In this document: piece after piece, positions 1 through 64,000 of the stretch
How the letters are laid out: each line of letters begins with the position of its first letter
How positions within the stretch are numbered: the stretch's first letter is position 1
Origin: an uncultured delta proteobacterium
GTDB lineage: Bacteria > Desulfobacterota > Binatia > Binatales > Binataceae
Direction: 5' to 3'
Assembly (NCBI GenBank): GCA_963747845.1
Contig: CAVVGR010000005.1
Span: 3,508 to 67,507, forward strand
Length of the DNA stretch: 64,000 bases
The notes under the pieces: model-generated
What the model was told of the DNA's origin: nothing
Databases searched by the model: none
What the model saw: only the letters and a program-made list of their open reading frames with translations
Translations under genes and position numbers: made by a program

Positions 1-2
1 TC

Positions 3-590
3 TTCGCCAAGGGCAACGGCGTGCCGCCGATGTCGATCAAGCAGCTCGCGCCCCGCTTCGGCCGCACGGGCGGACCGATCACCGGCCGCGCCAGCGTGAA
101 CGCGCGCGGCGTCGGACCGGGATTCGCCACGACGCTCGTCGACGTCGAAGTCGATCCCGACACTGGCAAGGTGCAATTGCTGCGATGCACGATCGCGCAG
201 GACGCCGGCAAGGCGATTCATCCGAGCTACGTCGAAGGACAGATGCAGGGCGGCACCGCGCAGGGACTCGGCTGGGCGCTGAACGAAGAATACTTCTACG
301 ACGACAAGGGCACGCTGCGTAACTCCGGATTCCTCGACTACCGGATGCCGACCTGCCTCGACTTGCCGATGATCGAAACCGTGGTCGTCGAGGAAGCGAA
401 CCCCGGCCATCCGCTCGGAGTGCGGGGAGTCGGCGAAGTGTCAATAGTGCCGCCGCCGGCCGCAGTGGCCAATGCTATCTATCGGGCGGTGGGAGTCAGG
501 ATGACGGAGACGCCGATGTCGCCGCCGAAGCTACTGAAGGCAATGATGAAGCATCGCGCCTCAACGCAACATTCTGCCGCGGCGGATTGA
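3..590 (+). CDS. Xanthine dehydrogenase/CO dehydrogenase family molybdopterin-binding subunit, C-terminal part (5' truncated by window)
   Basis: Motifs VEGQMQGGTAQGLG, DYRMPT, GVRGVGE typical of Mo-hydroxylase large subunits; frame open from position 3. Confidence 0.9.
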   Translation, partial: FAKGNGVPPMSIKQLAPRFGRTGGPITGRASVNARGVGPGFATTLVDVEVDPDTGKVQLLRCTIAQDAGKAIHPSYVEGQMQGGTAQGLGWALNEEYFYDDKGTLRNSGFLDYRMPTCLDLPMIETVVVEEANPGHPLGVRGVGEVSIVPPPAAVANAIYRAVGVRMTETPMSPPKLLKAMMKHRASTQHSAAAD

Positions 591-603
591 TCAAGAGTGA
601 TCG

Positions 604-640
604 AAGGGGGCGGGCGTCATGCTCGCCCCTTTTTGTTTTT
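604..640 (+). terminator. Intrinsic terminator-like hairpin
   Basis: AAGGGGGCGGGC-GTCAT-GCTCGCCCCTTT stem followed by TTTGTTTTT. Confidence 0.7.
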
Positions 641-643
641 GCA

Positions 644-907
644 ATGCCCACAGTTGTGATTCCCGCGCTCCTGCGCAAATTCACGGAAGGCCTTGAGCGC
701 GTTGAGGTTCCGGGCAGATCGATTCGCGAATTAGTTCGAAATCTCGGCGAGCGGTTTCCAGGAATTGACCAGCAGTTGATCGAGGACGGCGATATTCGGC
801 CGTCGATCGCAGTCTCAATCGACGGCGAAATTGCCACCGGTGGCGTGCTCGACGCAGTTAGCGAGAACAGCGAAGTGCATTTCATCCCGGCTCTAGGCGG
901 CGGTTAG
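644..907 (+). CDS. MoaD/ThiS-family ubiquitin-like sulfur carrier protein (alternative TTG start at 587)
   Basis: MPTVVIPALLR... ending EVHFIPALGGG with C-terminal Gly-Gly; follows a Mo-enzyme gene. Confidence 0.85.
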   Translation: MPTVVIPALLRKFTEGLERVEVPGRSIRELVRNLGERFPGIDQQLIEDGDIRPSIAVSIDGEIATGGVLDAVSENSEVHFIPALGGG

Positions 908-933
908 ACGCGCTCAGACAACGACCAAATTTA

Positions 934-951
934 GTATTCAGTTATGAATAC
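934..951. promoter_or_regulatory. Perfect palindrome, candidate transcription-factor operator
   Basis: GTATTCA-GTTA-TGAATAC, just upstream of a sigma70-like promoter. Confidence 0.45.
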
Positions 952-968
952 AAACCGCCAAATTGTTC

Positions 969-996
969 TTGCAACATGCACGCACATAAGTACAAT
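969..996 (+). promoter_or_regulatory. sigma70-like promoter
   Basis: TTGCAA-N16-TACAAT in an AT-rich intergenic region; predicted start near 1003. Confidence 0.55.
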
Positions 997-1002
997 ACGC
1001 TT

Positions 1003-1075
1003 GCTGGCCGGGGTTTGCCCCCCTTTTCCCGGTTGGCTACGGGCCGGGCGGAGCAATCTGCCTGGCCCTTATCAT
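1003..1075 (+). ncRNA. Candidate small RNA with two hairpins
   Basis: Hairpin 1 (1003-1037) has a C-rich loop; hairpin 2 (1041-1068) has a GCAA tetraloop and a U-rich tail; G-U pairs work only on the + strand; promoter directly upstream; no + strand gene until 1799. Confidence 0.5.
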
Positions 1076-1150
1076 TTGCAGCTTGGCGTTATCAGTCGAT
1101 GCCTTAGGCTTCGCTAACACACATCGTCAGTCCGAAATTAACCTGAGTTT

Positions 1151-1190
1151 AATAAACGGCGGCCGCGCACTCGGTGCACGCAGCCGCCGC
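1151..1190 (-). terminator. Terminator of the USP gene
   Basis: GC hairpin (GGCGGC...GCCGCC) followed on the - strand by GTTTATT. Confidence 0.55.
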
Positions 1191-1208
1191 GATTGAGGTG
1201 TCCGCTGG

Positions 1209-1676
1209 CTAGGGTTTGGTGCGAGGACGGAAGACCAGCACCGAGCACGGCGCATTGCGCACCACTTTCTCGGTAACGCTCCCGACGAGTATATGATCGC
1301 CGCCGGTCCGCCCGTGCGTCGACATGACGATCAGATCGATCTCCTGCTCCTTGGCGTAATCGACGAGTTTCTGCACCGGAGCACCGACCACGGCGAAGGT
1401 GAAGACCTTTTTCGAATCGGCGAAGTCATCCTTCTTGATGCGCGCGAGTTCCTCTTCGGCCTGTTCGATCATCGCGGCCTCACGCACCAGCTCGCGGCTC
1501 TCCTCGGCGTTGGTCGCCAGGGGTAGCGGAATGAAATGATGATGCGGCGCGATGACGTGCATCAGGTGAACTTCGGCGCCGACATCTTTCGCCAGTTCCA
1601 TCGCACCCCGCATCGCTTCCATCGAGTGTGTGGAAAAATCGATCGGAGCGAGAATCTTTTTGACGTTCTGAATCAT
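1209..1676 (-). CDS. Universal stress protein (UspA family)
   Basis: KILAPIDFS and DLIVMSTHGRTG...GSVTEKVVRNAPCSVLV motifs; GGAGG RBS before ATG 1676. Confidence 0.92.
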   Translation of the reverse strand: MIQNVKKILAPIDFSTHSMEAMRGAMELAKDVGAEVHLMHVIAPHHHFIPLPLATNAEESRELVREAAMIEQAEEELARIKKDDFADSKKVFTFAVVGAPVQKLVDYAKEQEIDLIVMSTHGRTGGDHILVGSVTEKVVRNAPCSVLVFRPRTKP

Positions 1677-1798
1677 AGGAGCCTCCAGGTACCCGACTCT
1701 GGAATTACCACGCGCTTCGCCGCCTCTGCAAACCCGCACCGCTCTATGCCATTATCCCGGCAAATCGTCGCCGCTGTCGACGTTAAAAGGGAACCCAA

Positions 1799-2854
1799 AT
1801 GAGAGGAACTGTCTTCCACGGACCCCATGATGTGCGCGTCGAGCGGGTCGACGACCCCGCGCTCAAGACTCCCACCGACGCGCTGGTGCGAATCACGCGC
1901 GCAGCGATTTGCGGCTCCGACCTGCATTTCTACCACGGCGCATTTCCGATCGCGCCGGGCTTCGTGCTCGGCCACGAGGGCGTCGGCGTTATCGAGGAAG
2001 TCGGCGCCGGCGTCGAGCGGTTGAAGAAAGGAGACCGCGTCGTCGTCTCCGGCCTGGTCGCATGCGGCGGATGTTTTTTCTGCCGGCGCGATCAGCCCTC
2101 GCAATGCGCCGAGAGCGGCGCCGCAATCTTCGGCTACGGCTCATTCTCCGCGGGCAAACTGGGATGGCTGGGCGGCGAGCAATCGGAAGCGGTGCGCGTG
2201 CCGATGGCCGACTACACCTGCTACCGGTTGTCCGAAGCGATCGACGATGACGCCGCAATCTTCCTCGCGGACATTCTGCCAACCAGTTTCTTCGGCGCGA
2301 CCAACGGCAACATCCGGCCGGGCGACACGGTAGCGGTTTTCGGATGCGGTCCGGTCGGCCTATGCGCCGTGATGAGCGCGAAACTGTTCGGCCCCGCCGA
2401 AGTGATCGCCGTCGACAGCATCCCGTACCGCCTCGAGCTCGCGCGCAAGCTGGGCGCCACGCCGGTGAACACCGAAAACGCGCAGCAAACGATCCTCGAT
2501 CGCACGGAAGGGCGCGGCGCCGACGTGACGATCGAGGCGGTCGGCAACGAAGGCGCGCTGACGGCGGCAATAATGGCAGCCCGCGGCGGCGGCACAGTGT
2601 CGGTCATAGGAGTGTTCGCCGCGCAGTCGTACAATTTTCCGATCGGCTACGCCTTCGGCCGCGACCTGACATTCCGAATCGGCCTCGCCAACATCAACGC
2701 CCACATCCCGGAACTGGCCCGCCTGATAGAAAAGGGCACGCTCGACCCGCGCCCGCTGATAAGCCACGTAATGCCGCTGGACGACGTCGCCAAAGGCTAC
2801 GAAATCTTCAACGCAAGAAAAGACAACGTAATGAAGGTCCTGCTGAAACCGTGA
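1799..2854 (+). CDS. Zn-dependent alcohol dehydrogenase (MDR, glutathione-independent FDH-like subgroup)
   Basis: ICGSDLH, GHE, CGGCFFC-x7-C, LADILPT (Asp ligand), GCGPVG. Confidence 0.9.
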   Translation: MRGTVFHGPHDVRVERVDDPALKTPTDALVRITRAAICGSDLHFYHGAFPIAPGFVLGHEGVGVIEEVGAGVERLKKGDRVVVSGLVACGGCFFCRRDQPSQCAESGAAIFGYGSFSAGKLGWLGGEQSEAVRVPMADYTCYRLSEAIDDDAAIFLADILPTSFFGATNGNIRPGDTVAVFGCGPVGLCAVMSAKLFGPAEVIAVDSIPYRLELARKLGATPVNTENAQQTILDRTEGRGADVTIEAVGNEGALTAAIMAARGGGTVSVIGVFAAQSYNFPIGYAFGRDLTFRIGLANINAHIPELARLIEKGTLDPRPLISHVMPLDDVAKGYEIFNARKDNVMKVLLKP

Positions 2855-2909
2855 AAGCGCGCGGATGGCGAGTGCGTGATATTTTAAACAACAATCGAGG
2901 TTTACTGAC

Positions 2910-3719
2910 ATGGCGGAAAATCCAATTACGGTTCGAGTCGAAGGTGAGATCGCGTACATCGCGCTCAACCGGCCTGAAAAGCGCAACGCGATTAACCAGG
3001 CGATGCTCCGCGCGATTCCCGAGGCGATCGACGAGGTCGATCGTCCCGACGTGCGCGCGATTATCATCTATGGCGAAGGACAGGCGTTCTCGGCGGGCAT
3101 CGATTTCAGCTCGCTCGCCAACGACACCGGCGCGCAGGGCGGTCACGGCGGCGGTCCCGACATTCAGCGCTTTCGCCGCTTCGTTGCGGAGTCGCAAGGC
3201 TCGCTGAACCGAATCGAGAGTATTGAGAAGCCGGTCATCGGCGCGCTGCATGGCTTCGTCGGCGGACTCGGCCTCGAGCTGGCGCTCGCGTGCGACGCGA
3301 GAATCGCGTCGGTCGGCGCGCGGCTCGGGATGCCGGAAGTGCGCGTCGGCCTGGTGCCCGACGTCGGCGGCACGACGCGGCTCACGCGCACGGTCGGCTA
3401 CGCGCGATCGAAGGAACTGATCATGACCGCGCGCATGATCGAGGCAGCGGACGCTGAAAAGATCGGGCTGGTGAATCGCGTCGTCGCCGAAGGTGCGCAT
3501 CTGGCCGCGGCCGAGGAGCTCGCGCGCGAGATGGCGCGCAACGCCCCGCTCGCGGTCGGGCTCGCGAAGCGGATCATCGACAAGGGCTACGGCCTCGACA
3601 AGATGACGTTCCAGGAACTCGAGGTGCTCGCGCAGAGCTCGCTTCTCGTCACCGAGGATTTTCGCGAAGGCGCTACTGCGTTGGCGCAGCGGCGCGAGCC
3701 GCGCTTCAAGGGGCGTTGA
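2910..3719 (+). CDS. Enoyl-CoA hydratase/isomerase family protein
   Basis: LNRPEKRNA, FSAGID, GLGLELALACD, PEVRVGLVP. Confidence 0.92.
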   Translation: MAENPITVRVEGEIAYIALNRPEKRNAINQAMLRAIPEAIDEVDRPDVRAIIIYGEGQAFSAGIDFSSLANDTGAQGGHGGGPDIQRFRRFVAESQGSLNRIESIEKPVIGALHGFVGGLGLELALACDARIASVGARLGMPEVRVGLVPDVGGTTRLTRTVGYARSKELIMTARMIEAADAEKIGLVNRVVAEGAHLAAAEELAREMARNAPLAVGLAKRIIDKGYGLDKMTFQELEVLAQSSLLVTEDFREGATALAQRREPRFKGR

Positions 3720-4647
3720 GGCGAATCTCGAAGCCCGCCTCGAAAGTCTGACCGGGCGCGAGCTCGCGCATTCCCGCCGCGACGCCGCGCGCCGCGAGAT
3801 TGAAGGCGTCAGGCGCGCAGGTGTAGGGCTCGAGCGCGACGACGGCGTTATCCGGCGGAGCGTAGACGACGAAGTCGCCGAATGCGGGATCGGCGCGAAC
3901 CTCGAGCGCGATTTTCAGCGACGGATCGATGAGCCGTGCGCGCGGCGGCCGGCTCATCGCTCGGCGAGTCCGGCGCCATGCGGAATGCGTCGTCGTAAGT
4001 ATCTGCTCCCAGAGCGGACGCGGCTTGCGAAGATCGTACTTGCCAGTCAGCGACTCGGTACTGCCCGTCGGTATGAGGCTCGCGTCGAGCGCCCAGCGCG
4101 CGTCGGCGTCGAGCTGAACCAGCATCGCGTCGCGCTTACCTGCAGGATTGAGCGGCGCGTGAAAGTAAGGATGCGCGCCAAATCCGAACGGCATTACCGA
4201 GTCGCCGGTATTGGTAACGCGGGCTTTCAATCTCAGTCCATTACCTACTTCGTAGTCTATTTCGAGCGTGAACGGCCACGGCCAGATCGAACTGAGATCC
4301 GAATAGTCAGAAGAATCGAGAATCGACGTGACGAAGTAGGGTCCGCGGCGCGTCACGCGAAAGGCGCGTTCGCTTGCGAAGCCGTGAATCGAGTTCCCGC
4401 GCGCCGGCTCATTCACCGGCACCCTGTATTCGCGGCCCTTGAACGTGAAGCGGGCGCCGGCCACGCGGCCCGGCCACGGGAAGAGTATCGGTATGCCGCC
4501 GCGATGCGGATGCTCGCGCCATGAGTCGGGATTGGCGGGGCCTGCGATAACCTCGAGCGCGCCCGCGCGGTAGCTGAGGCATTGGCAACCGGCGCCGGGA
4601 ACAATCACGGCGCGTTCACTCTGCGCCTCAAGCGTTACTAGTTCCAC
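3706..4647 (-). CDS. Aldose 1-epimerase family protein
   Basis: ILFPWPGRV, NSIHGF, FGFGAHPYF, VALEPYT; a short compensated frameshift near 3950-4010 is likely. Confidence 0.85.
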   Translation of the reverse strand: MELVTLEAQSERAVIVPGAGCQCLSYRAGALEVIAGPANPDSWREHPHRGGIPILFPWPGRVAGARFTFKGREYRVPVNEPARGNSIHGFASERAFRVTRRGPYFVTSILDSSDYSDLSSIWPWPFTLEIDYEVGNGLRLKARVTNTGDSVMPFGFGAHPYFHAPLNPAGKRDAMLVQLDADARWALDASLIPTGSTESLTGKYDLRKPRPLWEQILTTTHSAWRRTRRAMSRPPRARLIDPSLKIALEVRADPAFGDFVVYAPPDNAVVALEPYTCAPDAFNLAARGVAAGMRELAPGQTFEAGFEIRLNAP

Positions 4648-4790
4648 GGTGATAGTTGAGTCCGAGGAGCGTTTATCCGGGAAGATTTACCCCGAGAAAG
4701 GGGTGTCCATTCGAGTGGATTGACTATATTTTGCTGCGCGGCGAAAAATACAAACTACAATCGCGCACTATCCGGAAATGCTGGAACTGA

Positions 4791-5093
4791 CTAGTGGTCG
4801 CGTCCCCCGCGGCGTTCGCCGCCACCACCTCCGCCGCCTCCGCCACTGCGCGCCTGCGCTTCGTTGACGCGAATCGGACGGCCTTTGATGTCGCGGCCGT
4901 TCAGTTTCTTGATTGCGCCTTCGGCTGCGTCATCGGTCGCCATCTCGACGAAACCGAATCCCCGCGAGCGGTTGGTGGCGCGGTCGATGATGACTTGCGA
5001 GCTGTCCACCTTTCCTGCTTCTGAAAATACGTCGAGCAGATCCTGGTCGGTCACAGTCCAAGCCAGATTCCCAACATACAGTCTGCGGCCCAT
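4791..5093 (-). CDS. RRM RNA-binding protein with Gly-rich tail
   Basis: RNP2 LYVGNL, RNP1 RGFGFVEM, GGGGGGGGGERRGG tail. Confidence 0.95.
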   Translation of the reverse strand: MGRRLYVGNLAWTVTDQDLLDVFSEAGKVDSSQVIIDRATNRSRGFGFVEMATDDAAEGAIKKLNGRDIKGRPIRVNEAQARSGGGGGGGGGERRGGRDH

Positions 5094-5894
5094 TACTCTC
5101 TCCTCGCGCGCGACCCGGTTCTCTACCCCCAGCGTGCTGCGCCGGCACCAATACCTGGAGCGCGCATCTAGTCCAAATTCCGGAATGCTTATAGCATCGC
5201 GCCAAACTCAAACATAGCCTCCTACCCTCCGCTTCCGACTTTTATCTACTGATTTGCCCCGATAACTATGGGCCTACACGGTAGGGCCTAGAAGCGCAAA
5301 TGATAGGTGACCGCGACTCGAAATAAGGTGATAAGAGAAGCGTCTTTGCTCGTTCAAACCACCAACAAATCGGCGAGATAGCTTATGACCGCCAAAGCGG
5401 TCGAGTATTTATGCGTGGTTTTAGGCGCGATATAGCTCCAGGCCACTTCTAAAATAGTTATATCGAGCAGAGGATGCGGAACGGCGATGGCTTTCGCCTC
5501 GGTTGCAAGAGCGGCAGGCGAAGGCGCCTGCAGGGCAGTCAAGCTGCGGCGATCGATTCGGATGGGACGTAGCAAGTCCGAATTCCAACCGTTCACGAGT
5601 ATAAGTGTTCCGACGATAGCATGAAGATTCGCCATTTCTGGTCGATGTAACTATTCGCAGGATCGGTGCGGCGCGAGGCAGAGTAGTCTGATGATAACGA
5701 GCGAGGGCTGGTTACGGATTATTCATCCGCTATCGAAACACTAAAGGAAAGAGCAATTCATATTACCTAACGGCTATATCCACTTGGATGATGTTGATAA
5801 TCGACAAAATGACTTTGATACTTGTGGAAGTAGGTTTGATTGTGTACATTCAAAATTGATTTGTATTGACCAGTTCCTGAAAGGAGATAGTTAA

Positions 5895-6284
5895 ATGCCT
5901 CGCAAGAAAGTCTCTCGCGGAGCCGCGTCTGCGTTCCAACAAGTACAGCGACAAGCGCGCACCTTGTTAGTCAATCTGCGCAAGGACATTCGGGCAAAGG
6001 AATCGATACTCAGTAAACTCAAGGAAGAGGAAGAGCGGCTGGGCGCGTTGATCGGCAACGGCGGTGGCGGCGTTGCGGCTAAAGCTGTGAGCAGCGGTCC
6101 GCGCGGACGGGTCAACTGGCGCAACGTGCTAATCGCACTTCCCAAGCAGTTCAAGGCGGCTGACGTGCGCAACGTGCGGGGACTCAAGGGCAAGCGGCCG
6201 TCGGAAATTTTCGCGGCGATCACGCGCTGGATAGACGCCGGCGCTGCAAAACGCAAAGCGCGCGGAGTATACGAGAGAGTATAG
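5895..6284 (+). CDS. Small basic hypothetical protein, predicted coiled coil + winged helix (candidate nucleoid-associated protein)
   Basis: AAGGAG RBS, own terminator, K/R-rich, heptad-like N-terminus, Gly/Ala linker, C-terminal KRKARGVYE wing-like motif. Confidence 0.75.
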   Translation: MPRKKVSRGAASAFQQVQRQARTLLVNLRKDIRAKESILSKLKEEEERLGALIGNGGGGVAAKAVSSGPRGRVNWRNVLIALPKQFKAADVRNVRGLKGKRPSEIFAAITRWIDAGAAKRKARGVYERV

Positions 6285-6339
6285 TCAAAGCTGCGCGCGA
6301 ATTGGCCGCATACGCCATCGCGCCAGGAGATTCGAATTG

Positions 6340-6374
6340 AACGGCGCCGCGAATGATCAGCGGCGCCGTTTTCC
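6340..6374 (+). terminator. Intrinsic terminator
   Basis: AACGGCGCCGC-N9-GCGGCGCCGTT followed by TTCC. Confidence 0.7.
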
Positions 6375-6441
6375 ATTGCCCGGGTCAGCTTAAGTTCTAT
6401 AAGCTTTGAAATCTCATTTGCGTGCGAGAGAGACTGACTAG

Positions 6442-7473
6442 ATGGCTGTGATGACTATTGAATGGCGGGCCGATACGGTCCGCATGATCGATCAGCGCCT
6501 GCTGCCCGCGCGCGAAGTGATTCGCACCTATCGCGACTACCGGGGCGTCGCGGAGGCGATTCGCACGATGGTCATTCGGGGCGCACCTGCGATAGGCGTC
6601 GCGGCCGCGATGGGCGTCGCGCTCGGCATCAGAGGCACAGCAGGCGCCAAAGCACAAAAACGCTTCAAGGTGGTCGCGAAGGCTCTCAAAGCCACCCGGC
6701 CGACCGCGGTGAACCTGGCATGGGCGGTGGATCGAATGGGCGCCGTCCTCGACGGCAGCGTTTCGCTCGACGCAGCGAACCTTTTTCACCGCATGCGCGC
6801 CGAAGCGATCGCGATCTACACGGAAGACGTGGCCGCTAATCGAGCGATGGGAAAATTCGGCGCCGAACTCATCAGCAACCCGGCAACCGTGCTAACGCAT
6901 TGTAACGCGGGCGCGCTCGCGACCGCGGGATACGGCACCGCGCTCGGAGTGATCCGGGCCGCGCGGGATGCGGGTAAAAAGATCCGGGTGTTCGCCGATG
7001 AGACGCGCCCATTCCTGCAGGGTTCGCGCCTGACTGCGTGGGAACTTCACAAAGATCGGATACCGGTGACGGTGATCGCGGACAATATGGCGGCGACGGT
7101 GCTCTCGCAGAACAAAGTCAGTTGCGTGGTGGTGGGCACCGATCGCACAGCAGCTAACGGCGACGTCGCGAACAAAATCGGAACTTACCCGCTGGCGGTG
7201 ATGGCGCGGCGGCACGGCGTACCGTTTTACGTTGCGGCGCCGTTGTCATCGATCGACCTCGACTGTCCCGACGGTGCGTCGATCCCGATCGAGGAGCGCT
7301 CGGGTCGCGAGCTCACCGAGTATGCCGGCAAACAGATCGCACCCAAGGGCGTCAGCACGTTCAACCCCGCGTTCGACGTCACCCCGGCCGAGCTGGTGAC
7401 CGCAATCATCACCGAACGCGGCGTAGCATATCCGCCATATAGCGAAAGTTTGCGCAGGTTAAAAATGGGATGA
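6442..7473 (+). CDS. mtnA: S-methyl-5-thioribose-1-phosphate isomerase
   Basis: DQRLLP, IRGAPAIG, RPTAVNL, LTHCNAGALATAGYGTALG, ETRPFLQG, ANKIGTY. Confidence 0.95.
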   Translation: MAVMTIEWRADTVRMIDQRLLPAREVIRTYRDYRGVAEAIRTMVIRGAPAIGVAAAMGVALGIRGTAGAKAQKRFKVVAKALKATRPTAVNLAWAVDRMGAVLDGSVSLDAANLFHRMRAEAIAIYTEDVAANRAMGKFGAELISNPATVLTHCNAGALATAGYGTALGVIRAARDAGKKIRVFADETRPFLQGSRLTAWELHKDRIPVTVIADNMAATVLSQNKVSCVVVGTDRTAANGDVANKIGTYPLAVMARRHGVPFYVAAPLSSIDLDCPDGASIPIEERSGRELTEYAGKQIAPKGVSTFNPAFDVTPAELVTAIITERGVAYPPYSESLRRLKMG

Positions 7474-7594
7474 CGATTAGCCTGTTCGAACTATACGTTC
7501 GGCGATGTGAATGACTATTACGGTTCGGCGATTGCCTGGAGGTAATGACTATTGACGCTTCATCTTCGACGGTCTGAGTGCTTACGTTCAACGG

Positions 7595-8407
7595 TCACGC
7601 GCGATGTCCGACCTTTTGCGCGATCCCGTCACCCAGCAGGTTAAAGCCGAGAATCGAGAGACCGATCGCTAGACCGGGCGCAGTCGTAAGATGCGGCGCT
7701 ACGAGCAGGAAGGCGCGGCCGGCGTCGAGCATGTTGCCCCAGCTGGGCGTCGGGGGCAACGCGCCGAGGCCGAGGAATGAAAGCGCCGCTTCAGCACCGA
7801 TGATTCCGCCGATGCCGAACGTCGCTTGCACGGCGAGCGGTCCGACCGCGCCCGGCAACAAATGGCGGATGAGCAGGCGCGATCGGCTGGCGCCCAGGCT
7901 CTCGGCAGCGAGAACGTAGTCGCGCTCTCGAAGGGTCAGCACTTCTCCCCGCACGATTCGCGCATAGCCGGTCCATCCCATGGCAGTCAGGGCGATCGCG
8001 AGATCAACCAGGCCGGGTCCCAAAATCGCGGCTAGGGCGATCGCGAGCAGAATTCCGGGGAAAGCGAGCACGATATCGACGCCGCGCATTATGAGGTTGT
8101 CGACTCGACCTCCTGAGAGTGCGGCGGTTGCGCCGATCAGGCTTCCAACGGCCAGCGAGATCGCGACGACGACGATGGAAATCGACAGCGAGAGCCGCGC
8201 GCCCCACAGGATGCGGGCGAGCACGTCGCGGCCGAGCGCGTCGCAGCCAAATGGATGAGCGCGGCTGGGACCCGCAAGAACATTAGCCAGATCGATCGAC
8301 AAAGGATCGGCGCGAAACAGTATCGGTCCGAGGCTGGCACCGAGCACGATAGCTACAACGATACTCACTCCAATAGCCAGTGAAGGATTGCGGACGCGCA
8401 CGATCAT
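7595..8407 (-). CDS. Peptide/nickel ABC transporter permease (DppC-like)
   Basis: HPFGCDALGRDVL, EAALSFLGLG, PSWG motifs. Confidence 0.92.
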   Translation of the reverse strand: MIVRVRNPSLAIGVSIVVAIVLGASLGPILFRADPLSIDLANVLAGPSRAHPFGCDALGRDVLARILWGARLSLSISIVVVAISLAVGSLIGATAALSGGRVDNLIMRGVDIVLAFPGILLAIALAAILGPGLVDLAIALTAMGWTGYARIVRGEVLTLRERDYVLAAESLGASRSRLLIRHLLPGAVGPLAVQATFGIGGIIGAEAALSFLGLGALPPTPSWGNMLDAGRAFLLVAPHLTTAPGLAIGLSILGFNLLGDGIAQKVGHRA

Positions 8408-9324
8408 GAGACGCGCACTCGCGGGTCAACGACTGCGTAAACGAGATCTGTCGCCACATTTATGACGACGTATGTCATTGCGAAAGTGAGCACGCATCCT
8501 TCGACCACCGGATAGTCGCGCGCTCCTATCGCGGTGATGAGCAAGCGGCCAATGCCAGGCCATGAAAAAATCATCTCGGTAATTAGCGTGCCGCTCAGCA
8601 GGCCGCCCATCTGAAGTCCGATGATAGTCACTACGGATGTGAGCGCGTTCTTGAGGCCGTGGCGGACGAGGGCTGCGCGCGCGCTCAATCCCTTGCCGAG
8701 TGCGGTGCGCATGTAGTCGCTCTCGCGCACTCGAATCAGACTCTGGCGCAACATCCGCGCGAGAATCGCGGCCAACGCGGTGCCCAGAGTGACGGCGGGC
8801 AGCACAAGATGCCCGAGCCCACCGCGGCCGGTGAGCGGTAGCCAGCGCAGATCGAGCGAAAACAAAATCATCAGCAACGGACCCAGGTAAATGTGTGGAA
8901 TCGAGATGCCGACAATCGCAAACCCCATCGCACCAAGATCGCCGGCGCCGCCTGGATTTGCGCCCGCGATGATTCCCAGCGGAAATGCCAAAATGAGCGC
9001 GACCAGCATTCCCGCAGCAGCGAGTTCGATCGTGGCGGGAAAGCGTTCGGCGATCAGTTGCGAGACCGGTTTGCGATACGAGATCGATTCGCCCAGATCG
9101 CCGACGGCCAACCCGCCGAGGTAAGCTGTGTACTGCTCCAGGAGCGGACGATCGAGGCCTAGCTGACGGCGCATACCAACAATGTCGGCGGGTGCAGCGG
9201 TCTCCCCGAGCATCGCGATCACCGGATCGCCCGGCACGAGGTGGATGATTGCGAAGGTCAGTGTCGCCACGCCAAGCGCGACGGGAATGAGCGCGAGCAA
9301 GCGCCGGACCAGGTACTTTCTCAC
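8404..9324 (-). CDS. Peptide/nickel ABC transporter permease (DppB-like)
   Basis: PGDP, LGLDRPL, EAA loop TALGKGL, ITEMIFSWPGIG, RDYPVV. Confidence 0.92.
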   Translation of the reverse strand: MRKYLVRRLLALIPVALGVATLTFAIIHLVPGDPVIAMLGETAAPADIVGMRRQLGLDRPLLEQYTAYLGGLAVGDLGESISYRKPVSQLIAERFPATIELAAAGMLVALILAFPLGIIAGANPGGAGDLGAMGFAIVGISIPHIYLGPLLMILFSLDLRWLPLTGRGGLGHLVLPAVTLGTALAAILARMLRQSLIRVRESDYMRTALGKGLSARAALVRHGLKNALTSVVTIIGLQMGGLLSGTLITEMIFSWPGIGRLLITAIGARDYPVVEGCVLTFAMTYVVINVATDLVYAVVDPRVRVS

Positions 9325-9328
9325 TTCG

Positions 9329-10900
9329 TCACTGCGGCTGCTCTCCGCCGGTGCCGGGCGTGCTCAACGTCACGGTGGCAAGCGAGCGGAAGCTGCCGTT
9401 CGGATATGCGTTGAAGCCCACCAGCCGCCGATTCATCACGGCCACGTTGTCGACCCACCACAGCGAGACGTAAGGAAGTTCCTCGGCGGCGAGCTGCTGG
9501 ACTTGCGCGTAGATGTTTTTTCGCGCATCGGGATCGACGGTACTCATACCTGCTTCGACCAGGCGATCCATGGCGGGGTTGGAATAGTAACCGCGATTCT
9601 CTCCGTGCGGCGGCGTCTTCTTCGAATCGAAAATCATGTAGTAGCTATTCGGGTCATTTATACCGACCCATTGCAGCGAAGTAAGGTCGAAACTCCCGGC
9701 CTGGATGTCCGCATAGTAGGTCGCGAAGTCGAGCGTCCGAATAGTCAATTCGATACCTACCCGCTGCAGCATCGCCTGGAACACTTCACCCATGCGCGCG
9801 CCTTCGGGAGTCGTTTTGTATTCGAATCTGAGCCCGCGCATCCCATCGCTGCCGGCTCGATAGCCCGCCTGATCGAGAAGTTGGCGCGCTTTGGCCGGAT
9901 CGTAGGAATAGGTAGTTACATTACTCTCGTACGCCCAATTCTCCGGTGACAGCATGCCAGTAGCTATTCGTCCAGTGCCTCGCAGGATGGTACTGACTAT
10001 TGTATTGCGATCGATCGCGTAGGCGATGGCGCGGCGAATTCGCACGTCGCGCAGGCGCGGGTCGCGAAAGTTGAAGGACAAGTATCTATAGGTAGTCCCG
10101 GGCGTTTTGCTGATCTCCAGGGATGGATGCGCGCCGAGCCAGGGCAGCACGTCGTACTCGATATTGTTGCCGGAAAAGTCACAAACCCCTTCTGCCAGTT
10201 CTAGCGCGCGCACCGTAGGGTCGGGGACAATCTTGAAAAGGATCGATCGTGCCGCGCTTGACGGATAGGGATAGAACGGATTGCGCTCGAGCCGCGCCGC
10301 TTCATCGCGCGCGTAGGTGACCATCTGAAACGGGCCGCTACCGACCGGGCCGGCTGCGTTTTCTTTCGATGGCAGCGGAGTACCTGACGGCACGATACCT
10401 TCCGTCGCCAGCTCTAAGGCGGGCGCGTAGGGATGCGCAGTAGTCATGACGACGGTGTAGTCATCAGGCGCGTCAATCGACTTCAACTCCTCGAGGCTGG
10501 CTCGTTTCGGCGACATCGACTCGGGAGCGAGAATCGAATCGTAAGTAAATATCACGTCGCTCGCCTTCAGCTCGCGGCCGTCGCTGAAGCGCACGCCATG
10601 CTTGAGATGAAAAACTACTTCCGTCGGCGACGGCCGCTCGATGCTCTCGGCTAGATGTCCGACAAACTGCCCGTTGCGATCGGTTTTCACCAGCGAATCG
10701 AAAATCAGTTCGTTGATGCGCGACGAGGTTGCGTCGGTTGCGAAACGCGGGTCGGTTGCGGTCGGCGAGGTTTCGATGTCGACCTGGATCGTCCCGGGCG
10801 AGCGATCGGTGCGATCGTGGCCGCACCCGGCGAGCACGATCAGGGCCGCAGCCATCTGCGTGACCAATCGCAGCCGGGAAGTTGTTTTCCTCGGCAACAC
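9329..10900 (-). CDS. ABC transporter substrate-binding lipoprotein (SBP family 5); start approximate
   Basis: Lipobox [38 protein letters not shown]. Confidence 0.88.
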
Positions 10901-10924
10901 AGTTGGCGCGATAATAACATGACC

Positions 10925-11452
10925 ATGAGCAAAGATTGGCGCGCGAAGATCAGTATGCGGCAGGGCGACCTGACGGACGCGGACGTCGATGCGATCGTCA
11001 ATGCGGCGAACAACGATCTGATGCTCGGTGGCGGCGTGGCGGGCGCGATTCGCGTCAGAGGCGGCCCTACGATTCAGCAGGAATGCGACAGGATTGGACC
11101 GATTGCGCTCGGCGAGGCGGCGATTACAGGCGCGGGAGCGCTGCGCGCGCGGCACGTGATTCACGCGGCGAGCATGCGGCTGGGAGAATCGACGTCAGAA
11201 GCGAATCTGCGCGCGGCGACACCGCAACTCGCTGATGCGCGCCAACGAGAACTCGCTCAAGTCGATCGCATTTCCCGCGATCGGCACCGGCATCGCAGGG
11301 TTTCCGATCGAGCGATGCGCCGAGGTGATGCTCGAGGAAGTGCGCGCCCATCTCAAGCGGTCCGACGACGCTGGAGCGCGTCGATTTTGTACTCTTCGAT
11401 CGGCGATCGCTGGAGATCTTCGAGCGAGTGCTCGCCGGGAATGAAATACTAG
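10925..11452 (+). CDS. Macro domain protein (O-acetyl-ADP-ribose deacetylase-like); frameshifts near 11222 and 11360
   Basis: [32 protein letters not shown] spread over frames. Confidence 0.85.
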
Positions 11453-13058
11453 TGAGCGCCCACGCCACTGGTAGGTTGCGCACGCCGCAATAGTAAGAAC
11501 GTCGGAATCAAAATCATCATTACAATAGCCAGTGTGCGATAGATGTCGTTGAATGACAGCATCATCGCCTGCCGCTGAATCATCCCGTACACCATCCCAA
11601 GTCCCTCTTTCTGCCCATTGAGTATTTGCGGCATGTAGTCAAATCCGCGGCTGCCGGGCATGAGCTGTGGCGAGGCGCTCATCTTCCACGCGTCGAAGAC
11701 AGTGAAGTGCTCGACCAGGTACGACTGATGCGTCTGTTCGTGATCCACCAGCACGGTCGTCATGTACGAGATGCCGATCGCGGCGCCCGTGTTGCGCATC
11801 ATGTTGTACAGGCTCGCGGCATGGCCAACGTGCTCGCGGCTGACGCACGAAAGCGTGGTGGCAGACAGCGTGGGAAAGATCATGCCCATTCCGACGCCCA
11901 TGACCAGGCTCGGCCACGTCACCGTCCACGTGCTGACGTCGGTGTTCCATCCGGCCATCGTCCACAGCGCCACTGCCATGATGACGAAGCCGACGCCAAT
12001 CAACGGGCGCGTGTCGTAGCGGTAGCGCGCGAGCTGTCCGACGATGAGCATCGCGGCCATCGTGCCGAGTCCGCGCGGCGCGAGCACCAGCCCGGCCTTC
12101 GACGCGCTGTAGCCCATCACCTCTTGCAGAAAAATCGGATTCAAGAGCCCGGTGCCGAACAGATGCGAAGCTCATCGCGACCATCAGCATCACCGACATC
12201 GTGAAAACGGGAATGCCAAGAATTGAAAGGTCGAGAATCGGGTCTGGCGTGCGCAGTTCGTTGATCGTCAGACCCACCAGGCACATCGCGGCGAATATCG
12301 TGCAGTAAATGACCCACGGCGAACTGAACCAATCGGCGCGCTGCCCGCGATCGAGCACCAGTTGCGCCAGCCCCAGCCCGACCACCAGCAGGATGATGCC
12401 GGTGTAGTCGGTCTTGCCGCCCTTGGCGCGGCGAACCCGCAAGTACGCAGGGTCATGGACGAACGTCCACACCATCAGGAATGCCGCCGCGCCAATCGGC
12501 AGGTTGATGTAAAAATTCCAGCGCCAGTTCCAGTTGTCGGTGATCCATCCGCCCAGCGTCGGGCCCATGATCGGCGCGACCATCAGGCCCATGCCCCACG
12601 TCGCCATCGCGAGCTGCTGCTCGTTGGGCGGGAACGTCTCCATCAGGATCGCCTGCGACGACGGCACCATCGCGGCGCCTGCTGCGCCCTGAATCAGCCG
12701 AAAGACGACCATCTGATCGAGCGACTGCGCTGCGCCGCAGAGGCCCGACGCCGCGACGAACACCGCGACCGACGTCAGGAAGTAGCGCTTGCGCCCGAAG
12801 CGCGACGAGATCCATCCCGTCATCGGAATCATGATCCCGTTGGCGACCAGGTAGCTGGTGAGCACCCACGCGATCTCGTCGACGCTCGCGGAAAAGCTGC
12901 CCTGCATATGCGGCAGCGCGACGTTGACGATCGACGTGTCGAGCACCTCGAGCGTCGTCCCGAGCATCACGGCCAGCGCGATCAGCCACTTGTGGCTCGA
13001 CGACCCGTACTCGGGAAAGTCGGTACCAAGCGGGGTTGAGGCTGCGGCTGACAGGCAA
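11449..13058 (-). CDS. DHA2 (EmrB/QacA) family MFS efflux transporter; frameshift near 12163, start approximate
   Basis: [41 protein letters not shown]; two ORFs join. Confidence 0.88.
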
Positions 13059-13265
13059 ATTCTCCGTGCGGCGTGCTCTTCACAGAGTAAACGCGATGGA
13101 TTCGCAAGGATACCGTGAAAACAAATTCGACACTCGACGTTCATCGCGTCGTAACGTGGCTCGCTTCTAATCAGGGCAGGATGAGTGCGCGATATTTTCA
13201 GCGCGCCGGTGCGGATGTGGGGCTATATGGATGACATCGAGCGCCTGGGACGGTACCTTCTAAGC

Positions 13266-14781
13266 ATGCGGTTGGGAGCGATCGACGTCGGATCCAACTC
13301 CGTCCACATGATCGTCGCCGATGTGAGCCGCGAGGGCCACATCGAAGTCGTCGACCGCGTCAAGGAAATGGTGCGGCTCGGCCGCCGCTCGTTCACCACC
13401 GGACGCCTCACCGCCGAATCGATGGACCTCGCGGTCCGCGCGCTGGTTAATTTCAAACGGCTGCTGCGAGTGCGCCGCGTCGAACGATTGCGCGCGGTGG
13501 CAACCAGCGCCGTGCGCGAGGCGCGCAATCGCACCGAATTCATCCGGCGTATCAAGCGCGAGACCGGCCTTACCGTTGAAGTTATCTCCGGCCTCGACGA
13601 GGCGCGGCTTGATCTTCCAGGCCGCGCGCCATGCGCTCGGTCTCGACGGCGGACCTCATCTGCTCGTCGACGTCGGCGGCGGCAGCGTGGAACTCGTGCT
13701 GGTGCGCGACGGCAAGCCGCTCTGGATGCGCAGTGTGAAGCTCGGCGCCGCGCGGCTCGCCGAGAGATTTCTGCTCGACGACCCGCCGACGCGCGCGCAG
13801 TTGAGCAAGCTCGAGGCGCATCTCGAGCGCGCGATCGGCCCGTTGATGCGCAAGGCAAAGCGCGCAGGCGTAATCCGCGCGGTCGGAACCTCGGGCACCA
13901 TCAACACGCTCGTCGCGATGGCGCGATCGTCGCGCGGCGAGGAGCTCGGCCGCCTGCACGGCGCCAGCGCCTCGGCCGGCGAGATTTCCGATCTGTCGCG
14001 CGACCTGGTCGAGGCCAACGCGGCGCTGCGCGTCGATCTCCCCGGCATGGACGCCAAGCGCGTCGACCTGATGCCGGCGGCCGCTACCCTGGTGAACTTC
14101 ATCTTGAAGAAATCGGGCGCGCCCGAGCTCTTCGCATGCACCTGGGCACTGCGCGAGGGCGTGCTGCTGGGACTCGCGCGCAAGTTCGATTCGCGCTCCG
14201 CGATCGACGCCCGGCGCCGATCGGTCGGCGCCCTCGCCACTCGATTTGCCGGCGCCAACGATCACGGCAAGCAGGTCGCCCGCCTCGCGCTCAAGCTTTT
14301 CGACGCGACGGCGCCCGTTTTGGGCCTGCCCAAGTCCTCGCGAGAACTCCTTGAATTCGGGGCTTTACTGCACGACATAGGCCACGCGATTGATCATGAC
14401 CGGCACAATCGCCATTCTTACTACCTGATTAAGAATGCGGAGCTTTTCGGCTTCGACTCTGACGAAATCGAGGTCATCGCGCAGGCTGCTCGCGGGCATC
14501 GCAAGCAGGCCCCGAAACTCGATTCGCCGGATTTGAAATCGCTCAGCCCCGCCAAGCGCCGCGTGATAAGGGGTCTCGCCGCGATTCTGCGTGTCGCTGA
14601 CGCGCTGGACCGAAGCCACTTCGGTGTGGTTAAGAACGTCGAGGTCAGATACTCACCCGGGCGCGTAATCGTCGGCGTCGATTCGAAGCGCGAGAAGGCT
14701 GACCTCGAACTATGGACCTGCGAGAGAAGGACCGACTTGCTATCGAGACTGCTGGATCGCCAGGTGGTGCTGCAGCGCTAG
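13266..14781 (+). CDS. ppx: Ppx/GppA exopolyphosphatase with C-terminal HD domain; frameshift near 13610
   Basis: AIDVGSNS, ATSAVREA, DVGGGSVE, ALREG, LLHDIGH. Confidence 0.92.
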
Positions 14782-15575
14782 AGCTGCCGCCCGCCGAACC
14801 TGCCACTTCCCACAACGGCCACGTTACTCCGTCCGCCGAGCCCACGCCCAGGACTGCGCCGAAGACCCTGCTCGAAACGCCGCATCCGTATCGCGGCCGT
14901 TTGATCTGCGTCGAGGGGATCGACGGCTCCGGCAAGTCGACGCAACTGCTGCTGCTCGAGCGATGGCTGCGATCGCGCGGCTACCCGGTGCATTTCACCG
15001 AATGGAATTCATCGCGGCTGGTGCGGCGCTCGATGCAACGTGGCAAGAAAAAAAATCTGCTTACGCCGACTACCTTCTCGCTGCTGCACGCCGTCGATTT
15101 CGCCGATCGCCTGACCTATCAGATCCTGCCGCCGCTCAAGGCCGGCATGATCGTGCTCGCCGATCGCTACGTCTACACCGCATTCGCCCGCGACGTCGCG
15201 CGCGGCGTGCATCCCGATTGGGTCCGCGCCGTGTATAGCCCCGCGCTGCGCCCCGACTTGACGCTCTACTTCCGCGTGCCGATCGACACTTCGCTCGAGC
15301 GGCTGCTTTCGGGACGCGCCAAGCTCAAGTACCACGAGGCCGGTATGGACGTCGGTCTTTCGACCGATCCGGTCGAGAGCTTCCGCATGTTCCAGAGCCG
15401 CGTGCTCGAAATTTACGATCAACTGACTGACGAATTCGGGATGCGTCCGATTGACGCGGCCGCCGAGATTCCCGAACAACAGCGAGTCGTGCGCACGATG
15501 GTCCAGGAGATTCTTCGCGACTACGACCGCAAGCGGGCGAACGGAAAAAATGGCGTCACATCGCAGCCGCGCTAA
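14712..15575 (+). CDS. Thymidylate-kinase-like P-loop protein A (start uncertain, overlaps ppx by 70 nt)
   Basis: P-loop EGIDGSGKST, ADRYVYTAFARD. Confidence 0.85.
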   Translation: MDLREKDRLAIETAGSPGGAAALELPPAEPATSHNGHVTPSAEPTPRTAPKTLLETPHPYRGRLICVEGIDGSGKSTQLLLLERWLRSRGYPVHFTEWNSSRLVRRSMQRGKKKNLLTPTTFSLLHAVDFADRLTYQILPPLKAGMIVLADRYVYTAFARDVARGVHPDWVRAVYSPALRPDLTLYFRVPIDTSLERLLSGRAKLKYHEAGMDVGLSTDPVESFRMFQSRVLEIYDQLTDEFGMRPIDAAAEIPEQQRVVRTMVQEILRDYDRKRANGKNGVTSQPR

Positions 15576-16305
15576 AACCTGGTACGGGCACGGGCTGCCG
15601 TACGTCACGAAAAAGCGCCTTCCTGGGCACTTGATCGCGATCGAAGGGACCGACGGCGTCGGCCGCTCCGCGCAAATCGAGCTGCTCCGCCCATGGCTCG
15701 AGCTCGAAGGCTACGCCGTCAGCAACACCGGATGGACGCGATCGCCCCTGCTCTCGGAGACCATCAACGAGGCCAAGGCCGGTCATCAGCTTACTGTCAC
15801 GACCTTCTCGCTGCTCTACGCCGCCGATTTTGCCGATCGCCTCGAACACGAAATCCTGCCCGCGCTGCAGGCCGGCTTCATCGTGATCGCCGACCGCTAC
15901 ATGTACACCGCTTTCGCCCGCAACAACGTGATGGGCGCCGACCCGAATTGGACGCGCGACGTCTTCGGCATGGCGCTGGTCCCCGACCTCGTCCTCTATC
16001 TCGACATCGACGTCGAGTCGCTCATCCCGCGCGTCATCATGGGCAAGGGGATGGATTACTGGGAATCCGGGATGCACCTGGCGCTTGGCACCGACCTGTT
16101 CGATTCATTCGAGCGCTACCAGAGCCGCCTCATCGACGAGTACCGCCAGCTCTCCAGCGAGTTCGGCTTCATCTCCGTCGATGCGCGCCTGCCGGTCGAC
16201 GAGCTGCAGGGCGAACTTCGAAAACACATCGCCGAATATCTGTCCGGCGCCAACGGCAAGTCGCACCCCGAGTCTGCTGACAGCATCGTCTCGCGCAAGG
16301 ATTAA
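15550..16305 (+). CDS. Thymidylate-kinase-like protein B with degenerate P-loop
   Basis: EGTDGVGRSA, ADRYMYTAFARN; paralog of the upstream gene. Confidence 0.85.
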   Translation: MASHRSRAKTWYGHGLPYVTKKRLPGHLIAIEGTDGVGRSAQIELLRPWLELEGYAVSNTGWTRSPLLSETINEAKAGHQLTVTTFSLLYAADFADRLEHEILPALQAGFIVIADRYMYTAFARNNVMGADPNWTRDVFGMALVPDLVLYLDIDVESLIPRVIMGKGMDYWESGMHLALGTDLFDSFERYQSRLIDEYRQLSSEFGFISVDARLPVDELQGELRKHIAEYLSGANGKSHPESADSIVSRKD

Positions 16306-16431
16306 GAAGGTGTAAGGATTAACCAGCGATAGTTGAGTCGCACGCCGATTCGCCGCCCGCATGATGACGTTCTCGCCGCCTCACTCAAATCACGATTCGA
16401 AAAACTCGCATTTCGTCACGGAAGCAACCTC

Positions 16432-16932
16432 ATGATGCTCTATATTTTGCGTCACGCGACCGCCGAAGAGGCCGCCTCGAGCGGCGACGACGGCGCGCGC
16501 AAGCTGACCGAGCGTTCGAAGGAAAAAATGCTGGGAGCTGCCGCCGGCCTGCGCGCGATGGGTCTGAAGTTCGATGTCATCCTGACCAGCCCGCTCGCGC
16601 GCGCCGCGGAAACCGCCGAGCTGGTCTCGGCCGCTTACGAAAATACTCCGCCGCCGCAGGTCCTTCCCGCCCTCGCCACCGGCGTCGCCGCCACCGACGC
16701 GATAGCGGCCCTGCGCGCATTCGCCAAGCATGACGAAGTGATGATCGTCGGGCACGAACCGCAACTCAGTTCAGTCGCGTCGATTCTGCTGACCGGCGCG
16801 GCCGACGTCGCCCATTTGAAGCTGAAGACCGGCGGATGCATCGCGATCGATCTGCCAGCCCGCTTCGAACGCGGCGGCGGCGAACTACGCTGGATGCTGA
16901 CCCACAAGCAATTGCGCACAATGCGCAAATAA
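16432..16932 (+). CDS. sixA: Phosphohistidine phosphatase SixA
   Basis: YILRHA, TSPLARAAETA, IVGHEP. Confidence 0.88.
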   Translation: MMLYILRHATAEEAASSGDDGARKLTERSKEKMLGAAAGLRAMGLKFDVILTSPLARAAETAELVSAAYENTPPPQVLPALATGVAATDAIAALRAFAKHDEVMIVGHEPQLSSVASILLTGAADVAHLKLKTGGCIAIDLPARFERGGGELRWMLTHKQLRTMRK

Positions 16933-16941
16933 TTTCTGTCT

Positions 16942-16978
16942 CCTCTCCCTGTCAGGGAGAGGATGAAGGTGAGGGTCC
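16942..16978 (+). repeat. REP-like palindromic repeat copy 1
   Basis: CCTCTCCCTGTCAGGGAGAGG-ATGAA-GGTGAGGGTCC. Confidence 0.75.
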
Positions 16979-17031
16979 TTGTCCAGCGCGCATTCTTCGC
17001 GCGCGATTCACGATTCTGTTCTTTCGTGTCC

Positions 17032-17514
17032 TCACTCCCAGATAACCCTCACCGGAACTTTCTCCGGCACGGCGCCCTGCGTACCAATCGCGCTCTCCGG
17101 AAATTTATCCGCCATCCAGATCTTCCCCGGCGTAAGCGCGGTGACCAATCCTCGCGGCCTTATCTGATCGCGATTATGAAGTGCGCATGTCCATCGCGCC
17201 GGCTCACCGTTCACCGGCGACAGCGTCCCCGTCATCGCCTCGCAAATAGAACCGTCCGACAACTGAAAAATCCACGGCTCTGCTTTGCGATCGCGGGCCA
17301 GCGAGGACTTCGGCAGCGGCTGCGTCAGCTTCAAAACAAACCCATCGGTTTTCAGAGCCGGGTCGGCGCCGCAAACAAGCTGCTGGCGATTCCCCGCCAC
17401 CGTGAAACACGGATCGCTGATCGCGTTGCCCACCGAACATCGCCACGCACCGGCGCGAGGCGCAGCGATAGATTCAGTCCAGCACGAACCTTCCTGCACA
17501 TCGCCGCTCGGCAC
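17032..17514 (-). CDS. Cys-rich hypothetical, probably exported protein (true start likely further upstream, obscured by a frameshift)
   Basis: GSCWTESIAAPRAGAWRCSVGNAISDPCF and several more Cys; reading frame extends upstream of 17514. Confidence 0.65.
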   Translation of the reverse strand: MPSGDVQEGSCWTESIAAPRAGAWRCSVGNAISDPCFTVAGNRQQLVCGADPALKTDGFVLKLTQPLPKSSLARDRKAEPWIFQLSDGSICEAMTGTLSPVNGEPARWTCALHNRDQIRPRGLVTALTPGKIWMADKFPESAIGTQGAVPEKVPVRVIWE

Positions 17515-17648
17515 CTTCGGCGCGAACCGGATTATTTTTGTACCGCAATCGACAAGGGACTATCCGGCATCTGCGCCCGAGCGGTCGCGGCGGAAAAAAT
17601 CAATGCGAGCCGATCAATCCGATCCCGAATTTCCCGGCTGTATCCTCG

Positions 17649-17696
17649 CCTCTCCCTGTCAGGGAGAGGCCGCCGCAAAGCGGCGGGTGAGGGTCC
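17649..17696 (+). repeat. REP-like palindromic repeat copy 2
   Basis: Identical 21-nt core CCTCTCCCTGTCAGGGAGAGG, then hairpin CCGCCGC-AAA-GCGGCGG, then GTGAGGGTCC. Confidence 0.75.
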
Positions 17697-17748
17697 AAAT
17701 TCCTAAATGTCCTTCTTAAGTTGATCGCCAGCATGTAGATCTCCATCA

Positions 17749-19545
17749 TCAGAAAATCGGCAGCCTGATTCCCGCCGTGACCATCGCGCCGCTCGCTACA
17801 CCCATCAGCGCCTCGCCGGCCACCAATCCCGCCGCCAGCAGAATCCCGGGTCCGCTCTCGGCCTCATCCTCGGATCCGAAAACCGAATGCGCAAGCGCGC
17901 CGATAAAAATCGCCACGCTGAGCCCGAACGGGAGATAAAGGCCAATCGCTGCGGGCATGATCGGCGTGCGCCACTTCGATCCGCTCCGCTCCAGATAGCG
18001 ATCGCTGAATCCAAGCATCGCTGCCAGCACCGCGCCCGTCGCGATCGTTCCGATAGGCAGTCCGCCGTGGAAAACTCCTTGCGTCACTTTCGCCATCAGG
18101 AACGCTTGCGGCGCGGCCAGTGCGCCGGCCCGTGCAGTCGGCGTTCCCGCGATTCCGTAGCCCGCGATCAGCAGGTTCAGAATCGGCGCCATCAGGAACG
18201 ACGATGCGATCGCGCCGACCAGAACGCCGATTTCGAGCGATCGCGGCGTCGCGCCGACGTGAAAGCCGGTCGCCAGGTCATGCGTCGAATCGCCGGCCAT
18301 CGCAGCCGCCGTGCATACGATCGCGCCCGACAAAATCGCCAGCTGCGGCCCAACGCTCTGCGACACGCCGACCAATTTCAAAAACAGCGCCACCGCGAGC
18401 AGCACGATCACCGTCACGCCCGACACCGGATTGTTCGACGCGCCGACTATTCCGGTCAGATAGCCGGCGATCGCGGTCGCAAAAAAGCAGATCAGAGTCA
18501 GCAGGATTGCCAGCGCCGCGCTGAGCGCGATTTGTCCGCTTAGTCCCAGGCAAATGGCAAAGATTACCGGCACGCACAGCGCCACTGCGGTCAGCACCGC
18601 ACGCGCCGAAAGGTCGGTGTCCTCGCGCGCCGTTGCGACCGCTTGGGTCGAGCGCACCACGCGGATGCTGTCGGCGATCGCCGACGCTATCCGCTTGCGC
18701 AACTTCCACAGCGTCACAACTCCGCCCGTCAGCATCGCGCCGACGCCCAAATAGCGCACCTGGCCGCGCCACAATTGCAACGCAATGTCGGCGGCGTCTC
18801 CCGCTCCGCCGCCGCCATGAAACGCCGTCAACACCGGAATCGCGACCAGCCATGCGAATACGCCGCCGGCGAACACCAGCGCCGCGATTCTGATTCCGAT
18901 TATGTAGCCGACTCCCAGCAGCGCCGCCGAAATGTCGAGCGACCCGGCCACTGCCGCGTTGCCGACCCATCGCGCGCCCGTCACCGCGCCGGGAATGATA
19001 CCCACCATATCTTGCAGCGCCTTGAGCGCCGCCGAGATCAGTCCGCCGATCACGAGCGGGCGAACGTTAGCTTCGCATCACCGGCCCGAAGCACCTGCGC
19101 GCATGCGACGCCTTCGGGAAAAGGCAGCCGCTCCTCCACGACGTACGCGCGGCGCAAAAATACCACGAGCAACGAGCCCATCGTCGCGCCCACGACGCAT
19201 AGCGCAGTCACCTCGACGTACGGCAGCCTGCGCACTCCGCCCAGAATCACCAGCGCCGGAAACGTGAAGATCGCGCCCGCCGCGACCGCCTCGCCCGCCG
19301 ACGCAATCGTCTGCACCACGTTGTTCTCGAGAATCGTCGATCCGCCAAGAATCCGCAGAATCGCCATCGAGATGACGGCGGCCGGAATGCTCGCCGACAC
19401 CGTCAGGCCCGCATACAAACCGAGATAGGCATTCGCCGCGCCAAGAATCAGCGCCAGCGCGATACCAAGCACGATACTGCGTGGCGTCAGCTCGCGAATC
19501 GCCGCGCCAGATTCCGGATTTGGATTGAATCGTCGCGCTGCACGC
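17749..19545 (-). CDS. OPT/YSL-family oligopeptide transporter; frameshift near 19070, start approximate
   Basis: RELT, ANAYLGLYAGLTVSASIPAAVI, ENNVVQTIASAG, LPFPEGVA, APQAFLMA. Confidence 0.9.
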
Positions 19546-19592
19546 CGACACTATATGGATGTAATCGCGCATCGGCGAGCGCGCCCGAACGC

Positions 19593-20082
19593 TCAGCCGT
19601 TCTTCGCGTCGAGCTTGGGGTAGTCCACCGGCTTGCCGGCCTGCTTCCATCCCTCGATGCCGTCGCTCATCACACTTACGTCGGTATATCCTGCTGCGAC
19701 CGCCCGACGGGCGGCTTCATGCGATGCAGTTCAATGCAGGTCGGCGCAGTAGAAAACCAGCTTCGCGCTTTTGTCCGCGGGCAGCGTGCTTGCGACATCG
19801 TACTTGTCGTCGCTGCTCAGCAGATGCGCGCCTGGAATCACGCCCGCAGTCGAACGCAGGCCCCATCCGTTCGCGTCATAGATATTAACGTGCGAGTTGG
19901 GATCGGCCATCATCGAGGCAAGCTTGTCAACGCGAATGACGGCAAACTTGTCCGGGGCCGTCGGCTTGTTGTTAAGCAGCGACCCGATGTCGAAAGGCAA
20001 AAACCGGCGCGGTAACAGACAAAACAAACGCGCCGACAATCATAGAAACGATCGAACGGCGCGCGCGGAAATACATATCCAT
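19593..20082 (-). CDS. Exported rhodanese-like protein with in-frame TGA (putative selenocysteine); homopolymer frameshift near 19995
   Basis: Signal peptide, IPGA, KLVFYCADLH-TGA-TASHEAARRAVAAGYTDVSVMSDGIEGWKQAG continues in frame to the stop at 19593. Confidence 0.8.
19699..19730 (-). promoter_or_regulatory. Candidate bacterial SECIS element
   Basis: GCCGCCC-GUC-GGGCGGU hairpin; the loop starts with G, 22 nt after UGA. Confidence 0.65.
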
Positions 20083-20170
20083 ATGATGAGCGTACCAAAC
20101 GCTTTCGCGCGGGCAAAGATAGAATGATTCCCGCCGCTGAGCCATATTCGAGTCCGAGGAAAATTCAATC

Positions 20171-20950
20171 ATGCTGAAACTATTCGAGCATCCGTTTTCG
20201 CCGTACGTGCAGAAAGTCAAAATCGCGCTCTACGAAAAGAACGTCGCGTTCGAGGTCGAAATCCCCGACGCTTTCAGCGGCGCGCCAACCGTATTCGTCC
20301 AGACCAGCCCACGGCTCGAAGTGCCGGCGCTGGTCGATGGGGACTTTGCGATTTTCGACTCGACCATCATCCTCGACTACATCGAGGAAAAATGGCCCAC
20401 GCCCGCCCTGCTGCCCTCGACGCCGCGCGACCGCGCCCGGGTGCGCATGATCGAAGACGTGTGCGACACGTACTACGAGGCAATCAACTGGGGCCTGATG
20501 GAAGTTCGCGCGTGGAAGCGCGTGACCGGCGACGCCGCGGCGCAACTTCAGCAGAAAGCCTACGAGCAGACTGCGGGCGTGTTCAAATGGCTCGAACGCG
20601 AGCTCGGCAGCGCGAATTATTTCAACGGCGCATCATTCGGCTACGGCGACCTGAGCGTTTACCCGCACGTCCGCGGCTCGGTCGTTTGGGGCAATCCGCC
20701 AAAGGCCGGAACGCGGCTCGCCGAATGGGTTGCGCGTGTCGAAGAACGTCCCAGCGTTCGCAAAACCATCGAAGCGGCCCAGCAGTTCGCAGGCTCGATG
20801 GAGACGCTGCCGCAGATTCTCGAGTCGGGCGCCTTCGCCCGCCAGTATCGCGACCATCGCCTCGAGTGGATGCTGCGCAGCGGCGGCGTCGAAGTCGTGC
20901 TCGCGGGTTTGAAGAAAAAGACGATCCGGTTTTCGAGCGAGATTTCCTAG
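20171..20950 (+). CDS. Glutathione S-transferase family protein
   Basis: [34 protein letters not shown]. Confidence 0.9.
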
Positions 20951-21607
20951 CCGGCGGCGGCGCGCGGCGAAGACACGAAGCCCGAAATGTCGCGAACGAT
21001 CTCGCCGCGCTCTATCGGCACGCATTCGGCGGGATACTCCTGCGTCATGCGATGCCCCGCGTCCTTCAGCGCGCCGATGAAGCGATCGAGATGGCTCATC
21101 GCGCGCGGCAGGATGTCGTGCATGACGACCAGCGTATGCGGCTGCGCCGAGGCGTCTCGAAGCGCGCGGTCGACCCACGCATCCTGATCGATCCAATCCT
21201 CCGGCACGCAATTCCACAGCACGCAGGTGTAGCGATTGGCAGTAAGATGATCGACGGCGGCGCGGCTCAGCAGATGCGGCCCGATCTTGCCGCCGCCGCC
21301 GAACGGACGAAACAGTTTTGGATTCTCCGCGAGTGCGCCGATGAGTTGCTCGGTCTTCGCGATTTCCGAGTCGACCGCATCCGCCGCCGGGTCGTCGCCC
21401 AGCGGTATCCGATGCGTGAACGAATGGTTGCCGATTCGATGCCCCTCGGCGGCCGCGCGATGCGCCAGCTTCCTTCTCCGCCGAGGCGAGATTCTTGCCG
21501 AGCACGAAGAAAGACGCCTTCACGCCGCGTCGCGCGAGCACGTCGAGCACCATCGGCGTCACCGCAGGATCGGGGCCGTTGTCGAACGAAAGTGCGACGT
21601 CACCCAT
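20947..21607 (-). CDS. Polysaccharide deacetylase (CE4); frameshift near 21478
   Basis: [34 protein letters not shown]. Confidence 0.85.
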
Positions 21608-21617
21608 GACGCTGCCG

Positions 21618-22475
21618 TTACTTGTCCGCCGTAAATCTGAACGAGTCGCCGCTCTTCGAGATCTTTCCCGCCGACGGCGTCGCGAAATGCGTCCCGAAGA
21701 CCACGACGTTGGTGTCGGCGTATTTCTCGCAGAACGCGCGCCGCGTCTTCTTCGCCTGCGCGCCGTCGGAATCGAAGCCGTCGTCCCATTCCGGAAATTT
21801 GCATTGAATCGGATGATGCATCAGGTCGCCGGTGATCACCGCATCCTGCCCCTTCGACGAAATCCGCACGCTGTGATGTCCCGGCGTGTGTCCCGGCGTC
21901 GGCTCGAGCCAAACTTCGTCGGTGACGCGAAACGTTGATTCGATCAGATCGGCCATCCCCATCTCGACCACCGGCCGCACCGAGTCCTCGACCGGATCGC
22001 GCATATCCTTGCCCTCGAACCTCGACCAGTACTCCCACTCGGTGCCGCCGAGCAGGTAGCGCGCGTTGGGGAACGTCGGCACCCACTTGCCGTCCTTGAG
22101 CATCGTGTTCCACCCGACGTGATCCACGTGCAGATGCGTGCAGACGACGCGATCGATCTGCTCGGGCGCGTGACCCGCCTTTGCCAGGTCGCTCAGGAAC
22201 GGCAGCTTCAGGTTGCTCCACACCGGGTTCGATCGAACCTTCTCGTTGCCGATGCAGGTGTCGACGATGATGCGCTTGCCCTGCGATTCGATCACCAATG
22301 CGTGGATGCTCATCCGCAGCTTGCCCTTCTCGTCCGAGAAAATCGGATACAGCCAGTCCGCTTCCTTCTTGACGTTCTCGGGGGTCGCGTCGGGCATGAT
22401 GAAGGTGCCGGGCCACGGCGCTTCGCTTTCCACGATGCGGGTGATCTTTACGTCGCCGACTTTGAACTGATTCAT
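21618..22475 (-). CDS. MBL-fold metallo-hydrolase
   Basis: [29 protein letters not shown]; GGAGG RBS. Confidence 0.9.
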
Positions 22476-22614
22476 AGCGCGAACCTCCTGTCTCGCCGCC
22501 AACTTAGCCCGAACTCCGGAAATTCGCCAAACGCGATTGAAATGTTTTTTTTCACAACCGTTGGCTTTCCGTTTCGATTTAGTTGTAACAGAAATGAGTA
22601 CGGAGGAATCGAAG

Positions 22615-23072
22615 ATGGCGGATATTCGCGGCCAGGGCCCCAAGCAGGATATCGACGAGATCGTGCGCTTGCATCATCTGTGGGTGACGCGAATCGCCAG
22701 GGCAGCATCCCCATGATGCGTGCGGCGTTCGTCGGCGGCGACAAATTCTTCGGCTGGAACCTCAACGGCTTTGCCTACGAAGGAATCGAGGAGTGGGCGA
22801 CGTTGTGGAAATTCCTCGGCGGCTCGAAGGCCGAAGTGACGCTCGACGAAGATGAGGACCTCCGCGTGCAGGTCCGCGGCGACACCGGCTGGCTCACGTG
22901 CACCGCCGACTTCACGATCAAGCTCGGCGGCAAGGAGTTGCCCGGCAGCGGCAAGTTCCGCAGCACCGAGGTTTACGTGCGCGAGGACGAAGCGGGCAAG
23001 CCCGTCTGGAAGATGTGGCATTGCCATTTCTCTCCCCTCGCAAAGGGTCCGCGCATGGCGTTCGAGAAATAG
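22615..23072 (+). CDS. NTF2/SnoaL-like protein; frameshift near 22692
   Basis: GGAGG RBS; typical C-terminal RSTEVYVRE...WKMWHCHFS. Confidence 0.75.
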
Positions 23073-23086
23073 CGGGAGGCGACGCG

Positions 23087-24100
23087 ATGCCCAAAGTTCG
23101 CGAATTCGGCGTCGGTTTCGAAAACCTGCACACCCGCGAGTTTGTCGCGCACGCCAAACGCGCCGAAGAACTCGGCTTCGCCACCGCCTGGGTGCCCGAA
23201 GATCCCTTCTACCGCGGCGCGTTCGCGCTCGGTTCGGCGGTCGCATGCGGCACTTCTAAAATCAAAATTGGACTCGGCGTCGTAAATCCTTACACGCGCC
23301 ATCCCACCCTGACCGCGATGGAATTCGCCGCGCTCGACGAGGCCGCCGACGGCCGCGCGATCCTCGGCATCGGCGCCGGGATTAAAGACTGGATCGAGGG
23401 CCGTCTCAGGATTCCCTACTCGCGGCCGACGCTCGCGATGCGTGAGACGGTCGAGATCATCCGCCGCTTTTTCCGCGGTGAAGAAGTCACTTATTCCGGC
23501 CGCGTCTTCCAGACCGAGAAAGTCAAGATGAGTTTCAAGCCGGTGCGCACCGAGATTCCGATCCATCTCGGCATCATCGGCCCGAAGAATTGCGAGCTCA
23601 CCGGCGAAGTGGCCGACGGCCTGCTGCTGAGCGTGATGTCCTCGCCCGCCTACGTGAAGTTCGCGACCGAACACATGCGTCGCGGCCTCGAGAAATCCGG
23701 ACGCGACCCGCGTGACTTCCCGGTCGGTGCGTATATCTTCTCGTCGATTTCCGAGGATGAGCGCGCCGCGCGCGACCGCCTGCGCCCGCTCGTCGCGTTT
23801 TTCATCTCCCTGATGGCGCCGCAGCCGGACACGCCAATCTTCGCTGCCGCCGGATTGCCCGCCGACACCGTTCGCGCGTTCGGCGAGAGTTTCGCGCGCG
23901 GCAAAGTACCGGTCGACATGGTGACCGACGAGATGCTCGACACCTTCACGCTCGTCGGCAGTCCCGCGCGATGCCGCGAGAACCTCGCCCGCTTCATCGA
24001 AGCCGGAGTGACCGCGCCGGTGTTCTTCGAAGTGCCGGGCATTCCGCCGCAGCAGACGATTGACGACGCGCATCGACATCTGATCCCGTATTTCAGCTGA
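23087..24100 (+). CDS. LLM-class flavin/F420-dependent oxidoreductase
   Basis: AEELGFATAWVPE, IKIGLGVVNPYTRHP, GRAILGIGAG, GEVADG. Confidence 0.88.
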   Translation: MPKVREFGVGFENLHTREFVAHAKRAEELGFATAWVPEDPFYRGAFALGSAVACGTSKIKIGLGVVNPYTRHPTLTAMEFAALDEAADGRAILGIGAGIKDWIEGRLRIPYSRPTLAMRETVEIIRRFFRGEEVTYSGRVFQTEKVKMSFKPVRTEIPIHLGIIGPKNCELTGEVADGLLLSVMSSPAYVKFATEHMRRGLEKSGRDPRDFPVGAYIFSSISEDERAARDRLRPLVAFFISLMAPQPDTPIFAAAGLPADTVRAFGESFARGKVPVDMVTDEMLDTFTLVGSPARCRENLARFIEAGVTAPVFFEVPGIPPQQTIDDAHRHLIPYFS

Positions 24101-24127
24101 ACGAATTTTCGTCAGGAGTGAACGACG

Positions 24128-25624
24128 ATGGCATTTGAAGTTCCCAGCGCAGACGAATTGAAAAGAATCGCGCGCGCCAACCATATCGAACTGACGGCCG
24201 AGGAACTCGCCGCGCTGCAAGGGATGATGCCCGGCCAGATGGAGATAATCGAAGAGCTCGGCTCGCTCACCGAGGCCCCGCAGGATTCCGTAACGCGTTA
24301 TCGCGATCGCAAGGCCGGAGTGCGCCCCGCGCCAAAGGACGATCCACTCAACGCCATCGTCACCCGATGCTCCGTCAAAGGCGCCGCCAGCGGCCCGCTC
24401 AAGGGCAAGCGCGTCGGCGTGAAGGACAGCGTATGCGTCGCCGGCATTCCGGCCAGCGGCGGCTCGTCGGTGCTGAAGGGTCACGTGGCAGCCACCGACG
24501 CCACCATCGTCGCGCGCATGCTCGACGCGGGCGCGGAAATCGTCGCGACCCTCAACATGGACGACTTCGCGCTTTCCGGCGACGGCACCACCAGCTTCTA
24601 CGGACCCGCACGCAATCCGCACAACCCCGACTACTGCGCCGGCGGTTCCTCATGCGGCTCGGCGGCGGCGCTGTATTATGACGACATCGATCTGACTATC
24701 GGCACCGACCAGGGCGGCTCGATCAGAATTCCCGCGTCATGGTCCGGCGTCGTCGGCATCAAGCCCACCTACGGCCTCGTGCCTTACACGGGCGTGATGA
24801 GTATCGATCCCACGCTCGATCACGTCGGCCCGATGACCCGCAGCGTAAGCGACTGCGCACTGATGCTCGACGTGCTCGCCGGCAAGGACCCGCTCGATCC
24901 CCGCCAGCGCGAAGTAAGAACCGAGCCATACCGCGCGGCGCTGGGCAAGTCGCTCGATGGAATCAAGCTCGGCGTTGTGCGCGAGGGCTTCACGCGGCCC
25001 GGCGCGCAGGACGACGTAAATGACGCCGTGCGCAAGGCCGTCGCTGCGCTCGGCAAGCTCGGCGCGCGCCCGACCGAAATTTCTATCCCCGAGCATCGCG
25101 ACGCCTCTTCACTGATTTACGCGATCATCCCCGAGGGCATGGCGATGCTGGCGCGCACCAACCTGCACGGCACGCATCACACAGGCGCCTACATGCCGGA
25201 CCTGGCCGCCCACTTCGGACAGCGCTACCCCGAGCGCGCCAACGATCTCGCGCTGACCGTCAAGTTCATGCTGATATTCGGCAACCTCATGCGCGAGCGT
25301 TATCACGGACGCTTCTACGCCAAGGCGCAGCTCTATCGTCATGCGCTGACGGCGAAATACAACGATGCGCTCCGCGAGTACGACGCGCTGATCATGCCCT
25401 CGACGCCGATGAAGGCCCATCGCCTCGATGAACGCGCGCCCTACTCGATGATCACCAACACCGCGCCGTTCGACATCAGCGGGCATCCGGCCGTGAGCGT
25501 GCCATGCGCCAAATCCAACGGCCTGCCAGTCGGCTTGATGATCGTGGGCCGCCACTTCGAAGATGCGACGCCTCTGAAGATCGCTTACGCCTATGAGCAA
25601 AGCACCGACTGGCTGAAAGCGTAA
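24128..25624 (+). CDS. Amidase (amidase signature family)
   Basis: KD, GGSSCGS, GTDQGGSIRIP catalytic triad motifs. Confidence 0.93.
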   Translation: MAFEVPSADELKRIARANHIELTAEELAALQGMMPGQMEIIEELGSLTEAPQDSVTRYRDRKAGVRPAPKDDPLNAIVTRCSVKGAASGPLKGKRVGVKDSVCVAGIPASGGSSVLKGHVAATDATIVARMLDAGAEIVATLNMDDFALSGDGTTSFYGPARNPHNPDYCAGGSSCGSAAALYYDDIDLTIGTDQGGSIRIPASWSGVVGIKPTYGLVPYTGVMSIDPTLDHVGPMTRSVSDCALMLDVLAGKDPLDPRQREVRTEPYRAALGKSLDGIKLGVVREGFTRPGAQDDVNDAVRKAVAALGKLGARPTEISIPEHRDASSLIYAIIPEGMAMLARTNLHGTHHTGAYMPDLAAHFGQRYPERANDLALTVKFMLIFGNLMRERYHGRFYAKAQLYRHALTAKYNDALREYDALIMPSTPMKAHRLDERAPYSMITNTAPFDISGHPAVSVPCAKSNGLPVGLMIVGRHFEDATPLKIAYAYEQSTDWLKA

Positions 25625-25713
25625 CAGGGCGAAGACGCAAGATCAAAAGAGCGCTCGTTAGCATCTTGCAATCGGCGCATACGTCCATCAGGCTGGTCAG
25701 CTTCGGGGGGCCT

Positions 25714-26731
25714 ATGCCAGAACCTGCGATCGACCTGGAGGATGGAATGCGTCGACCCGACCTGGATTTCTGCTCACGCTGGATAGCACGCACAATCGCG
25801 GCGCCGCTTGCCCTGGTCCTCTTGATTTGCGCAACCGCTCCTCGCGGATGGTGCGCAAATGTCTGGCTCGCGCAGCATTTCGATGAAAAGGCCGCACTGT
25901 TTTTCACCCCCAGCGAGTTGAGCGAAAGCGGCGCACCTACCCCCAACGGAATTTTTGATATTGCGGCGACGGGCCTTGCCTTCGACAAATCCAAAAACCT
26001 CTGGATCGTCGTGAACTTCGCCGAAGTTGAGGAATTCTGAGCGGCGCAACTGAAACATCTCTCGAGCAACGATACTCCCAGCCCCGTCTGCCGTATCATC
26101 ACCAGCAGCTCCACTTTTCAGGAGCTTCTGGGTTGCGCCTTCGACAAGAAGGGCAACCTCTGGCTGGCAGACGTGCTGGCGGGCACGCTGGATGAAGTAT
26201 CGAAGGCTCAGCTGGCCAGCGGCACCGCCGATATCACACCGGCGAACGTCATCACCTCGTCCGACCTCAGCCCCGGCGGCCCCGATTTCATCACCTTCGA
26301 CAAATCGGGAAACGCATGGGTCGACAATGAAACGGACTCCAAAATCGTCGAGTTCACTGCCAGCCAGTTGAAGAGCGGCGGCACTCAAGCCGGCAACGTA
26401 GTAATCACCAACGATGGCTCCGATAGCCTCAATTTTCCCGGCGAACCGGCCTTCGACAACAAAGGCAATCTCTGGGTAGCGAACTATCATGGCCAGAACG
26501 TCGTCGAGTTCACGAAAAAACAGATGAAGGCTTCGGGCAGCCTTACGCCCGCCGTCACGCTGACCGACAACGGCGGCAGTCTCGAGGGTCCATGGGGAGC
26601 GGTGTTCGACGGCAACGGCGGATCTGCTGATGACCAACTTTGACGGCGCTTCGATCTCGAAGTTTACCCCGAATCAGTTGAAAACCAGCGGCGCGCCAGT
26701 ACCGCCAGTCTTTCGAAAGGGCGAGGCGTAA
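25714..26731 (+). CDS. Exported NHL/beta-propeller repeat protein, interrupted by an in-frame TGA (26038) and a frameshift near 26620
   Basis: Five repeats: LAFDKSKNLW, AFDKKGNLW, TFDKSGNAW, AFDNKGNLW, VFDGNGDLL. Confidence 0.7.
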
Positions 26732-26775
26732 AACATTTATGAACTGACCTTCGGCCCGTGGAGAATCGCGATCAT

Positions 26776-26838
26776 CCTAACTCTCCTCGTCCGAGGAGAG
26801 TTAGGCGAAATCCGCGCAGCGATGTCGCCGTGTGAGGG
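26776..26838 (+). repeat. REP-like palindrome (divergent member)
   Basis: CCTAACTCTCCTCG-TC-CGAGGAGAGTTAGG perfect stem, with GTGAGGG downstream as in the other copies. Confidence 0.55.
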
Positions 26839-27127
26839 TGCAGCGCCCAAAAGCGCAACGATAATGACTTGTATGGCTGTAATGCCAGACACTAAGGCCG
26901 CCGCCACCCGGCAGCACTAACTTCTAAATCTGAAACAAAAGATTACTTTTCTTAATTGTAATTAGTGCAGGGTTACACCTCCCCAGAGCATGAAGCCCAC
27001 ATGCGTTTAGCATTGGATGAAGTGACCGCGAGCGCTTGACACATCTGGTTGTCGCGCGCAGGCTCAATGCGCAGTAGAAATCCGGCGGCGATTATCGAGC
27101 CGGAAAGATCCCGGGCCCGAAGATTCG

Positions 27128-27462
27128 ATGCTATCCAGGTTTCGCAAATGCAGTAGAGCGGCGGCGCGCGCCATCGCGATTTTCGGCGCTGCGCTATTGC
27201 TCATCTCGCAGACGGTGGGCGTCGCTCATTTTCATGAGAACGCCGGTGTTCGCGACGGTATCGTAGCCGCGCAGCCTGTCACCGACCCGGGCCTCTGCCC
27301 GGTTTGCCAGCTCGCGATGCATTCGCCGGTCTCGGTCGCGTCGGCGCTGACCGTGGCGCGAGGACCTGCGATAGCCGAGACCTATTTGTCGATACGCCGG
27401 TCAGATTCGATTCGCCGGTGTTCTCGGACGCGCGCGTGCGCGCTCCGCCCACAGCGCTCTAG
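27128..27462 (+). CDS. DUF2946-like leader peptide with CxxC and C-terminal RAPP motif; one-base homopolymer deletion near 27387
   Basis: Signal-like N-terminus, AHFHE, CPVC; -1 frame continues VFSDARVRAPPTAL*. Confidence 0.75.
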
Positions 27463-27463
27463 A

Positions 27464-27547
27464 TCCCCTTTCGACACATCCGATTTTCTATGGTGCGCGC
27501 GACAGGTTTCGCGCGGCGCCGCTCGCGTCCGAAGGCGCGAGAGGGGA
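27464..27547 (+). promoter_or_regulatory. Anti-SD/SD helix between the RAPP uORF and the TonB-dependent receptor
   Basis: TCCCCTTTCG (27464-27473) pairs over 10 bp with CGAGAGGGGA (27538-27547), which precedes the in-frame TTG at 27551. Confidence 0.55.
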
Positions 27548-27574
27548 ACCTTGAGACGGTATGGGGAGCTTGTG

Positions 27575-29990
27575 ATGCGAAGGAGTTTATTTGCGCGAAT
27601 CTCACTTGGCGGGATTCTGATTCAATTGGCTATTCAACTGGCTATTTGCACGCCAGCGATGGCGGAAAATTTGAAGACCCCGACGAAAGCGAAATATCGA
27701 ATCACGGGCGTGGTGAAGGACGCGCTCGGCCGGCCGCTCGGGCAGGCAGAACTGACTATCCAGGGCTCGAACGGCAAGGTGGTGGCCCGCGCGTCGAGCA
27801 ACGATGCGGGTGAGTTTACGTTCCACGTAATGAGACGCGGCACTGATGCGGTGGTGGCGAGCAAGGGCGGGTTCAAGACGGCGACAGCGATAGTCGCGGT
27901 CTGGCCAAGGGCGCCGCGCCGGTGACGGTCGCGATGGAAGCGGAGAAGGAGGTCAGCCTCAAGGTCGCGGCCAAGCGGCTAACCAGGTCCGCAACTCGTT
28001 GTCGCCGGATACCGGCGGCAGCAAGTACACGTTCACCGCGCAGGCAATCCATGATTTGCCGCAGGGCGCGAACACTCCCCTCAACCAGGTGATACTGCAG
28101 GCGCCCGGCGTCGCGCAGGATCCGTACGGACAGATCCACGTGCGCGGCGACCATGCCAACCTTCAGTACCGGATCAACGGGATCCAGCTCCCCGAGGGCA
28201 TCACCGGCTTCGGGCAGGTACTGAGCCCGCGCTTCGCCCAATCGATCAGCCTGCTGACCGGAGCGCTGCCGGCGCAGTACGGCCTGCGAACGGCGGGAAT
28301 TGTCGACATCAAGACCAAGGACGGGCTGCTCGACCCGCTCGCCGACGTGGATTTCTACGGCGGCCAGCGCGGGACGACCCAACCGAGCTTCGAGTACGGC
28401 GGCTCGAAGGGCAACTTCAGCTACTTCGTGACGGGGCAATACTACGGGACCGATCGCGGGGTCGAGCCGCCGACTTCCGGACCCACGGCGATTCACGACA
28501 CCAGCAACCAGGGCGCGGGCTTCGGCTATTTCTCGTACTTCATAAATTCGACGACGCGGCTGAGCCTGATCTCGGGAACCGCGATCAATCATTTTCAGAT
28601 TCCCGCCAATCCCGATCAGCCGCAGCTGTTCAAGCTGGCAGGCGTGCCGGTCTATCCGTCGGCGAAAGTGCGCGACAACCAGTTCGAGCAAAACTACTTC
28701 AACGTGCTCGCGTTGCAGGGCACTATCGGCGAGAATATCGACTACCAGCTCGCGCCGTTCAGCCGTTACTCGGCGGTCACCTTCAACCCGGACCACACCG
28801 GCGACCTGATTTACAACGGCGCCTCGTCGAAGGTTTTTCGCAGCGACTGGGGCAACGGTTTTCAGCTCGACACGGCCTATCACGGAATCGCCGATCATAC
28901 GTTCCGGCTGGGCGGGTATTTCGATGCGGAGCGCGCCGAGATCGACAATCATGAGTCGACCTTCCCCGCAGTCGGTGGCGTCCAATCGTCCGATATCCCG
29001 ATTTCGTTCGTCGACGATCTCGCGCTGCAGACCTGGATTTACAGCGGCTACATCCAGGACGAATGGAAGATGACAAAAAAGCTGACGTTCAATTACGGCG
29101 TCCGCTTCGACCTGTACGACGGCCTGGTGCGAGCCGACCAGGCCAGTCCCCGCGCTGCGTTCGAGTACAAGCTATTCCCGAGCACGACGCTGCACGCCGG
29201 CTATGCCCGCCAGATGACGCCGCCCGAGACCGAGCTGGTGTCGGTCAGCGATATCAAGCAGCTCAAGGACACGACCGGCGCGCCTCCGTCGAAGGGCAAC
29301 GGCAATCCGACTGTCGAGCGCGACCATTTGTTCGACGCCGGCGTGACGCAGGAGCTCATTCCGGGGCTCAACGTCGGCATCGATTCCTACTACAAGAAGG
29401 CATCCGAGCTGATAGACGAAGGACAGTTCGGCCCGGCGCTAATCTTCGAAACGTTCAACTACAACAAGGGCCGGGTCTGGGGAGTTGAGTTCACGGGCTC
29501 GTACACTCACGAGGGCTTCTACGCCTACAATAATTTCGCCTACAGCGTCGCGCAGGGTACGCAGGTGGAATCGGGGCAATTCAACTTCGCGCCCGACGAA
29601 CTGAAGTACATCAGCAGCCATTACATCTTCCTGGATCACGATCAGACCTTCACCAATTCCGCCGGAGTCGTTTACAACTGGCGTGGATGGATGTTCAGCG
29701 TCGATGGCATCTACGGCAGCGGCCTTCGTTCCGGCTTCGCCAACACCGGGAACTTGCCGTTTTATGTTCAGGTCGATGCCGGTATCACCCGGCGTGTGCC
29801 ATTGCCGAACAATCGCGGCGCGCTCGAGTTTCGCGGCGCCATCGTGAACCTCTTCGATCACACCTATCTCGTGCGAAATGGCACCGGAATCGGCGTTTTT
29901 GCCGACCAGTACGGCCCTCGCCGTGCGTTATACGGCGGGATAAAATACGAATTCCCGTTCACCAAGCCCCCAAGTGTGCAGACGCCATGA
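27575..29990 (+). CDS. TonB-dependent outer-membrane receptor with N-terminal carboxypeptidase-regulatory-like domain; frameshifts near 27915-27975; alternative TTG start 27551
   Basis: Signal peptide, YRITGVVKD, plug HVRGDHANLQYRINGIQLP, C-terminal VNLFDHTY...YGPRRALYGGIKYEF. Confidence 0.9.
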
Positions 29991-30148
29991 AACGCAATTC
30001 AGGCGCTGGGCGTCGAGAAAGAAGCGTTTGCTTGACAAAGAAAACCCTGACTCAAGAGATAGATACTATCAACGATCGCGACCATGAGACAGCTAGTAAG
30101 AATGGTAGATGCGCGGGGGGAGTGTCAGATCGTAAGGAGAACTGACTA

Positions 30149-30820
30149 ATGCAGGAGTTAGGAGTAGCGTGGCAGGCAATCAAGTACGGCGGCGCGATGG
30201 TCTATCCGCTGCTGGCGCTTGGCGTCCTTGCCATCGCGATTATCATCGATCGGTCCGTGCTCTATGCGCGATGCCTGCGGATGCCGTCTGCGGTCGCCGA
30301 CCTGGTGGAGACGTTCGGATTTTCGTGGACCGAACTTGAGAAGCAGTTGAAGGAACTCGGCCCGCGCAACGCCTACGGCCGCTTCCTGCAAGTGATCGCC
30401 GACAATCGTCACCAGCCCGCATGGTGGGTCGAATCGCGGGCAGGTGACGAAGCGGGCCGAATAGAAAAGACCCTCGCCCGCGGACTGTGGGTGCTCGAAA
30501 CAGTCGTGACCGCCGCGCCGCTGCTCGGACTGCTCGGCACCATCACGGGCATGATGCAATCTTTCAACGTGATCGGCGCGTCGACGCTGGTCGCTCCGAC
30601 TCAAGTGACGGCGGGCGTCGCGCAGGCGCTGATTGCGACCGCGCTCGGTCTGCTGATAGCGGTGCTCTCGCTGTTCGCGTTCAACCTTTTCTCGCGGATG
30701 CAATCGCAGTCGCTCGACACGATGGAGCGCCTGGGCTCGCGGCTGGTCGATCACATCCGACTCGACCAGGAAGGCGGCGAGGCCGCACCCGGCCCGCGTC
30801 CCGCAGCAATAGCGCGATGA
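30149..30820 (+). CDS. exbB: MotA/TolQ/ExbB proton channel protein
   Basis: APLLGLLGTITGMM, GVAQALIATALGL. Confidence 0.92.
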   Translation: MQELGVAWQAIKYGGAMVYPLLALGVLAIAIIIDRSVLYARCLRMPSAVADLVETFGFSWTELEKQLKELGPRNAYGRFLQVIADNRHQPAWWVESRAGDEAGRIEKTLARGLWVLETVVTAAPLLGLLGTITGMMQSFNVIGASTLVAPTQVTAGVAQALIATALGLLIAVLSLFAFNLFSRMQSQSLDTMERLGSRLVDHIRLDQEGGEAAPGPRPAAIAR

Positions 30821-31215
30821 AAATTCAGCGCGCACGCCATTTTCGTCACGGGCGAATCGAAATCATCCCGATGATCGACGTGATGTTCTTTCTGCTGGTG
30901 ACCTTCATGCTCGCGTCGCTGTCGATGCAGAGTCTGAACTCCATCGCGGTCAATCTGCCCAAGGGCAACGCAGAATCGATGGAGCATCAGGAGCCCATCA
31001 CGCTGACCATCACGCACGACAGCCACATCTTTATCGACAAGACGCCGACCACGCTCGATCAACTGGCGTTCCTGCTAAAGCCGATGCTCCAGACCAACGA
31101 CCTCGGCGTGGTGGTCAACGCGGACACCGATGCGCCCGAGGGCACGGTGGTGGAAGCGATGATCGAGGCGCGGCGCGCGGGCGTCGAGAAATTTCTGATC
31201 GCAGTGAAGCACTGA
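30817..31215 (+). CDS. exbD: ExbD/TolR biopolymer transport protein
   Basis: IEIIPMIDVMFFLLVTFM, VNLP; ATGA overlap with exbB. Confidence 0.92.
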   Translation: MKIQRARHFRHGRIEIIPMIDVMFFLLVTFMLASLSMQSLNSIAVNLPKGNAESMEHQEPITLTITHDSHIFIDKTPTTLDQLAFLLKPMLQTNDLGVVVNADTDAPEGTVVEAMIEARRAGVEKFLIAVKH

Positions 31216-31216
31216 C

Positions 31217-31964
31217 ATGGCCGACGCAGCCCGAATCGCGATACGCCCGCCGGAGCTCGACGAGCCGGCGCGCCGCCTGCTGTGGATCATCCCGGCGGCT
31301 ATCGCGATCTGGGCGCTTTTACTCAGCGTCTTTTCAATCGATCCTGACGCGCACGGCGGTGCCGCAACGAGGAGCAGACGCCGATCCAGGCGCAACTGGT
31401 CGAGATCCGCCAAGGAAATCGGCGGGCTGCAGGGCAATGGCGGCGCGCTGCATCCGTCGGCGCCGGCGATTCCGCATCCCAAGGCCGCGCCGAGCAAGCC
31501 TCATCCCGTCAAGTCATCTGAAGAAGGCAGCGCCCTTGCCGCCGGTGATTCGTTCACCCTACGGCACCGAAAAATCGACCTCGGCTCCGAGCGTCGAAGC
31601 ACCGGCGGGCGCGAGCACAGGCAGCGCTTCGGAGAGCGAAGAGAGGCGGCGGCGATCGGATACCGGCGAAGGTTCGGGCGGCGGCATCGGCAGCGATACG
31701 GTCGGTGCGCGCGCGATCTACGCGCCGACGCCGGTGATACCCGACGATCTTCGCGAGGACGTGATCCAGACCGAGGCGGTCGCGCGCTTCAACGTGTCGT
31801 TCGATGGCGCCAGCGAGGTGACGCTGGAAAAGCCGACCTCGAGCCCGCGCCTCAACCAGGTGCTGCTCGACACGCTCAAGCAGTGGAAATTTTTCCCGGC
31901 GGTGAAGAACGGCGTCGCGATTCCGTCGTCGTTCGAAGTTCGAATACCGATTTCAGTTCAGTAA
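31217..31964 (+). CDS. tonB: TonB energy transducer; several frameshifts
   Basis: N-terminal TM anchor, Pro-rich linker, C-terminal LLDTLKQWKFFPAVKNGVAIP. Confidence 0.8.
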
Positions 31965-33152
31965 TCAGCCGGCGCAGCACATGCGCTCGATCACCTTTTG
32001 AATGATCGCGGGGCCGCGCTCGAAAGCGTCGCGGCGGACGTGCTCGTTGGGCTGATGCGCCTGCTCGAGATCGCCGGGCCCGCAGATGAGCGACGTGATT
32101 CCGGAGCCGGTGAACCATGCGCCGTCGGTGCCGTAGAGCGCGCCGCCCGAGGTTTTCGCGCCGGTGACGTCGAACAGCGCCGCTTCCAGAGCCGTCCCGC
32201 GCGGCGAGTCGAGCGGCGGCACGACGTTCATGAGCGAGACTTCGATTTTCGCGCGATGCTCGCCGCCGGCATAGTCGTGGCCGTCGAGCGCGCCAAGCCG
32301 GCGCTCGATCTCGCGGTAAACATCCAGCGGCTCCGAGTCGGGCAGCGTGCGATAGCTGATGCGCAGCTTGCATTCCTCGGCGATCATATTCAGCGCGATT
32401 CCGCCGTGCACCGTTCCGAAATTCAGCACGTCATGCGGCGAGTCGGGAAAGACCTCGGCATATTGCGCCGGCCGGCGCGCCGCGAGTTCCTGCTGATAGC
32501 GCCCGATAGTGTCCATCACGCGGGCCATCACGGCGATCGCGCTGACGCCTTTGGCCGGCGCGCCGCTGTGGCCTCCCATGCCGCGGACCGTCACGGTCAT
32601 CGACACGATGCTCTTGTGCGCGTGCGCCACTTCCCATGAAGTGGGCTCGCCGATCCACGCCAGCCGCGGGACCGGCGTCTCGCCCAGGATTTGCTTGAGC
32701 GCGGGCGCGACGCTGTGAGCGCCGAGACATCCGATTTCCTCGCTCGCGGTGAACACGAATACCAGCGGGCGCTTGAGCCGCGCCGAATCGAGCGTGCGCG
32801 CCGCGTCGAGGCATTCAGCGATGAATCCTTTCATGTCGGTGGTGCCGCGGCCGTAGATTTTATCGCCCGCGGGCTCGAGCTTGAGCGGCGCGCGCTCCCA
32901 TCCGGGCTGTCCGTCGTAGGGGACGGTGTCCACGTGTCCGGAAACTATCAGGCCGTCGGCCCGGGGCGGGCCAATCCACGCAACCAGGTTGGCTTGCGAG
33001 ACGCCGAACAGCTCGACCGGCTGCAGCGCGATTTTGAATCCGCGCGGCGCGAGCTCCTTTGCGATGTAGTCCATCGCATCGCGATCGCTTTTTGCGCTGA
33101 CCGTGTCGAAGCCGACGAGCCGGCTGGCGACGTCGTACAAATAATCGTTCAT
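31965..33152 (-). CDS. M20 family peptidase (acetylornithine deacetylase-like)
   Basis: SGHVDTVP, YGRGTTDMKGF, SEEIGCLG, IGEPT, QAHQPNE. Confidence 0.9.
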   Translation of the reverse strand: MNDYLYDVASRLVGFDTVSAKSDRDAMDYIAKELAPRGFKIALQPVELFGVSQANLVAWIGPPRADGLIVSGHVDTVPYDGQPGWERAPLKLEPAGDKIYGRGTTDMKGFIAECLDAARTLDSARLKRPLVFVFTASEEIGCLGAHSVAPALKQILGETPVPRLAWIGEPTSWEVAHAHKSIVSMTVTVRGMGGHSGAPAKGVSAIAVMARVMDTIGRYQQELAARRPAQYAEVFPDSPHDVLNFGTVHGGIALNMIAEECKLRISYRTLPDSEPLDVYREIERRLGALDGHDYAGGEHRAKIEVSLMNVVPPLDSPRGTALEAALFDVTGAKTSGGALYGTDGAWFTGSGITSLICGPGDLEQAHQPNEHVRRDAFERGPAIIQKVIERMCCAG

Positions 33153-33328
33153 GGTGTCACCGGGGCGGAATTTCAGTCAGGAGAATCGCACAAACGGCCA
33201 GTCAAGAACAAATCAATATCCGATAACATCGCGGAAATACTCAAGGATTTGGCAATGGTAAGGTAGTTAGGCATTTGACCGTTCCCGCGGGTAGAATGCG
33301 GAGGGCTGGATGGTGGGGAGGCGGCAGG

Positions 33329-35635
<2,307 letters not shown>

Positions 35636-35689
35636 GCCGCCCGCTTCTGAGTTACAATCGGCAAAGGCTTCGCCGCCAATCTCCTTCGG

Positions 35690-37607
35690 ATGTCGCAGAG
35701 TACGAGATCTGAGTTAAGCCCTGAGGCGACTCAGGCGGATCGCCTATTCGCCGGTTTCCTCGGCTTATTCGTCGTTATTGCTTTCTCGCGCCTTTTTTCT
35801 CTGAGCGGATCACCGCTCCAATCCTACTTCCCTATTTTAATTTATCAGGACGTCGCGTTTTGGTCCGTAATTGCCTGGTTCTTTTACGGGCTTCTGAGGC
35901 TCTCGACCGCAAGGAGAGCGGTGCTTGTCGCTGGATGGGGCGTTTGCATTTTGATCGCTCTCTATACGGCGATCGATTTAGTCATCTACCTGGAGACCCG
36001 CAGCCCGTTGACCTATCGGCTCTGGCTTGCGGCTGACGACGGACGCGGTATCGAAGCGTCGGTGTCGCAGGCCGTTTCGCTCTTAAGGGTTTTCGTACCC
36101 GGGATTCCTGATCGTGATGGTTGTCGTAGCGGTGTCGCTGCGGTGGTTCGCACCTAACGTGCTGACGCGCCTCCGTACAGGATTTTACTCACCGTTCATC
36201 GCCGTGGTCATGTTCATCTACGTTCTGGGTGCGAACTGGTGGACAACTACCTATGTTACCCATAGGGCAATTGCCGCGAATCCTGAGTGGGCGCTGTTGT
36301 CTTCACTATTCGATCAGCCGATACCAAGAGTCACTGAAGTCATTCCGCCGGACTACATCAAGGATTTTCTTCCAGCAACTCAGACTAGTGCCGCAGGAGT
36401 TCTTCCGTCGCAGTCCGCCGTCTTCACTCCGGCGGTAGATCCTTCGGCGCAGCGTCCTATGAACATCGTCATGATAGTTATGGAGTCTACGGGCGCGAAG
36501 CGGTTACAACTATATGGAGCTTCATACAAGGACAGTCCCGAGATGGTGCGGCTAGCCGATCATGGCGTGGTGTTTGACCATATCTACGCGGCACAGTCTT
36601 ATACCTCGGCGGCAATGGCCGGCCTTTTCTGCTCGCTTTATCCTGAGCACGGCTGGCTGAACCTGCTTCGACAATCGCCCGACATAGGAGTGACCGGCCT
36701 GGCGGACGTACTAGCTGCCCACGGTTACCGAACTGCTTTTTTGCACGAGGGACAGTTAGGGTTCGACAATCAGCTGGAATTTATCGAAAGCCATGGGTTC
36801 CAGCAGGTGTTTTTCCGAGACAAGGATCCTCTTGTTTCAAGTGACTCGGCATTGGTGCCAATCGCGGAAAAGTGGATCAAATCAGATGACAAGAAGCCGT
36901 TCTTTCTGCTGGTTTGGACACAGGATACCCATCATCCATATCTTGTAAATTCGAATGACGATTACGGCACCGGAAATCCGAGGCTGAACAAGTACCTTAA
37001 CGCGGTAAGATCGACTGACTCTATTATCGCGCAATTGATGCATAGCCTGGATGAGCTGAATATTGCCGACAATACTATCGTAGTGATAACCGGCGACCAC
37101 GGCGAAGCATTCGGCGAACATGGCCAGCTTGCTCACGGTTTCACGACCTATAACGAAGAACTCCATGTCCCTTTGATTTTGGTCAATCCAAAATTATTTC
37201 CGCATGGAACACGAAATGCTTCGCTAGGCAGGCAGATAGACATCGCGCCGACACTCCTGGGACTCCTGGGATACGACAAGCCGCAATCATGGCAGGGAAC
37301 GAATCTTCTCGGCGCACACCCTGCGGAACGCGCGTATTTGTTTTCCTACTCGGGAGATTTCTCGCTGGGAATCGTCGAAGGAAACTTCAAATACATCCAC
37401 GACTTCGATCAGAACCGCGATGAACTATACGACTTGTCCAACGATCCGGAAGAGACCCGGGATCTTGGCGCGGAACCGGAGTACAAAGAGATGGTCGCCC
37501 GCGATCGTCTGCGGGTGGATGCATGGCTGTCGTTCCAGGACAAGTATCTGGCAAGCTTTCCACCGGCGCATCAAAATCAACTGTCAGTTGAGCATAAGAT
37601 AGAGTAG
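35690..37607 (+). CDS. Membrane-anchored LtaS/sulfatase-like (alkaline phosphatase superfamily) protein; frameshift near 36090
   Basis: N-terminal TM helices, VMES, YAAQSYTS (no CxPxR), THHPY, TGDHG. Confidence 0.85.
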
Positions 37608-38675
<1,068 letters not shown>

Positions 38676-38700
38676 TATTCAAACTGCGCAGAGTGTGCTG

Positions 38701-39063
38701 CTATTCGCCGGGACGAGGCGGAATCGCAACGTAGTTGCCGGGATTCGCCGCCATCGCCTGACGAACGTCCGGATGCGCCGAGAAGAACGCGTCGAGCTGC
38801 GGATGCTTCTTCGCAAAGCCGTCGTCATTGATCAGCGCTGGATTGTGGGCGAGCTGGCTTGCGACCTTCGGATGCGCAGTCGCAAAGCCGTTCCACATCG
38901 TGAGCTTATGCATGTCGATGTCGCTGGTATTGGCGGCCTTGAATACGGTGGTGGTGTTTCCGTTGACGACGGTGCCCATCGTTTTTCCGTCCTGCGCAAT
39001 CGCAGGAGCTGCGAAAGCGACAGGGAGTGCGATGGCAATCAGCAGAGTTGATATTCGGTTCAC
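38701..39063 (-). CDS. Exported hypothetical protein with aromatic-x3-His-Pro repeats, paralog 2
   Basis: Signal peptide, GAGG RBS, GTG start, FATAHP/FAKKHP/FFSAHP. Confidence 0.8.
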   Translation of the reverse strand: MNRISTLLIAIALPVAFAAPAIAQDGKTMGTVVNGNTTTVFKAANTSDIDMHKLTMWNGFATAHPKVASQLAHNPALINDDGFAKKHPQLDAFFSAHPDVRQAMAANPGNYVAIPPRPGE

Positions 39064-39221
39064 GTTTTTACCTCTTCGTTGGCCAGACAGCTGGCTGACC
39101 TATACTCATGTAAGTAGAGGCCAAATCAGCACGAGCCAACACATTCAGCTTACTGCGTCTTGCTCTGGAATGCGAAAATTTCGGGCGTGCTATCAGGAAC
39201 ACAAAAGCCTGAATTGCTCTC

Positions 39222-39584
39222 CTATTCGCCGGGACGCGGCGGAATCGCAACGTAGTTGCCGGGATTCTCCGCCATTGATTCACGAATCTCCGGATGAGCC
39301 GAGAAGAATTCGCCAAGTTCCGGATGCTGATTCGCGTAGGCTTCGTCAGTGATCAGCGACGGCTTGTAGGCGAGTGTGCGCGCGATATTCGGATGCTGGC
39401 CGGCAAATTCGCTCCAGGTCTGGAGCTTCTGCATGTCCAGATCGCTGGTATCTGCCGCCATAAACACCACGGTAGTGTTTCCGTTGACAACTGTGCCAAG
39501 CGGCCTTCCATCCTGTGCGATCGCGGGAGCCGCGAACGCAATTGGAAGTCCGACAGCGAGTAGCAAAGTGGTTATGCGATTCAT
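39222..39584 (-). CDS. Exported hypothetical protein with aromatic-x3-His-Pro repeats, paralog 1
   Basis: Same length as its neighbour, with identical C-terminus NPGNYVAIPPRPGE. Confidence 0.8.
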   Translation of the reverse strand: MNRITTLLLAVGLPIAFAAPAIAQDGRPLGTVVNGNTTVVFMAADTSDLDMQKLQTWSEFAGQHPNIARTLAYKPSLITDEAYANQHPELGEFFSAHPEIRESMAENPGNYVAIPPRPGE

Positions 39585-39727
39585 TTTCTTACCTCTCGAT
39601 TGGCTATTGGATAATCGGCAAACCAATACCCTTTCAATAGGCAGCAAATCTCATACCGGAAAACTTTTCCCTATGGATGTTGATACATTCAAGACCGCCC
39701 AAATAGTAAGACGGCATTAGTTACATA

Positions 39728-40411
39728 CTATTCGCGTTTCGCCCGGATTTCGCCTGCGATCGCGGCTCGCGCGCTTTTGGAATAGTTCAACTTTGTTGGG
39801 GCGGCGGCGCCACCCGACATGATGAAGGTCATCGCTTCGTTGATCGTCCAGTCGAGCATGACGAGGCGGCTGACCGGCACCAGTTCCATGTAGCCGGAGG
39901 TGGGATTCGGTGTGGTCGGTACGTAAACGGCGGCGATTTCCTCGCCGGTATCGGCGTCGTTGAAAATCCTGGTGACGAGGCCGACGGTTTTCATTTCGGG
40001 CGACGGAAATTCGATCAAAACCACGCGCTGAGAGTTACCGGGACGGGTTTGAAAGCTGGTGACGAGCTGGCGTGCAGCGCCGTAGATGGATTGCACGATC
40101 GGGATTCGCGCCATCAGGTAGTCAAAGGCACCGAGCAGCCGCCGTCCCGCTACCGCCGTCGCGATCTCGCCGAGAACGTAGAGGGCTGCGAGCACGATCG
40201 CCACTGAGATGGTGCTTTGAAACCACGGCGCAGAAAGTGCGGCGGCGAGATCGGGCGCGTGAATCCGCAGCGAGGACATGAATGCGCCGACGAACGGGCT
40301 GCCGAGCGCGACCAATATCCCGACCAGGAAATTGATGACCCAGATTGTGATCCCGATGGGAATGAACGTCAGTATTCCCGCCACGACGTTGCGACGGATT
40401 TTCGCGAACAT
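39728..40411 (-). CDS. DUF502 family membrane protein
   Basis: IPIVQSIY, VVLIEFP, VYVPTTPNPTSGY, IMSGG. Confidence 0.9.
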   Translation of the reverse strand: MFAKIRRNVVAGILTFIPIGITIWVINFLVGILVALGSPFVGAFMSSLRIHAPDLAAALSAPWFQSTISVAIVLAALYVLGEIATAVAGRRLLGAFDYLMARIPIVQSIYGAARQLVTSFQTRPGNSQRVVLIEFPSPEMKTVGLVTRIFNDADTGEEIAAVYVPTTPNPTSGYMELVPVSRLVMLDWTINEAMTFIMSGGAAAPTKLNYSKSARAAIAGEIRAKRE

Positions 40412-40420
40412 CGGCGACCC

Positions 40421-41054
40421 TTAGCCTGCCACTTGGCCGGGTTGGGTCGCGTGGCGGCGGAGCGCGGTCGCGGCGAATACAGTTATCGCGAGCGCGACGA
40501 CTGCCAACGCGGCGATCATCCAGATGTAGGCTTCGACCTCAGTCCCAATCACCGCGGCAAGCGCGAGTGCGATGCTGACCCAGAAAAAGGTGCGGTCCAT
40601 GTGCACGCCCGCCAGGAAGCAGGTGACAGCGAGAATCACCAGCGTGACCAGCGCAACCGCGTCCGCGTCCATCTGCCCGCGCTCGAGCTGCAGGAAAATT
40701 ATCTGCACCGCAATGATCGGCCCGAGCCAATGCAGCACCTGGCGCAGGATTATCTTCCACGCCGGTCCCGCCTCGGGACCAGACCCAATCAGTTCGTGCC
40801 AGAGGCAGAACGAGGCCAAACACCGGGAACATCGCGCTCCAGTAATAGAGTGCGCGGAGATGGCTGAAGTTGGTCAGGAACAGGCCAACCATCACGAGCA
40901 CGCTGAGCGCGCCGACGATTAGCAGCCGCCGCAGCAGGTCCGCCTGGAGTCTGCTCATCCAGTCTGGCGCTGGTGCGGGCGCCACCGGCGGCGGGGGCGA
41001 TGCAATCGTTGGGCTCGGTGCGACAGTCGTTGGCTCGGGTTGAGTCTCGCTCAT
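40421..41054 (-). CDS. Hypothetical integral membrane protein; frameshift near 40810
   Basis: Pro-rich N-terminus, multiple TM segments, RQVLHW motif; two ORFs join. Confidence 0.7.
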
Positions 41055-41187
41055 GCACTGATGATTTAATATCGATGGCGGAGTCGCAAGCCGTCGGCGC
41101 TGCCGGGCAGGTTCACGTTCGTGCCCGGCAGAACGCCCCGACGGCGCGCGACTGAAAATAACGCGACGCGGCTGAATGGCGCGAGTT

Positions 41188-42273
41188 CTAGTCGAACATC
41201 AGCACCGTGCGCGCGACTTCTCCCGCCTTCATAGCGCGGAATGCTTCGTTGACGTCCTCGAGTTTGCCGCGGCGCGTGATCATATCGTCGAGGTCGAGCC
41301 GTCCCTGCTGATAGAGCTCGATGATCCGCGGCATGTCGATGCGGAAGCGGTTCGAGCCCATGAAGCATCCCTGGATGCGCTTCTCGTACAGCAGCGAGAA
41401 GCCGTCCACGTCAACTTTCTGCCCAATCGGAACCATTCCGACAATCGTGGCGATGCCGCCGGCGGTGAGCGACTCGTAAGCCTGCTCGGCCGCGACCTTG
41501 AGCCCGATCGCTTCGAACGAATACTCGACGCCGCCGCCAGTGAGCGTGCGAATCTGCTCGACCGCGTCGCCCTTTGACGCATCGACGGCGTGAGTCGCGC
41601 CGAGCTTTTTTGCGAGATCGAGTTTGGCCGGAAACTTGTCCACCGCGATGATCATTCGCGCGCCCGCGATTCGCGCGCCCTGGATGATCGCGAGGCCGAC
41701 GCCGCCGGCGCCGAACACTGCGACGGTCGAGCCGGGCGCAACTTTCGCGGTGTTGAGCGCGGCGCCGACGCCGGTCATCACGCCGCATCCGATTAGCGCG
41801 GCGCGATCGAGCGGCACGTCGTCGGCAATCTTCACCAGCGCGTTCTCATGCAGCAGCATTTTCTCGGCGTAGCCCGACAGATCAGCGAACTGATTGACCA
41901 TCTGGCCCTTCTGCGAGAGGCGCGGCTTGTCGGTCGCGGTGCGCTGCGTGGCGGCCTTGTTCGAGCACAGGTTCGGATGGCCCGACATGCAGTCTTCGCA
42001 GTAGCCGCAGAAGACCGAGAGGCACGCGATGACGTGGTCGCCGGGCTTGAGGTACGAGACCTGCGAGCCGACTTTCTCGACGATGCCGGCGGCTTCGTGG
42101 CCCAGCACCGCGGGCGTCGGCCACATGTAGAGGCCGTCCACGAAATGAAGATCGCTGTGGCACACGCCGCTGGCGACGGTGCGCACGATTACTTCGCGCT
42201 CTTTGGGTTCGTCGATATCGACTTGCTCGATGGTGAGTGGCTGACCGGGACCGTGGAAGACAGCAGCTTTCAT
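41188..42273 (-). CDS. Zn-dependent alcohol dehydrogenase (class III-like MDR), tandem copy 2
   Basis: GVCHSD, GHE, CGYCEDC-x7-C, IGCGV, GAGGVG. Confidence 0.92.
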   Translation of the reverse strand: MKAAVFHGPGQPLTIEQVDIDEPKEREVIVRTVASGVCHSDLHFVDGLYMWPTPAVLGHEAAGIVEKVGSQVSYLKPGDHVIACLSVFCGYCEDCMSGHPNLCSNKAATQRTATDKPRLSQKGQMVNQFADLSGYAEKMLLHENALVKIADDVPLDRAALIGCGVMTGVGAALNTAKVAPGSTVAVFGAGGVGLAIIQGARIAGARMIIAVDKFPAKLDLAKKLGATHAVDASKGDAVEQIRTLTGGGVEYSFEAIGLKVAAEQAYESLTAGGIATIVGMVPIGQKVDVDGFSLLYEKRIQGCFMGSNRFRIDMPRIIELYQQGRLDLDDMITRRGKLEDVNEAFRAMKAGEVARTVLMFD

Positions 42274-42318
42274 CTGGATTGCTCCTTGATTTTCGATTTT
42301 CGTTTTGCGCGACGCGAG

Positions 42319-43407
42319 TCAGTTGAACATCAGGACGGTGCGCGCGACCTCGCCCGCCTTCATTGCGCGGAACGCCTCGTTGACGTCCTCGAGCTTGCCG
42401 CGGCGGCTGATCATGTCGTCGAGGTTGAGGCGCCCCTGCAGGTAGAAGTCGATGTACCGCGGCATGTCGATGCGGAAACGGTTCGAGCCCATGTTGGAGC
42501 CTTGCAGTTTGCGCTCGGTGAGAAACATGTAGCCGTCGATTTCGACCTTCTGGCCGACGGGGATCATGCCGATGACGGTCGCGGTGCCGCCGGGCTTGAG
42601 CGCCAGGAAAGCCTGCTCGGCGACACTCTTGAGGCCGATCGCTTCGAATGAGTAATCGACGCCGGCGCCGCCGGTCAGCTTTCTGATTTCATCGACGGCA
42701 TCGCTGCTCGACGCGTCGACAGTGTCGGTCGCGCCCAGCCGCTTCGCCATCGCGAGCTTGCCCTCGAACTTGTCGACCGCGATTATTTTACGTGCGCCCG
42801 CGATTCGCGCGCCCTGGATCGCCGCGAGTCCGACGCCGCCGGCGCCGAAGACCGCGACCGTCGAGCCCGGCTCGATCTTCGCCGTGTTGAGCACCGCGCC
42901 GACGCCGGTAGTGACGCCGCATCCGATGAGCGCGGCGCGATCGAGCGGCAGGTCCTCGCGAATCTTCACCACCGCGTTCTCGTGCAGCAGCATCTTCTCG
43001 CAGTATGACGAGATGTCGAGGAACTGGTTGATCGGCTTGCCCTTCTGCGAGATGCGCGGCTTGTCCGCGGGATTGCGCTGCGTTGCGGCCTTGTTCGAGC
43101 ATCGATTCGGATGCCCCGACATGCACTGCTCGCAGTTGCCGCAGAACACCGACAGGCAACAGATGACGTGATCGCCGGGCTTTACGTAGGTCACCTGCTT
43201 GCCGACTTCCTCGACAATGCCGGCGGCCTCGTGGCCGAGCACCGCGGGCGCTGGGTAAGGATAGAGACCGTCAACGAAATGCAGGTCGCTGTGGCATACG
43301 CCGCTCGCGACAGTTTTAATCAGGACTTCGCGGTCCTGCGGCTTGTCGATTTCGACGTCTTCGATACTGAGGGGCAAGTTGGGCCCGTGGAAAACAGCGG
43401 CTTTCAT
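42319..43407 (-). CDS. Zn-dependent alcohol dehydrogenase (class III-like MDR), tandem copy 1
   Basis: Same motifs; highly similar to the downstream copy. Confidence 0.92.
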   Translation of the reverse strand: MKAAVFHGPNLPLSIEDVEIDKPQDREVLIKTVASGVCHSDLHFVDGLYPYPAPAVLGHEAAGIVEEVGKQVTYVKPGDHVICCLSVFCGNCEQCMSGHPNRCSNKAATQRNPADKPRISQKGKPINQFLDISSYCEKMLLHENAVVKIREDLPLDRAALIGCGVTTGVGAVLNTAKIEPGSTVAVFGAGGVGLAAIQGARIAGARKIIAVDKFEGKLAMAKRLGATDTVDASSSDAVDEIRKLTGGAGVDYSFEAIGLKSVAEQAFLALKPGGTATVIGMIPVGQKVEIDGYMFLTERKLQGSNMGSNRFRIDMPRYIDFYLQGRLNLDDMISRRGKLEDVNEAFRAMKAGEVARTVLMFN

Positions 43408-43530
43408 CCTGAACGCTCCTTGAGTGTGGCGATTATGCCGGGCTGCATGCGCGCCTCGACAATCCCCTTTACTACCACACTGACGGCGCTTTTCCAGTGT
43501 CCGGGAATTGCGGCGGCGCCGATGACGAGA

Positions 43531-45090
43531 TTACGGGAAGAACAAAGGGCCGGCGTTGCCTTTGAACACCAGGCTGTCGAGATGACCGGCGGGTGAATTC
43601 GCGCGCGCGTAGAGACGGGCGGTGTCGTCGCCGTAGATGAGGTGCCAGTCGGGCTGCGAGTCCATCAGCTTCGCCGCCGCCGAATCTTTCTCGATGAGTA
43701 CGAAATCATGCGGATACGCCGCGAGCGTATGCGACGCGCCGGCGAGGTTGTTGGCGAACGCAAGCCAATCCCAGACCACTGTCGGCGGATAGGCCAGGTC
43801 ATAGCGGCTGTCGATGAAAACTTTCGTGCCCGGCGCGCCATGCCAGATGACGTACTCACCCCACGCGTAGTCGGCGAGCACGTTTCCCGTCATCCCGTGC
43901 GAGTTCATGAAGCTGACGGCGGCGGTAGGATTGCCGGAGTCGTCGATGCCGGGCTTGAGAATTCCGCTGAATCGCGCAAACCCAATCGCCACGACTGCGA
44001 TGAGGATTTCCATTACCAGTCTGCCCCCGCGCGGCGCCGCCCGAGCGCTCGGAGCGGGCGCGCTTGGGGCCTCTCGCGGGCGCGTTAGCAATCCCAGGTG
44101 ATTCGCAATCACGGGGGCGACGGCAATAGCGGCAAGCGGGACGTTGCGCACCGCGGTGAAGGCCGTCGCGAGCATCACGGCGGCAACGGCGACCATCGGC
44201 GCGTCCGCACCTTTGGGCGTGAGAATCACCGACACGACTGCCGCAGCAAAAAAGAAGACCGTCACGACGAAATACTTCTGCTCGACGCTTCCACCCGGCG
44301 CAGTCATGAGCGCGGCGAGCAGCGGCTGCCAATCCGCCATCGCGTAATGCGTCATCGGGTTCAGGATCTCGTGGATGAGCGTGTACCAGGTGTCGCGCGC
44401 AGGCGGGATCAGAAACGTGCACAAGGTCGATGCGGCAGCGGCGGCGGTAATTGCAATGATGCCGAGGCCGCGGCGCGGACCGCGTCCCGCAGCGATGTCC
44501 GACACGGTGGTCGCTGCTCCATATACGCCGATTGCAACGATGCCGACGAAAAAACCGCCGTGAAAATTGCTCCAGATCGCGACCAGCGGAATCGCAAGCC
44601 ACAGCGGCGCCGAGCCGCGCCAGTTGTGACGCGCAAGCATCGCGATGATCGCGGACAGTGCGACGAAGTCGAATAACTGCGGGCGAAATTGCATCACCGG
44701 CGCCAGGATCAGCGCAATCATCAGCAGGATTGCCGCCTGCAACGTCGCCGGCGCGCCGGTTTCCGATTCGGCAGTTGCGACGAAACAGATCGTGAGGGCG
44801 GTGCAGAGGAACTTGATCAGCTTCAGGCCGAAGGGCCCGAACCTGTCGTACATCGAGGCCATCGCGACTTCGCTCAACCATTCATGCCGCAGCCACAGGT
44901 AGCCCGGCGCCGAATACGAATAAGGATTGCCGCGCGGCAGCGAGCCGTTGGCGAGAAGTTCGCGGCCCCACATAACGTGTCCCCAGAGATCAGGATCGCT
45001 ATGCTGGCGCGCGTCCGCGATTACGATTGCGAAGAGGACCAGCGCCGGCGAGTAGCGCAAAAGCGAGACGCGAGCAGGTGCGGCGGGCAC
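43531..45090 (-). CDS. Polytopic membrane protein, probable GT-C glycosyltransferase
   Basis: DPDLWGHV acidic first-loop motif, HEWL, RPQLF, WSNFHGGF, periplasmic C-terminal domain with FIDSRY. Confidence 0.7.
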   Translation of the reverse strand: MPAAPARVSLLRYSPALVLFAIVIADARQHSDPDLWGHVMWGRELLANGSLPRGNPYSYSAPGYLWLRHEWLSEVAMASMYDRFGPFGLKLIKFLCTALTICFVATAESETGAPATLQAAILLMIALILAPVMQFRPQLFDFVALSAIIAMLARHNWRGSAPLWLAIPLVAIWSNFHGGFFVGIVAIGVYGAATTVSDIAAGRGPRRGLGIIAITAAAAASTLCTFLIPPARDTWYTLIHEILNPMTHYAMADWQPLLAALMTAPGGSVEQKYFVVTVFFFAAAVVSVILTPKGADAPMVAVAAVMLATAFTAVRNVPLAAIAVAPVIANHLGLLTRPREAPSAPAPSARAAPRGGRLVMEILIAVVAIGFARFSGILKPGIDDSGNPTAAVSFMNSHGMTGNVLADYAWGEYVIWHGAPGTKVFIDSRYDLAYPPTVVWDWLAFANNLAGASHTLAAYPHDFVLIEKDSAAAKLMDSQPDWHLIYGDDTARLYARANSPAGHLDSLVFKGNAGPLFFP

Positions 45091-45102
45091 GCGGCGGTCT
45101 CG

Positions 45103-45959
45103 TTATGCGCGCGCGCCGAAGCAGATCGTCTCGTTGCTGAGTTTCACCGCGCCGTCCGGACCTGCGTACGCGCCCGCCGACGTCTACGACGGCGTCGCGC
45201 ACCTGGCGCGAAACGTCGGCAGGCATCCTCGCGAGCATCGCGCGAGTGCCGCCGACCTGGCTGCGGAAATCCGCAAATCCCTCGGCCGAGGGAAATTCAA
45301 ATGTGACTATCAGCCGTTCGATTGTTACGTCGCGAAATCCCGCTGCGGCCAGCGCGCGCTCGAGGATCGACGTGTCGGCAAGTTTGGTAGGGTCGGGCGC
45401 ATTTGGCGGCGGCGCGATTCCCGTAATCTGTCGTATCGCGTCGCGCGCAAGGCCGCACATCGGAACCTTATCCGCTGCCGCCCAAACCGCAGTCGCGAAG
45501 CGTCCTCCGGGCTTGAGCGCGCGATGCATCAGGCGCAGCACGCCGTCGAGGTCGGGCATGAACATCAGCCCCCAGCGGCAAAGCGCGGCGTCAAATGAAC
45601 GCGGGTCGAGGCTTAGCGACTCGGCGTCGGACTCGACCAGCTCGACATTGCGTAGGCCCGCCGCGTCGACTCGCTCGCGCGCAATCGCGAGCATCCCCGG
45701 CGACATGTCCACGGCGACGATTCGTCCCGACTGCCCGACTGCGCGCGCCGCGGTCAGTGCGGGCTCGCCGCTGCCGGTCGCGATGTCGAGCACGCGAGCG
45801 CCGCCGCGCACAGCCTGCGAGCTCGACCAGCCGATCATTGACGATCTGCGCGGCGCGCTCGAACGCCGGCCACCATCGTTTCCATCCCTCGGCGCTGTCG
45901 TCCCATGCGGCCTTCTGCTGGCTTTTGATTTTCAAATCGTCGGGATTTTGATCGCTCAT
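45103..45959 (-). CDS. Class I SAM-dependent methyltransferase; frameshifts near 45830 and 45180
   Basis: VLDIATGSGEP, VDMSPGML, FDAALCRWGLMF, LKPGGRF. Confidence 0.88.
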
Positions 45960-46030
45960 CGCAGTTTGCACCTCAAGCAATGTTACGCCGTGCCGCCGCA
46001 CGACGATAACTGTTTGTGATCAACAGATAG

Positions 46031-47290
46031 TCAAGCCGCTACCGCACTTGCACGCCGGACGACAGCTAGCATCAGCAGCGCCAGCACCACGGGCGTCAGC
46101 GGCAGCGACGCGAACATGCTGAGCATTCGCGCGGCGATGGGAAACAGCCATGCCAGCAGCAAGGTTAATTTTTCCCACGGCAGAAAGGCCGAGTGCATCG
46201 CATCCCACGACAGCCACGCGATCGGCAATGCCAGCAACACCAGGTCGTAGTCAGCGAAATACGGTATTACCAGCAGAGTCCCGGTGGCCAACGCAGCGGC
46301 CTGGACCGGAAGTGCGGCGGGCCTGAGCCAGATCCACACAACTGCGATTGCGGCGAGCAGACCGACCGCCGCTTGCATCGCGTAAGCCACCGCGACAGAT
46401 GCGCCCCACAGTCGCGCCGCGCCGAAAGTGCTTTGAATCTTGCCGAAGCCGACGTCGCCCTGCTCCAGCACGTTGTGGGTCGCGATCGGAACGCTGTCGA
46501 GGAAGGCGCGCCAGGTTTGCACTCCGAACAGTGCGGCCGAGAGTCCCACGAACGCGACGACTATGAGCGCTGCGCCGGCAGCCGCTCGCCATTGGCGCGA
46601 TACCAGAAAGGCGAGAGGCAACAGGATGCCGAATTGCGGCTTGTAACAGAGGAGCCCCAGCAGCGCGCCTGCAAGCAAGGGGCGTCGCTCCAGCAGAAGA
46701 AGTCCGCCACCGAACAGCGCTACCGTGAAGAAGCCGTTCTGTCCGTCGAGAATCGTCAGCAGGGCGGCGGGAAATGCGAGCGCTATCCAGACTGTGTCCG
46801 CGGCAAGGTGCAATCTTCCACATCACGAACAAGTAGGCAGCCAGCCCAGCCAGCGTCCATGCTATCAGCGCGCCTTCGTAAGGAAGCAGCGAAAGCGGGA
46901 GGACCATCGCGAGGAACGTGGGCGGGTAGTCGAACATCTCGTAGCCGGGATCCTTGTCGCCCACCGCCGCCTTCTCGGCCGCCTCTATCGTCGCGTGATC
47001 GTAAACCGACGCGGGATGTCCGTGGAGCGCCAGCCTCGAAGCGGCCCAGCACTTCGGAAAGTCCGCGCCCACCGGATGCAACGTCGCGCGGATTCCGCCC
47101 GGTCTCAGCACGAGCCAGCCGACGAACACGACGAGGTAGCAGGCGCAGAGCAACCTCGAGTATCCGCGGACGCGCTCGGCGTTGATCCAGCGGGGCTTCT
47201 CTGAACAGGTCGAGGAAGGCGTGGCGCCTTGATCTCCTCCTTCATCGTCACGACCTCCGCACCGCCGCCCCGAGGGGATTCGTCGCTCAT
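46031..47290 (-). CDS. GT87/DUF2029 family membrane glycosyltransferase; frameshifts near 47200 and 46800
   Basis: GADF, FDYPPTF, GQN, YKPQFG, PYFADYDL. Confidence 0.82.
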
Positions 47291-47297
47291 CGCGCTT

Positions 47298-48770
47298 TCA
47301 CCTTCGCAACACTGTTACGCCACGCAGTCGCGCAACTTCGTTGGGATACTCCTTTCTATATGATTTGGCGGCGCCGGGCGCGGGGTTCTGATCGCCGAGG
47401 ATCAACACGGCCGCCGATGATGCTGACGGGTCGTAGCGAACGGCGCGATCCTGCTGATCGGCCGGCAGATAGTATCGGAGCACCTCGATCGCGTACGCCG
47501 GGACGGCGGTCATGACTTCACCCGGCTTGAGCGCAGAAACAGCGGCGGCAATCGCTTCGCGATATTGCGCGTCGTGCGGCTTGCGGTCGTACGCAACTAT
47601 ATGGCCAACCGAGAACGCCACTGCGAGCGCAAGTGCTGTCACGCGCACGAGATCGCCGGGCAACTCGAATATGCCCAACGCGACGAGGATGAAGAACGGA
47701 ACGAAGCTCGACAGCGCGTAACGCTCGACGAACACCGGCGCAATTGCGTACGACGCGACGAGCATCATGAGCGGTGGCGCCCACATCCAGAGAAGTGCGA
47801 AGGCGACCGCGTCGCGCGCACCTCGTCGCCATCCGCTGACCGCGCCCCACAGCGCAAGTACCGCGAGGACCGGGAATGCAAAGCTGCCGGTTGCCTTGTT
47901 GAATAGCGCGAACGGCGCGAACAGCGATGGCAGCTTGCGCCATCCGCCGACGTGACCGGATGAAGCTGCGTGCAGCGACGAAAAAAGTTTCGGCACCAGG
48001 ATCAAACCTGCCGCCGCGAGCGCAATCGCGATCGTCCACGCCCGACGCGCGTTTGCATCGCTCGGGCGCCATCCAGCGCGCGCGATCACATTCAACAGCC
48101 AGATGCCTTCGGTCGCGGGTATCAACACAGCGGCGAAGTTCGACGCTATCGCGATTGCGGTCAGAACGATGACCGCGGCGTAGTTCGCGAGGCCGCCAGT
48201 GCGAAGCACCCGCAGGAACATCGCGACCTGCGCAACAATCGCCGCGAGCATCACCGGATACATTCGCGCCTCGCGCGAATACTTGATCGTCACCAGGTTC
48301 ACGGCAAAGACGAGTGCCGCGAGACCGGCAATTGTCGCGGCGTCATCGCCGGTCAGTGCAAATTTCTTTTCCGAATCGGCTGCGAACATTTCGCATACGA
48401 CAAGGTAGACCAGCACTATCGCCACGACGCCGAAGACAGCGGACAACGCGCGCATCGCGGGCAGACTCGAGCCGAACAGCGCGATCCATTCATGCAACAT
48501 CAGGTCATGCACCGGCAGCTCGCCGGGATTCAGCGCCGGTTGGCGTGCGATCACTTCAGCCGCGCTCGGCGCGGACGCGGCCGCCCACGACGCGGCCTCG
48601 TCGGGCGACAACTCGAGCGCGCCGAGATTGGCGAAGCGGATCGCGCCGCCGGCGGCGACGGCGACGAACAGCAGGATGAGACTCAGCGCGCGGGCCGGAA
48701 CGATCGAGCGTGAGGTCGGTTGATCGCTCGGGCGATCGTGCTCTCCGGCTCTGGAAGCGGCTGTGGTCAG
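47298..48770 (-). CDS. GT39/ArnT/PMT-like membrane glycosyltransferase (start uncertain; CTG overlapping the hup stop)
   Basis: SPDEAASW, YSREARMY, ERY motifs; frame open from 48770 through a TM signal anchor. Confidence 0.78.
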   Translation of the reverse strand: MTTAASRAGEHDRPSDQPTSRSIVPARALSLILLFVAVAAGGAIRFANLGALELSPDEAASWAAASAPSAAEVIARQPALNPGELPVHDLMLHEWIALFGSSLPAMRALSAVFGVVAIVLVYLVVCEMFAADSEKKFALTGDDAATIAGLAALVFAVNLVTIKYSREARMYPVMLAAIVAQVAMFLRVLRTGGLANYAAVIVLTAIAIASNFAAVLIPATEGIWLLNVIARAGWRPSDANARRAWTIAIALAAAGLILVPKLFSSLHAASSGHVGGWRKLPSLFAPFALFNKATGSFAFPVLAVLALWGAVSGWRRGARDAVAFALLWMWAPPLMMLVASYAIAPVFVERYALSSFVPFFILVALGIFELPGDLVRVTALALAVAFSVGHIVAYDRKPHDAQYREAIAAAVSALKPGEVMTAVPAYAIEVLRYYLPADQQDRAVRYDPSASSAAVLILGDQNPAPGAAKSYRKEYPNEVARLRGVTVLRR

Positions 48771-49036
48771 AGACCCTTCCTTAGCTGCGGTGCGGGACGA
48801 AAGCCGACCGTGCGCGCGGCCGGAATGGTCATGGGCGCGTTGGTGCGCGGATTGAAGCCCGCGCGAGCGCGGCGGCGGCGCACGGAAAAAGTGCCGAAGC
48901 CCGGCACCCAGAAGCGCTTGTCCTTGCGAATTGAGCGCGCGATTTGTTCGAAAGCGAGGTCGAAAGTGCTGGCGACCACCTTTTTGGGCTGATTGGTGGA
49001 CCGTGCGATCGTATCAATCAATTCCGCTTTGGTCAT
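48767..49036 (-). CDS. hup: HU family DNA-binding protein
   Basis: MTKAELI, GFGTF, RAGFNPRT, TVGFRPA. Confidence 0.93.
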   Translation of the reverse strand: MTKAELIDTIARSTNQPKKVVASTFDLAFEQIARSIRKDKRFWVPGFGTFSVRRRRARAGFNPRTNAPMTIPAARTVGFRPAPQLRKGL

Positions 49037-49059
49037 CGACGAGGACCTCCAGCGATTTT

Positions 49060-50410
49060 CTATAGCCCAAGCGCGCGCGCAGCCATAGAAGCGGAAGGTT
49101 CGATTTGATTGCGTTCGATCCATGCGTCGATCGCGATGAGCGCTCGCGTTCCCATCTCGAGTTTCTTCTGACGGCCGCGCGCACGGATTTTCAAATCAGG
49201 CATCAGGCCGTAGTTCGCGTTCATCGGCTGAAAGTCGCGCCGCGCGGCGTCGGTGATGTACGCGACCAGCGATCCGATTGCGGTCTCGGGCGGAGGAAAG
49301 ACGAGCTCGCGATTCATGACGAGGTTCGCCGCATTGATTCCCGCGAGCAAGCCCGCGGCAGCCGACTCGACGTAGCCTTCGACCCCGACCATCTGCCCGG
49401 CGAGGAACAGATCGTCGCGCGTCTTGAGCTGAAGCGTGGGACAGCAGCAGGCGCGGCGAGTCGATAAACGTATTGCGATGAATCGAGCCGAGGCGCACGA
49501 ACTCCGCCTTTTCCATCGCGGGGATCATCCGCAGCACGCGGCGCTGCTCCGGGTAGGTCATCTTGGTCTGGAAGCCGACCATGTTGTACATGCGGCCCTC
49601 GGCATCGTCCTGTCTCAGCTGCACCACCGCAAACGGCCGACGTCCGCTATGTGGCTCTGAGAGCCCGACAGGACGCATCGGGCCGAACGCTAGCGTCATC
49701 GGGCCGCGCCGCGCCATCTCCTCGATCGGCATGCAGCCTTCGAAATAAACCGGCTTCTCGAACGGATGCAGCTCGATTTTTTCCGCCGCCACGACCGCCG
49801 CGACGAATGCCTCGTACTGGGTTTCGGTCATCGGGCAGTTGATGTAGTCGTCGCCGCCCTTGCCGTAGCGCGACGCCTTGAAGGCGACGCTCATGTCGAT
49901 TGAATCGGCAGCGACGATTGGCGCAATCGCGTCGTAGAAGTACAAGTTGCGCGGACCGATCAGGTTATTCAGAGCTTCGCCGAGTGCCGGGCTCGTCAGC
50001 GGACCGGTGGCGAGAATTGCGACACCGGCAGGAATCTCCGCTGCCTCCGCGCGCGCTATCTCGACCATCGGATGGCTCTCGAGGGTCGCGGTGATCGCTC
50101 GGGAGAAATCGGTGCGATCGACGGCTAGTGCGGAACCGGCAGGCACGCGCGCGCGATCCGCGGACGCTATTACGAGCGAGCCGAGCCGGCGCATTTCTTC
50201 TTTCAGCACGCCAACCGCGGTGTCCATCGAGTCGTTGCGCAGCGAATTCGAGCAGACGAGCTCGGCGAAATCCGCAGTCTGATGAGCCTCGGTCATTTTG
50301 ATCGGGCGCATCTCGATGAGGCGCACCGCAATGCCGCGGCGGGCGAGCTGGTAGGCAGCCTCGCTGCCTGCGAGTCCCGCTCCGACGACGGTTACTTTGG
50401 GTTCGGTCAT
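49060..50410 (-). CDS. trmFO: Methylenetetrahydrofolate-tRNA-(uracil-5-)-methyltransferase; frameshift near 49440
   Basis: [51 protein letters not shown]. Confidence 0.95.
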
Positions 50411-50478
50411 TGGAAGAGATCCCTTGCAGAGAGAGGAGACAGACGGGATCGTGGCTTTTTTCGGTGGTCGTGTAAACC

Positions 50479-50506
50479 TGTCGATCTGGCGCGTCGCCGT
50501 TCGACT
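50479..50506 (+). promoter_or_regulatory. Putative ECF42-type promoter
   Basis: TGTCGA-N17-CGACT upstream of the DGPF/ECF operon. Confidence 0.6.
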
Positions 50507-50542
50507 AATAGATGAAAACCCAAACCGCAAAGGAGAGATGCA

Positions 50543-50896
50543 ATGGAATACCTACTTTTGATTTACGGCAGCGAGACGGAAGCGAAGAAGCTAACAGGCG
50601 CCGAGTATGGCCAGATCTACCAGGAATACATGGCCTTCACCCAGGACATAACGAAGAGCGGCAAGAACAAGGGCGGCAATCCGCTCGAGCCGAGTGCGAC
50701 GGCGACCACGGTTCGCGTGCGCAACGGCAAGACTGTGGTCACGGACGGGCCGTTCGCGGAGACCAAGGAGCAGCTCGGCGGGTACTACCTGGTCGAGGCG
50801 AAGGATCTCGACGAGGCGATTTCGATTGCCGCGCGGATTCCGGGGGCGAAGATTGGATCGATCGAAGTGCGCCCTGTCAGGAAAATGAATATGTAG
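50543..50896 (+). CDS. YciI/DGPF family protein
   Basis: [21 protein letters not shown]. Confidence 0.93.
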
Positions 50897-50977
50897 GTGA
50901 GCCTCAACGCGCCGACAGATTTTGTGACTGGCGGCATGAGTGGCGCGCGGCTAGCCTGCCATCGGACGGATTTGCCG

Positions 50978-52237
50978 ATGGACAACACAGCAGCCGGCAT
51001 CGAGCGCTTCTATCGCGAGGAGTTCGGGCGAATACTCGCCACGCTCATTCGCGTGCTGGGCGACTTCGACCTGGCGGAGGACGCGGCGCAGGATGCATTT
51101 GCCAGCGCCGTCGAACAGTGGCCTCGCGATGGACTGCCGGAAAATCCGCGCGCATGGATCATCGGCGTCGCGCGTCACAAGGCGATCGATCGATTGCGAA
51201 AGCAGGGCCGCTTCAACGATCGCCGCGAAGAGCTGATCCGAATGGCCGAGAGTAACGGCGACGGCGGAGAGAACGACGAGCAGGGCGCACTGGCTGACGA
51301 GCGCCTGCGGCTGATTTTCACCTGTTGCCATCCTGCGCTGGCCGACGACGCTCGCGTTGCGCTCTCGTTGCGCACGCTGTGTGGACTGACCACCGAAGAA
51401 ATTGCGCGCGCGTTTCTGACCGCACCGGCGACGATGGCGCAACGGCTGGTTCGCGCCAAGCGCAAGATTCGCGCGGCGCGGATTCCCTACGCTGTGCCGT
51501 CTGCGGAATTGCTGGCAGAGCGGCTCGGCGCAGTGATGGCGGTAATCTACCTCGTCTTCAATGAAGGCTACGCAGCGAGCTCGGGCGAGCACCTGTTACG
51601 AACCGATCTCTGCGCGGAGGCGATTCGGCTGGCGCGGATGCTGGTCGCGCTGATGCCGGCCGAGGCCGAGCCGCGCGGGTTGCTGGCGCTGATGCTCCTG
51701 CATGACGCGCGACGCGATGCGCGAATCGACGAGCGCGGCGAGCTCGTGCTGCTCGAGGAGCAGGATCGTTCGCGATGGCATCGCGGGCAGATCGCTGAGG
51801 GGCTGACTCATTCGAAAGCTGCGATTAGCGCCGACCAGCATGGGCCGTATGCGATTCAGTCAGCGATAGCGGCGGTGCATTCACGGGCCGAACGGGTGGA
51901 TGCGACCGACTGGCGTGCGATCGCGGATCTCTATGGACGCTTGCTCGCGATTAATCCGTCGCCAGTGATCGAGCTGAATCGCGCGGTTGCAGTGGCGATG
52001 GCTGAGGGTCCAGCGGTCGGACTCGAGTTGATCGATGCTATCGCGGGCAGCGGCGATCTGCGCGATTACTACCTGATGTGGTCGGCGCGGGCGGACTTGC
52101 TGCGGCGGCTGCGGACGATGGAGCTGAGGCGGCGGAGTCGTATCGGCGCGGCGCTAACGCGGGTGGGTAGCGCGCCCGAGCGGCGATTTCTTCGGCGGCG
52201 GCTCGAGGAGATGTCGGCGAAGATGAAAGCGTCGTGA
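50978..52237 (+). CDS. ECF sigma factor with C-terminal TPR extension (ECF42 type)
   Basis: [59 protein letters not shown]; follows a DGPF gene. Confidence 0.9.
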
Positions 52238-52285
52238 CTGCATGCTAGCTTTTCGCGACCGCACATCGGCGAGGGGAGAACTACA

Positions 52286-52786
52286 ATGAAGAGCAGCTAC
52301 CGGATTGTTGGATTAGTAATAGCAGCAGCGTTTGTGGCTTTGAGCTTCGCGGGGCATGCGTTTGCTGCAGATGCCAAGGGCCAGATCACTGACCTCGAGC
52401 ACAAGTGCGCCAACGCCCCGACGATCGATGAGCTGATGGCCTGCTACGACAACAGCGACGACCTCGTGGTGTACGACGTCATGACACCGCGAGAATTTGA
52501 CGGGACCAAGGCGGTCCGTGGTGACTTTCAAGGATTTTTCGACAACTACAAGGACGCCAAGATCGAGTTCGTCTCGTTACACGTTGTCACCGACGGGAAG
52601 TTGGGGGTCGCCAACAGCATCCAGCATTTCACGGCGATCGATAAAAGCGGCAAGCCAGCCGAGATGACTTTCCGCGCCACCGACGTCTGGCGCAAAGAGA
52701 AAGGCGGCTGGAAGATGATCGAGCAGCACATTTCGTTTCCGGTGGACATGGCGAGCGGCAAGGCGGATATGCAGTCGAAGCCGTGA
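52286..52786 (+). CDS. Exported NTF2/SnoaL-like protein
   Basis: Signal peptide (AFA cleavage), RATDVWRKEKGGWKMIEQHIS. Confidence 0.82.
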   Translation: MKSSYRIVGLVIAAAFVALSFAGHAFAADAKGQITDLEHKCANAPTIDELMACYDNSDDLVVYDVMTPREFDGTKAVRGDFQGFFDNYKDAKIEFVSLHVVTDGKLGVANSIQHFTAIDKSGKPAEMTFRATDVWRKEKGGWKMIEQHISFPVDMASGKADMQSKP

Positions 52787-52812
52787 ATCGGTGTGCGCTT
52801 TCAGGTACTGAG

Positions 52813-53497
52813 ATGAGTAACGCGCTCGAGAACCTGGCTCCTGACCTCTGGATCGTGAGCACAGGGTTTTTCAGCGCCGAGTGGAATGTCACCGTTCCCG
52901 TGCGGATGACCGTTATTCGGCTGAAGGGCGGGCGTCTTCTGATTCACTCGCCGGTGCCTATCGGGCCGGAGCTGCGTTCGGCAGTCGAAGAGTTGGGGCA
53001 GCCAGCGGCGTTGATCGCGCCCAACCTCTTCCATCACCTGTTCATTTCGGAATGGAAGTCAGCGTTCCCCGCGGCAAAGATGTTTTGCGTTCCGGGCCTG
53101 GAAACGATCAGGAGCGACATCAAGTTCGACGGCGATGCTCGACAACCTCGCCGCTCCCGAATGGCGGGGAGAAGTTGACCAAATCATAGTCGAGGGCATT
53201 CCGATGTACGGCGAGATGGTCTTCTTCCATCGGTCGAGCCGCACATTGATCGTCAGCGACATCGTCTTTAACTACACGGCTGAGCAGGCAGCATCCGATC
53301 CGGGCGTCGTCGCGGGGTTTGGACCTGATGGCAGAATAAAGGCCGCAATCACTGATCCGAATGCCGCTCGCGCCTCAATAGAAAGTATTCTTCGATGGCC
53401 CTTTGAACGCGTGATCCTGGCGCACGGCGATATCGTCGAGTCCGGCGGGTACGCGCGCTTCCGCGAGGGATTCGCATTCCTCACGTCCGGCGGCTGA
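52813..53497 (+). CDS. DUF4336-like protein; frameshift near 53140
   Basis: RMTVIRL, LIHSPV, APNLFHH, EMVFFHRSSRTLIVSD, VILAHG. Confidence 0.8.
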
Positions 53498-53540
53498 GAC
53501 TTGCAGACGTAAGTTGGTGTTGTTGAGGCGGAGCTGGCGA

Positions 53541-54509
53541 TTATTCGGCGTCGGCCCGAGCAGATGTCGGCGAGGTTGAAGGCTTCGCATTCATCGCCTT
53601 GACCTCGGGCCAGTACGGACTCTTTGCCAGTTGCGCGCGAAATTCGCTTGCGAAAGCATCCTTGCCGCTTACTTTCGGCGGCCACGCCGCGTCGAGAAAC
53701 TTCCACGCATCTGCATCGTGACCGCCGTAGATCAGATCGAGCATCGTCGACCACAGCTTCGGCGAGACACTGGCTTGAGGCCACGCACCGCCCTTGGCGC
53801 TGGGCGCGTAGGCCCTGACCTCGGCCGCGCTGGCGTCGAGGTCCTTCGCCGCGGGCGCCGGCGTGCGCATCAGGTCGGGCGACATGCGATACGTGCCATC
53901 GCTGAAACGCAGCATGACACTCGGCGCCGGCGAGTCGGCGAAATCGGTGTTCCAGTTCGCGAACGTCCAATCGTGAATCTGAATCGCCAGTCCCGGGAGT
54001 TTCGAGTTCTTATCGGGATGCACGAAGTGCGGCCCCGAGTCTCCGAACTCCGCGTCTATCGTGCCGAGTTTCTTGAAGGTCGGACCGATTTCGAAGATGT
54101 GGTATGTCAGGCAGCAGTTTGCGTAGCCACTCCATTCGGAAATGAGCAGATCAGGTTGCCCGTCGCCCGTGATGTCCATCCCCATCTTGACGAAGGCCGC
54201 GTCGGGATCGTCCTCGTCCATCGTGCCAATGAAAAATTTCTCACCCTTGTTCCTGGCCTTCTGCATGTAGACGCGCTTGTCGTCTTTCAGAATTTCGAAA
54301 TACGCGTCGCTGCCGTCCTTCGCCTTTGAATCGAAATAGACGCGCGCGACGTAGGGTTTGGAGGTCTCTTCGAGATGAGGAATCACAACCGGCGGCGCAT
54401 TGTCAGTCGCGCCGCGCGCGACCGCCGCGAAGCCCGCGACTAATACGAACAGCAGAAACGAAACTGAAGCGCGGACGAAGCGATCGGCGGGTCTGGGCGA
54501 GCCTGACAC
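53541..54509 (-). CDS. Exported hypothetical protein
   Basis: Signal peptide, DITGDGQPD motif, SGYANCC vicinal Cys. Confidence 0.7.
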   Translation of the reverse strand: MSGSPRPADRFVRASVSFLLFVLVAGFAAVARGATDNAPPVVIPHLEETSKPYVARVYFDSKAKDGSDAYFEILKDDKRVYMQKARNKGEKFFIGTMDEDDPDAAFVKMGMDITGDGQPDLLISEWSGYANCCLTYHIFEIGPTFKKLGTIDAEFGDSGPHFVHPDKNSKLPGLAIQIHDWTFANWNTDFADSPAPSVMLRFSDGTYRMSPDLMRTPAPAAKDLDASAAEVRAYAPSAKGGAWPQASVSPKLWSTMLDLIYGGHDADAWKFLDAAWPPKVSGKDAFASEFRAQLAKSPYWPEVKAMNAKPSTSPTSARADAE

Positions 54510-54533
54510 GGCGATTTTATCGAACCACCTGTA

Positions 54534-56861
54534 CTACGCGGGTGGTGGCGTCGACGATGCTGGCGCGGGTTCCGGCTGCGCGATGACGGGTGCAGGAGCC
54601 TTGTAGCCGCATTCCTTGTTGGCGCATTGCCAGGTGATGCCGGTGCGCTTCAGGTCTTTCTCGACCATGTAGTTCGCGCCGCATGACGGGCATGGCTGCA
54701 GCACTACTTTGTTCCATGCGGCGAATTTGCATTTCGGGTAGCGGCCGCATCCGAAGAAAATTTTCCCGCGCCGGCTGCGACGCTCGAGGATTTCGCCCTC
54801 TTTGCATTCCGGGCATGCGACTCCCGTCTTGGTCGGTTCCGATTGCAGGCGCTTGATGCCGTCGCAGTCCGGATAACCCGAGCATCCGAGGAACTCGCCG
54901 AAGCGCGAGCGGCGCTTGACCATCGGCTTGCCGCATTTCTCGCAGACTTCGTCGCTCGGCACCGGCGCCGACGGCTTGAGTGAGACAGTGCCCTGCTCGT
55001 CGCGAGCGATTTCTCCAGTGTTGGTGCATTTGGGGTAATTCGAGCAGGCGAGGAACTCGCCGTTGCGCCCCCATTTGATCACCATGTCGCCGCCGTCGAG
55101 CTCGCACTTGAGTCCGGTGGGCAGGCCCTTGTGCTTGATCTCCGGCATCTTCTTCTTGGCGTCGGCCAGGTCCTTCGCGAACGGGCCGTAGAAGCGCTTC
55201 ATCGTCTTCACCCAGTTCTCGGTACCCTCTTCGACCTTGTCGAGGTCCTCTTCGAACTGCGCGGTGAAGCTGGATTCGAGGATGTCGGGGAACGCCTTGA
55301 CGAGCATGTCGTTGACGACGCGGCCGAGCGACGTCGGGCGCATCCGCTTGCTCTCGTCCTCTTCGACGTACTCGACCCGCAGGATGCTGGTCATGATTGC
55401 GGCGTAGGTCGAAGGGCGGCCGATGCCCTGCTCTTCGAGCTCCTTGATGAGCGTGGCCTGCGTGTAGCGCGGCGGCGGCTGCGTGAAATGCTGCTCGGGA
55501 TCGAGGCCGAGCAGAGTGAGCGTCTCGCCTTCGTTGAGCAGCGGCAGCGTGCCCTCTTCGTCGTCGGCGGAAGTGTCGTCCTGGCCTTCGATATACACGC
55601 GCATGAAGCCGTCGAACTTCATCACCTGGCCGGTGGCGCGGAAAATCGCGTCGGCCGATTCGATGTCCACGGTGGTGCGGTCGTACACCGCCGGCGTCAT
55701 CTGGCTGGAGACGAAGCGGTTATAAATCAGCGTGTAGAGCGCGAGCGCGTCCTTGTCGAGGTAGCGCGCAATCGACTCAGGGTCGCGCTCGACGGCAGTC
55801 GGGCGAATCGCTTCATGCGCGCCCTGCGCCTGCTTGCCGGATTTGTAGAAGTTCGGCTTTTCGGGAACGTAATCCTTGCCGTAGCGCCCCTCAATATGGT
55901 TGCGGACGGACTCGAGCGCCTGGTCCGAGACGCGCGGCGAATCGGTGCGCATATAAGTGATAAGGCCGACCGCGCCCTGCTCGCCCAGCTCGACGCCTTC
56001 GTACAGCTTCTGCGCTATCTGCATCGTGCGCCGCGGCTGATAGTACAGCTTGCGCGAGGCCTCCTGCTGGAGGCGCGACGTGATGAACGGGGGTGTCGGG
56101 CTGCGGCGGACTTCCTTGCGCTCGACGCTTTTGACTTTGAACGGCGACGCCTCGACGGCCGCGATAATCTCGCGCGCCTGCGCCTCGGGCAGCTTGTAGG
56201 CCTTATTGTCGATGCGATCGTCTTTGTAGCTATAGAGCCGCGCCTTGAACGGCGGCGGATTCTTGCCTGATAAGCGGGCATCGAGGGTCCAGTATTCCTC
56301 GGCGCGGAATGCCTCGCGCTCGCGCTCGCGGTCAACGATTATCCGGAGCGCAACCGACTGCACCCGGCCGGCGCTGATCCCGCGCTTGACCTTGTCCCAC
56401 AGCAGGGGGCTCAGCTTGTACCCGACGAGGCGATCCAGCACGCGGCGCGCCTGGTAGGCGTCGAACAGGTTGTGATCGAGCTTCGAGGGATGCTCGACGG
56501 CCTCTTTGACGGCAGCCGCGGTGATTTCATGCAGGAGCACGCGGCTGACCTTGGACTTGGTTTTGCCGAGATGCTCGGAAATATGCCACGCGATAGCCTC
56601 GCCTTCGCGGTCGGGGTCGCTGGCGAGGTAGATGTTTTCCTTACCCTTGGCGGCGGTCTTGATCTCGCCGATTATCTTCTCTTTGCCCTTGATTACGACG
56701 AAATCCGGGGCGAAATTGTGCTCAATATCGACTCCCAGCTTGCTTTTGGGCAGGTCCACGACATGGCCGACGGACGGCATTACCTGGTAATCGCTACCCA
56801 GGTAACGCTTGATCGTTTTCGCCTTTGCCGGCGATTCGACGATTACGAGATTTTTTGCCAC
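54534..56861 (-). CDS. topA: DNA topoisomerase I
   Basis: LVIVESPAKAKTI, ASDPDREGE, SAGRVQ, ITYMRTDS, AHEAIRPT, GIGRPSTY, C-terminal zinc ribbons. Confidence 0.97.
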   Translation of the reverse strand: MAKNLVIVESPAKAKTIKRYLGSDYQVMPSVGHVVDLPKSKLGVDIEHNFAPDFVVIKGKEKIIGEIKTAAKGKENIYLASDPDREGEAIAWHISEHLGKTKSKVSRVLLHEITAAAVKEAVEHPSKLDHNLFDAYQARRVLDRLVGYKLSPLLWDKVKRGISAGRVQSVALRIIVDREREREAFRAEEYWTLDARLSGKNPPPFKARLYSYKDDRIDNKAYKLPEAQAREIIAAVEASPFKVKSVERKEVRRSPTPPFITSRLQQEASRKLYYQPRRTMQIAQKLYEGVELGEQGAVGLITYMRTDSPRVSDQALESVRNHIEGRYGKDYVPEKPNFYKSGKQAQGAHEAIRPTAVERDPESIARYLDKDALALYTLIYNRFVSSQMTPAVYDRTTVDIESADAIFRATGQVMKFDGFMRVYIEGQDDTSADDEEGTLPLLNEGETLTLLGLDPEQHFTQPPPRYTQATLIKELEEQGIGRPSTYAAIMTSILRVEYVEEDESKRMRPTSLGRVVNDMLVKAFPDILESSFTAQFEEDLDKVEEGTENWVKTMKRFYGPFAKDLADAKKKMPEIKHKGLPTGLKCELDGGDMVIKWGRNGEFLACSNYPKCTNTGEIARDEQGTVSLKPSAPVPSDEVCEKCGKPMVKRRSRFGEFLGCSGYPDCDGIKRLQSEPTKTGVACPECKEGEILERRSRRGKIFFGCGRYPKCKFAAWNKVVLQPCPSCGANYMVEKDLKRTGITWQCANKECGYKAPAPVIAQPEPAPASSTPPPA

Positions 56862-56948
56862 CGATTTAGTCGCCTCTAAGCTCCGTACCCAACCTCGCAG
56901 GTTTCGCGCCATGTCCCCCGGCGCTTCAGGGCTTACACCCTGCCAGAG

Positions 56949-58140
56949 TTACGCCAGCGAGAAAAGCTTGCCCGGATGCTGAGTAACACGGCCCTCCAGT
57001 TCCAACTCAAGCAACAACCTAAGCACGGTTTGGGCATTTAGCCCGGATGACTCAATTATTGAGTCAACATGGAGCCTTTCAGATTCTTTTAAATGATTCA
57101 AGATTGTTGAAACACTATCAACTACTGCTTCGAGCGTCTTGACGCCTTCAACCGTGCCGGTCACCCAAATCTCCGCGGCGCCTACTGATATATTAGACGG
57201 TGGCGATGACGCAATCGGTTCGACTGGCGGTTGCGGGATCCTGACCGAAATGCGCGGGCCGGCCATCTGAGGCGCCAGCTCCTCGATCACGTCCTCGACG
57301 CATTCAACCAGCTTCGCGCCCTCCTTCAGCAGGCGGTTGCTGCCGCGCGTCTTGCCGCTAAGCGGGCTGCCGGGGACGGCAAACACCTGCCGGTCCTGCT
57401 CGAGCGCCATCCGTGCCGTGATGAGCGAGCCGCTTTTTTCAGCAGCCTCGACGATCACGACACCCAGGCAGAGCCCTGACAGGATACGATTGCGGGTCGG
57501 GAAGTTTTCGGCCAGCGGCTGCGTGCCAATCGGCAGCTCGCTTACCAGCGCGCCGCCGCCCGCGATGATCGCGTCGGCCAGCTTGCGATGCTCCGGCGGA
57601 TAGATGACGTCGACGCCGCATCCCAGCACGGCAATCGTTGTGCCGCGAGCGTCGAGGGCCCCCTGATGCGCCTCGCCGTCGATTCCGCGCGCCAGCCCGC
57701 TCACGACGGTAAAGCCCTTGGCCGCGAGCTCAAGGCCCAGCCGCTGCGCCATTCGGCGCCCGATATCGCTGCCCGCGCGCGCGCCGACGATCGCGATACA
57801 ATTGGCGCCAGTCATCGGGGCGGTGCCACGCACGAACAGGAACGGCGGCGGGTCTGCGATTTGGCGCAGATTCGGGCGGATAGTCGGCGTCGGTCCATTT
57901 GACCAGGCGCGCGCCGAGATTGGGCAGCTCGCACAGCTCCTTTTCGAGCGGCTCGAAGTCGCGGAACTGCGCGATATTTTGCGCCGTGTTGCGGGGAACC
58001 CCGGCGGCCGCGACCTCGTCGGCGCTGAGCTGGAATATTTTCTCGGGCGTGCCGAACTTCTCGATCAACAGCTTGCAGGTTCGCGGACCGACGCCGCGCG
58101 CCCTTCTCAATGCGAGCCAATAAACGTCTGGTGACGGCAT
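56949..58140 (-). CDS. dprA: DNA processing protein DprA; frameshift near 57875
   Basis: AIVGAR, VSGLARGIDG, VLGCGVD, FPTRNRILSGL, SGSLITA, FAVPG, GSNRLLKEGA. Confidence 0.93.
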
Positions 58141-58411
58141 CGCGCACCACCCGCGGCAATTTCGCGGATGCTCCCCCTCTCGGTCGACAGCCAGTTAACT
58201 ACCGGCGCCGTGATATAAATAAGTTGTTCTCAATGCCGGGGATTCGCAACCTCTTCGGCAAAACGGCGTATTCTCCGGGTGGTCGCGGACGCATCCTGAG
58301 GGCGCGTTTCATTGACCGTGCGGGACGGATCGCATAAGTTACGCGCAACCGTCTTGTCCGCTACTATTAGAAAGTGGCCGTGTCTGATTGACGGCTGACG
58401 GAGGATTGGTA

Positions 58412-58993
58412 TTGAGCGCATCACTGGGAAACATGGATTTCACTGGAATGTCCGCGGTGGATAAGCAGATTCTTGTCTTCAGCTTTTATCGTGACGCCGA
58501 ATTGCGAGGCGCGCGTTTACTGTTCAACCTCCTCGGACATATGAAGGACGGCGAGTCGCAGCTCAAGATGACCGCGCATCTGGCGGACGAGACCCGCCAT
58601 GCTTTCCTCTGGACCAAGCGAATCTCGGACCTCGGCGGCGCGCCTATCCTCATCGACGACGGCTACCAGCGCCGCCTTGGCCTGCGCACCGGCGTGCCGA
58701 AGACGATCATCGACCTGCTCGCGCTGACGGTCGTGGTCGAAGAGCGCGCGCAGAGCCGCTACAACGCGCATATGGCGCTGCCCAATGTTGACCCGGAGAC
58801 GATGGAAGTCCTGAAGTCAGTGACCAAGGACGAATCGTGGCATCTGTCGTGGATCGAAAAAGAGATGCACGAGATCGCCAAGGAGCAGGGCAACGAAGAG
58901 CAGGCCGACAAGGCGCTCGAGCGCTACCGCAGGATCGATCGCGAAGTCTACGCGACGATCGCGGCAGATGAAGCCGAGCTGATGCGCGCGTAG
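58412..58993 (+). CDS. Ferritin-like (diiron-carboxylate) protein
   Basis: E, DETRH, EE, DESWH ligand pattern; GGAGG RBS before TTG 58412. Confidence 0.8.
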   Translation: MSASLGNMDFTGMSAVDKQILVFSFYRDAELRGARLLFNLLGHMKDGESQLKMTAHLADETRHAFLWTKRISDLGGAPILIDDGYQRRLGLRTGVPKTIIDLLALTVVVEERAQSRYNAHMALPNVDPETMEVLKSVTKDESWHLSWIEKEMHEIAKEQGNEEQADKALERYRRIDREVYATIAADEAELMRA

Positions 58994-59098
58994 CGCGCCC
59001 CGCATTTCCGTTATTTTTCCTGGAGTCGCAGAACCCTCACCTGGCGGCCGCGTTGCGTCCGCGGTCCGCACGATTTTGCGCGTCTCGAATTGGAATCG

Positions 59099-59154
59099 CC
59101 TCCCCCTAAGTGGGGGGAGGCCGACGCTCGTCTTCGAGCGGCGGGTGGAGGACC
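59099..59154 (+). repeat. REP-like repeat copy
   Basis: CCTCCCCC-TAAGT-GGGGGGAGG, hairpin CGCTCG-TCTT-CGAGCG, then GGGTGGAGGACC. Confidence 0.7.
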
Positions 59155-59220
59155 TTATCGTCTGAAAATTTCTGCGACGCACCAGAGATGCCGCGCACCA
59201 GTCATCCGCGCGGCATATCG

Positions 59221-59257
59221 TCCTCCACCCTAACCCTCCCCCCACTCGCGGGGGAGG
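59221..59257 (-). repeat. REP-like repeat copy (inverted)
   Basis: Reverse strand reads CCCTCCCCC-GCGAGT-GGGGGAGGG-TTA-GGGTGGAGGA. Confidence 0.7.
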
Positions 59258-59293
59258 GAACCAGAGGTTTCACATACGATAAAGTTCTGCGAT

Positions 59294-60178
59294 TTACGCG
59301 CTGCGCGCTAACGCCGCGCCGCGGCGCGCGGCGAGCTCCGCGTTCAGATCGAGGCGCATCGCCTCGGCGTATTCGGCGGCGGCCTCTACAGGGTTGGCGC
59401 CTTCTTTTTTCTTATACGCGTACATCAGGCTTCGGCTCGCATTGACGATGAATCCGGTGCCGTCGGCGCGCGCCGACGCGACTGCGTCCGCCGCCGTGCC
59501 GCCTTGAGTGCCGTATCCTGGCACGAGGATCGTCGCGGCCGGCATCAGCTCTCGCGCGCGCCGCGCCTGGACGGGATAGGTCGCGCCGACAACGGCGCCG
59601 ACTGAGCTGAGGCCGCTGTCGCCGATAAAATCGCCGCCCCATCCGTTGACGCGCGCCGCTACCGACTCCCAAATCGGGCGGCTGGGTGCGTTGAGATCCT
59701 GAAATTCTCCCGACGACGGATTCGACGTCTTCACGAGCACGAAGATGCCGCGGCCGTTTTTCACTTTCGCGATAAACGGCATCAGCGCGTCGCTGCCCTG
59801 GTACGGGTTGACGGTGACGGCGTCGGAACTGAAGTCGCCGTCGCCGAGAAAAGCCTCGGCGTACGCGGCCGACGTCGTGCCGATATCGCCGCGCTTCGCA
59901 TCCGCGATCGTTATCAAGCCAAGCCGCCGCGCGACCTTGACGACCTCGCAAAACGCGCGCATCCCTTCGAGTCCGCGCGCTTCGTAAAACGCAAGCTGCG
60001 GCTTGACGGCGACCGCGGAGCGCGCGCATGCCTCGACGATCTCGCAACAAAAGCTGGTCAGGGTGTACCCGTGCGGGATTCCGGGCGTGCCGGGCGCATC
60101 GAGCTGAGGGTCGATTCCGAGCACCACGACGCTGTCTTTGAGACGCGACGCATGTGCAAGGCGATCGGCAAAGTTCAT
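59294..60178 (-). CDS. pyrF: Orotidine-5'-phosphate decarboxylase
   Basis: LGIDP, VKPQLAFYE, DAKRGDIGTT, TVNPY, KTSNP, VVGAT, LVPGYGTQGG, VNASRS. Confidence 0.95.
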   Translation of the reverse strand: MNFADRLAHASRLKDSVVVLGIDPQLDAPGTPGIPHGYTLTSFCCEIVEACARSAVAVKPQLAFYEARGLEGMRAFCEVVKVARRLGLITIADAKRGDIGTTSAAYAEAFLGDGDFSSDAVTVNPYQGSDALMPFIAKVKNGRGIFVLVKTSNPSSGEFQDLNAPSRPIWESVAARVNGWGGDFIGDSGLSSVGAVVGATYPVQARRARELMPAATILVPGYGTQGGTAADAVASARADGTGFIVNASRSLMYAYKKKEGANPVEAAAEYAEAMRLDLNAELAARRGAALARSA

Positions 60179-60277
60179 CGAGCGGATTATCTCACAGGGC
60201 CGCATCGATGTCACATCGGGCGTTGCCTTTTCGCATCCGCCGCGGGCATCCTTTGGAGCAACGACGGGAATAGACGC

Positions 60278-60986
60278 ATGAACAACCTGACTATCGTCAC
60301 CAAGCTTCGTTTTATCGCCGTGCTGACGCCGGCGATTCTGCTGATCGTAGCGGCCGTGATTGCGGGCGCGTTCCATTTCTTTGGGCTGATGCCGCAAGCG
60401 ATCTACGAGAACGAATATGCGGCCGCGCGCGCGGCGGCCGGGATGGAAAACGCGCTCTACAAAATGGATTGGGGACGCACGCAGCCCGACGCCTCGCAAA
60501 TCGTGATGGATCAGCAGCGCGGCTTCATCGGTGAAATCGAGGTCGCCCGCCAGCACATCACCAGCACTGACCAGGCCGATCGAATTGAGAAAATAGCCAA
60601 CGACGCGCGCCCGCTGTTCGACGCGCTGCGCACGGCGGCGCCCGGCGACGACAGCCTCGAGCCACGCCTGCGCGATCTGGAAGGCACGATCGCCGATCTG
60701 ATGAGCGTCGACGACGCAGCGCTGATGGCAGTCGCGTCCAACACCGAAGCGAAAGCCCGCACCATGATCGCAATCACAGTCGCAGGACTGGTGGCGGTCC
60801 CATGGATTTGTTTCGTCGTGATAACGCGCCTGTCAGGCAACCTGTACGCGGAACTAAAAAAAATGCGCGCTCGTCTCAACACGATGGCCGAGCACGCAGC
60901 CAACTCCATCCGAAGACATCAAGGTCCTCGACGAATCCCTGACCAATCTAGGCTTCCCAGAGCCAAACCCAATGCTGGCCGAGTAG
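60278..60986 (+). CDS. Membrane protein with TM - helical periplasmic domain - TM architecture and no output domain; probable frameshift near 60895
   Basis: Two hydrophobic segments flank a helical domain containing ENEYAAARAAAGMENAL. Confidence 0.65.
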
Positions 60987-61055
60987 CTTGTCTGGACGAT
61001 GTCCGGATGACTGCACTTTTTTCAGCGGCGAGTCGCGGAGACGAGGAGATTTAAA

Positions 61056-61472
61056 ATGAGCGGCGCGGTTTTTGGCGGATGCGCCTGCGGGGCGATCCGT
61101 TACAGCTACGAGGGCGAGCCGCTCTTCGCGATGAATTGTCACTGCCGGGATTGTCAGCGTGAAACCGGCAGCGCGTATGTTCCGGTCCTCGGCGTTCCCG
61201 CAGCTACCTTCCGAGTAATTCAGGGGAGTCCGAAGTTCTTTGACGTCAGGGCTGATAGCGGGAACACGACGCGGCGGGCATTCTGCGCCGACTGCGGATC
61301 GCCGCTCTTCGGCCTGCCCGGTGTCAGCGGCGAGATGGTCACGATTCGAGTCGGCAGCCTCGACGATCCGAGCATCTATCGTCCGAGCCAGGACGTTTAC
61401 ACTTCGCGCGCGCAGCCGTGGGACTACATGAACCCGGATTTGCCCAAGTCCTCGAAGCTGCCAAACAGTTAG
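61056..61472 (+). CDS. GFA/CENP-V family Zn-binding protein
   Basis: CACG, CHCRDCQR, FCADCGSPL. Confidence 0.92.
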   Translation: MSGAVFGGCACGAIRYSYEGEPLFAMNCHCRDCQRETGSAYVPVLGVPAATFRVIQGSPKFFDVRADSGNTTRRAFCADCGSPLFGLPGVSGEMVTIRVGSLDDPSIYRPSQDVYTSRAQPWDYMNPDLPKSSKLPNS

Positions 61473-61477
61473 GCGTT

Positions 61478-62160
61478 CTACCGCTTCTTGAGCTTTGCGG
61501 ATTTCTTCGCGGGCGGCTTTGGCGCGCCGTCGGGCAGCACTATGTCGAGGCTGCGCCACAGGTACCAGGCTGCTGCGGTTCTGTACGGACGCCATCGCTC
61601 GGCATGCTTCAGCAGGCGCTTGCGATTGGGCCGTTGGCGCATCCGGTAGTGGCGCTTGACCGCGTTCTGAACGCCCAGGTCGTCGGCCGGCATCACGTCG
61701 GGACGGCCCGAGGTGGAACATCAGGAACATTTCAGCGGTCCATTTGCCGATGCCCTTGACCTGGGTGAGATGCGCGACGATCTCGTCATCGGTCATTTTA
61801 TGGAAGCGATCGAAATTCAGCTTGCCGTCGCGAACGTGCGTGGCCAGGTCCTTTATATAGAGCGCCTTTTTTTCCGAGAGGCCGACGCTGCGCAGTTCCG
61901 CGTCAGACCTGGCGAGCACTTGTTCCGGCGACGGGAACTCGACGTCGGGAAACAGCGCGACGAAGCGGCCGTAGATAGCGTTGGCGGCGGCGCCTGCGAG
62001 CTGCTGAAAAATTATCGCGCGCGCCAATGCCTGGAAGCGCTCGCGCCGGGGCGTGATTCCCAGCGCACCGACCTCGGCGATAATCCGTGCGAGGACCGGG
62101 TCGGCCTTGCTAAGATGAATCCGCGCCTTGCGCGCGTATGAAACTTTGTCGGATCGGCAT
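61478..62160 (-). CDS. DNA-3-methyladenine glycosylase II (AlkA, HhH-GPD family); frameshifts near 62140 and 61712
   Basis: IIFQQL, LRSVGLS, VKGIGKWTAEM, PADDLG, WRPYRTAAAWYLW. Confidence 0.9.
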
Positions 62161-62210
62161 CGGCGGTTCGCCGAATCTTGCACGCCTGCTAATGTCATTC
62201 AATCGGTACC

Positions 62211-62660
62211 ATGAGCGAAGACACCAGACTCCCGATGTGCTCCGACAACCTGCACGAAGGCATGCGCCTGGGGCCGATTCATTACGTCATTGCGCCCGAG
62301 CGGGCGCGCGCGTTTGCGGATGCGGTCAAGGCCACGAATCCCGACTTCATCGTCGATGAACGCAACCCGGACGCGATCGTGTCGCCCACCATGCGCTTGC
62401 CGGATTACGCGCTGCTGATCGCGGCTCATTTCAAAGGTGGCAGCGGCGGAGTTCATGCCAAGCACTGGTGCGAGTTTCATGAGCCGATGCGCGTGGGGCA
62501 GGCGATTAAGACCGAAGGCACGATCACTGCGACCTATCGCAAGCGCGGCAAGTTTTACTTCACGCTGGAATACGAATCGCGCGACGCGGTGACCGACCAG
62601 CTGCTGATGCGCCAGGCGATCACGTCGGTGCTGCTGAACGATAAGGGAGAGATGCGATGA
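62211..62660 (+). CDS. MaoC/hot-dog fold dehydratase-like protein (subunit 1)
   Basis: VHAKHWCEFHEPMRVG, YRKRGK; coupled to the next gene. Confidence 0.7.
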   Translation: MSEDTRLPMCSDNLHEGMRLGPIHYVIAPERARAFADAVKATNPDFIVDERNPDAIVSPTMRLPDYALLIAAHFKGGSGGVHAKHWCEFHEPMRVGQAIKTEGTITATYRKRGKFYFTLEYESRDAVTDQLLMRQAITSVLLNDKGEMR

Positions 62661-63094
62661 GCGCGGCGACGGCTGAGATTCGAATCGGCGCGCAGCTCGT
62701 TTCGGCGCCGTACATTCTCGATGAGGCCGCGGCGAAGGCCTATCATGACGGCATCGAGTTGCCGCCGCGGCGCCGCCCGCCGCGCGGCATCCACGACGAC
62801 CAGGACGCGGCGCGCAAAGCGGGGTTCGTCGCGCCAATCGCCGGCGGCGCACAGACTATCGCGGTCATCGCGCAATTCCTCGCGGAGACCTTCGGCATGC
62901 GCTTCGTCCGCGGCGGACGGATCGAAGTAGCGCTCACCAAACCGGTGCTCTTCGGCGATACGATAATCTCGCACGCGAAAATCGTCTCCGTCGATCCAAA
63001 AGCAAATCGTGCCGAGCTGCAGATTCATGTCGAGAATCAGCGCGGCGAAGAGGTGCTGACCGGCACCGCCGCGGTCCGGCTCGGCGACGCATGA
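62657..63094 (+). CDS. MaoC/hot-dog fold dehydratase-like protein (subunit 2)
   Basis: IHDDQDAARKAGFVAPIA, KPVLFGDT; ATGA overlap. Confidence 0.75.
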   Translation: MSAATAEIRIGAQLVSAPYILDEAAAKAYHDGIELPPRRRPPRGIHDDQDAARKAGFVAPIAGGAQTIAVIAQFLAETFGMRFVRGGRIEVALTKPVLFGDTIISHAKIVSVDPKANRAELQIHVENQRGEEVLTGTAAVRLGDA

Positions 63095-64000
63095 GCGCCG
63101 GGACGATTCCCGGTTCGAGCGACGCGCCGCGCGACGAAGTCTCCGGCCGCGCGCGCGACGCCGCTCTGGCGCAAGGCGATTCCGTACCTCGGCACCGTCG
63201 CGATCTTCGCGCTGATCTTCTGGCGCATCCCGCTTCGCAAAGTCGAACAGGCGCTGTCGCAGGTGCCGATCCTCGATTTCCTGGCGGTGTTCATGCCGTA
63301 CTCGCTGTTTTACTGCGCGATCGATTCGGCGTGCCTCACCTGGGTGGTGCGGCGCTTCAATGCCCGGATGAACTATCGCGACATCCTGCCGATTCGCGCG
63401 AGCATGTACGTACTGGCGCTGATCAACACCAGCCTCGCGCAAGGCGGCGTCGCGTATTATCTGCATCGCAAAGCAGGAGTCAGCTTTCTGAGCGCACTCA
63501 GTTCGGTGTTGTTCATCGCGCTGCTCGAGATTTACCAGCTCTTTCTGTTCTCGACGCTGGGAGTGATCTTCTATACGCCGGTCGGCGACGCGCAGATAAG
63601 GATCGTCGCGATCCTTCGCGTCGTGTACATCGCGGCATGGGCGGTGCTCGCGGGAATCATCATCTTCTTCGCGATTGCACGGCGGAGCGAGCGGATTCGC
63701 AACTGGGTCGAGAACGGGAGAGCGGGCGCATTGCTGGCGACTTACATACAGGCGCGGCCGCTGGACTACCTGGTGGTGCTGTCGATCAAGGCGCCGACGT
63801 TTCTCGCGTCAGTGGTCGCGCAATATTACGCGCTCGCGCTGTATGGAATCGCGATACCGTTCGTGAAGCTGATGCTGTTTCTGCCGCTGGTGTTCCTGGC
63901 GGCTGCGCTGCCGATCGCGGTCGCTCATCTCGGCACCAGCCAGGCGGCATGGCTGCTGTTCTTCTCGAGCAATGCATCGCCGGTGAAAATTGTCGCCTAC
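63091..64000 (+). CDS. Lysylphosphatidylglycerol-synthase TM-like (UPF0104 flippase-like) membrane protein; 3' truncated, frameshift near 63150
   Basis: Uninterrupted hydrophobic frame (PLWRKAIPYLGTVAIFALIFWRI...LPIAVAHLGTSQAAW) running to the window end. Confidence 0.7.
   Translation, partial: MSAGTIPGSSDAPRDEVSGRARDAALAQGDSVPRHRRDLRADLLAHPASQSRTGAVAGADPRFPGGVHAVLAVLLRDRFGVPHLGGAALQCPDELSRHPADSREHVRTGADQHQPRARRRRVLSASQSRSQLSERTQFGVVHRAARDLPALSVLDAGSDLLYAGRRRADKDRRDPSRRVHRGMGGARGNHHLLRDCTAERADSQLGRERESGRIAGDLHTGAAAGLPGGAVDQGADVSRVSGRAILRARAVWNRDTVREADAVSAAGVPGGCAADRGRSSRHQPGGMAAVLLEQCIAGENCRL

Follow-up and report, generated by a model that had tools for sequence, protein, structure and literature searches.

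A previously undescribed small RNA gene with an invariant C-rich loop in the Binataceae, identified by genome comparison

Genome comparison indicates that an intergenic element of the Binataceae is a real, previously undescribed small RNA (sRNA) gene with its own promoter and terminator, from which transcription is predicted. We consider it probable that this is a stand-alone gene for a non-coding RNA of ~75 nt whose loop base-pairs in trans with G-rich RNAs, an Hfq-type chaperone not being needed. Binatota are abundant bacteria of soil and sediment, and we know of no member in culture. A literature search found no paper linking Binatota or Binatia with small or regulatory RNAs.

The assembly (G000) comprised 3.43 Mb in 17 contigs and was 86% complete. 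The window, that is the whole 64-kb stretch of DNA that was analysed (positions 1-64000), contains the sRNA element within an intergenic gap of 301 nt. The features of the locus, in window coordinates, are as follows.

3-590, + strand: 3' end of a CoxL-like molybdopterin dehydrogenase gene (Pfam MoCoBD_2), upstream of the sRNA
644-907, + strand: ThiS-family gene, upstream of the sRNA
969-1078, + strand: sRNA gene, from promoter to tail
969-974, + strand: -35 hexamer TTGCAA, from the sequence and a promoter scan
991-996, + strand: -10 hexamer TACAAT, separated from the -35 hexamer by a 16-nt spacer, from the promoter scan
~1002-1004, + strand: predicted transcription start, from the position of the promoter
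1003-1037, + strand: hairpin 1, with an 11-bp stem (1003-1013 with 1027-1037), from the fold
1014-1026, + strand: apical loop of hairpin 1, UUUGCCCCCCUUU, 13 nt, the proposed seed
1041-1068, + strand: hairpin 2, with a GC-rich stem of 12 bp (1041-1052 with 1057-1068)
1053-1056, + strand: GCAA tetraloop of hairpin 2
1069-1078, + strand: U-rich tail UUAUCAUUUG, predicted 3' end
1209-1676, - strand: universal stress protein (USP) gene, downstream of the sRNA
1799-2854, + strand: zinc alcohol dehydrogenase (ADH) gene, after the USP gene

The initial annotation had described a promoter TTGCAA-N16-TACAAT, two hairpins with a C-rich and a GCAA loop, and a U-rich tail; all of these were found at the positions listed, the promoter scan picked out the same hexamers, and the next gene, for the universal stress protein, does lie on the opposite strand. 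Hairpin 2 with its U-tract was terminator-like in a consensus terminator scan. Promoter-like sites in the sRNA region numbered 2 against 0.7 expected, a match that is not significant on the sequence alone, and the feature is placed beyond chance by the comparative evidence, not by this single-sequence match. Farther upstream, within positions 590-650, the stop codon of the CoxL-like gene is followed by a strong hairpin that resembles a terminator (603-633). The ATG of the ThiS-like gene (644) lies only 5 to 15 nt past this hairpin and has no Shine-Dalgarno sequence, and this arrangement of hairpin and ThiS-like start behind the CoxL-like gene is kept in many genera.

The + strand was predicted to fold into exactly the two hairpins with -43.8 kcal/mol (z = -3.1 versus shuffles), while the - strand reached -31.6 kcal/mol (z = -0.34 versus shuffles). 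The six G-U pairs reported earlier as valid on the + strand only are present as well, four in hairpin 1 and two in hairpin 2, in agreement with the fold energies. The folding model thus clearly assigns the sRNA to the + strand. Covariation, which had been named as a way of checking the structure among homologues, was found in both helices. It was evaluated in alignment A2, which consists of 54 sequences (orthologues from ~25 genera and sibling copies from the genus Binatus; no unpublished genomes). Standard pairs occupied 98.2% of the cells of A2, an alignment fitted to the covariance model and hence biased toward the structure, and 17 of the 23 base pairs showed changes on both sides. Such changes affected 6 of the 11 pairs of hairpin 1, in which 98.1% of the cells were paired, and 11 of the 12 pairs of hairpin 2. 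None of 500 shuffles matched the observed values for pairing and covariation, and sliding the partners by 1 to 3 columns lowered pairing to 31-58%. An independent MAFFT/RNAalifold run on alignment A1, which holds 20 same-genus sequences, returned identical helices.

The loop of hairpin 1 is essentially invariant in A2, whereas the stems vary. Its core, UUGCCC(C)CCCUU, occurred in all 42 orthologues, some with the seventh C, and in nearly all Binatus siblings. Each loop position had an unpaired probability of at least 0.7 in the ensemble prediction. An invariant, accessible C6 loop on a covarying scaffold has the classic look of a seed region, as far as the structural model goes. The loop of hairpin 2 is a GNRA tetraloop in most orthologues (GCAA, GCGA or GAAA), and the tail in other genera is a plainer U-run. 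As the sRNA contains no AUG, and orthologues differ by insertions or deletions of 1 nt within the C-run of the loop, it is not coding. A pseudoknot between the loop of the Binatus siblings and a GGGGGG ahead of them was considered and rejected for its geometry, as there is no linker beside the 11-bp stem; this GGGGGG falls on the predicted start site.

A DNA search recovered this block from every one of 24 same-genus genomes, with ~90% identity. The BLAST boundaries corresponded to window 962-1079, a block that spans the -35 hexamer through the complete U-tail, and the flanks could not be aligned; DNA conservation within the genus ends at ~1079. Covariance model R1, built on A1, was matched over its full length by 137 of the 151 Binataceae genomes, with 27 of the 30 genera represented, and most genomes had a single strong match. 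A broader model, R2, was run over 150 genomes of the class and found the RNA in 16 of the 17 Binataceae genomes in this set. Matches in the 18 other families of the class reached only ~30 bits and covered the terminator hairpin alone, lacking the loop motif. Because these families gave only terminator-like noise, the sRNA is, within the genomes searched, regarded as restricted to the Binataceae. The tallies of the same-genus, family, class, Hfq and MreB searches include seven unpublished genomes (G019, G024, G057, G082, G084, G099 and G111). One row of A1 and R1 came from an unpublished genome (G024; L016), as did one MreB row (G099; L175), while A2 and R2 contained none, and no conclusion rests on unpublished genomes.

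For the promoter, 42 orthologous loci were anchored at the first base of the stem. The pattern TTGCR-N16-TAnAAT with a spacer of exactly 16 nt was present in 37 of these loci and TTGCR in 39, and the -10 hexamer ended 6 to 8 nt ahead of the first stem base. Information content was maximal at both hexamers and near zero over most of the spacer and farther upstream. Such a pattern is typical of a working sigma-70-type promoter, with a predicted start at the foot of hairpin 1. The earlier proposal of an independent gene gained support in the same way, since ~25 genera share the two hexamers, the fixed spacer length and the distance from promoter to stem, but differ in the spacer sequence and in both flanks.

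The sRNA had been assigned to no recognised family, and the Rfam comparison upheld this. Two outcomes that had been set out as refuting the sRNA, a lack of structural conservation in relatives and a match to a known terminator or repeat family, did not arise. Within the window (1-64000) no Rfam family scored at or above its gathering score. A scan of 700-1500 against Rfam 15 with permissive filters and E ≤ 10 returned only SorX (RF02784; 14.6 bits against a gathering score of 46.6, E = 1.5) and SorY (RF02651; 14.2 bits against 111, E = 4.3). These RNAs of Rhodobacter have a comparable layout, in which a short C/U-rich linker joins a 5' hairpin to a terminator hairpin, but membership was rejected, as both scores are far below the gathering scores and derive mostly from the terminator.

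The closest parallel is 6C of the Actinobacteria (B11). The C-rich loops of 6C in M. tuberculosis bind G-rich sites, e.g. the panD ribosome-binding site AGGGGGG, without a chaperone, pairing directly with G-rich stretches of 5' UTRs or ribosome-binding sites (Mai et al. 2019, PMC6486639). Like 6C, the sRNA is short and highly structured, comes from a high-GC lineage where Hfq is absent or was not found, exposes a run of six C's in a hairpin loop and closes with a terminator. It differs in phylum (Binatota) and in the fixed U3-G...U3 flanks of its loop. Membership was rejected, as a limit of E ≤ 10 still returned nothing for the 6C model; 6C requires at least two stem-loops each with at least six C's, whereas here only hairpin 1 carries a C6 loop. 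Targets of the 6C type were not evident in this genome: a search for panD was negative, and the leader of dnaB contains no G-run.

In RsaE/RoxS of Firmicutes and RepG of Helicobacter, too, unpaired motifs rich in C or in C and U pair with G-rich ribosome-binding sites or G-repeats. These RNAs share with the present one a conserved seed on a simple hairpin scaffold; architecture and taxa differ, and there was no Rfam match. RsaE has two C-rich motifs. RepG pairs through the loop of its terminator; in the present sRNA that loop is a GNRA tetraloop, and the seed would lie on the 5' hairpin. Judged by these analogies, the sRNA is a new family of a known kind, which would work like 6C, RsaE or RepG and is a member of none of them.

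Hfq (PF17209) was found in none of 81 Binataceae genomes, 73 of which were at least 90% complete, while control genomes were positive; searches of this genome for ProQ and CsrA were negative. Together, the invariant C6 loop, the failure to find Hfq and the parallel to 6C favour a chaperone-independent pairing with G-rich single strands; G-rich RNA is the probable partner of the loop, and Hfq would be dispensable, as it is for 6C. Transcription would be started at ~1003, at the foot of hairpin 1, by the sigma-70-type promoter and would be ended at ~1075-1078 by hairpin 2 and the U-rich tail. The partners of the loop would be single-stranded GGGGG or GGGGGG runs flanked by A/U in a limited number of RNAs, typically at or near unusual G-run ribosome-binding sites, and pairing would block translation of these targets or alter their stability. 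The G-C-rich nature of the pairing would make an Hfq-type chaperone unnecessary, and lineage-specific siblings carry an identical or similar loop behind different promoters.

Targets were sought in a crude gene set of our own with 2,763 starts, in the region from -30 to +6. The initial annotation had suggested that the loop is aimed at Shine-Dalgarno regions, and as a general statement this did not hold: complementarity of at least 8 nt to the loop was found at the starts of 12 genes versus 24 ± 10 for composition-matched permuted loops, so that such sites are depleted if anything and a general anti-Shine-Dalgarno RNA is not indicated. The usual Shine-Dalgarno sites of this genome are GGAGG-like and cannot pair with the C-run, which together with the lack of enrichment limits any regulon to a small set of G-run sites. 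The best candidate sites at ribosome-binding positions, listed below, come from this target scan, which showed no overall enrichment.

C9:209331: lipoprotein gene, GAAAAGGGGG
C3:207316: gene of a secreted protein, AAAAGGGGGG
C17:102958: excisionase-like gene, GGGGGGCAAA
M20 peptidase gene
MreB gene

In a comparison of 30 genomes, most genera retained the G-rich AAGGGGC as ribosome-binding site of MreB, which ordinary Shine-Dalgarno function explains equally well. The neighbouring genes were rejected as targets, as the start regions of the ThiS-like, USP and ADH genes have no complementarity conserved across genera. No G-run was found in the start regions of the cox operon of this genome.

Some unusual sequences of this genome were recorded in addition. 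A tract of ~300 nt consisting almost only of G and A, with many runs of G6 to G12, lies on the - strand inside a contig of 454 kb (C3:287270-287575 = L114:270-575); from its sequence it may be either genuine and prone to G-quadruplex formation or a poly-G artefact of the assembly. At C16:47155-47220 an A-run is directly followed by a long G-run, which is most likely a sequencing or assembly artefact. Two short repeated motifs were found upstream of unrelated genes (C1:101851, C12:264054, C1:199829; C17:62470, C3:240226, C7:406663). The first is a hairpin, CTCCCAYTTGGGAG, followed by GAGGGAATCAGAAAGGGGGG, and the second is GGGGAAGGGGTTAGGGGTTAGG.

In some genomes extra copies of the sRNA were found at unrelated loci. 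The two genomes examined for this, G170 and G044, the latter from another genus, gave 17 and 9 matches, respectively. Binatus siblings have a different promoter in common, which is strongly conserved and reads roughly TAGACGC-TCGCGCGGCAAT-TTGGTA, and in G170 their loops are still C-rich and starting to drift (CCUCCC, CCCCAC). A group of siblings in G044 has yet another promoter and an unchanged loop. The sibling promoters, TAGACGCTCGCGCGGCAATTTGGTA in the Binatus type and TTGATTATAGGAAGGGG...TCTAAT in the G044 type, were more conserved than the RNAs behind them (L179-L203; G170, G044), which suggests dedicated regulators. This genome contains one intact copy of the sRNA and one degenerate sibling.

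C9:10167-10252 (= L107:268-353), - strand: degenerate sibling, 35 bits

The promoter of this sibling is of the Binatus sibling type (TAGATGC...GATTTGATAG), its loop has changed to UUUGCCUCACUUU (UUUGCCUCAC...), and its stem 1 contains mismatches. Paralogous sRNAs with a common seed under the same or different promoters are known from Qrr1-4, OmrA/B and the streptococcal csRNAs. G170 and G044 resemble these families, from which this genome differs in having only the ancestral copy and one degenerate sibling. As read from the sequences, the arrangement is one ancestral syntenic gene with lineage-specific sibling sRNAs, and not a promoter-less dispersed repeat.

The strict conservation of the loop also permits a different function, in which the U3-G-C6-U3 loop is recognised by a protein, e.g. 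one with a KH, cold-shock or S1 domain, and the RNA titrates or guides that protein. The whole 13-nt loop, with its flanking U's and its single G, is preserved in ~25 genera and many siblings, which is stricter than pairing to diverse targets demands; complementary sites are not enriched at start regions, and the multi-copy siblings recall protein-sponge RNAs. Known sponges, however, carry several motifs and this RNA only one, and no candidate protein emerged, Hfq, ProQ and CsrA not having been found. Strong conservation is typical of seeds as well, which tend to be the best-preserved part of a base-pairing sRNA, and the G170 sibling loops drift as evolving seeds do. Protein binding is therefore unlikely to be the function, although it is the alternative that survives best.

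Pairing in trans by a stand-alone RNA was further weighed against a role in cis, in which the hairpins would be the 3' UTR or terminator of the CoxL-like/ThiS-like unit, or an RNA processed from that 3' UTR, and the promoter would be incidental. Of the 42 orthologue loci of A2, 38 have the element on the same strand as a CoxL-like gene and within ~90-300 nt downstream of it, usually with a ThiS-like gene in between, and this constant position would suit a cis element. Between the ThiS-like stop codon (907) and the sRNA promoter there is no convincing terminator, so that read-through transcripts would end at hairpin 2. On the downstream side the loci vary, with a convergent USP gene, an ADH gene or insertions. 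A cis element does not account for hexamers, a 16-nt spacer and a stem distance that are kept across genera when the surroundings are not, nor for siblings with the same loop at unrelated loci, each with its own promoter, and a terminator needs no invariant 13-nt loop on a separate upstream hairpin. In addition, three genera (g24, g45 and g46) retain CoxL orthologues with no sRNA adjoining them, even with filters off; the only match among these, a weak one (18.5 bits), was a hairpin between CoxL and ThiS and not at the sRNA position. We regard a cis role as improbable.

The longest complement to the loop in the genome is the 12-nt sequence AAAAGGGGGGCA (C9:187608-187619), where by our own estimate about three 12-mer matches per genome are expected by chance. 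The gene of a small protein, P0001, has a 3' UTR that ends in a covarying terminator hairpin, and the complement is situated at the tip of this hairpin.

L126:1235-1645 (= C9:187233-187643): unit found in Binatus only
L126:1312-1482: P0001 gene, encoding a 56-aa protein with a C-terminal hydrophobic segment

Owing to this segment P0001 is read as a putative tail-anchored membrane protein, and from its sequence context it may be a stress-induced small membrane protein. The gene was found in only about half of the Binatus genomes, and in no other genus searched. A perfect palindrome, TTGAACAAATTGTTCAA, precedes it in a promoter-like region, and a conserved structured 3' UTR of 160 nt follows it, in which the tip of the terminator hairpin is AAAGGGGGGC(A). 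Ten Binatus genomes showed no variation in the motif AAGGGGGGC, and the RNA is assigned to that strand by G-U pairs. In an RNAalifold prediction UCCC pairs with part of the G-run inside the same 3' UTR hairpin. The C-loop might be one half of a dedicated RNA-RNA pair, which in Binatus would dock on AAAGGGGGGC(A) at the P0001 terminator tip, and the sRNA would then be a type I antitoxin-like or a terminator-targeting regulator. P0001 would in that case be a candidate stress-induced membrane peptide behind the operator TTGAACAAATTGTTCAA, and the sibling sRNAs would diversify its control. We hold such a dedicated pair to be very improbable, slightly more so than a role in cis, and take the 12-nt complement as a weak target lead only.

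That the element is a REP-like dispersed repeat, as the many copies in some genomes (17 matches in G170) could suggest, or a set of chance hairpins without a function of their own, can practically be dismissed, as most genomes have one strong match in a syntenic position, the copies each have their own promoter and a terminator with a U-tail, the covariation is strong, and this genome has only one intact and one degenerate copy.

With a promoter, a supported structure and a working covariance model, the sRNA is usable for Rfam-type resources and for annotating hundreds of metagenome-assembled genomes. It would leave the general view of how sRNAs work unchanged. If the loop pairs as proposed, the family would be a second, independent instance of the solution realised in 6C, namely a C6 loop in a high-GC lineage in which Hfq was not found, and this recurrence would support the view that a chaperone can be dispensed with when seed pairing is rich in G-C. 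The conserved strong promoter on a tiny RNA should moreover make it suitable as a marker of Binataceae activity in metatranscriptomes.

Follow-up and report, generated by a model that had tools for sequence, protein, structure and literature searches.

Positions 13266–16932 of the window (the whole 64,000-nucleotide stretch of DNA that was analysed) very probably hold a ppx-cPPK3-rPPK3-sixA operon, which by analogy with the archaeal enzyme would be a bacterial (Candidatus Binatus) form of the PPK3 module, the family-3 polyphosphate (polyP) kinase. Its two kinase genes, A and B below, are best read as members of a system that is already known, and their polyP kinase activity is predicted by homology. 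In Sulfolobus acidocaldarius Saci_2019 (cPPK3) and Saci_2020 (rPPK3) make up the heteromeric polyphosphate kinase PPK3 (Hofmann et al., JBC 2026, PMC12995831), an alpha2beta2 enzyme that acts as a reversible polyP:ADP phosphotransferase (bioRxiv 10.1101/2024.08.28.610084; PMC12995831), and bacterial homologues with PPX, SixA and CHAD neighbours have been surveyed (PMC12995831). The preliminary description of this DNA had called the locus a candidate new system and knew of no biochemical characterization; both statements have been superseded, since the archaeal orthologues Saci_2019/Saci_2020 had already been characterised as PPK3 (10.1101/2024.08.28.610084; PMC12995831) and the bacterial homologues had already been described (PMC12995831).

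Gene content and layout of the operon

The host is a soil Candidatus Binatus MAG. All four genes lie on the + strand, and the arrangement first described, a pair of thymidylate-kinase-fold genes with overlapping ends between ppx and sixA, was found as such. The ppx gene (13266..14781, ATG start to stop; Pfam PF02541, PF21447 and PF01966, that is Ppx-GppA plus Ppx-GppA_III/HD; TIGR03706) is read here in two frames (below) and overlaps gene A by 70 nt. Gene A (14712..15575, 287 aa), the predicted catalytic subunit cPPK3, has the P-loop GSGKS and the motif DRYVYTAFARD, and overlaps by 26 nt gene B (15550..16305, ATG start, 251 aa), the predicted non-catalytic regulatory subunit rPPK3, where the corresponding motifs are GVGRS and DRYMYTAFARN. 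The start of A at ATG 14712 is the sole in-frame ATG, GTG or TTG ahead of the core and gives the protein an N-terminal extension of 57 low-complexity residues, whose coding sequence runs into ppx; this ATG is kept in four congeners and is a GTG in some related strains. Between the stop of B and the ATG of sixA at 16432 there is no overlap but a 126-nt gap (16306..16431), a spacer from which a CHAD gene is absent (~1030 bp are missing in blastn comparison with the congener loci L019-L022).

The sixA gene (16432..16932) encodes a SixA-type member of the histidine-phosphatase superfamily (TIGR00249, 78.4 bits against a cut-off of 74.5; PF00300) with RHA and GHEP motifs. A consensus scan found a palindromic, terminator-like hairpin on the + strand at the sixA stop (16912..16928; a 7-bp stem, TTGCGCA-CAA-TGCGCAA, followed by ATAATTTCTG), a possible and still putative end of the operon, and a sigma-70 promoter scan of 12900-17800 found nothing. 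Outside the operon, ppk1 (33275..35635, +; TIGR03705, 760.6 bits against a cut-off of 465.85; PF02503) begins 16.3 kb downstream of sixA, as the earlier figure of 16 kb had indicated.

Relationship of the kinase pair to dTMP kinases and PPK3

The products of A and B are 45% identical to each other (E 3.8e-55), and both match the thymidylate kinase profile PF02223 (E 1e-19 and 5e-18, respectively). These matches, and the name ‘dTMP kinase’ that homologues bear in JGI and NCBI records, would fit a reading of A and B as real, redundant dTMP kinases. The remaining evidence makes that reading extremely improbable. Their scores against the dTMP-kinase equivalog TIGR00041 (76.7 bits for A and 77.0 for B) are both under its cut-off of 83.25, and DRYxYTAFAR(D/N) replaces the canonical DRxxxSxxAYQ in both, so that the thymine-binding SxxAYQ is gone; the preliminary description had noted this replacement, and the host’s canonical Tmk, whose motif reads DRYSDSTTAYQG, bears it out. 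The separate tmk whose presence was to be checked does exist, on a different contig and adjoining holB (G000:C12:466254-466859), and it scores 187 bits, over the TIGR00041 cut-off. In addition, Saci_2019 has PPK activity and lacks dTMPK activity, the S. acidocaldarius dTMPK being Saci_0893 (PMC12995831).

The closest relationships point instead to PPK3. Gene A matches S. tokodaii STK_15430 (PDB 2plr/5h70) with 47-55% identity (194 bits, E 4e-56) and true TMKs with only ~50 bits, and B matches STK_15430 with 144 bits. In a maximum-likelihood tree with the host’s canonical tmk as outgroup, the 85 upstream paralogs sampled all formed one clade with STK_15430 (SH-aLRT 98), in which A lies, and B was placed among the downstream paralogs. 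The r-type (downstream) sequences are paraphyletic under this rooting, and we therefore claim a single c clade and not a single r clade. Given the separate tmk and the Sulfolobus PPK3 orthologues, the original proposal, which took A and B out of the dTMP kinases and saw in them a two-subunit, polyP-linked kinase working with Ppx and SixA, appears to have been correct. Its suggestion of kinship with PPK2 survives at the generic level of P-loop kinases and no further: A and B are members of the dTMPK superfamily, the PPK2 profile PF03976 had no match in A or B at E <= 0.01, and the host’s PPK2 is encoded elsewhere.

Distribution and gene neighbourhood

Among 24 genomes of the same genus, 22 carry the tandem pair, and a c-then-r tandem was found in 76 of the 80 best loci, which come from ~20 phyla; the arrangement is thus not due to chance. 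The neighbourhood survey that had been called for shows, by conservative BLAST in these 80 best loci, ppx no more than 6 kb from the pair in 56 and a sixA homologue equally close in 38, and CHAD accompanies the pair in the congeners. The gene order in Metallosphaera (locus L027, the Sulfolobaceae representative) is sixA-ppx-c-r, and the operon of a fused form (L108/L109) has pstSCAB-phoU in addition. The PPK3 homologues fall into 330 clusters (50% identity, E <= 1e-30); the 534 tblastn-confirmed stretches in GTDB species may include canonical TMKs and were not used as a measure of family size. According to the abstract of PMC12995831, PPK3 occurs for the most part in Crenarchaeota, with ‘a few bacteria’ besides; the 330 clusters, and best loci spread over ~20 phyla, show PPK3 to be common in soil bacteria. 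Reading A and B as PPK3 also corrects a widespread ‘dTMP kinase’ misannotation.

The ppx reading frame, the missing CHAD gene and selection

The two frames of ppx result from one extra base at 13608..13611 (+), where CTTG stands in place of the three-nucleotide Leu codon (CTG or CTC) of four congeners, in which ppx is a single intact ORF with 92-96% amino acid identity. Near-identical short-read metagenome contigs that span the site (two from X1 and one from X3) all lack one base at 13608 or 13611. Because the four congeners and every spanning near-identical contig are without the extra base, the frameshift most likely arose in assembly or polishing, and pseudogenisation of ppx was rejected on the same grounds.

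The congener insert between r and sixA is a CHAD gene of ~1 kb (PF05235, 102.7 bits), and the junction without it is spanned by the independent contigs X2 (15847-16626) and X3 (16006-16700); the operon’s CHAD gene is lost in the host species. CHAD is a polyP-granule protein. Taken at face value, a +1 frameshift in ppx together with a ~1 kb CHAD deletion on which independent contigs agree could mean that the module is decaying in the host strain, with ppx a pseudogene, CHAD gone and the kinases to follow. We consider this very improbable, given that the extra base is absent from all near-identical spanning contigs and four congeners, that the assembly contains other split genes (for example an MFS gene at 11449-13144), and that dN/dS is 0.05-0.11.

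The individual dN/dS values are 0.055-0.105 for ppx, 0.07-0.10 for rPPK3 and 0.07-0.115 for sixA, with all four operon genes at about 0.05-0.11. The operon genes are under purifying selection, and the rPPK3 value in particular indicates that gene B is maintained. Soil metatranscriptome contigs from related strains (90-99% identity), whose libraries may contain DNA, extend across ppx, c and r, with the two junctions bridged as well.

Subunit signatures and proposed mechanism

Gene A carries the Walker-A lysine (K75), D151-R152, E97-W98-N99-S100, the GKKK patch and lid residues R202 and K206, each at least 94% conserved among c-type sequences. The basic residues of GKKK and the lid are predicted to bind polyP in A; their role in the polyP cleft is an assignment taken from PMC12995831. 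In B the Walker-A lysine is replaced by arginine (R39, GVGRS), D115-R116-Y117 and most shared active-site residues are kept, and the residues A41, M128 and H176 deviate at positions where conservation among the r-type sequences is at least 95%. The Walker-A K-to-R replacement occurs in 77 of the 81 downstream (r) subunits sampled, B among them, and DR is kept in 80 of 81, the sole exception being the r sequence of Metallosphaera (the Sulfolobaceae representative) with D-G. The r-type sequences lack the EWNSS motif, EWNS being replaced; their GKKK patch is variable, and nothing conserved in them corresponds to the c-type lid residues R202 and K206.

A heteromer of c and r is predicted from the Sulfolobus enzyme, and some proteins join the two in one chain; these fusions, together with a structure model of one of them, lend the heteromer indirect support. 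Robust examples of these natural c-r fusions form a family of 526-532 aa; one of them, P0330, is identical on independent JGI and ENA contigs and lies between ppx and a CHAD-SixA fusion. An AF2 model was made of another c-r fusion, P0061, whose contig is full of split genes so that the fusion may be indel-made (pLDDT 87.6, pTM 0.86); its best PDB matches are STK_15430 chains, which align with one TMK-fold domain (~205 residues) at TM 0.89-0.93 and rmsd 1.8-2.3 Å. P0099, also considered as a natural c-r fusion, was excluded as frameshift-made.

By homology with the archaeal system, A would be the catalytic subunit: it has the fold of a dTMPK, but DRYxYTAFARD and basic residues predicted to bind polyP (GKKK, lid R/K) take the place of the dTMP pocket. 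B would be its non-catalytic paralogous partner, which has Arg for the Walker-A Lys and no longer carries the basic patch or the lid residues; if it behaves as Saci_2020 does, it would oligomerise with A and raise its activity. The complex would transfer the terminal phosphate reversibly between polyP and ADP/ATP and favour ATP formation from polyP as the ATP/ADP ratio falls; Ppx would trim polyP, and the SixA-like phosphatase is a conserved companion. Both the polyP kinase activity of Binatus A plus B and its preferred direction are predictions from the Sulfolobus enzyme, that is, from archaeal proteins ~50% identical to these.

Walker-A Lys-to-Arg changes in other P-loop proteins often allow nucleotide binding without transfer. 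The retention of DRY and most shared active-site residues in r, beside a near-universal Walker-A K-to-R change, gives grounds for thinking of a sensor. One speculative reading, which we rate as rather unlikely, is that outside the Sulfolobaceae rPPK3 is not a dead scaffold but an adenylate-sensing subunit that would set the direction of cPPK3 by ATP/ADP, with PPK3 in Binatus, beside PPK1 and PPK2, a dedicated polyP-to-ATP emergency valve; to this reading also belongs a place of action for SixA at the polyP granule, as the CHAD-SixA fusions suggest. The inactivity of the r subunit has been ascribed to replacement of the DRX arginine (PMC12995831); B keeps DRY, so its regulatory mechanism may differ from the one described there.

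Coexistence with PPK1 and PPK2

Across 24 congeners PPK1 is present in 23, PPK2 in 21 and the PPK3 pair in 22; Binatus genomes carry PPK1, PPK2 and PPK3 together. In the host, PPK2 is a separate gene on the separate contig C3 (C3:409018-409719). Most PPK3 carriers lack both PPK1 and PPK2 (PMC12995831), and as Binatus has both, the physiological role of its PPK3 may not match the one described for those organisms.

With PPK1 and PPK2 already there to make and consume polyP, the pair could have kept PPK3 fold and ancestry while being repurposed in Binatus, as a nucleotide or small-molecule kinase or a nucleotide-sensing Ppx regulator rather than a polyP kinase. The co-occurrence of the three families in the genus agrees with this, as do the retention in B of DRY and most shared active-site residues and its departures at A41, M128 and H176. 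However, A keeps every c-type invariant residue, basic patch and lid included, linkage to ppx and sixA is unchanged (with CHAD also kept in congeners), and the dN/dS of the pair is as low as that of ppx, all of which make repurposing improbable.

Comparison with known systems

The operon resembles that of SaPPK3 in that tandem dTMPK-superfamily paralogs, c upstream of r, come straight after ppx, with SixA in the same cluster (and CHAD too in Binatus congeners), the canonical tmk elsewhere in the genome, and the basic cleft residues conserved only in the c subunit. It differs in several respects: the Binatus r keeps the DRX arginine and has its evident lesion in the Walker-A K-to-R change, whereas the SaPPK3 paper reports the rPPK3 arginine as replaced; the Binatus host is bacterial and also has PPK1 and PPK2; the operon of this Binatus species has no CHAD gene; and Binatus A bears the 57-aa low-complexity N-terminal extension overlapping ppx.

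Across the full length of both A and B, the best solved relative is STK_15430 (St1543) of Sulfurisphaera tokodaii (PDB 2plr, 4nzy, 4rzx, 5h70), which shares EGIDGSGKS, TEWNSS, KKK-LLTP and DRYxYTAxARD; it was crystallised alone, and its PDB entries call it a ‘dTMP kinase’. Its Walker-A Lys, EWNSS motif and basic patch are not shared by B. Canonical Tmk (TIGR00041) has the fold, P-loop, DR motif and lid architecture in common with A and B, but these are under the equivalog cut-off, lack SxxAYQ and belong to a separate clade, and the real tmk (187 bits) adjoins holB.

Two-domain class II PPK2 (P. aeruginosa PA3455) offers a parallel in which an active, polyP-using P-loop kinase is assisted by a paralog or domain that is itself inactive, and the natural c-r PPK3 fusions mimic this two-domain architecture. 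It is nonetheless another family: A and B have no PF03976 match, the host’s PPK2 is a separate gene, and the inactive domain of PA3455 is N-terminal, whereas the inactive PPK3 partner is downstream or C-terminal. The basic published picture of PPK3 is unchanged by the Binatus findings, and what they add to it are leads for polyP biology, namely a Walker-A K-to-R signature that marks the r subunit throughout the family, the presence of three PPK families in one genus, and the c-r and CHAD-SixA fusions.

Layout and reading frames of the ppx–sixA operon

The window, contig C5:3508-67507 of a 3.4-Mb, 17-contig MAG, has its nearest protein relatives under the names Candidatus Binatus or Binataceae. 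It was analyzed from an ORF list together with Pfam and NCBIfam profile scans, which place ppx (13266-14781; Ppx-GppA plus domain III/HD in Pfam, TIGR03706 in NCBIfam), thymidylate kinase (TMK)-like gene A (14712-15575, 287 aa; PF02223, E 1.3e-19), TMK-like gene B (ATG, 15550-16305, 251 aa; PF02223, E 4.7e-18) and sixA (ATG, 16432-16932; TIGR00249 at 78.4 bits, above the cut-off of 74.5) in succession on the plus strand, with ppk1 on the same strand at 33275-35635 (TIGR03705, 760 bits). The ppx/A and A/B overlaps are 70 and 26 nt, and the A and B proteins, which are 45% identical, carry the motifs GSGKS and DRYVYTAFARD (A) and GVGRS and DRYMYTAFARN (B); from these results the genes, overlaps, motifs and ppk1 all lie where the preliminary description had put them. 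The ATG at 14712 is the sole in-frame start ahead of the A core, and it is kept in four congeners and is GTG in related strains. It opens a 57-aa Pro/Ala/Ser/Thr-rich N-terminal extension (14712-14882) that overlaps the end of ppx and differs among congeners by in-frame indels; a related contig has a 3-nt insertion after 14835 in 4/4 DNA runs. A perfect 7-bp palindrome, TTGCGCA CAA TGCGCAA, lies at the sixA stop (16912-16928).

A single surplus base (CTTG at 13608-13611) breaks ppx across two frames. At this site each of the four congeners has a Leu codon of three bases (CTG, CTC, CTT or TTG in the relatives), every near-identical spanning metagenome contig (two in metagenome run X1, one in X3) is one base shorter, and the neighboring MFS transporter gene (11449-13144, minus strand) is also split across two frames; the extra base is thus best read as a probable assembly (consensus or polishing) error.

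Comparison with the four congeners gave dN/dS values of 0.05–0.11 for ppx, A, B and sixA, with B as constrained as A. Soil metatranscriptome contigs from related populations (90–99% identity) cover ppx, A and B, and sixA is uncovered by them. Some of these contigs cross the ppx/A and A/B junctions, which fits co-transcription of the three genes, with DNA carry-over possible.

A and B belong to the PPK3 family

The best match of A among all PDB sequences was the Sulfurisphaera tokodaii protein STK_15430 (2plr/4nzy/4rzx/5h70) at 194 bits (E 4e-56, full length), and B matched it at 144 bits; canonical TMKs reached only about 50 bits. In Sulfolobus acidocaldarius two "thymidylate kinase" genes that follow ppx, Saci_2019 and Saci_2020, are reported to encode a heteromeric α2β2 polyphosphate kinase, PPK3, here SaPPK3 (Hofmann et al., bioRxiv 2024; JBC 2026, PMC12995831). 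Saci_2019, the homologue of STK_15430, is the catalytic subunit (cPPK3), Saci_2020 is an inactive activator (rPPK3), and the true dTMPK of that organism is Saci_0893 (PMC12995831). The same account describes PPK3 as reversible, with ADP + polyP → ATP favored, and its PPK3 neighborhoods include PPX, SixA, CHAD and Pst.

The Binatus genome likewise has a separate canonical tmk: a whole-genome search with the dTMP-kinase equivalog profile TIGR00041 found one gene above cut-off (187 bits), on contig C12 adjoining holB, and A and B score 77 bits, under the 83.25 cut-off. Adjacency of tmk and holB is the classical arrangement. The motif of this canonical TMK is DRYSDSTTAYQG.

GTDB species genomes were scanned with c-type (catalytic subunit) motifs, and the best 80 loci came from about 20 phyla, including Acidobacteriota, Verrucomicrobiota, Nitrososphaerota, Thermoproteota and Thermoplasmatota. 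In line with the proposed link of the pair to polyP genes, 56 of these best 80 loci have ppx no more than 6 kb away, and 38 have sixA at that distance (conservative BLAST). With five Binatia loci added (the window and four relatives), 81 of 85 loci encode a pair of paralogs, c first and r (regulatory) second, and the other four are singletons cut by contig ends. A maximum likelihood tree rooted on two canonical TMKs unites all 85 upstream paralogs and STK_15430 in one clade (SH-aLRT 98) and places B and the Metallosphaera r subunit together among the downstream paralogs; since r-type sequences come out paraphyletic with this root, we claim only a single c clade. Position-by-position comparison showed that c-type sequences keep the Walker-A Lys, E-W-N-S and lid R202/K206 (at least 94% conserved), H126 and a conserved GKKK patch, and that in r-type sequences the Walker-A Lys (in 77/81), E-W-N-S, H126 and lid R202/K206 are replaced and the patch is variable; D-R-Y, R160, R197, E209 and the DFxD motif are common to both. 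A has all of the c-type signatures and B has those of the r-type. The family is large, with 330 clusters of 50%-identity representatives at E ≤ 1e-30.

These results identify A as a c-type and B as an r-type PPK3 subunit, encoded in a polyP operon that is conserved, under selection and transcribed, the last as judged from transcript contigs of related populations. The preliminary description had proposed a new polyphosphate enzyme system; its functional reading stands, with activity by analogy with SaPPK3, and its novelty does not, since this is the same system as the published PPK3 (Hofmann et al., PMC12995831). The Binatus pair adds a new bacterial representative, as yet uncharacterised, to that known family. 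If it works as SaPPK3 does, A would move phosphate between polyP and ADP/ATP, B would bind and stimulate A, and net flux would run toward ATP at a low ATP/ADP ratio.

Fusions and loss of CHAD

Natural fusions were sought as a sign of physical association between c and r. A search with a two-domain homologue as query found about 30 clusters that span both halves, among them a coherent family of 526–532-aa c-r fusions whose second domain again has G-x-G-R-S-T. One such cPPK3-rPPK3 fusion (P0330, 527 aa) recurs unchanged on mutually independent JGI and ENA contigs (L108 and L109, 4493-9275), where ppx, the fusion gene and a CHAD + His_Phos_1 (SixA-like) fusion gene are followed by pstSCAB-phoU; the SixA-CHAD fusion suggests that SixA acts at polyP granules. 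An AF2 model of another fusion, P0061, built with a 30-sequence alignment (mean pLDDT 87.6, pTM 0.86), has STK_15430 chains as its best PDB matches (one TMK-fold domain, about 205 aligned residues, TM 0.89–0.93), and it is supportive only, since the P0061 contig has many split genes and this fusion may be indel-made. PPK3-like TMK domains 43–51% identical to A also occur within long multidomain proteins (P0168, P0182, P0192, P0265, P0210, P0266, P0172), in the combinations MFS_1 + TMK-like + DUF2252/APH, InPase + TMK-like, and a weak SPX N-terminus + TMK-like + DUF2252.

Four congeners (G006, G007, G009, G018) have a CHAD gene (PF05235, 102.7 bits) between r and sixA. In this species the gene is absent: compared with congeners (insert L019:6668-7698), the stretch at 16306-16431 is shorter by about 1030 bp, and independent short-read metagenome contigs cross the CHAD-less junction gap-free. 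The L019 CHAD gene is itself read in two frames. Elsewhere the genome has just one CHAD gene (C12:353253-353921, L107), and similarity between it and the CHAD of the congeners' operon was undetectable.

Comparison with published PPK3 systems

Modest points of interest are the CHAD loss, the r-subunit signature and the triple PPK complement. The inactivity of rPPK3 has been explained by a replaced DRX arginine (PMC12995831), whereas among the 81 r-type sequences (the downstream paralogs of loci L019–L106 and the window) DR is kept in 80, and the arginine is lost only in the sampled Sulfolobaceae representative (Metallosphaera, L027, D-G). In the 77 sequences with a replaced Walker-A Lys it is Arg, in bacteria and archaea alike, including B (R39) and the Metallosphaera r subunit; the main text of PMC12995831 makes no mention of this change in rPPK3. 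B also deviates at three positions otherwise at least 95% conserved (A41, M128, H176). The second paralogs of four Gastranaerophilales/Melainabacteria loci (L061, L085, L087, L094) keep both the Walker-A Lys and DR and form their own clade (support 100), and from these residues both subunits might be active there.

The c-r pair is present in 22/24 congeners, PPK1 in 23/24 and PPK2 in 21/24. In another Binatia family, PPK2 (G026:C128:75249-75944) lies directly upstream of a cPPK3-rPPK3 pair that starts at ~76690. Most PPK3 carriers are described as lacking PPK1 and PPK2 (PMC12995831); in contrast to those published carriers, the Binatus genome holds both beside PPK3.

Follow-up and report, generated by a model that had tools for sequence, protein, structure and literature searches.

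A conserved in-frame TGA points to an exported Cys-x4-Sec rhodanese in Candidatus Binatus

When a TGA interrupts a rhodanese gene, does it mark where the protein ends, where the gene has died or where selenocysteine (Sec) is inserted? The question is raised by a locus in a 64,000-nucleotide stretch of an uncultured bacterium's genome (GCA_963747845.1, CAVVGR010000005.1:3508-67507; hereafter, the window), in which an open reading frame with a rhodanese domain breaks off at a TGA and the same frame continues behind it. A sequence-only reading of the window had proposed a hidden exported selenoprotein, with a Cys and a Sec in its active-site loop and a SECIS-like hairpin behind the UGA. We consider it highly probable that the gene is indeed an intact, Sec-recoded and exported rhodanese of Candidatus Binatus (Binataceae, uncultured soil and peat bacteria), a reading supported by a conserved TGA/Cys column, by constraint on the hairpin and by the in-frame signal peptide of the relatives. 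The best reading of its product is a single-domain rhodanese selenoprotein of about 162 residues whose export is predicted.

A rhodanese interrupted by a TGA and by a surplus base

Translation of the window gives a rhodanese open reading frame on the minus strand (20039..19731) that ends ...KLVFYCADLH at TGA 19733-19731, just where the sequence-only reading had placed its stop. The further claim that the frame runs on to a stop at 19593 also holds, as past this TGA it reads TASHEAARRAVAAGYTDVSVMSDGIEGWKQAGKPVDYPKLDAKNG, 45 conserved codons up to a true stop TGA at 19595-19593; this C-terminal part (19593..19730, minus strand) combines conserved amino acids with synonymous change. The read-through product, whose C-terminal part includes the peptide AVAAGYTDVSVMSDGIEGWK, matches the Pfam Rhodanese model PF00581 with E = 1e-9 and 39 bits (cut-off 22.2), and its N-terminal part, FDIGSLL...KLVFYCADLH, assigned by translation and the same match, spans 19734..19994 on the minus strand. 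The canonical catalytic Cys (C112) is encoded by a TGC at 19748-19746, minus strand. Five residues on, the in-frame TGA (19731..19733, minus strand), a conserved column among homologs, would be read as Sec (U117), so that the active-site loop becomes C-A-D-L-H-U-T-A-S.

Upstream, an ATG at 20082 starts a signal-peptide-like open reading frame, MDMYFRARRSIVSMIVGAFVLSVTAPVFAF (19993..20082 on the minus strand, by translation), whose frame differs from that of the rhodanese. A surplus base within TTTC (19992..19995, minus strand) parts the two in this assembly, and comparison with the relatives does not distinguish whether it is a T or a C. Removal of one nucleotide near 19995 had been predicted to join the signal peptide to the domain, and the relatives carry precisely this fusion: in nearly all of them the signal peptide is in frame (..APVFAFDIGSLLNNKP) with TTY GAC at the junction, where this genome reads GCCTTTCGACATC and its closest relative, G031 (90% DNA identity over 3.4 kb), reads GCATTT-GACATT. 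The one base aside, the read-through protein is 95% identical to that of the nearest relative. The only other frameshifted ortholog, in G043, is broken at another site.

Broken frames are found elsewhere in the same assembly. Compared with G031, a stretch of 3.4 kb has at least two single-nucleotide indels in coding regions, namely the surplus base at about 19992 in the rhodanese gene and a missing G at about 19071 in the OPT-family transporter gene directly downstream (17749..19472, minus strand, assigned by PF03169). The latter, probably another assembly indel, splits the transporter gene into two overlapping open reading frames (GCGAA-GCTAAC here, GCGAAGGCGAAT in G031). A third difference from G031, a 2-nt gap at about 21472 (GGCGGAGAAG--GAAGCTGG against ..GAAGATGAAG..), lies inside overlapping long open reading frames upstream of a glutathione S-transferase-like gene. 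In the rest of the genome, rpoB (C12:166503-170559) lies in two frames with an internal TGA, selA (C12:33276-34609) in three frames and selB (C6:98148-100044) in two, and in places the assembly appears to contain about one indel per kb, a density that may also depress its completeness estimate of 86%. Since rpoB, selA, selB and the OPT gene are frame-broken too, we read the 1-nt frameshift at 19995-19992 as most likely an assembly error, unique to this assembly. Among the related records are many Microflora Danica (MFD) bins, whose contigs are long and very few in number; we take these bins to be long-read assemblies.

In the predicted signal peptide, a hydrophobic core follows a basic n-region, and A-F-A (an A-x-A site) precedes the residues FD. 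An RR pair is common among the orthologs, with GR, LR, QR and RF variants; because the pair is frequent but variable, a signal of the general-secretion type is favoured over a strict Tat signal, and Tat export was set aside.

For the fold, we used AF2 with a 104-sequence alignment and discarded a 12-sequence run (pLDDT 51). The resulting model (pLDDT 91.9) shows one rhodanese domain, with the catalytic Cys at the end of a strand and with the fold completed by a helix and strands from the C-terminal part TASHEAARRAVAAGYTDVSVMSDGIEGWKQAGKPVDYPKLDAKNG. The closest solved structures (Foldseek TM 0.6-0.7) are all single-domain rhodaneses, namely 2hhg (RPA3614), 3nhv, 6mxv, YgaP, Sud and GlpE; BH2092 and a Francisella rhodanese are among these nearest structures. 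In sequence alignment, YgaP's catalytic Cys is matched by the first Cys of the present loop, which has one residue more and places the putative Sec where classical rhodaneses carry Arg.

The TGA column and the hairpin behind it

A search of 5.8 billion proteins gave 491 matches. About 10-11 database homologs are full length (161-168 aa) and read YCADxxCTASHEAARRA, and more than 100, mostly 116 aa long and mostly from Candidatus Binatus MAGs, stop exactly at ...YCADLH. A whole-genome search in which stop codons were read through located an ortholog in 44 of 81 related genomes. Across 44 readable gene copies, to which G023 contributes one TGA and one Cys copy and from which one unreadable partial copy was left out, the column holds a single in-frame TGA in 38 and a Cys codon (TGC or TGT) in six. 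The alternation of Cys and TGA anticipated by the sequence-only reading is therefore what the homologs display, with Cys in some 11 full-length database proteins and in the six genomic forms and TGA in the other 38, and the TGA is conserved among relatives down to about 54% identity and in several Binatia families.

In the 38 TGA forms, the 45-46 codons that follow the TGA keep their amino acids while their four-fold sites vary freely, and the downstream peptide is conserved in TGA and Cys forms alike. The true stop is also a TGA in 20 of these 38 forms, so TGA is not generally reassigned in them.

The wider Cys-x4-Cys family comprises 743 clusters (50%-identity representatives) at E <= 1e-10. 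Among the best 150 of these 743 cluster representatives, C-x4-C occurs in 153 domain instances, and both Cys columns, including the one that holds the TGA here, are invariant in an alignment of 104 diverse family members. C-x4-C is the rule for the wider family, and the YCxxxxC motif that the sequence-only reading had given for the subfamily is thus confirmed.

The gene tree has at least two clades in which Cys forms branch from within Sec forms, and Sec-to-Cys switches occurred at least twice. One genome holds both forms: in G023, at locus L048 (G023:C288:5738-9130), a Cys form (YCADTQC) lies directly upstream of a Sec form (YCADLHU) as tandem copies about 550 nt apart, and the two may be a selenium-dependent isoform pair. 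A further database homolog, P0003, resembles the window protein and its Sec-form clade in its N-terminal half and the Cys-form clade in its C-terminal half (ADTQC...GWVDAGKPVEHPKL), and is either a recombinant or a chimeric assembly.

The sequence-only reading had also pointed to a hairpin, GCCGCCC-GUC-GGGCGGU, 15 nt after the UGA. We locate it at 19715-19699 on the minus strand (feature 19699..19715, from folding and synonymous-site conservation), where a GC stem of 6-7 bp starts 15 nt after the UGA and closes a G-N-C loop whose first base, the G, is the 23rd nucleotide downstream. This position and the small apical loop opening with G fit the bacterial SECIS model. The folding energy is unexceptional for this single sequence (z = 0.06 against shuffles for a 76-nt region), and the case that the hairpin exceeds chance is a comparative one.

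The 38 Sec-form sequences are all distinct within a 75-nt region, and the hairpin core GCCGCC(C)-G-N-(C)GGGCGG is almost invariant across them. Third-position entropy in the stem codons of these Sec forms is 0.18 at +6 (Ala GCC) and 0 at +7 (Ala GCC), +9 (Arg CGG) and +10 (Ala GCG); at the nearby four-fold codons +1, +2, +12, +13 and +14 it is 1.0-1.65. The sole variable third position within the hairpin belongs to codon +8 (CGG/CGT), in the middle of the apical loop. The encoded peptide, A-A-R-R-A, dictates four of the six base pairs, and the remaining two pair wobble position with wobble position. Both of these wobble-wobble pairs are intact in all 38 Sec forms compared to one of the six Cys forms (Fisher p = 5.5e-6, ignoring phylogeny), and the hairpin decays in Cys forms. 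Three one-sided C-to-U changes among the Sec forms preserve pairing, one of them turning Arg into Trp, and two-sided compensatory covariation was not found with RNAalifold and pair counting. As the hairpin lacks compensatory changes, the support for the structure is selective constraint at synonymous sites. On this evidence the claim of a SECIS-like hairpin stands, its position being conserved and synonymous change being suppressed only in TGA forms.

Two of the Cys forms retain most of the hairpin. L047, in G033, differs at one wobble pair, and L041, in G016, has exchanged C-G for G-C at a wobble-wobble pair and so still pairs there, in a genome where tRNA-Sec is still present. Their retention of most of the hairpin suggests that conversion from Sec to Cys was recent in both.

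Selenocysteine machinery and competing readings

The genome that contains the window (3.43 Mb in 17 contigs, 86% complete, with 37 tRNA genes) encodes SelA (475 bits), SelB (332 bits) and SelD (377 bits), all above curated cut-offs. Of the four genes that the sequence-only reading had named for a check, selA, selB and selD are thus present; selC is the one that was not found in this 86%-complete assembly, where ARAGORN, Rfam RF01852, blastn with the tRNA-Sec of relatives and one syntenic site were used. The sole RF01852 match over the cut-off in this genome, at 50 bits, is a tRNA-Ser(UGA), and a 52.8-bit match in G022 is a tRNA-Leu; both were rejected. The tRNA-Sec of the relatives is 92 nt long, scores about 72 bits and is called SeC by ARAGORN with anticodon tca. 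Within the genus, it is present in 17 of 22 genomes with a TGA form compared to two of eight without one (p = 0.028). Three genomes of this same-genus set have Cys forms only, and tRNA-Sec is present in G016 and was not found in G010 and G019. For this genome, the chief remaining reservation is that selC is missing from an incomplete assembly.

Other users of the machinery may be few. The formate-dehydrogenase-like molybdopterin oxidoreductases of this genome, at C3:86391-88304 and C2:9385-9780, have no in-frame TGA, so the organism's selenoproteome may be small and the rhodanese may be a main user of its Sec machinery.

How do other readings of the locus compare? It is quite unlikely, in our view, that the family is a true selenoprotein of which this copy is dead, with a real frameshift in a lineage that is losing selenocysteine use. 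Such a history would account for the frameshift at 19995-19992 in the assembly, for the tRNA-Sec missing from it and for selA and selB being split across frames, and the genus does include cases of Sec-to-Cys switching and of tRNA-Sec loss. However, the essential rpoB is likewise frame-broken, with an internal TGA, as is the neighbouring OPT gene, and no living cell could sustain indels at this density, which indicates assembly error; moreover, the one base aside, the rhodanese is 95% identical in protein to that of the nearest relative, with TGA and hairpin intact. The same single base could instead be a programmed +1 ribosomal frameshift at UUU-C that joins the signal peptide to the domain, as UUU C GAC would let tRNA-Phe re-pair on UUC, but almost every relative has the two parts in one frame without any shift, the break in G043 lies at another position and there is no conserved stimulatory element, which makes this reading hardly credible.

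The TGA itself could be a true stop or a nonsense mutation, leaving a truncated protein of about 116 residues and a mere remnant of similarity downstream. Gene callers and NCBI do annotate a 116-residue 'hypothetical protein', and a CGA-to-TGA change is a single step if an Arg sat there, as in classical rhodaneses. Against this, homologs have Cys and not Arg in the column, 38 species-level genomes retain the TGA while the 45 codons behind it are under purifying selection, and truncation would remove the helix and strands with which the AF2 model completes its fold, so we hold a genuine stop to be extremely unlikely. Read-through without selenium, by a near-cognate tRNA that inserts Trp or Cys, would leave the hairpin as a stimulator of read-through or a by-product of the AARRA codons. 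It fits the absence of compensatory covariation, the four of six stem pairs forced by the peptide and the failure to find tRNA-Sec here and in five of the 22 same-genus genomes with a TGA form. We nonetheless regard it as very unlikely, because the TGA form co-occurs with tRNA-Sec (17/22 against 2/8), G010 and G019 keep the gene without tRNA-Sec and have Cys codons in it, the Sec/Cys exchange falls on an invariant redox Cys, the hairpin's position and G-first loop fit the bacterial SECIS model, and the wobble positions are fixed only in TGA forms. Returning to Sec recoding, the internal TGA is almost certainly a conserved Sec codon, and the gene is therefore intact.

Relation to known rhodaneses and possible function

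Rhodanese selenoproteins are an established class, for which a 2026 review (PMC13188914) lists five forms: UxxS, UxxG, CxU (NF041203), UxxG and UxxxxU (TsoB, NF045694). TsoB is its 'rhodanese form 5', for which it cites Haft & Tolstoy 2025, and form 1, a PF00581 protein with the motif UxxS, has WP_010941598.1 as its example accession (PMC13188914, PMC9312934). The C-x4-U rhodanese is a member of this known class in a form that is absent from the 2026 catalogue (PMC13188914) and from NCBIfam.

Among curated models, TsoB (NF045694) scores best, reaching 49.5 bits in a match that covers residues 92-157 and with them the active-site loop. By spacing and profile match the two proteins are alike, each being a putative extracytoplasmic-type redox protein with a rhodanese domain and two chalcogen residues spaced x4. 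TsoB, with accession WP_332113227.1, extends over 572 positions, joins its rhodanese to a DsbD-like membrane part and has two Sec; only its rhodanese part is matched here, far below the cut-off of 805 bits. The present protein stands alone as a predicted exported domain of about 162 residues that has Cys at the first of the two chalcogen positions, a single Sec and an OPT neighbour. The LYCAU type (NF041203, form 3) is also a single-domain rhodanese selenoprotein with Cys and Sec in the same loop, but it places Sec at +2 (C-x-U) and not at +5 (C-x4-U), and its model gives 36.7 bits here compared to a cut-off of 115. As both scores lie below the respective cut-offs, the protein belongs to neither curated family. 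The example of form 1, presumably a Geobacter sulfurreducens protein, was compared by its listed motif only: UxxS fits the local U-T-A-S, so the C-x4-U rhodanese may overlap with form 1, whose listing has no Cys five residues upstream, no signal peptide and no Binatia. Our scan of genome contigs yielded Binatus/Binataceae MAGs alone, and the form 1 rhodanese lies beyond its reach.

The direct homologs are the exported Cys-x4-Cys rhodaneses, a family without a curated name that has the same fold and loop. They differ in having Cys for Sec and no fixed hairpin, and the Binatus Cys orthologs among them share the OPT neighbour. TIGR03865 ('PQQ-dependent catabolism-associated CXXCW motif protein') is a weak match, with 39.9 bits compared to a cut-off of 128. 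With classical rhodaneses (E. coli YgaP, GlpE and PspE, and Wolinella Sud) the protein has in common the fold and a catalytic Cys that ends the central strand, but their loop is one residue shorter, with Arg or Thr at the Sec position and no second chalcogen residue. Sud and PspE are periplasmic. In the literature, our search returned no paper linking Binatia or Binatota with selenoproteins.

How might such a protein be made and work? We propose that SelB and tRNA-Sec recode UGA 19733-19731 as selenocysteine, and that the recoding signal is the short GC hairpin 15 nt downstream, laid over the codons of A-A-R-R-A. The catalytic Cys would be retained, with Sec five residues on, and the loop would exceed the usual length by one residue. 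Once the protein is exported, Cys and Sec could together serve as a redox or chalcogen-transfer dyad in which one residue accepts sulfane sulfur or makes a mixed bond with the substrate and the other resolves it via an intraloop selenenylsulfide, and Sec would make this chemistry faster and more reversible than in Cys-x4-Cys homologs. Taken on its own, the dyad chemistry is a tentative proposal to which we give slightly less than an even chance; in line with the sequence-only reading, the protein would act as a sulfur/selenium transferase.

The downstream transporter gene matches PF03169 in both of its pieces (E = 1e-51 and 1e-28). In 33 of 43 loci, the rhodanese gene is followed by a co-oriented OPT gene; Cys forms and a second genus are represented among these 33. 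At this locus, we found no terminator-like site between the two genes, which are probably co-transcribed. On the other side, the glutathione S-transferase-like gene (20171..20950, plus strand, with GST_N_3 and GST_C_2 matches) is divergent from the rhodanese gene, and a gene of this kind is divergently adjacent upstream in a minority of loci. It is conceivable, if rather improbable, that the exported Cys-x4-Sec rhodanese and the OPT transporter form a conserved two-gene module, in which the selenoenzyme processes a peptide or thiol that carries sulfur or selenium outside the cytoplasm and the transporter imports the product, with glutathione persulfide or a selenotrisulfide as candidate substrates. 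If true, an abundant, uncultured lineage of soil bacteria would present a new physiological role both for a rhodanese selenoprotein and for a bacterial OPT transporter.

For annotation, gene callers and NCBI cut the gene at the UGA in every Sec-form record examined, which turns it into 116-residue 'hypothetical proteins'. With the gene cut there, the annotation of this genus, widespread in soil and peat, lacks the rhodanese domain, its active-site loop and the selenoprotein as such, and dozens of uncultured soil Binatus bacteria are affected by the mis-annotation. In addition, metagenome assemblies of few contigs can carry indels that mimic pseudogenes. For the evolution of SECIS elements, the locus would present an element built on a conserved peptide, where AARRA sets four pairs and selection on two wobble-wobble pairs adds the rest. 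The catalogue of rhodanese selenoproteins would gain a stand-alone, exported C-x4-U form, and with at least two Sec-to-Cys switches and one genome with tandem Cys and Sec copies, the family provides a natural comparison set.

Follow-up and report, generated by a model that had tools for sequence, protein, structure and literature searches.

The stretch of DNA considered here (the window, 64,000 nucleotides from an uncultured delta proteobacterium of the Binataceae) carries, ahead of a TonB-dependent receptor gene, a short open reading frame with a CxxC motif, which is followed in a second frame by a RAPP motif. The question raised by this locus is whether the two parts form a single regulatory leader gene and, if they do, how such a leader might act on the genes that follow it. 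Probably, the locus, which belongs to a Candidatus Binatus MAG, is a CruR-type leader gene with putative metal ligands and a RAPP arrest motif that heads an operon, and the deletion that divides it in the window is almost certainly an artefact of assembly.

The proteins with which such a leader must be compared belong largely to the DUF2946 family, whose members combine a CXXC motif with RAPP, have an export signal (over 95% of them), stand first in their operons ahead of long spacers (PMC9426467) and often have TonB-dependent transporters as their cargo (PMC9426467). The spacing between CXXC and RAPP is 45 +/- 1-2 residues in more than 2000 DUF2946 proteins (PMC9426467). CruR (Bp2923) of Bordetella pertussis, which carries an export signal, ends three residues after RAPP and is followed by the gene for a TonB-dependent transporter (PMC9426467), controls bfrG through the copper-dependent relief of arrest together with Rho-dependent termination (PMC9426467). 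Its arrest has been toeprinted in vitro, which placed the pair of Pro codons at the P site and the A site (Fujiwara et al., PMC12992588), and RAPP or RGPP uORFs ahead of TonB receptor genes have been described as universal in Gram-negatives (EMBO J 2025, PMC12992588). For CutF of Rhodobacter capsulatus, which lies upstream of cutO, the stalled ribosome melts a stem-loop that shields the next Shine-Dalgarno sequence (10.1101/2022.11.11.516240, 10.1101/2025.02.05.636593). CruR works without its signal peptide, whereas CutF requires it.

The features of the locus, with the evidence on which each is placed, are as follows.

27036-27055, forward strand: promoter-like conserved element (upstream alignment of orthologues)
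27128-27382, forward strand: leader reading frame, residues 1-85 (translation in the frame of the ATG at 27128)
27382-27383, forward strand: site of a one-base deletion, where the G of the Val86 codon GTA/GTG is absent (relatives' contigs, alignment with the L047 copy, database protein P0054)
27383-27462, forward strand: leader reading frame, residues 86-111 and stop (translation in the shifted frame)
27463-27574, forward strand: conserved 112-nt spacer (alignment of 36 loci)
27575-29990, forward strand: TonB-dependent receptor gene, about 805 aa if intact, with two one-base deletions (Pfam, tblastn)
30149-30820, forward strand: exbB, 223 aa, intact (MotA_ExbB 1.2e-25; 86% identical to the orthologue in the related genome G018, in one frame)
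30817-31215, forward strand: exbD, 132 aa, intact (ExbD 6.9e-25; 90% identical to the G018 orthologue)
31217-31964, forward strand: tonB, about 245 aa if intact, with a frame break near 31506-31510 (tblastn, TonB_C)

The forward strand from the ATG at 27128 reads MLSRFRKCSRAAARAIAIFGAALLLISQTVGVAHFHENAGVRDGIVAAQPVTDPGLCPVCQLAMHSPVSVASALTVARGPAIAETYL..., and its translation in frame 1 is MLSRFRKCSRAAARAIAIFGAALLLISQTVGVAHFHENAG...GLCPVCQLAMHSP...AIAETYL, after which the frame is free of stops until 27925 and extends past the spacer into the gene that follows. Read in the +2 phase, the sequence is ...FVDTPVRFDSPVFSDARVRAPPTAL and ends at the TAG stop at 27460-27462. Joined together, the two parts give a repaired protein of 111 aa with a basic N-terminus (five basic residues in positions 1-14) that leads into a hydrophobic helical stretch. 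In the frame of the ATG lie the codons for HFH (27227-27235), CPVC (27296-27307) and H65 (27320-27322), while the codons for RAPP (27439-27450) lie in the shifted frame, in which the C-terminus is ...ARVRAPPTAL, with TAL directly before the stop, so that after frame correction R105-A-P-P108 stands three residues ahead of it. The signal-like N-terminus, the HxH and the CPVC that the initial annotation had reported for the reading frame from 27128 are thus all found by translation, and the C-terminus RVRAPPTAL that it had read in the shifted frame is borne out both by translation and by the intact reading frames of relatives. The putative ligand residues of the leader are H34-x-H36, C57-x-x-C60 and H65, that is, two Cys and two or three His. 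Arrest would be expected with Pro107 (27445-27447) in the P-site and Pro108 (27448-27450) in the A-site, because these are the places that the two Pro codons of CruR take in its toeprint (PMC12992588).

An AlphaFold2 model built on the family alignment places one helix at residues 5-39 (pLDDT about 95 between residues 11 and 30) and a second, short one at residues 58-64, around CPVCQLAMH; the remainder has no confident structure, and the mean pLDDT is 69. The leader is accordingly modelled as an N-in/C-out membrane-targeted peptide in which helix 5-39 would be a membrane or signal segment, and its low predicted order is in keeping with a peptide that would do its work as a nascent chain.

The interpretation of the divided reading frame depends on the origin of the missing base. 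The reads of the source sample were not found in the sequencing-run index, where the best run contained 0.47 of the sampled words and represented relatives only, and the indel was judged against relatives and against the error rate of the genome as a whole. One extra base is present at 27381/27382 in relatives' contigs that are 93-98% identical to the window and come from three independent soil or peat DNA runs, and the same base is present in relatives' contigs from two soil metatranscriptome runs. The SPRUCE 376 MAG (L047; 93-95% identical) has GAGACTGTGTTTGTC where the window has GAGAC-CTATTTGTC, and its leader copy is intact, with 98% protein identity. The database protein P0054, likewise intact and 99% identical, reads AETVFVDTP at the junction and contains ...AIAETVFVDTPVRFDSPVFSDARVRAPPTAL. 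The leader is uninterrupted in all 35 relatives that cover the deletion site. The initial annotation had restored the frame with a T near 27387; the one-base indel and the downstream frame that follows from it stand, but the missing base is a G after 27382, and the residue at the junction becomes V86 instead of the Y that the restored T had given, this being the only residue that changes.

Frame breaks of the same kind occur elsewhere in the operon. The receptor gene is split over three frames in tblastn comparisons (27566-27901, 27907-27984 and 27981-29987), with deletions near 27902 and 27989, and relatives' contigs supply a C behind 27902 and a G behind 27989, both of which repair the gene; P0002 is an intact receptor orthologue of 807 aa. 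The tonB gene lies in two frames (tblastn, 31217-31510 and 31506-31961), the TonB_C domain being in the second, with indels relative to relatives at 31339-31510. The error rate of the genome was estimated from 158 reading frames of at least 250 aa, drawn from 400 kb of a complete relative and required to have orthologous cover in this genome. Here 51 of the 158 change frame, and the 69 frame changes that they contain amount to about 0.36 per kb of coding sequence and include changes in proteins that are 94-97% identical. As a control, the same tblastn test finds no frame change in the operon for 26 of 35 other genomes. The frameshift in the leader is almost certainly a one-base deletion from an error-prone assembly and not biology, because relatives carry the extra base, because their contigs repair the receptor gene as well, and because breaks are found across the genome.

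Two other explanations of the divided frame must be weighed against this one. If the uptake operon of the strain were truly decaying, the breaks in the leader, in the receptor gene (two) and in tonB would be real and RAPP would be untranslated in this strain. The operon does have four breaks in about 4.6 kb, where the genome-wide rate predicts about 1.65; this is an excess, but not an extraordinary one (Poisson P ~0.09), and the neighbouring ppk1 and M20 peptidase genes, as well as exbB and exbD, have none. Such decay is nevertheless quite improbable, given the frequency of frame changes throughout the genome, even in highly similar proteins: a gene outside the operon (35690-37607) is likewise split, by an indel at 36097, nearby non-coding positions also carry one-base indels relative to all relatives, and a subset of the other long-contig related MAGs shows similar scattered breaks in the operon by tblastn. 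The sensor part and the RAPP tail might also be joined only under certain conditions, through programmed -1 ribosomal frameshifting; this would fit the -1 relation between their frames and the short run of T beside the junction, but no slippery heptamer of the form X XXY YYZ is present there, the leader occupies a single frame in all 35 other loci and in 247 protein clusters, and random frame breaks are abundant across the genome; with the slippery site absent and every relative in one frame, this candidate is effectively refuted. That the window is correct as it stands, with no indel and with RAPP out of frame, is very unlikely in view of the genome-wide frameshift rate and the intact relatives. 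Apparent frameshifts and pseudogenes in this indel-rich MAG should not be taken for biology.

With the deletion attributed to assembly, the repaired leader can be followed through its relatives. A search of 41 related genomes finds, in those of the same genus, single intact reading frames of about 111 aa that match residues 1-111 at 59-71% identity, while the copy in the window matches in two parts, residues 1-87 and residues 84-111. When 185,579 species genomes (GTDB) are scanned with a pattern, 36 loci emerge, all of them in MAGs titled Candidatus Binatus, Binataceae or 'delta proteobacterium', and the family profile matches Binataceae only in a 201-genome sample of the phylum. The 247 protein clusters mentioned above come from a large public collection, in which nearly all are exactly 111 aa long and named 'hypothetical protein'. 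An exhaustive profile search of 1.84 billion representatives, started from the intact L047 copy, gives 119 clusters at 50% identity. Judged from these sequences, the joined leader protein is real, far beyond chance.

The conservation within the family is concentrated in the putative ligands and in the arrest motif. The residues that are invariant in 18 orthologues include H34, F35, H36, C57, P58, C60, Q61, L62, A63 and H65, and R105, A106, P107 and P108 are likewise invariant. When 68 family members are aligned (mean column identity 35%), only H34, C57, C60, R105, P107 and P108 are invariant, with Q28, H36, H65 and A106 conserved in more than 90%. The spacing of the motifs was measured in 101 of the 119 representatives, namely those with both CxxC and RAPP: the two are separated by 44 intervening residues in 97 of the 101 (range 42-45), as they are in the present copy, exactly three residues follow RAPP in 74, and HxH lies about 20 residues ahead of CxxC in 99. 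Diverged paralogues in the genus keep HxH, CxxC, the 44-residue spacing and RAPP, and head different operons. Some of these paralogues stand before other TonB receptors, with or without exbB-exbD-tonB, and one, in two genomes, heads an operon for an uncharacterised exported protein of 484 aa, ZnuA (1.7e-53), an ABC ATPase and an ABC-3 permease.

The relation of the family to DUF2946, to which the initial annotation had compared the leader, is supported by the ranking of the Pfam matches but not by the score of this copy. DUF2946 is the top Pfam match for all 18 orthologues (best E 1.4e-4), although these matches are below the gathering threshold of PF11162, which is 23.7 bits; the scores are 15.4 bits (E 0.03) for the repaired copy and 18.2 bits for the L047 copy. 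An E of 0.01 or lower is reached by only 18 of 68 family members. One match above the cut-off was obtained in a six-frame search of 31 genomes of the genus, one paralogue scores 25.7 bits, and the orthologue P0104 bears a precomputed PF11162 annotation. We therefore place the Binatus leader, on the basis of sequence, at the margin of DUF2946, as a diverged branch restricted to its lineage that would work like CruR.

The genes that follow the leader form an uptake operon. The initial annotation had placed the end of the leader about 110 nt ahead of the receptor gene, followed by exbB, exbD and tonB; the spacer is 112 nt long and the Pfam matches confirm the identity of the genes. The start of exbD overlaps the stop of exbB, and the order leader-receptor-exbB-exbD-tonB recurs in about 30 of 35 related loci. 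The receptor has an N-terminal carboxypeptidase-regulatory-like domain (CarboxypepD_reg), a Plug domain and a TonB_dep_Rec_b-barrel domain (Pfam), and its mature part is without Cys. It has no sequence relative in the PDB at E <= 1e-3, and among equivalog models there is no match of the OprC type (TIGR01778) or of any other, only weak matches to generic TonB-receptor subfamilies. A NikL-like identity for the receptor was considered and rejected, since the weak match reflects only an Ig-like N-terminal domain.

The resemblance of this locus to CruR extends over several properties of the gene and its surroundings. The distance between CxxC and RAPP is fixed in both, at 45 residues in CruR and 44 in the Binatus leader; each leader is first in its operon, is followed by a conserved spacer (162 nt in CruR, 112 nt in Binatus) and has a TonB-dependent transporter immediately downstream; and in each, a bubble in which C exceeds G covers the end of the uORF and the spacer, with no intrinsic terminator. 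The two differ in that the Binatus leader comes from Binataceae and CruR from Proteobacteria, in that the similarity is too low for the Pfam threshold (15.4 compared to 23.7 bits for the Binatus copy), in length (111 aa compared to 145 aa) and in the additional invariant or near-invariant His residues of the Binatus leader, an HxH 20 residues before CxxC and an H five residues after it. The Binatus operon also has its own exbB-exbD-tonB, whereas that of CruR has a PepSY_TM gene. Like CutF, the Binatus leader appears to be small and Sec-targeted, has a Cys motif and carries Pro residues of a putative stalling motif near its C-terminus; in both the spacer RNA can shield the downstream Shine-Dalgarno sequence, and a stall at the end of the leader would melt the shielding structure, which for Binatus is a prediction without covariation support. 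CutF, in contrast, has CxxxC and a PPP-type tail in place of CxxC and RAPP, needs its Sec signal peptide, and controls a detoxifying multicopper oxidase, with copper inducing the stall. ApdA, ApdP and SecM share with the RAPP uORFs before TonB receptors a C-terminal RAPP/RGPP motif and a localisation signal, and in this group the arrested ribosome has RAP-tRNA in its P-site and Pro-tRNA in its A-site (PMC12992588); the Binatus leader differs from ApdA, ApdP and SecM, which lack metal ligands and report on the Sec or YidC machinery. By its sequence, the Binatus leader is a further, diverged member of the already described CruR/CutF class of metal-sensing leaders.

The DNA on either side of the leader is also conserved. 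In the aligned upstream regions of the orthologues, GCTTGACA.ATC.G...G.C...CGGCAGGCTC.AT is conserved at 80% or more, and the sequence farther upstream is unrelated. This element contains a perfect TTGACA at 27036-27041, which lies within an inverted repeat that takes the form TGACA-N9-TGTCA in most relatives. A simple sigma-70 scan gave no full promoter. The metatranscriptome contig of a relative begins at 27096, and low-depth soil metatranscriptome contigs indicate that the leader is transcribed in relatives, with one RNA spanning the end of the leader, the spacer and the start of the receptor gene.

The spacer is as conserved as coding sequence, with a mean column identity of 76% over the 36 loci and a length of 105-114 nt. 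A C/U-rich, G-poor tract follows the leader stop directly (about 27463-27491), and behind it RNAalifold places two GC hairpins, at about 27492-27520 and 27521-27542, in both of which 96-99% of cells are paired over the 36 loci. The two-hairpin layout is kept in diverged paralogues with other stem sequences, and this difference between the stems is a qualitative form of covariation. The Shine-Dalgarno sequence of the receptor gene is GGGGAG at 27563-27568, and the family has GGGAG 7-8 nt ahead of the AUG. The spacer belongs to no known Rfam family, and no intrinsic terminator was found. The excess of C over G forms a bubble (+0.16 to +0.23) whose centre spans the stretch from the RAPP codons through the post-stop tract, and the genome has a rho gene (699 bits).

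The minimum free energy folds of several orthologues pair the region from the Shine-Dalgarno sequence of the receptor gene to its AUG with the last codons of the leader, the stop and the next run of C. With the first base of the P-site Pro codon as the origin of the count, the partner strand extends from +5 to +23, and a ribosome arrested at RAPP would cover about half of it. Over the 36 loci 83-92% of cells pair in these two helices, compared to 28-58% for slid controls, and compensatory changes in the anti-SD helix are few. The cognate duplex between the end of the leader and the start region (-16.3 kcal/mol) has no specificity relative to the non-cognate one (-15.7), and most cognate duplexes are no better than those formed with shuffled leader ends. 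When a 28-nt stalled footprint is imposed as a constraint, the predicted accessibility of the Shine-Dalgarno sequence rises only from 0.17 to 0.22. Because the modelled stall barely opens the Shine-Dalgarno sequence and the duplexes lack specificity, the anti-SD helix is regarded as partly supported by the models, and it is not claimed as established.

The likeliest function of the leader is that of a nascent-chain metal sensor whose arrest at RAPP would control the downstream operon. The proposal of the initial annotation that the leader is a metal-sensing arrest peptide is supported at the level of its sequence, by the CxxC, the RAPP, the fixed spacing, the membrane segment, the position in the operon, the spacer of about 110 nt and the receptor, which are conserved across the family. 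Export coupling, which that proposal included, is a possible trait of the leader, the signal peptide being dispensable in CruR and needed in CutF. For this leader we infer the arrest, the sensing of metal, the sign of the regulation and the output step in the following form. The ribosome would arrest at the pair of Pro codons given above (P-site Pro107, A-site Pro108), with the CxxC/His cluster, 44 residues upstream, by then just out of the exit tunnel. Metal in the ligand set would then alter the force on the nascent chain, or its conformation, and thereby change the lifetime of the arrest. The arrested ribosome would cover the last codons of the leader, which, together with the C-rich tract, may pair with the Shine-Dalgarno/AUG region of the receptor gene and may also form a rut-like region with an excess of C over G. 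If no metal is present the arrest would persist and the operon would be on, whereas metal would release the arrest, the ribosome would terminate and the operon would be off. This metal-off logic was chosen because CruR, which also governs an uptake system, works that way. The output step may be Rho-dependent termination or polarity, as for CruR, a serious candidate that nonetheless falls short of being probable; re-closure of the ribosome-binding site, the counterpart of its unmasking in CutF and SecM, is a candidate of nearly equal rank, and the combined action of the two is somewhat unlikely.

The sign of this regulation might instead be the opposite, as in CutF, with co-translational export normally relieving the arrest and periplasmic metal causing it, so that the metal or a metal complex would induce the receptor/TonB system. 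CutF, itself a DUF2946 protein, does work in this way, using a stem-loop that shields the next Shine-Dalgarno sequence (10.1101/2022.11.11.516240; 10.1101/2025.02.05.636593), and the Binatus leader has both a strong transmembrane or signal segment and a spacer that can pair with the ribosome-binding region. The cargo, however, is an uptake system, as it is for CruR, where metal represses (PMC9426467), and the CxxC, the 44-residue spacing and the RAPP followed by three residues match CruR and not the CxxxC and PPP tail of CutF, so that an induction by metal is unlikely, while still to be reckoned with. It is a different matter to suppose that the leader is no regulator at all but a metal-binding protein, stable in the periplasm or the membrane, for example one that assists the receptor as a chaperone or accessory factor, in which RAPP plays no part in arrest. 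Such a protein would be expected to have conserved His/Cys ligands and a segment for export or membrane insertion, as the leader does, DUF2946 proteins have long been annotated as periplasmic components (PMC4176598), and a possible signal-peptidase site, VGVA followed by HFH, placed by the -3/-1 rule, would leave an N-terminal His. Yet R105, P107 and P108, which are needless for metal binding, are among the most invariant residues of the family and lie 44 residues from CxxC and about three from the stop; no fold is predicted besides the transmembrane helix; the spacer RNA is conserved as well as the protein; and CruR and CutF act as nascent chains and have been undetected as stable proteins (PMC9426467; 10.1101/2022.11.11.516240). 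A stable binding protein is for these reasons very unlikely.

The nature of the metal can be considered separately from the sensing itself. Two Cys together with two or three His make up the ligand set, and these residues make zinc, or some other divalent metal, as plausible as copper for the leader. DUF2946 genes in Caulobacter respond to the loss of Zur (PMC4176598). A more specific proposal is that the Binataceae leaders are paralogous nascent-chain sensors for divalent metals other than copper, with zinc as the leading candidate and a ligand set that folds like a zinc knuckle. In that case HxH...CxxC-x4-H would fold just where the tunnel opens, at a distance of 44 residues from the peptidyl-transferase centre, the force of folding would release the RAPP arrest, and the paralogues would gate different uptake routes, either TonB receptor systems or an outer-membrane protein with ZnuABC. 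This proposal in its full form is rather doubtful, with a limited chance of being right.

The leader described here extends the arrest peptides of the CruR/CutF type to an uncultured soil lineage, the Binataceae, in which the gene is annotated as 'hypothetical' and Pfam misses it. The occurrence of paralogues before genes of the ZnuABC type suggests that the principle is not limited to copper, and the regularity of the family, with its His/Cys ligands, its 44-residue spacer and its RAPP followed by three residues, could help to explain how the binding of a ligand to a nascent chain is coupled to the release or the upkeep of the arrest.

The coding sequence of the metagenome-assembled genome (MAG) to which the window belongs carries approximately 0.36 frame-breaking indels per kb genome-wide, highly conserved genes included, and the same problem is seen in several related long-contig MAGs. 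What look like frameshifts or pseudogenes in this genome are mostly artefacts. Examples in the window, together with one pair of open reading frames, are as follows.

27902: frame break
27989: frame break
31506-31510: frame break
36097: frame break
35690-36157: ORF of 155 aa, overlapping the next on the same strand
36114-37607: ORF of 497 aa, overlapping the previous on the same strand

The two overlapping ORFs look like a single gene broken by an extra base at 36097, a base which is absent from three relatives. One-base insertions or deletions relative to all close relatives also occur in the non-coding sequence around the leader (27057, 27104, 27529-27533 and 27556, the last being an extra A in the spacer between leader and receptor gene), and RNA-structure predictions made from the window copy alone may be distorted by such differences.

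In the hairpin region of orthologous spacers (e.g. at the related loci L056 and L061), approximately 45-60 nt past the leader stop, there is a GC-rich stretch, TTCGCGCGCCGCCAC, which in another frame reads F-R-A-P-P and is similar to the stretch coding for the leader's own RAPP, GCGCGCGTGCGCGCTCCGCC. Because the two stretches resemble each other, an alternative GC-rich pairing between them is conceivable; the likeness is probably a by-product of composition.

On the 5' side of the leader lies a strongly conserved block (27036-27069, GCTTGACAcATCtGgttGtCa..CGGCAGGCTCgAT), in which a perfect -35-like TTGACA sits within the inverted repeat TGACA-N9-TGTCA. The block could combine a promoter with the operator of a transcriptional regulator, although a search for a canonical -10 found none. 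Downstream, the N-terminus of the receptor (27575-27925; in the intact orthologue P0002, residues 43-110) includes a carboxypeptidase-regulatory-like (Ig-like) domain before the plug, and no sequence relative of the receptor was found among solved structures at E <= 1e-3.

One genome contains a second leader copy (L073 in G004:C3, 6001-6336), which retains the spacer and, after it, a start resembling that of the receptor (ATGCAGAGG...). A long receptor ORF is missing downstream, where the next genes are BacA/UppP and an SbmA/BacA-like ABC protein, and the locus may be the leftover of a duplication.

A diverged leader paralogue, with the C-terminal end ...ALTRAPP(I/A)AA*, is the first gene of an operon at L081 (6001-10287) and at L096, in the genomes G006 and G015 of the same genus, where it is followed by genes for an uncharacterised exported protein of 484-488 aa, ZnuA, an ABC ATPase and an ABC-3 permease. 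Leaders of this type thus stand before a Zn/Mn-type ABC importer as well.
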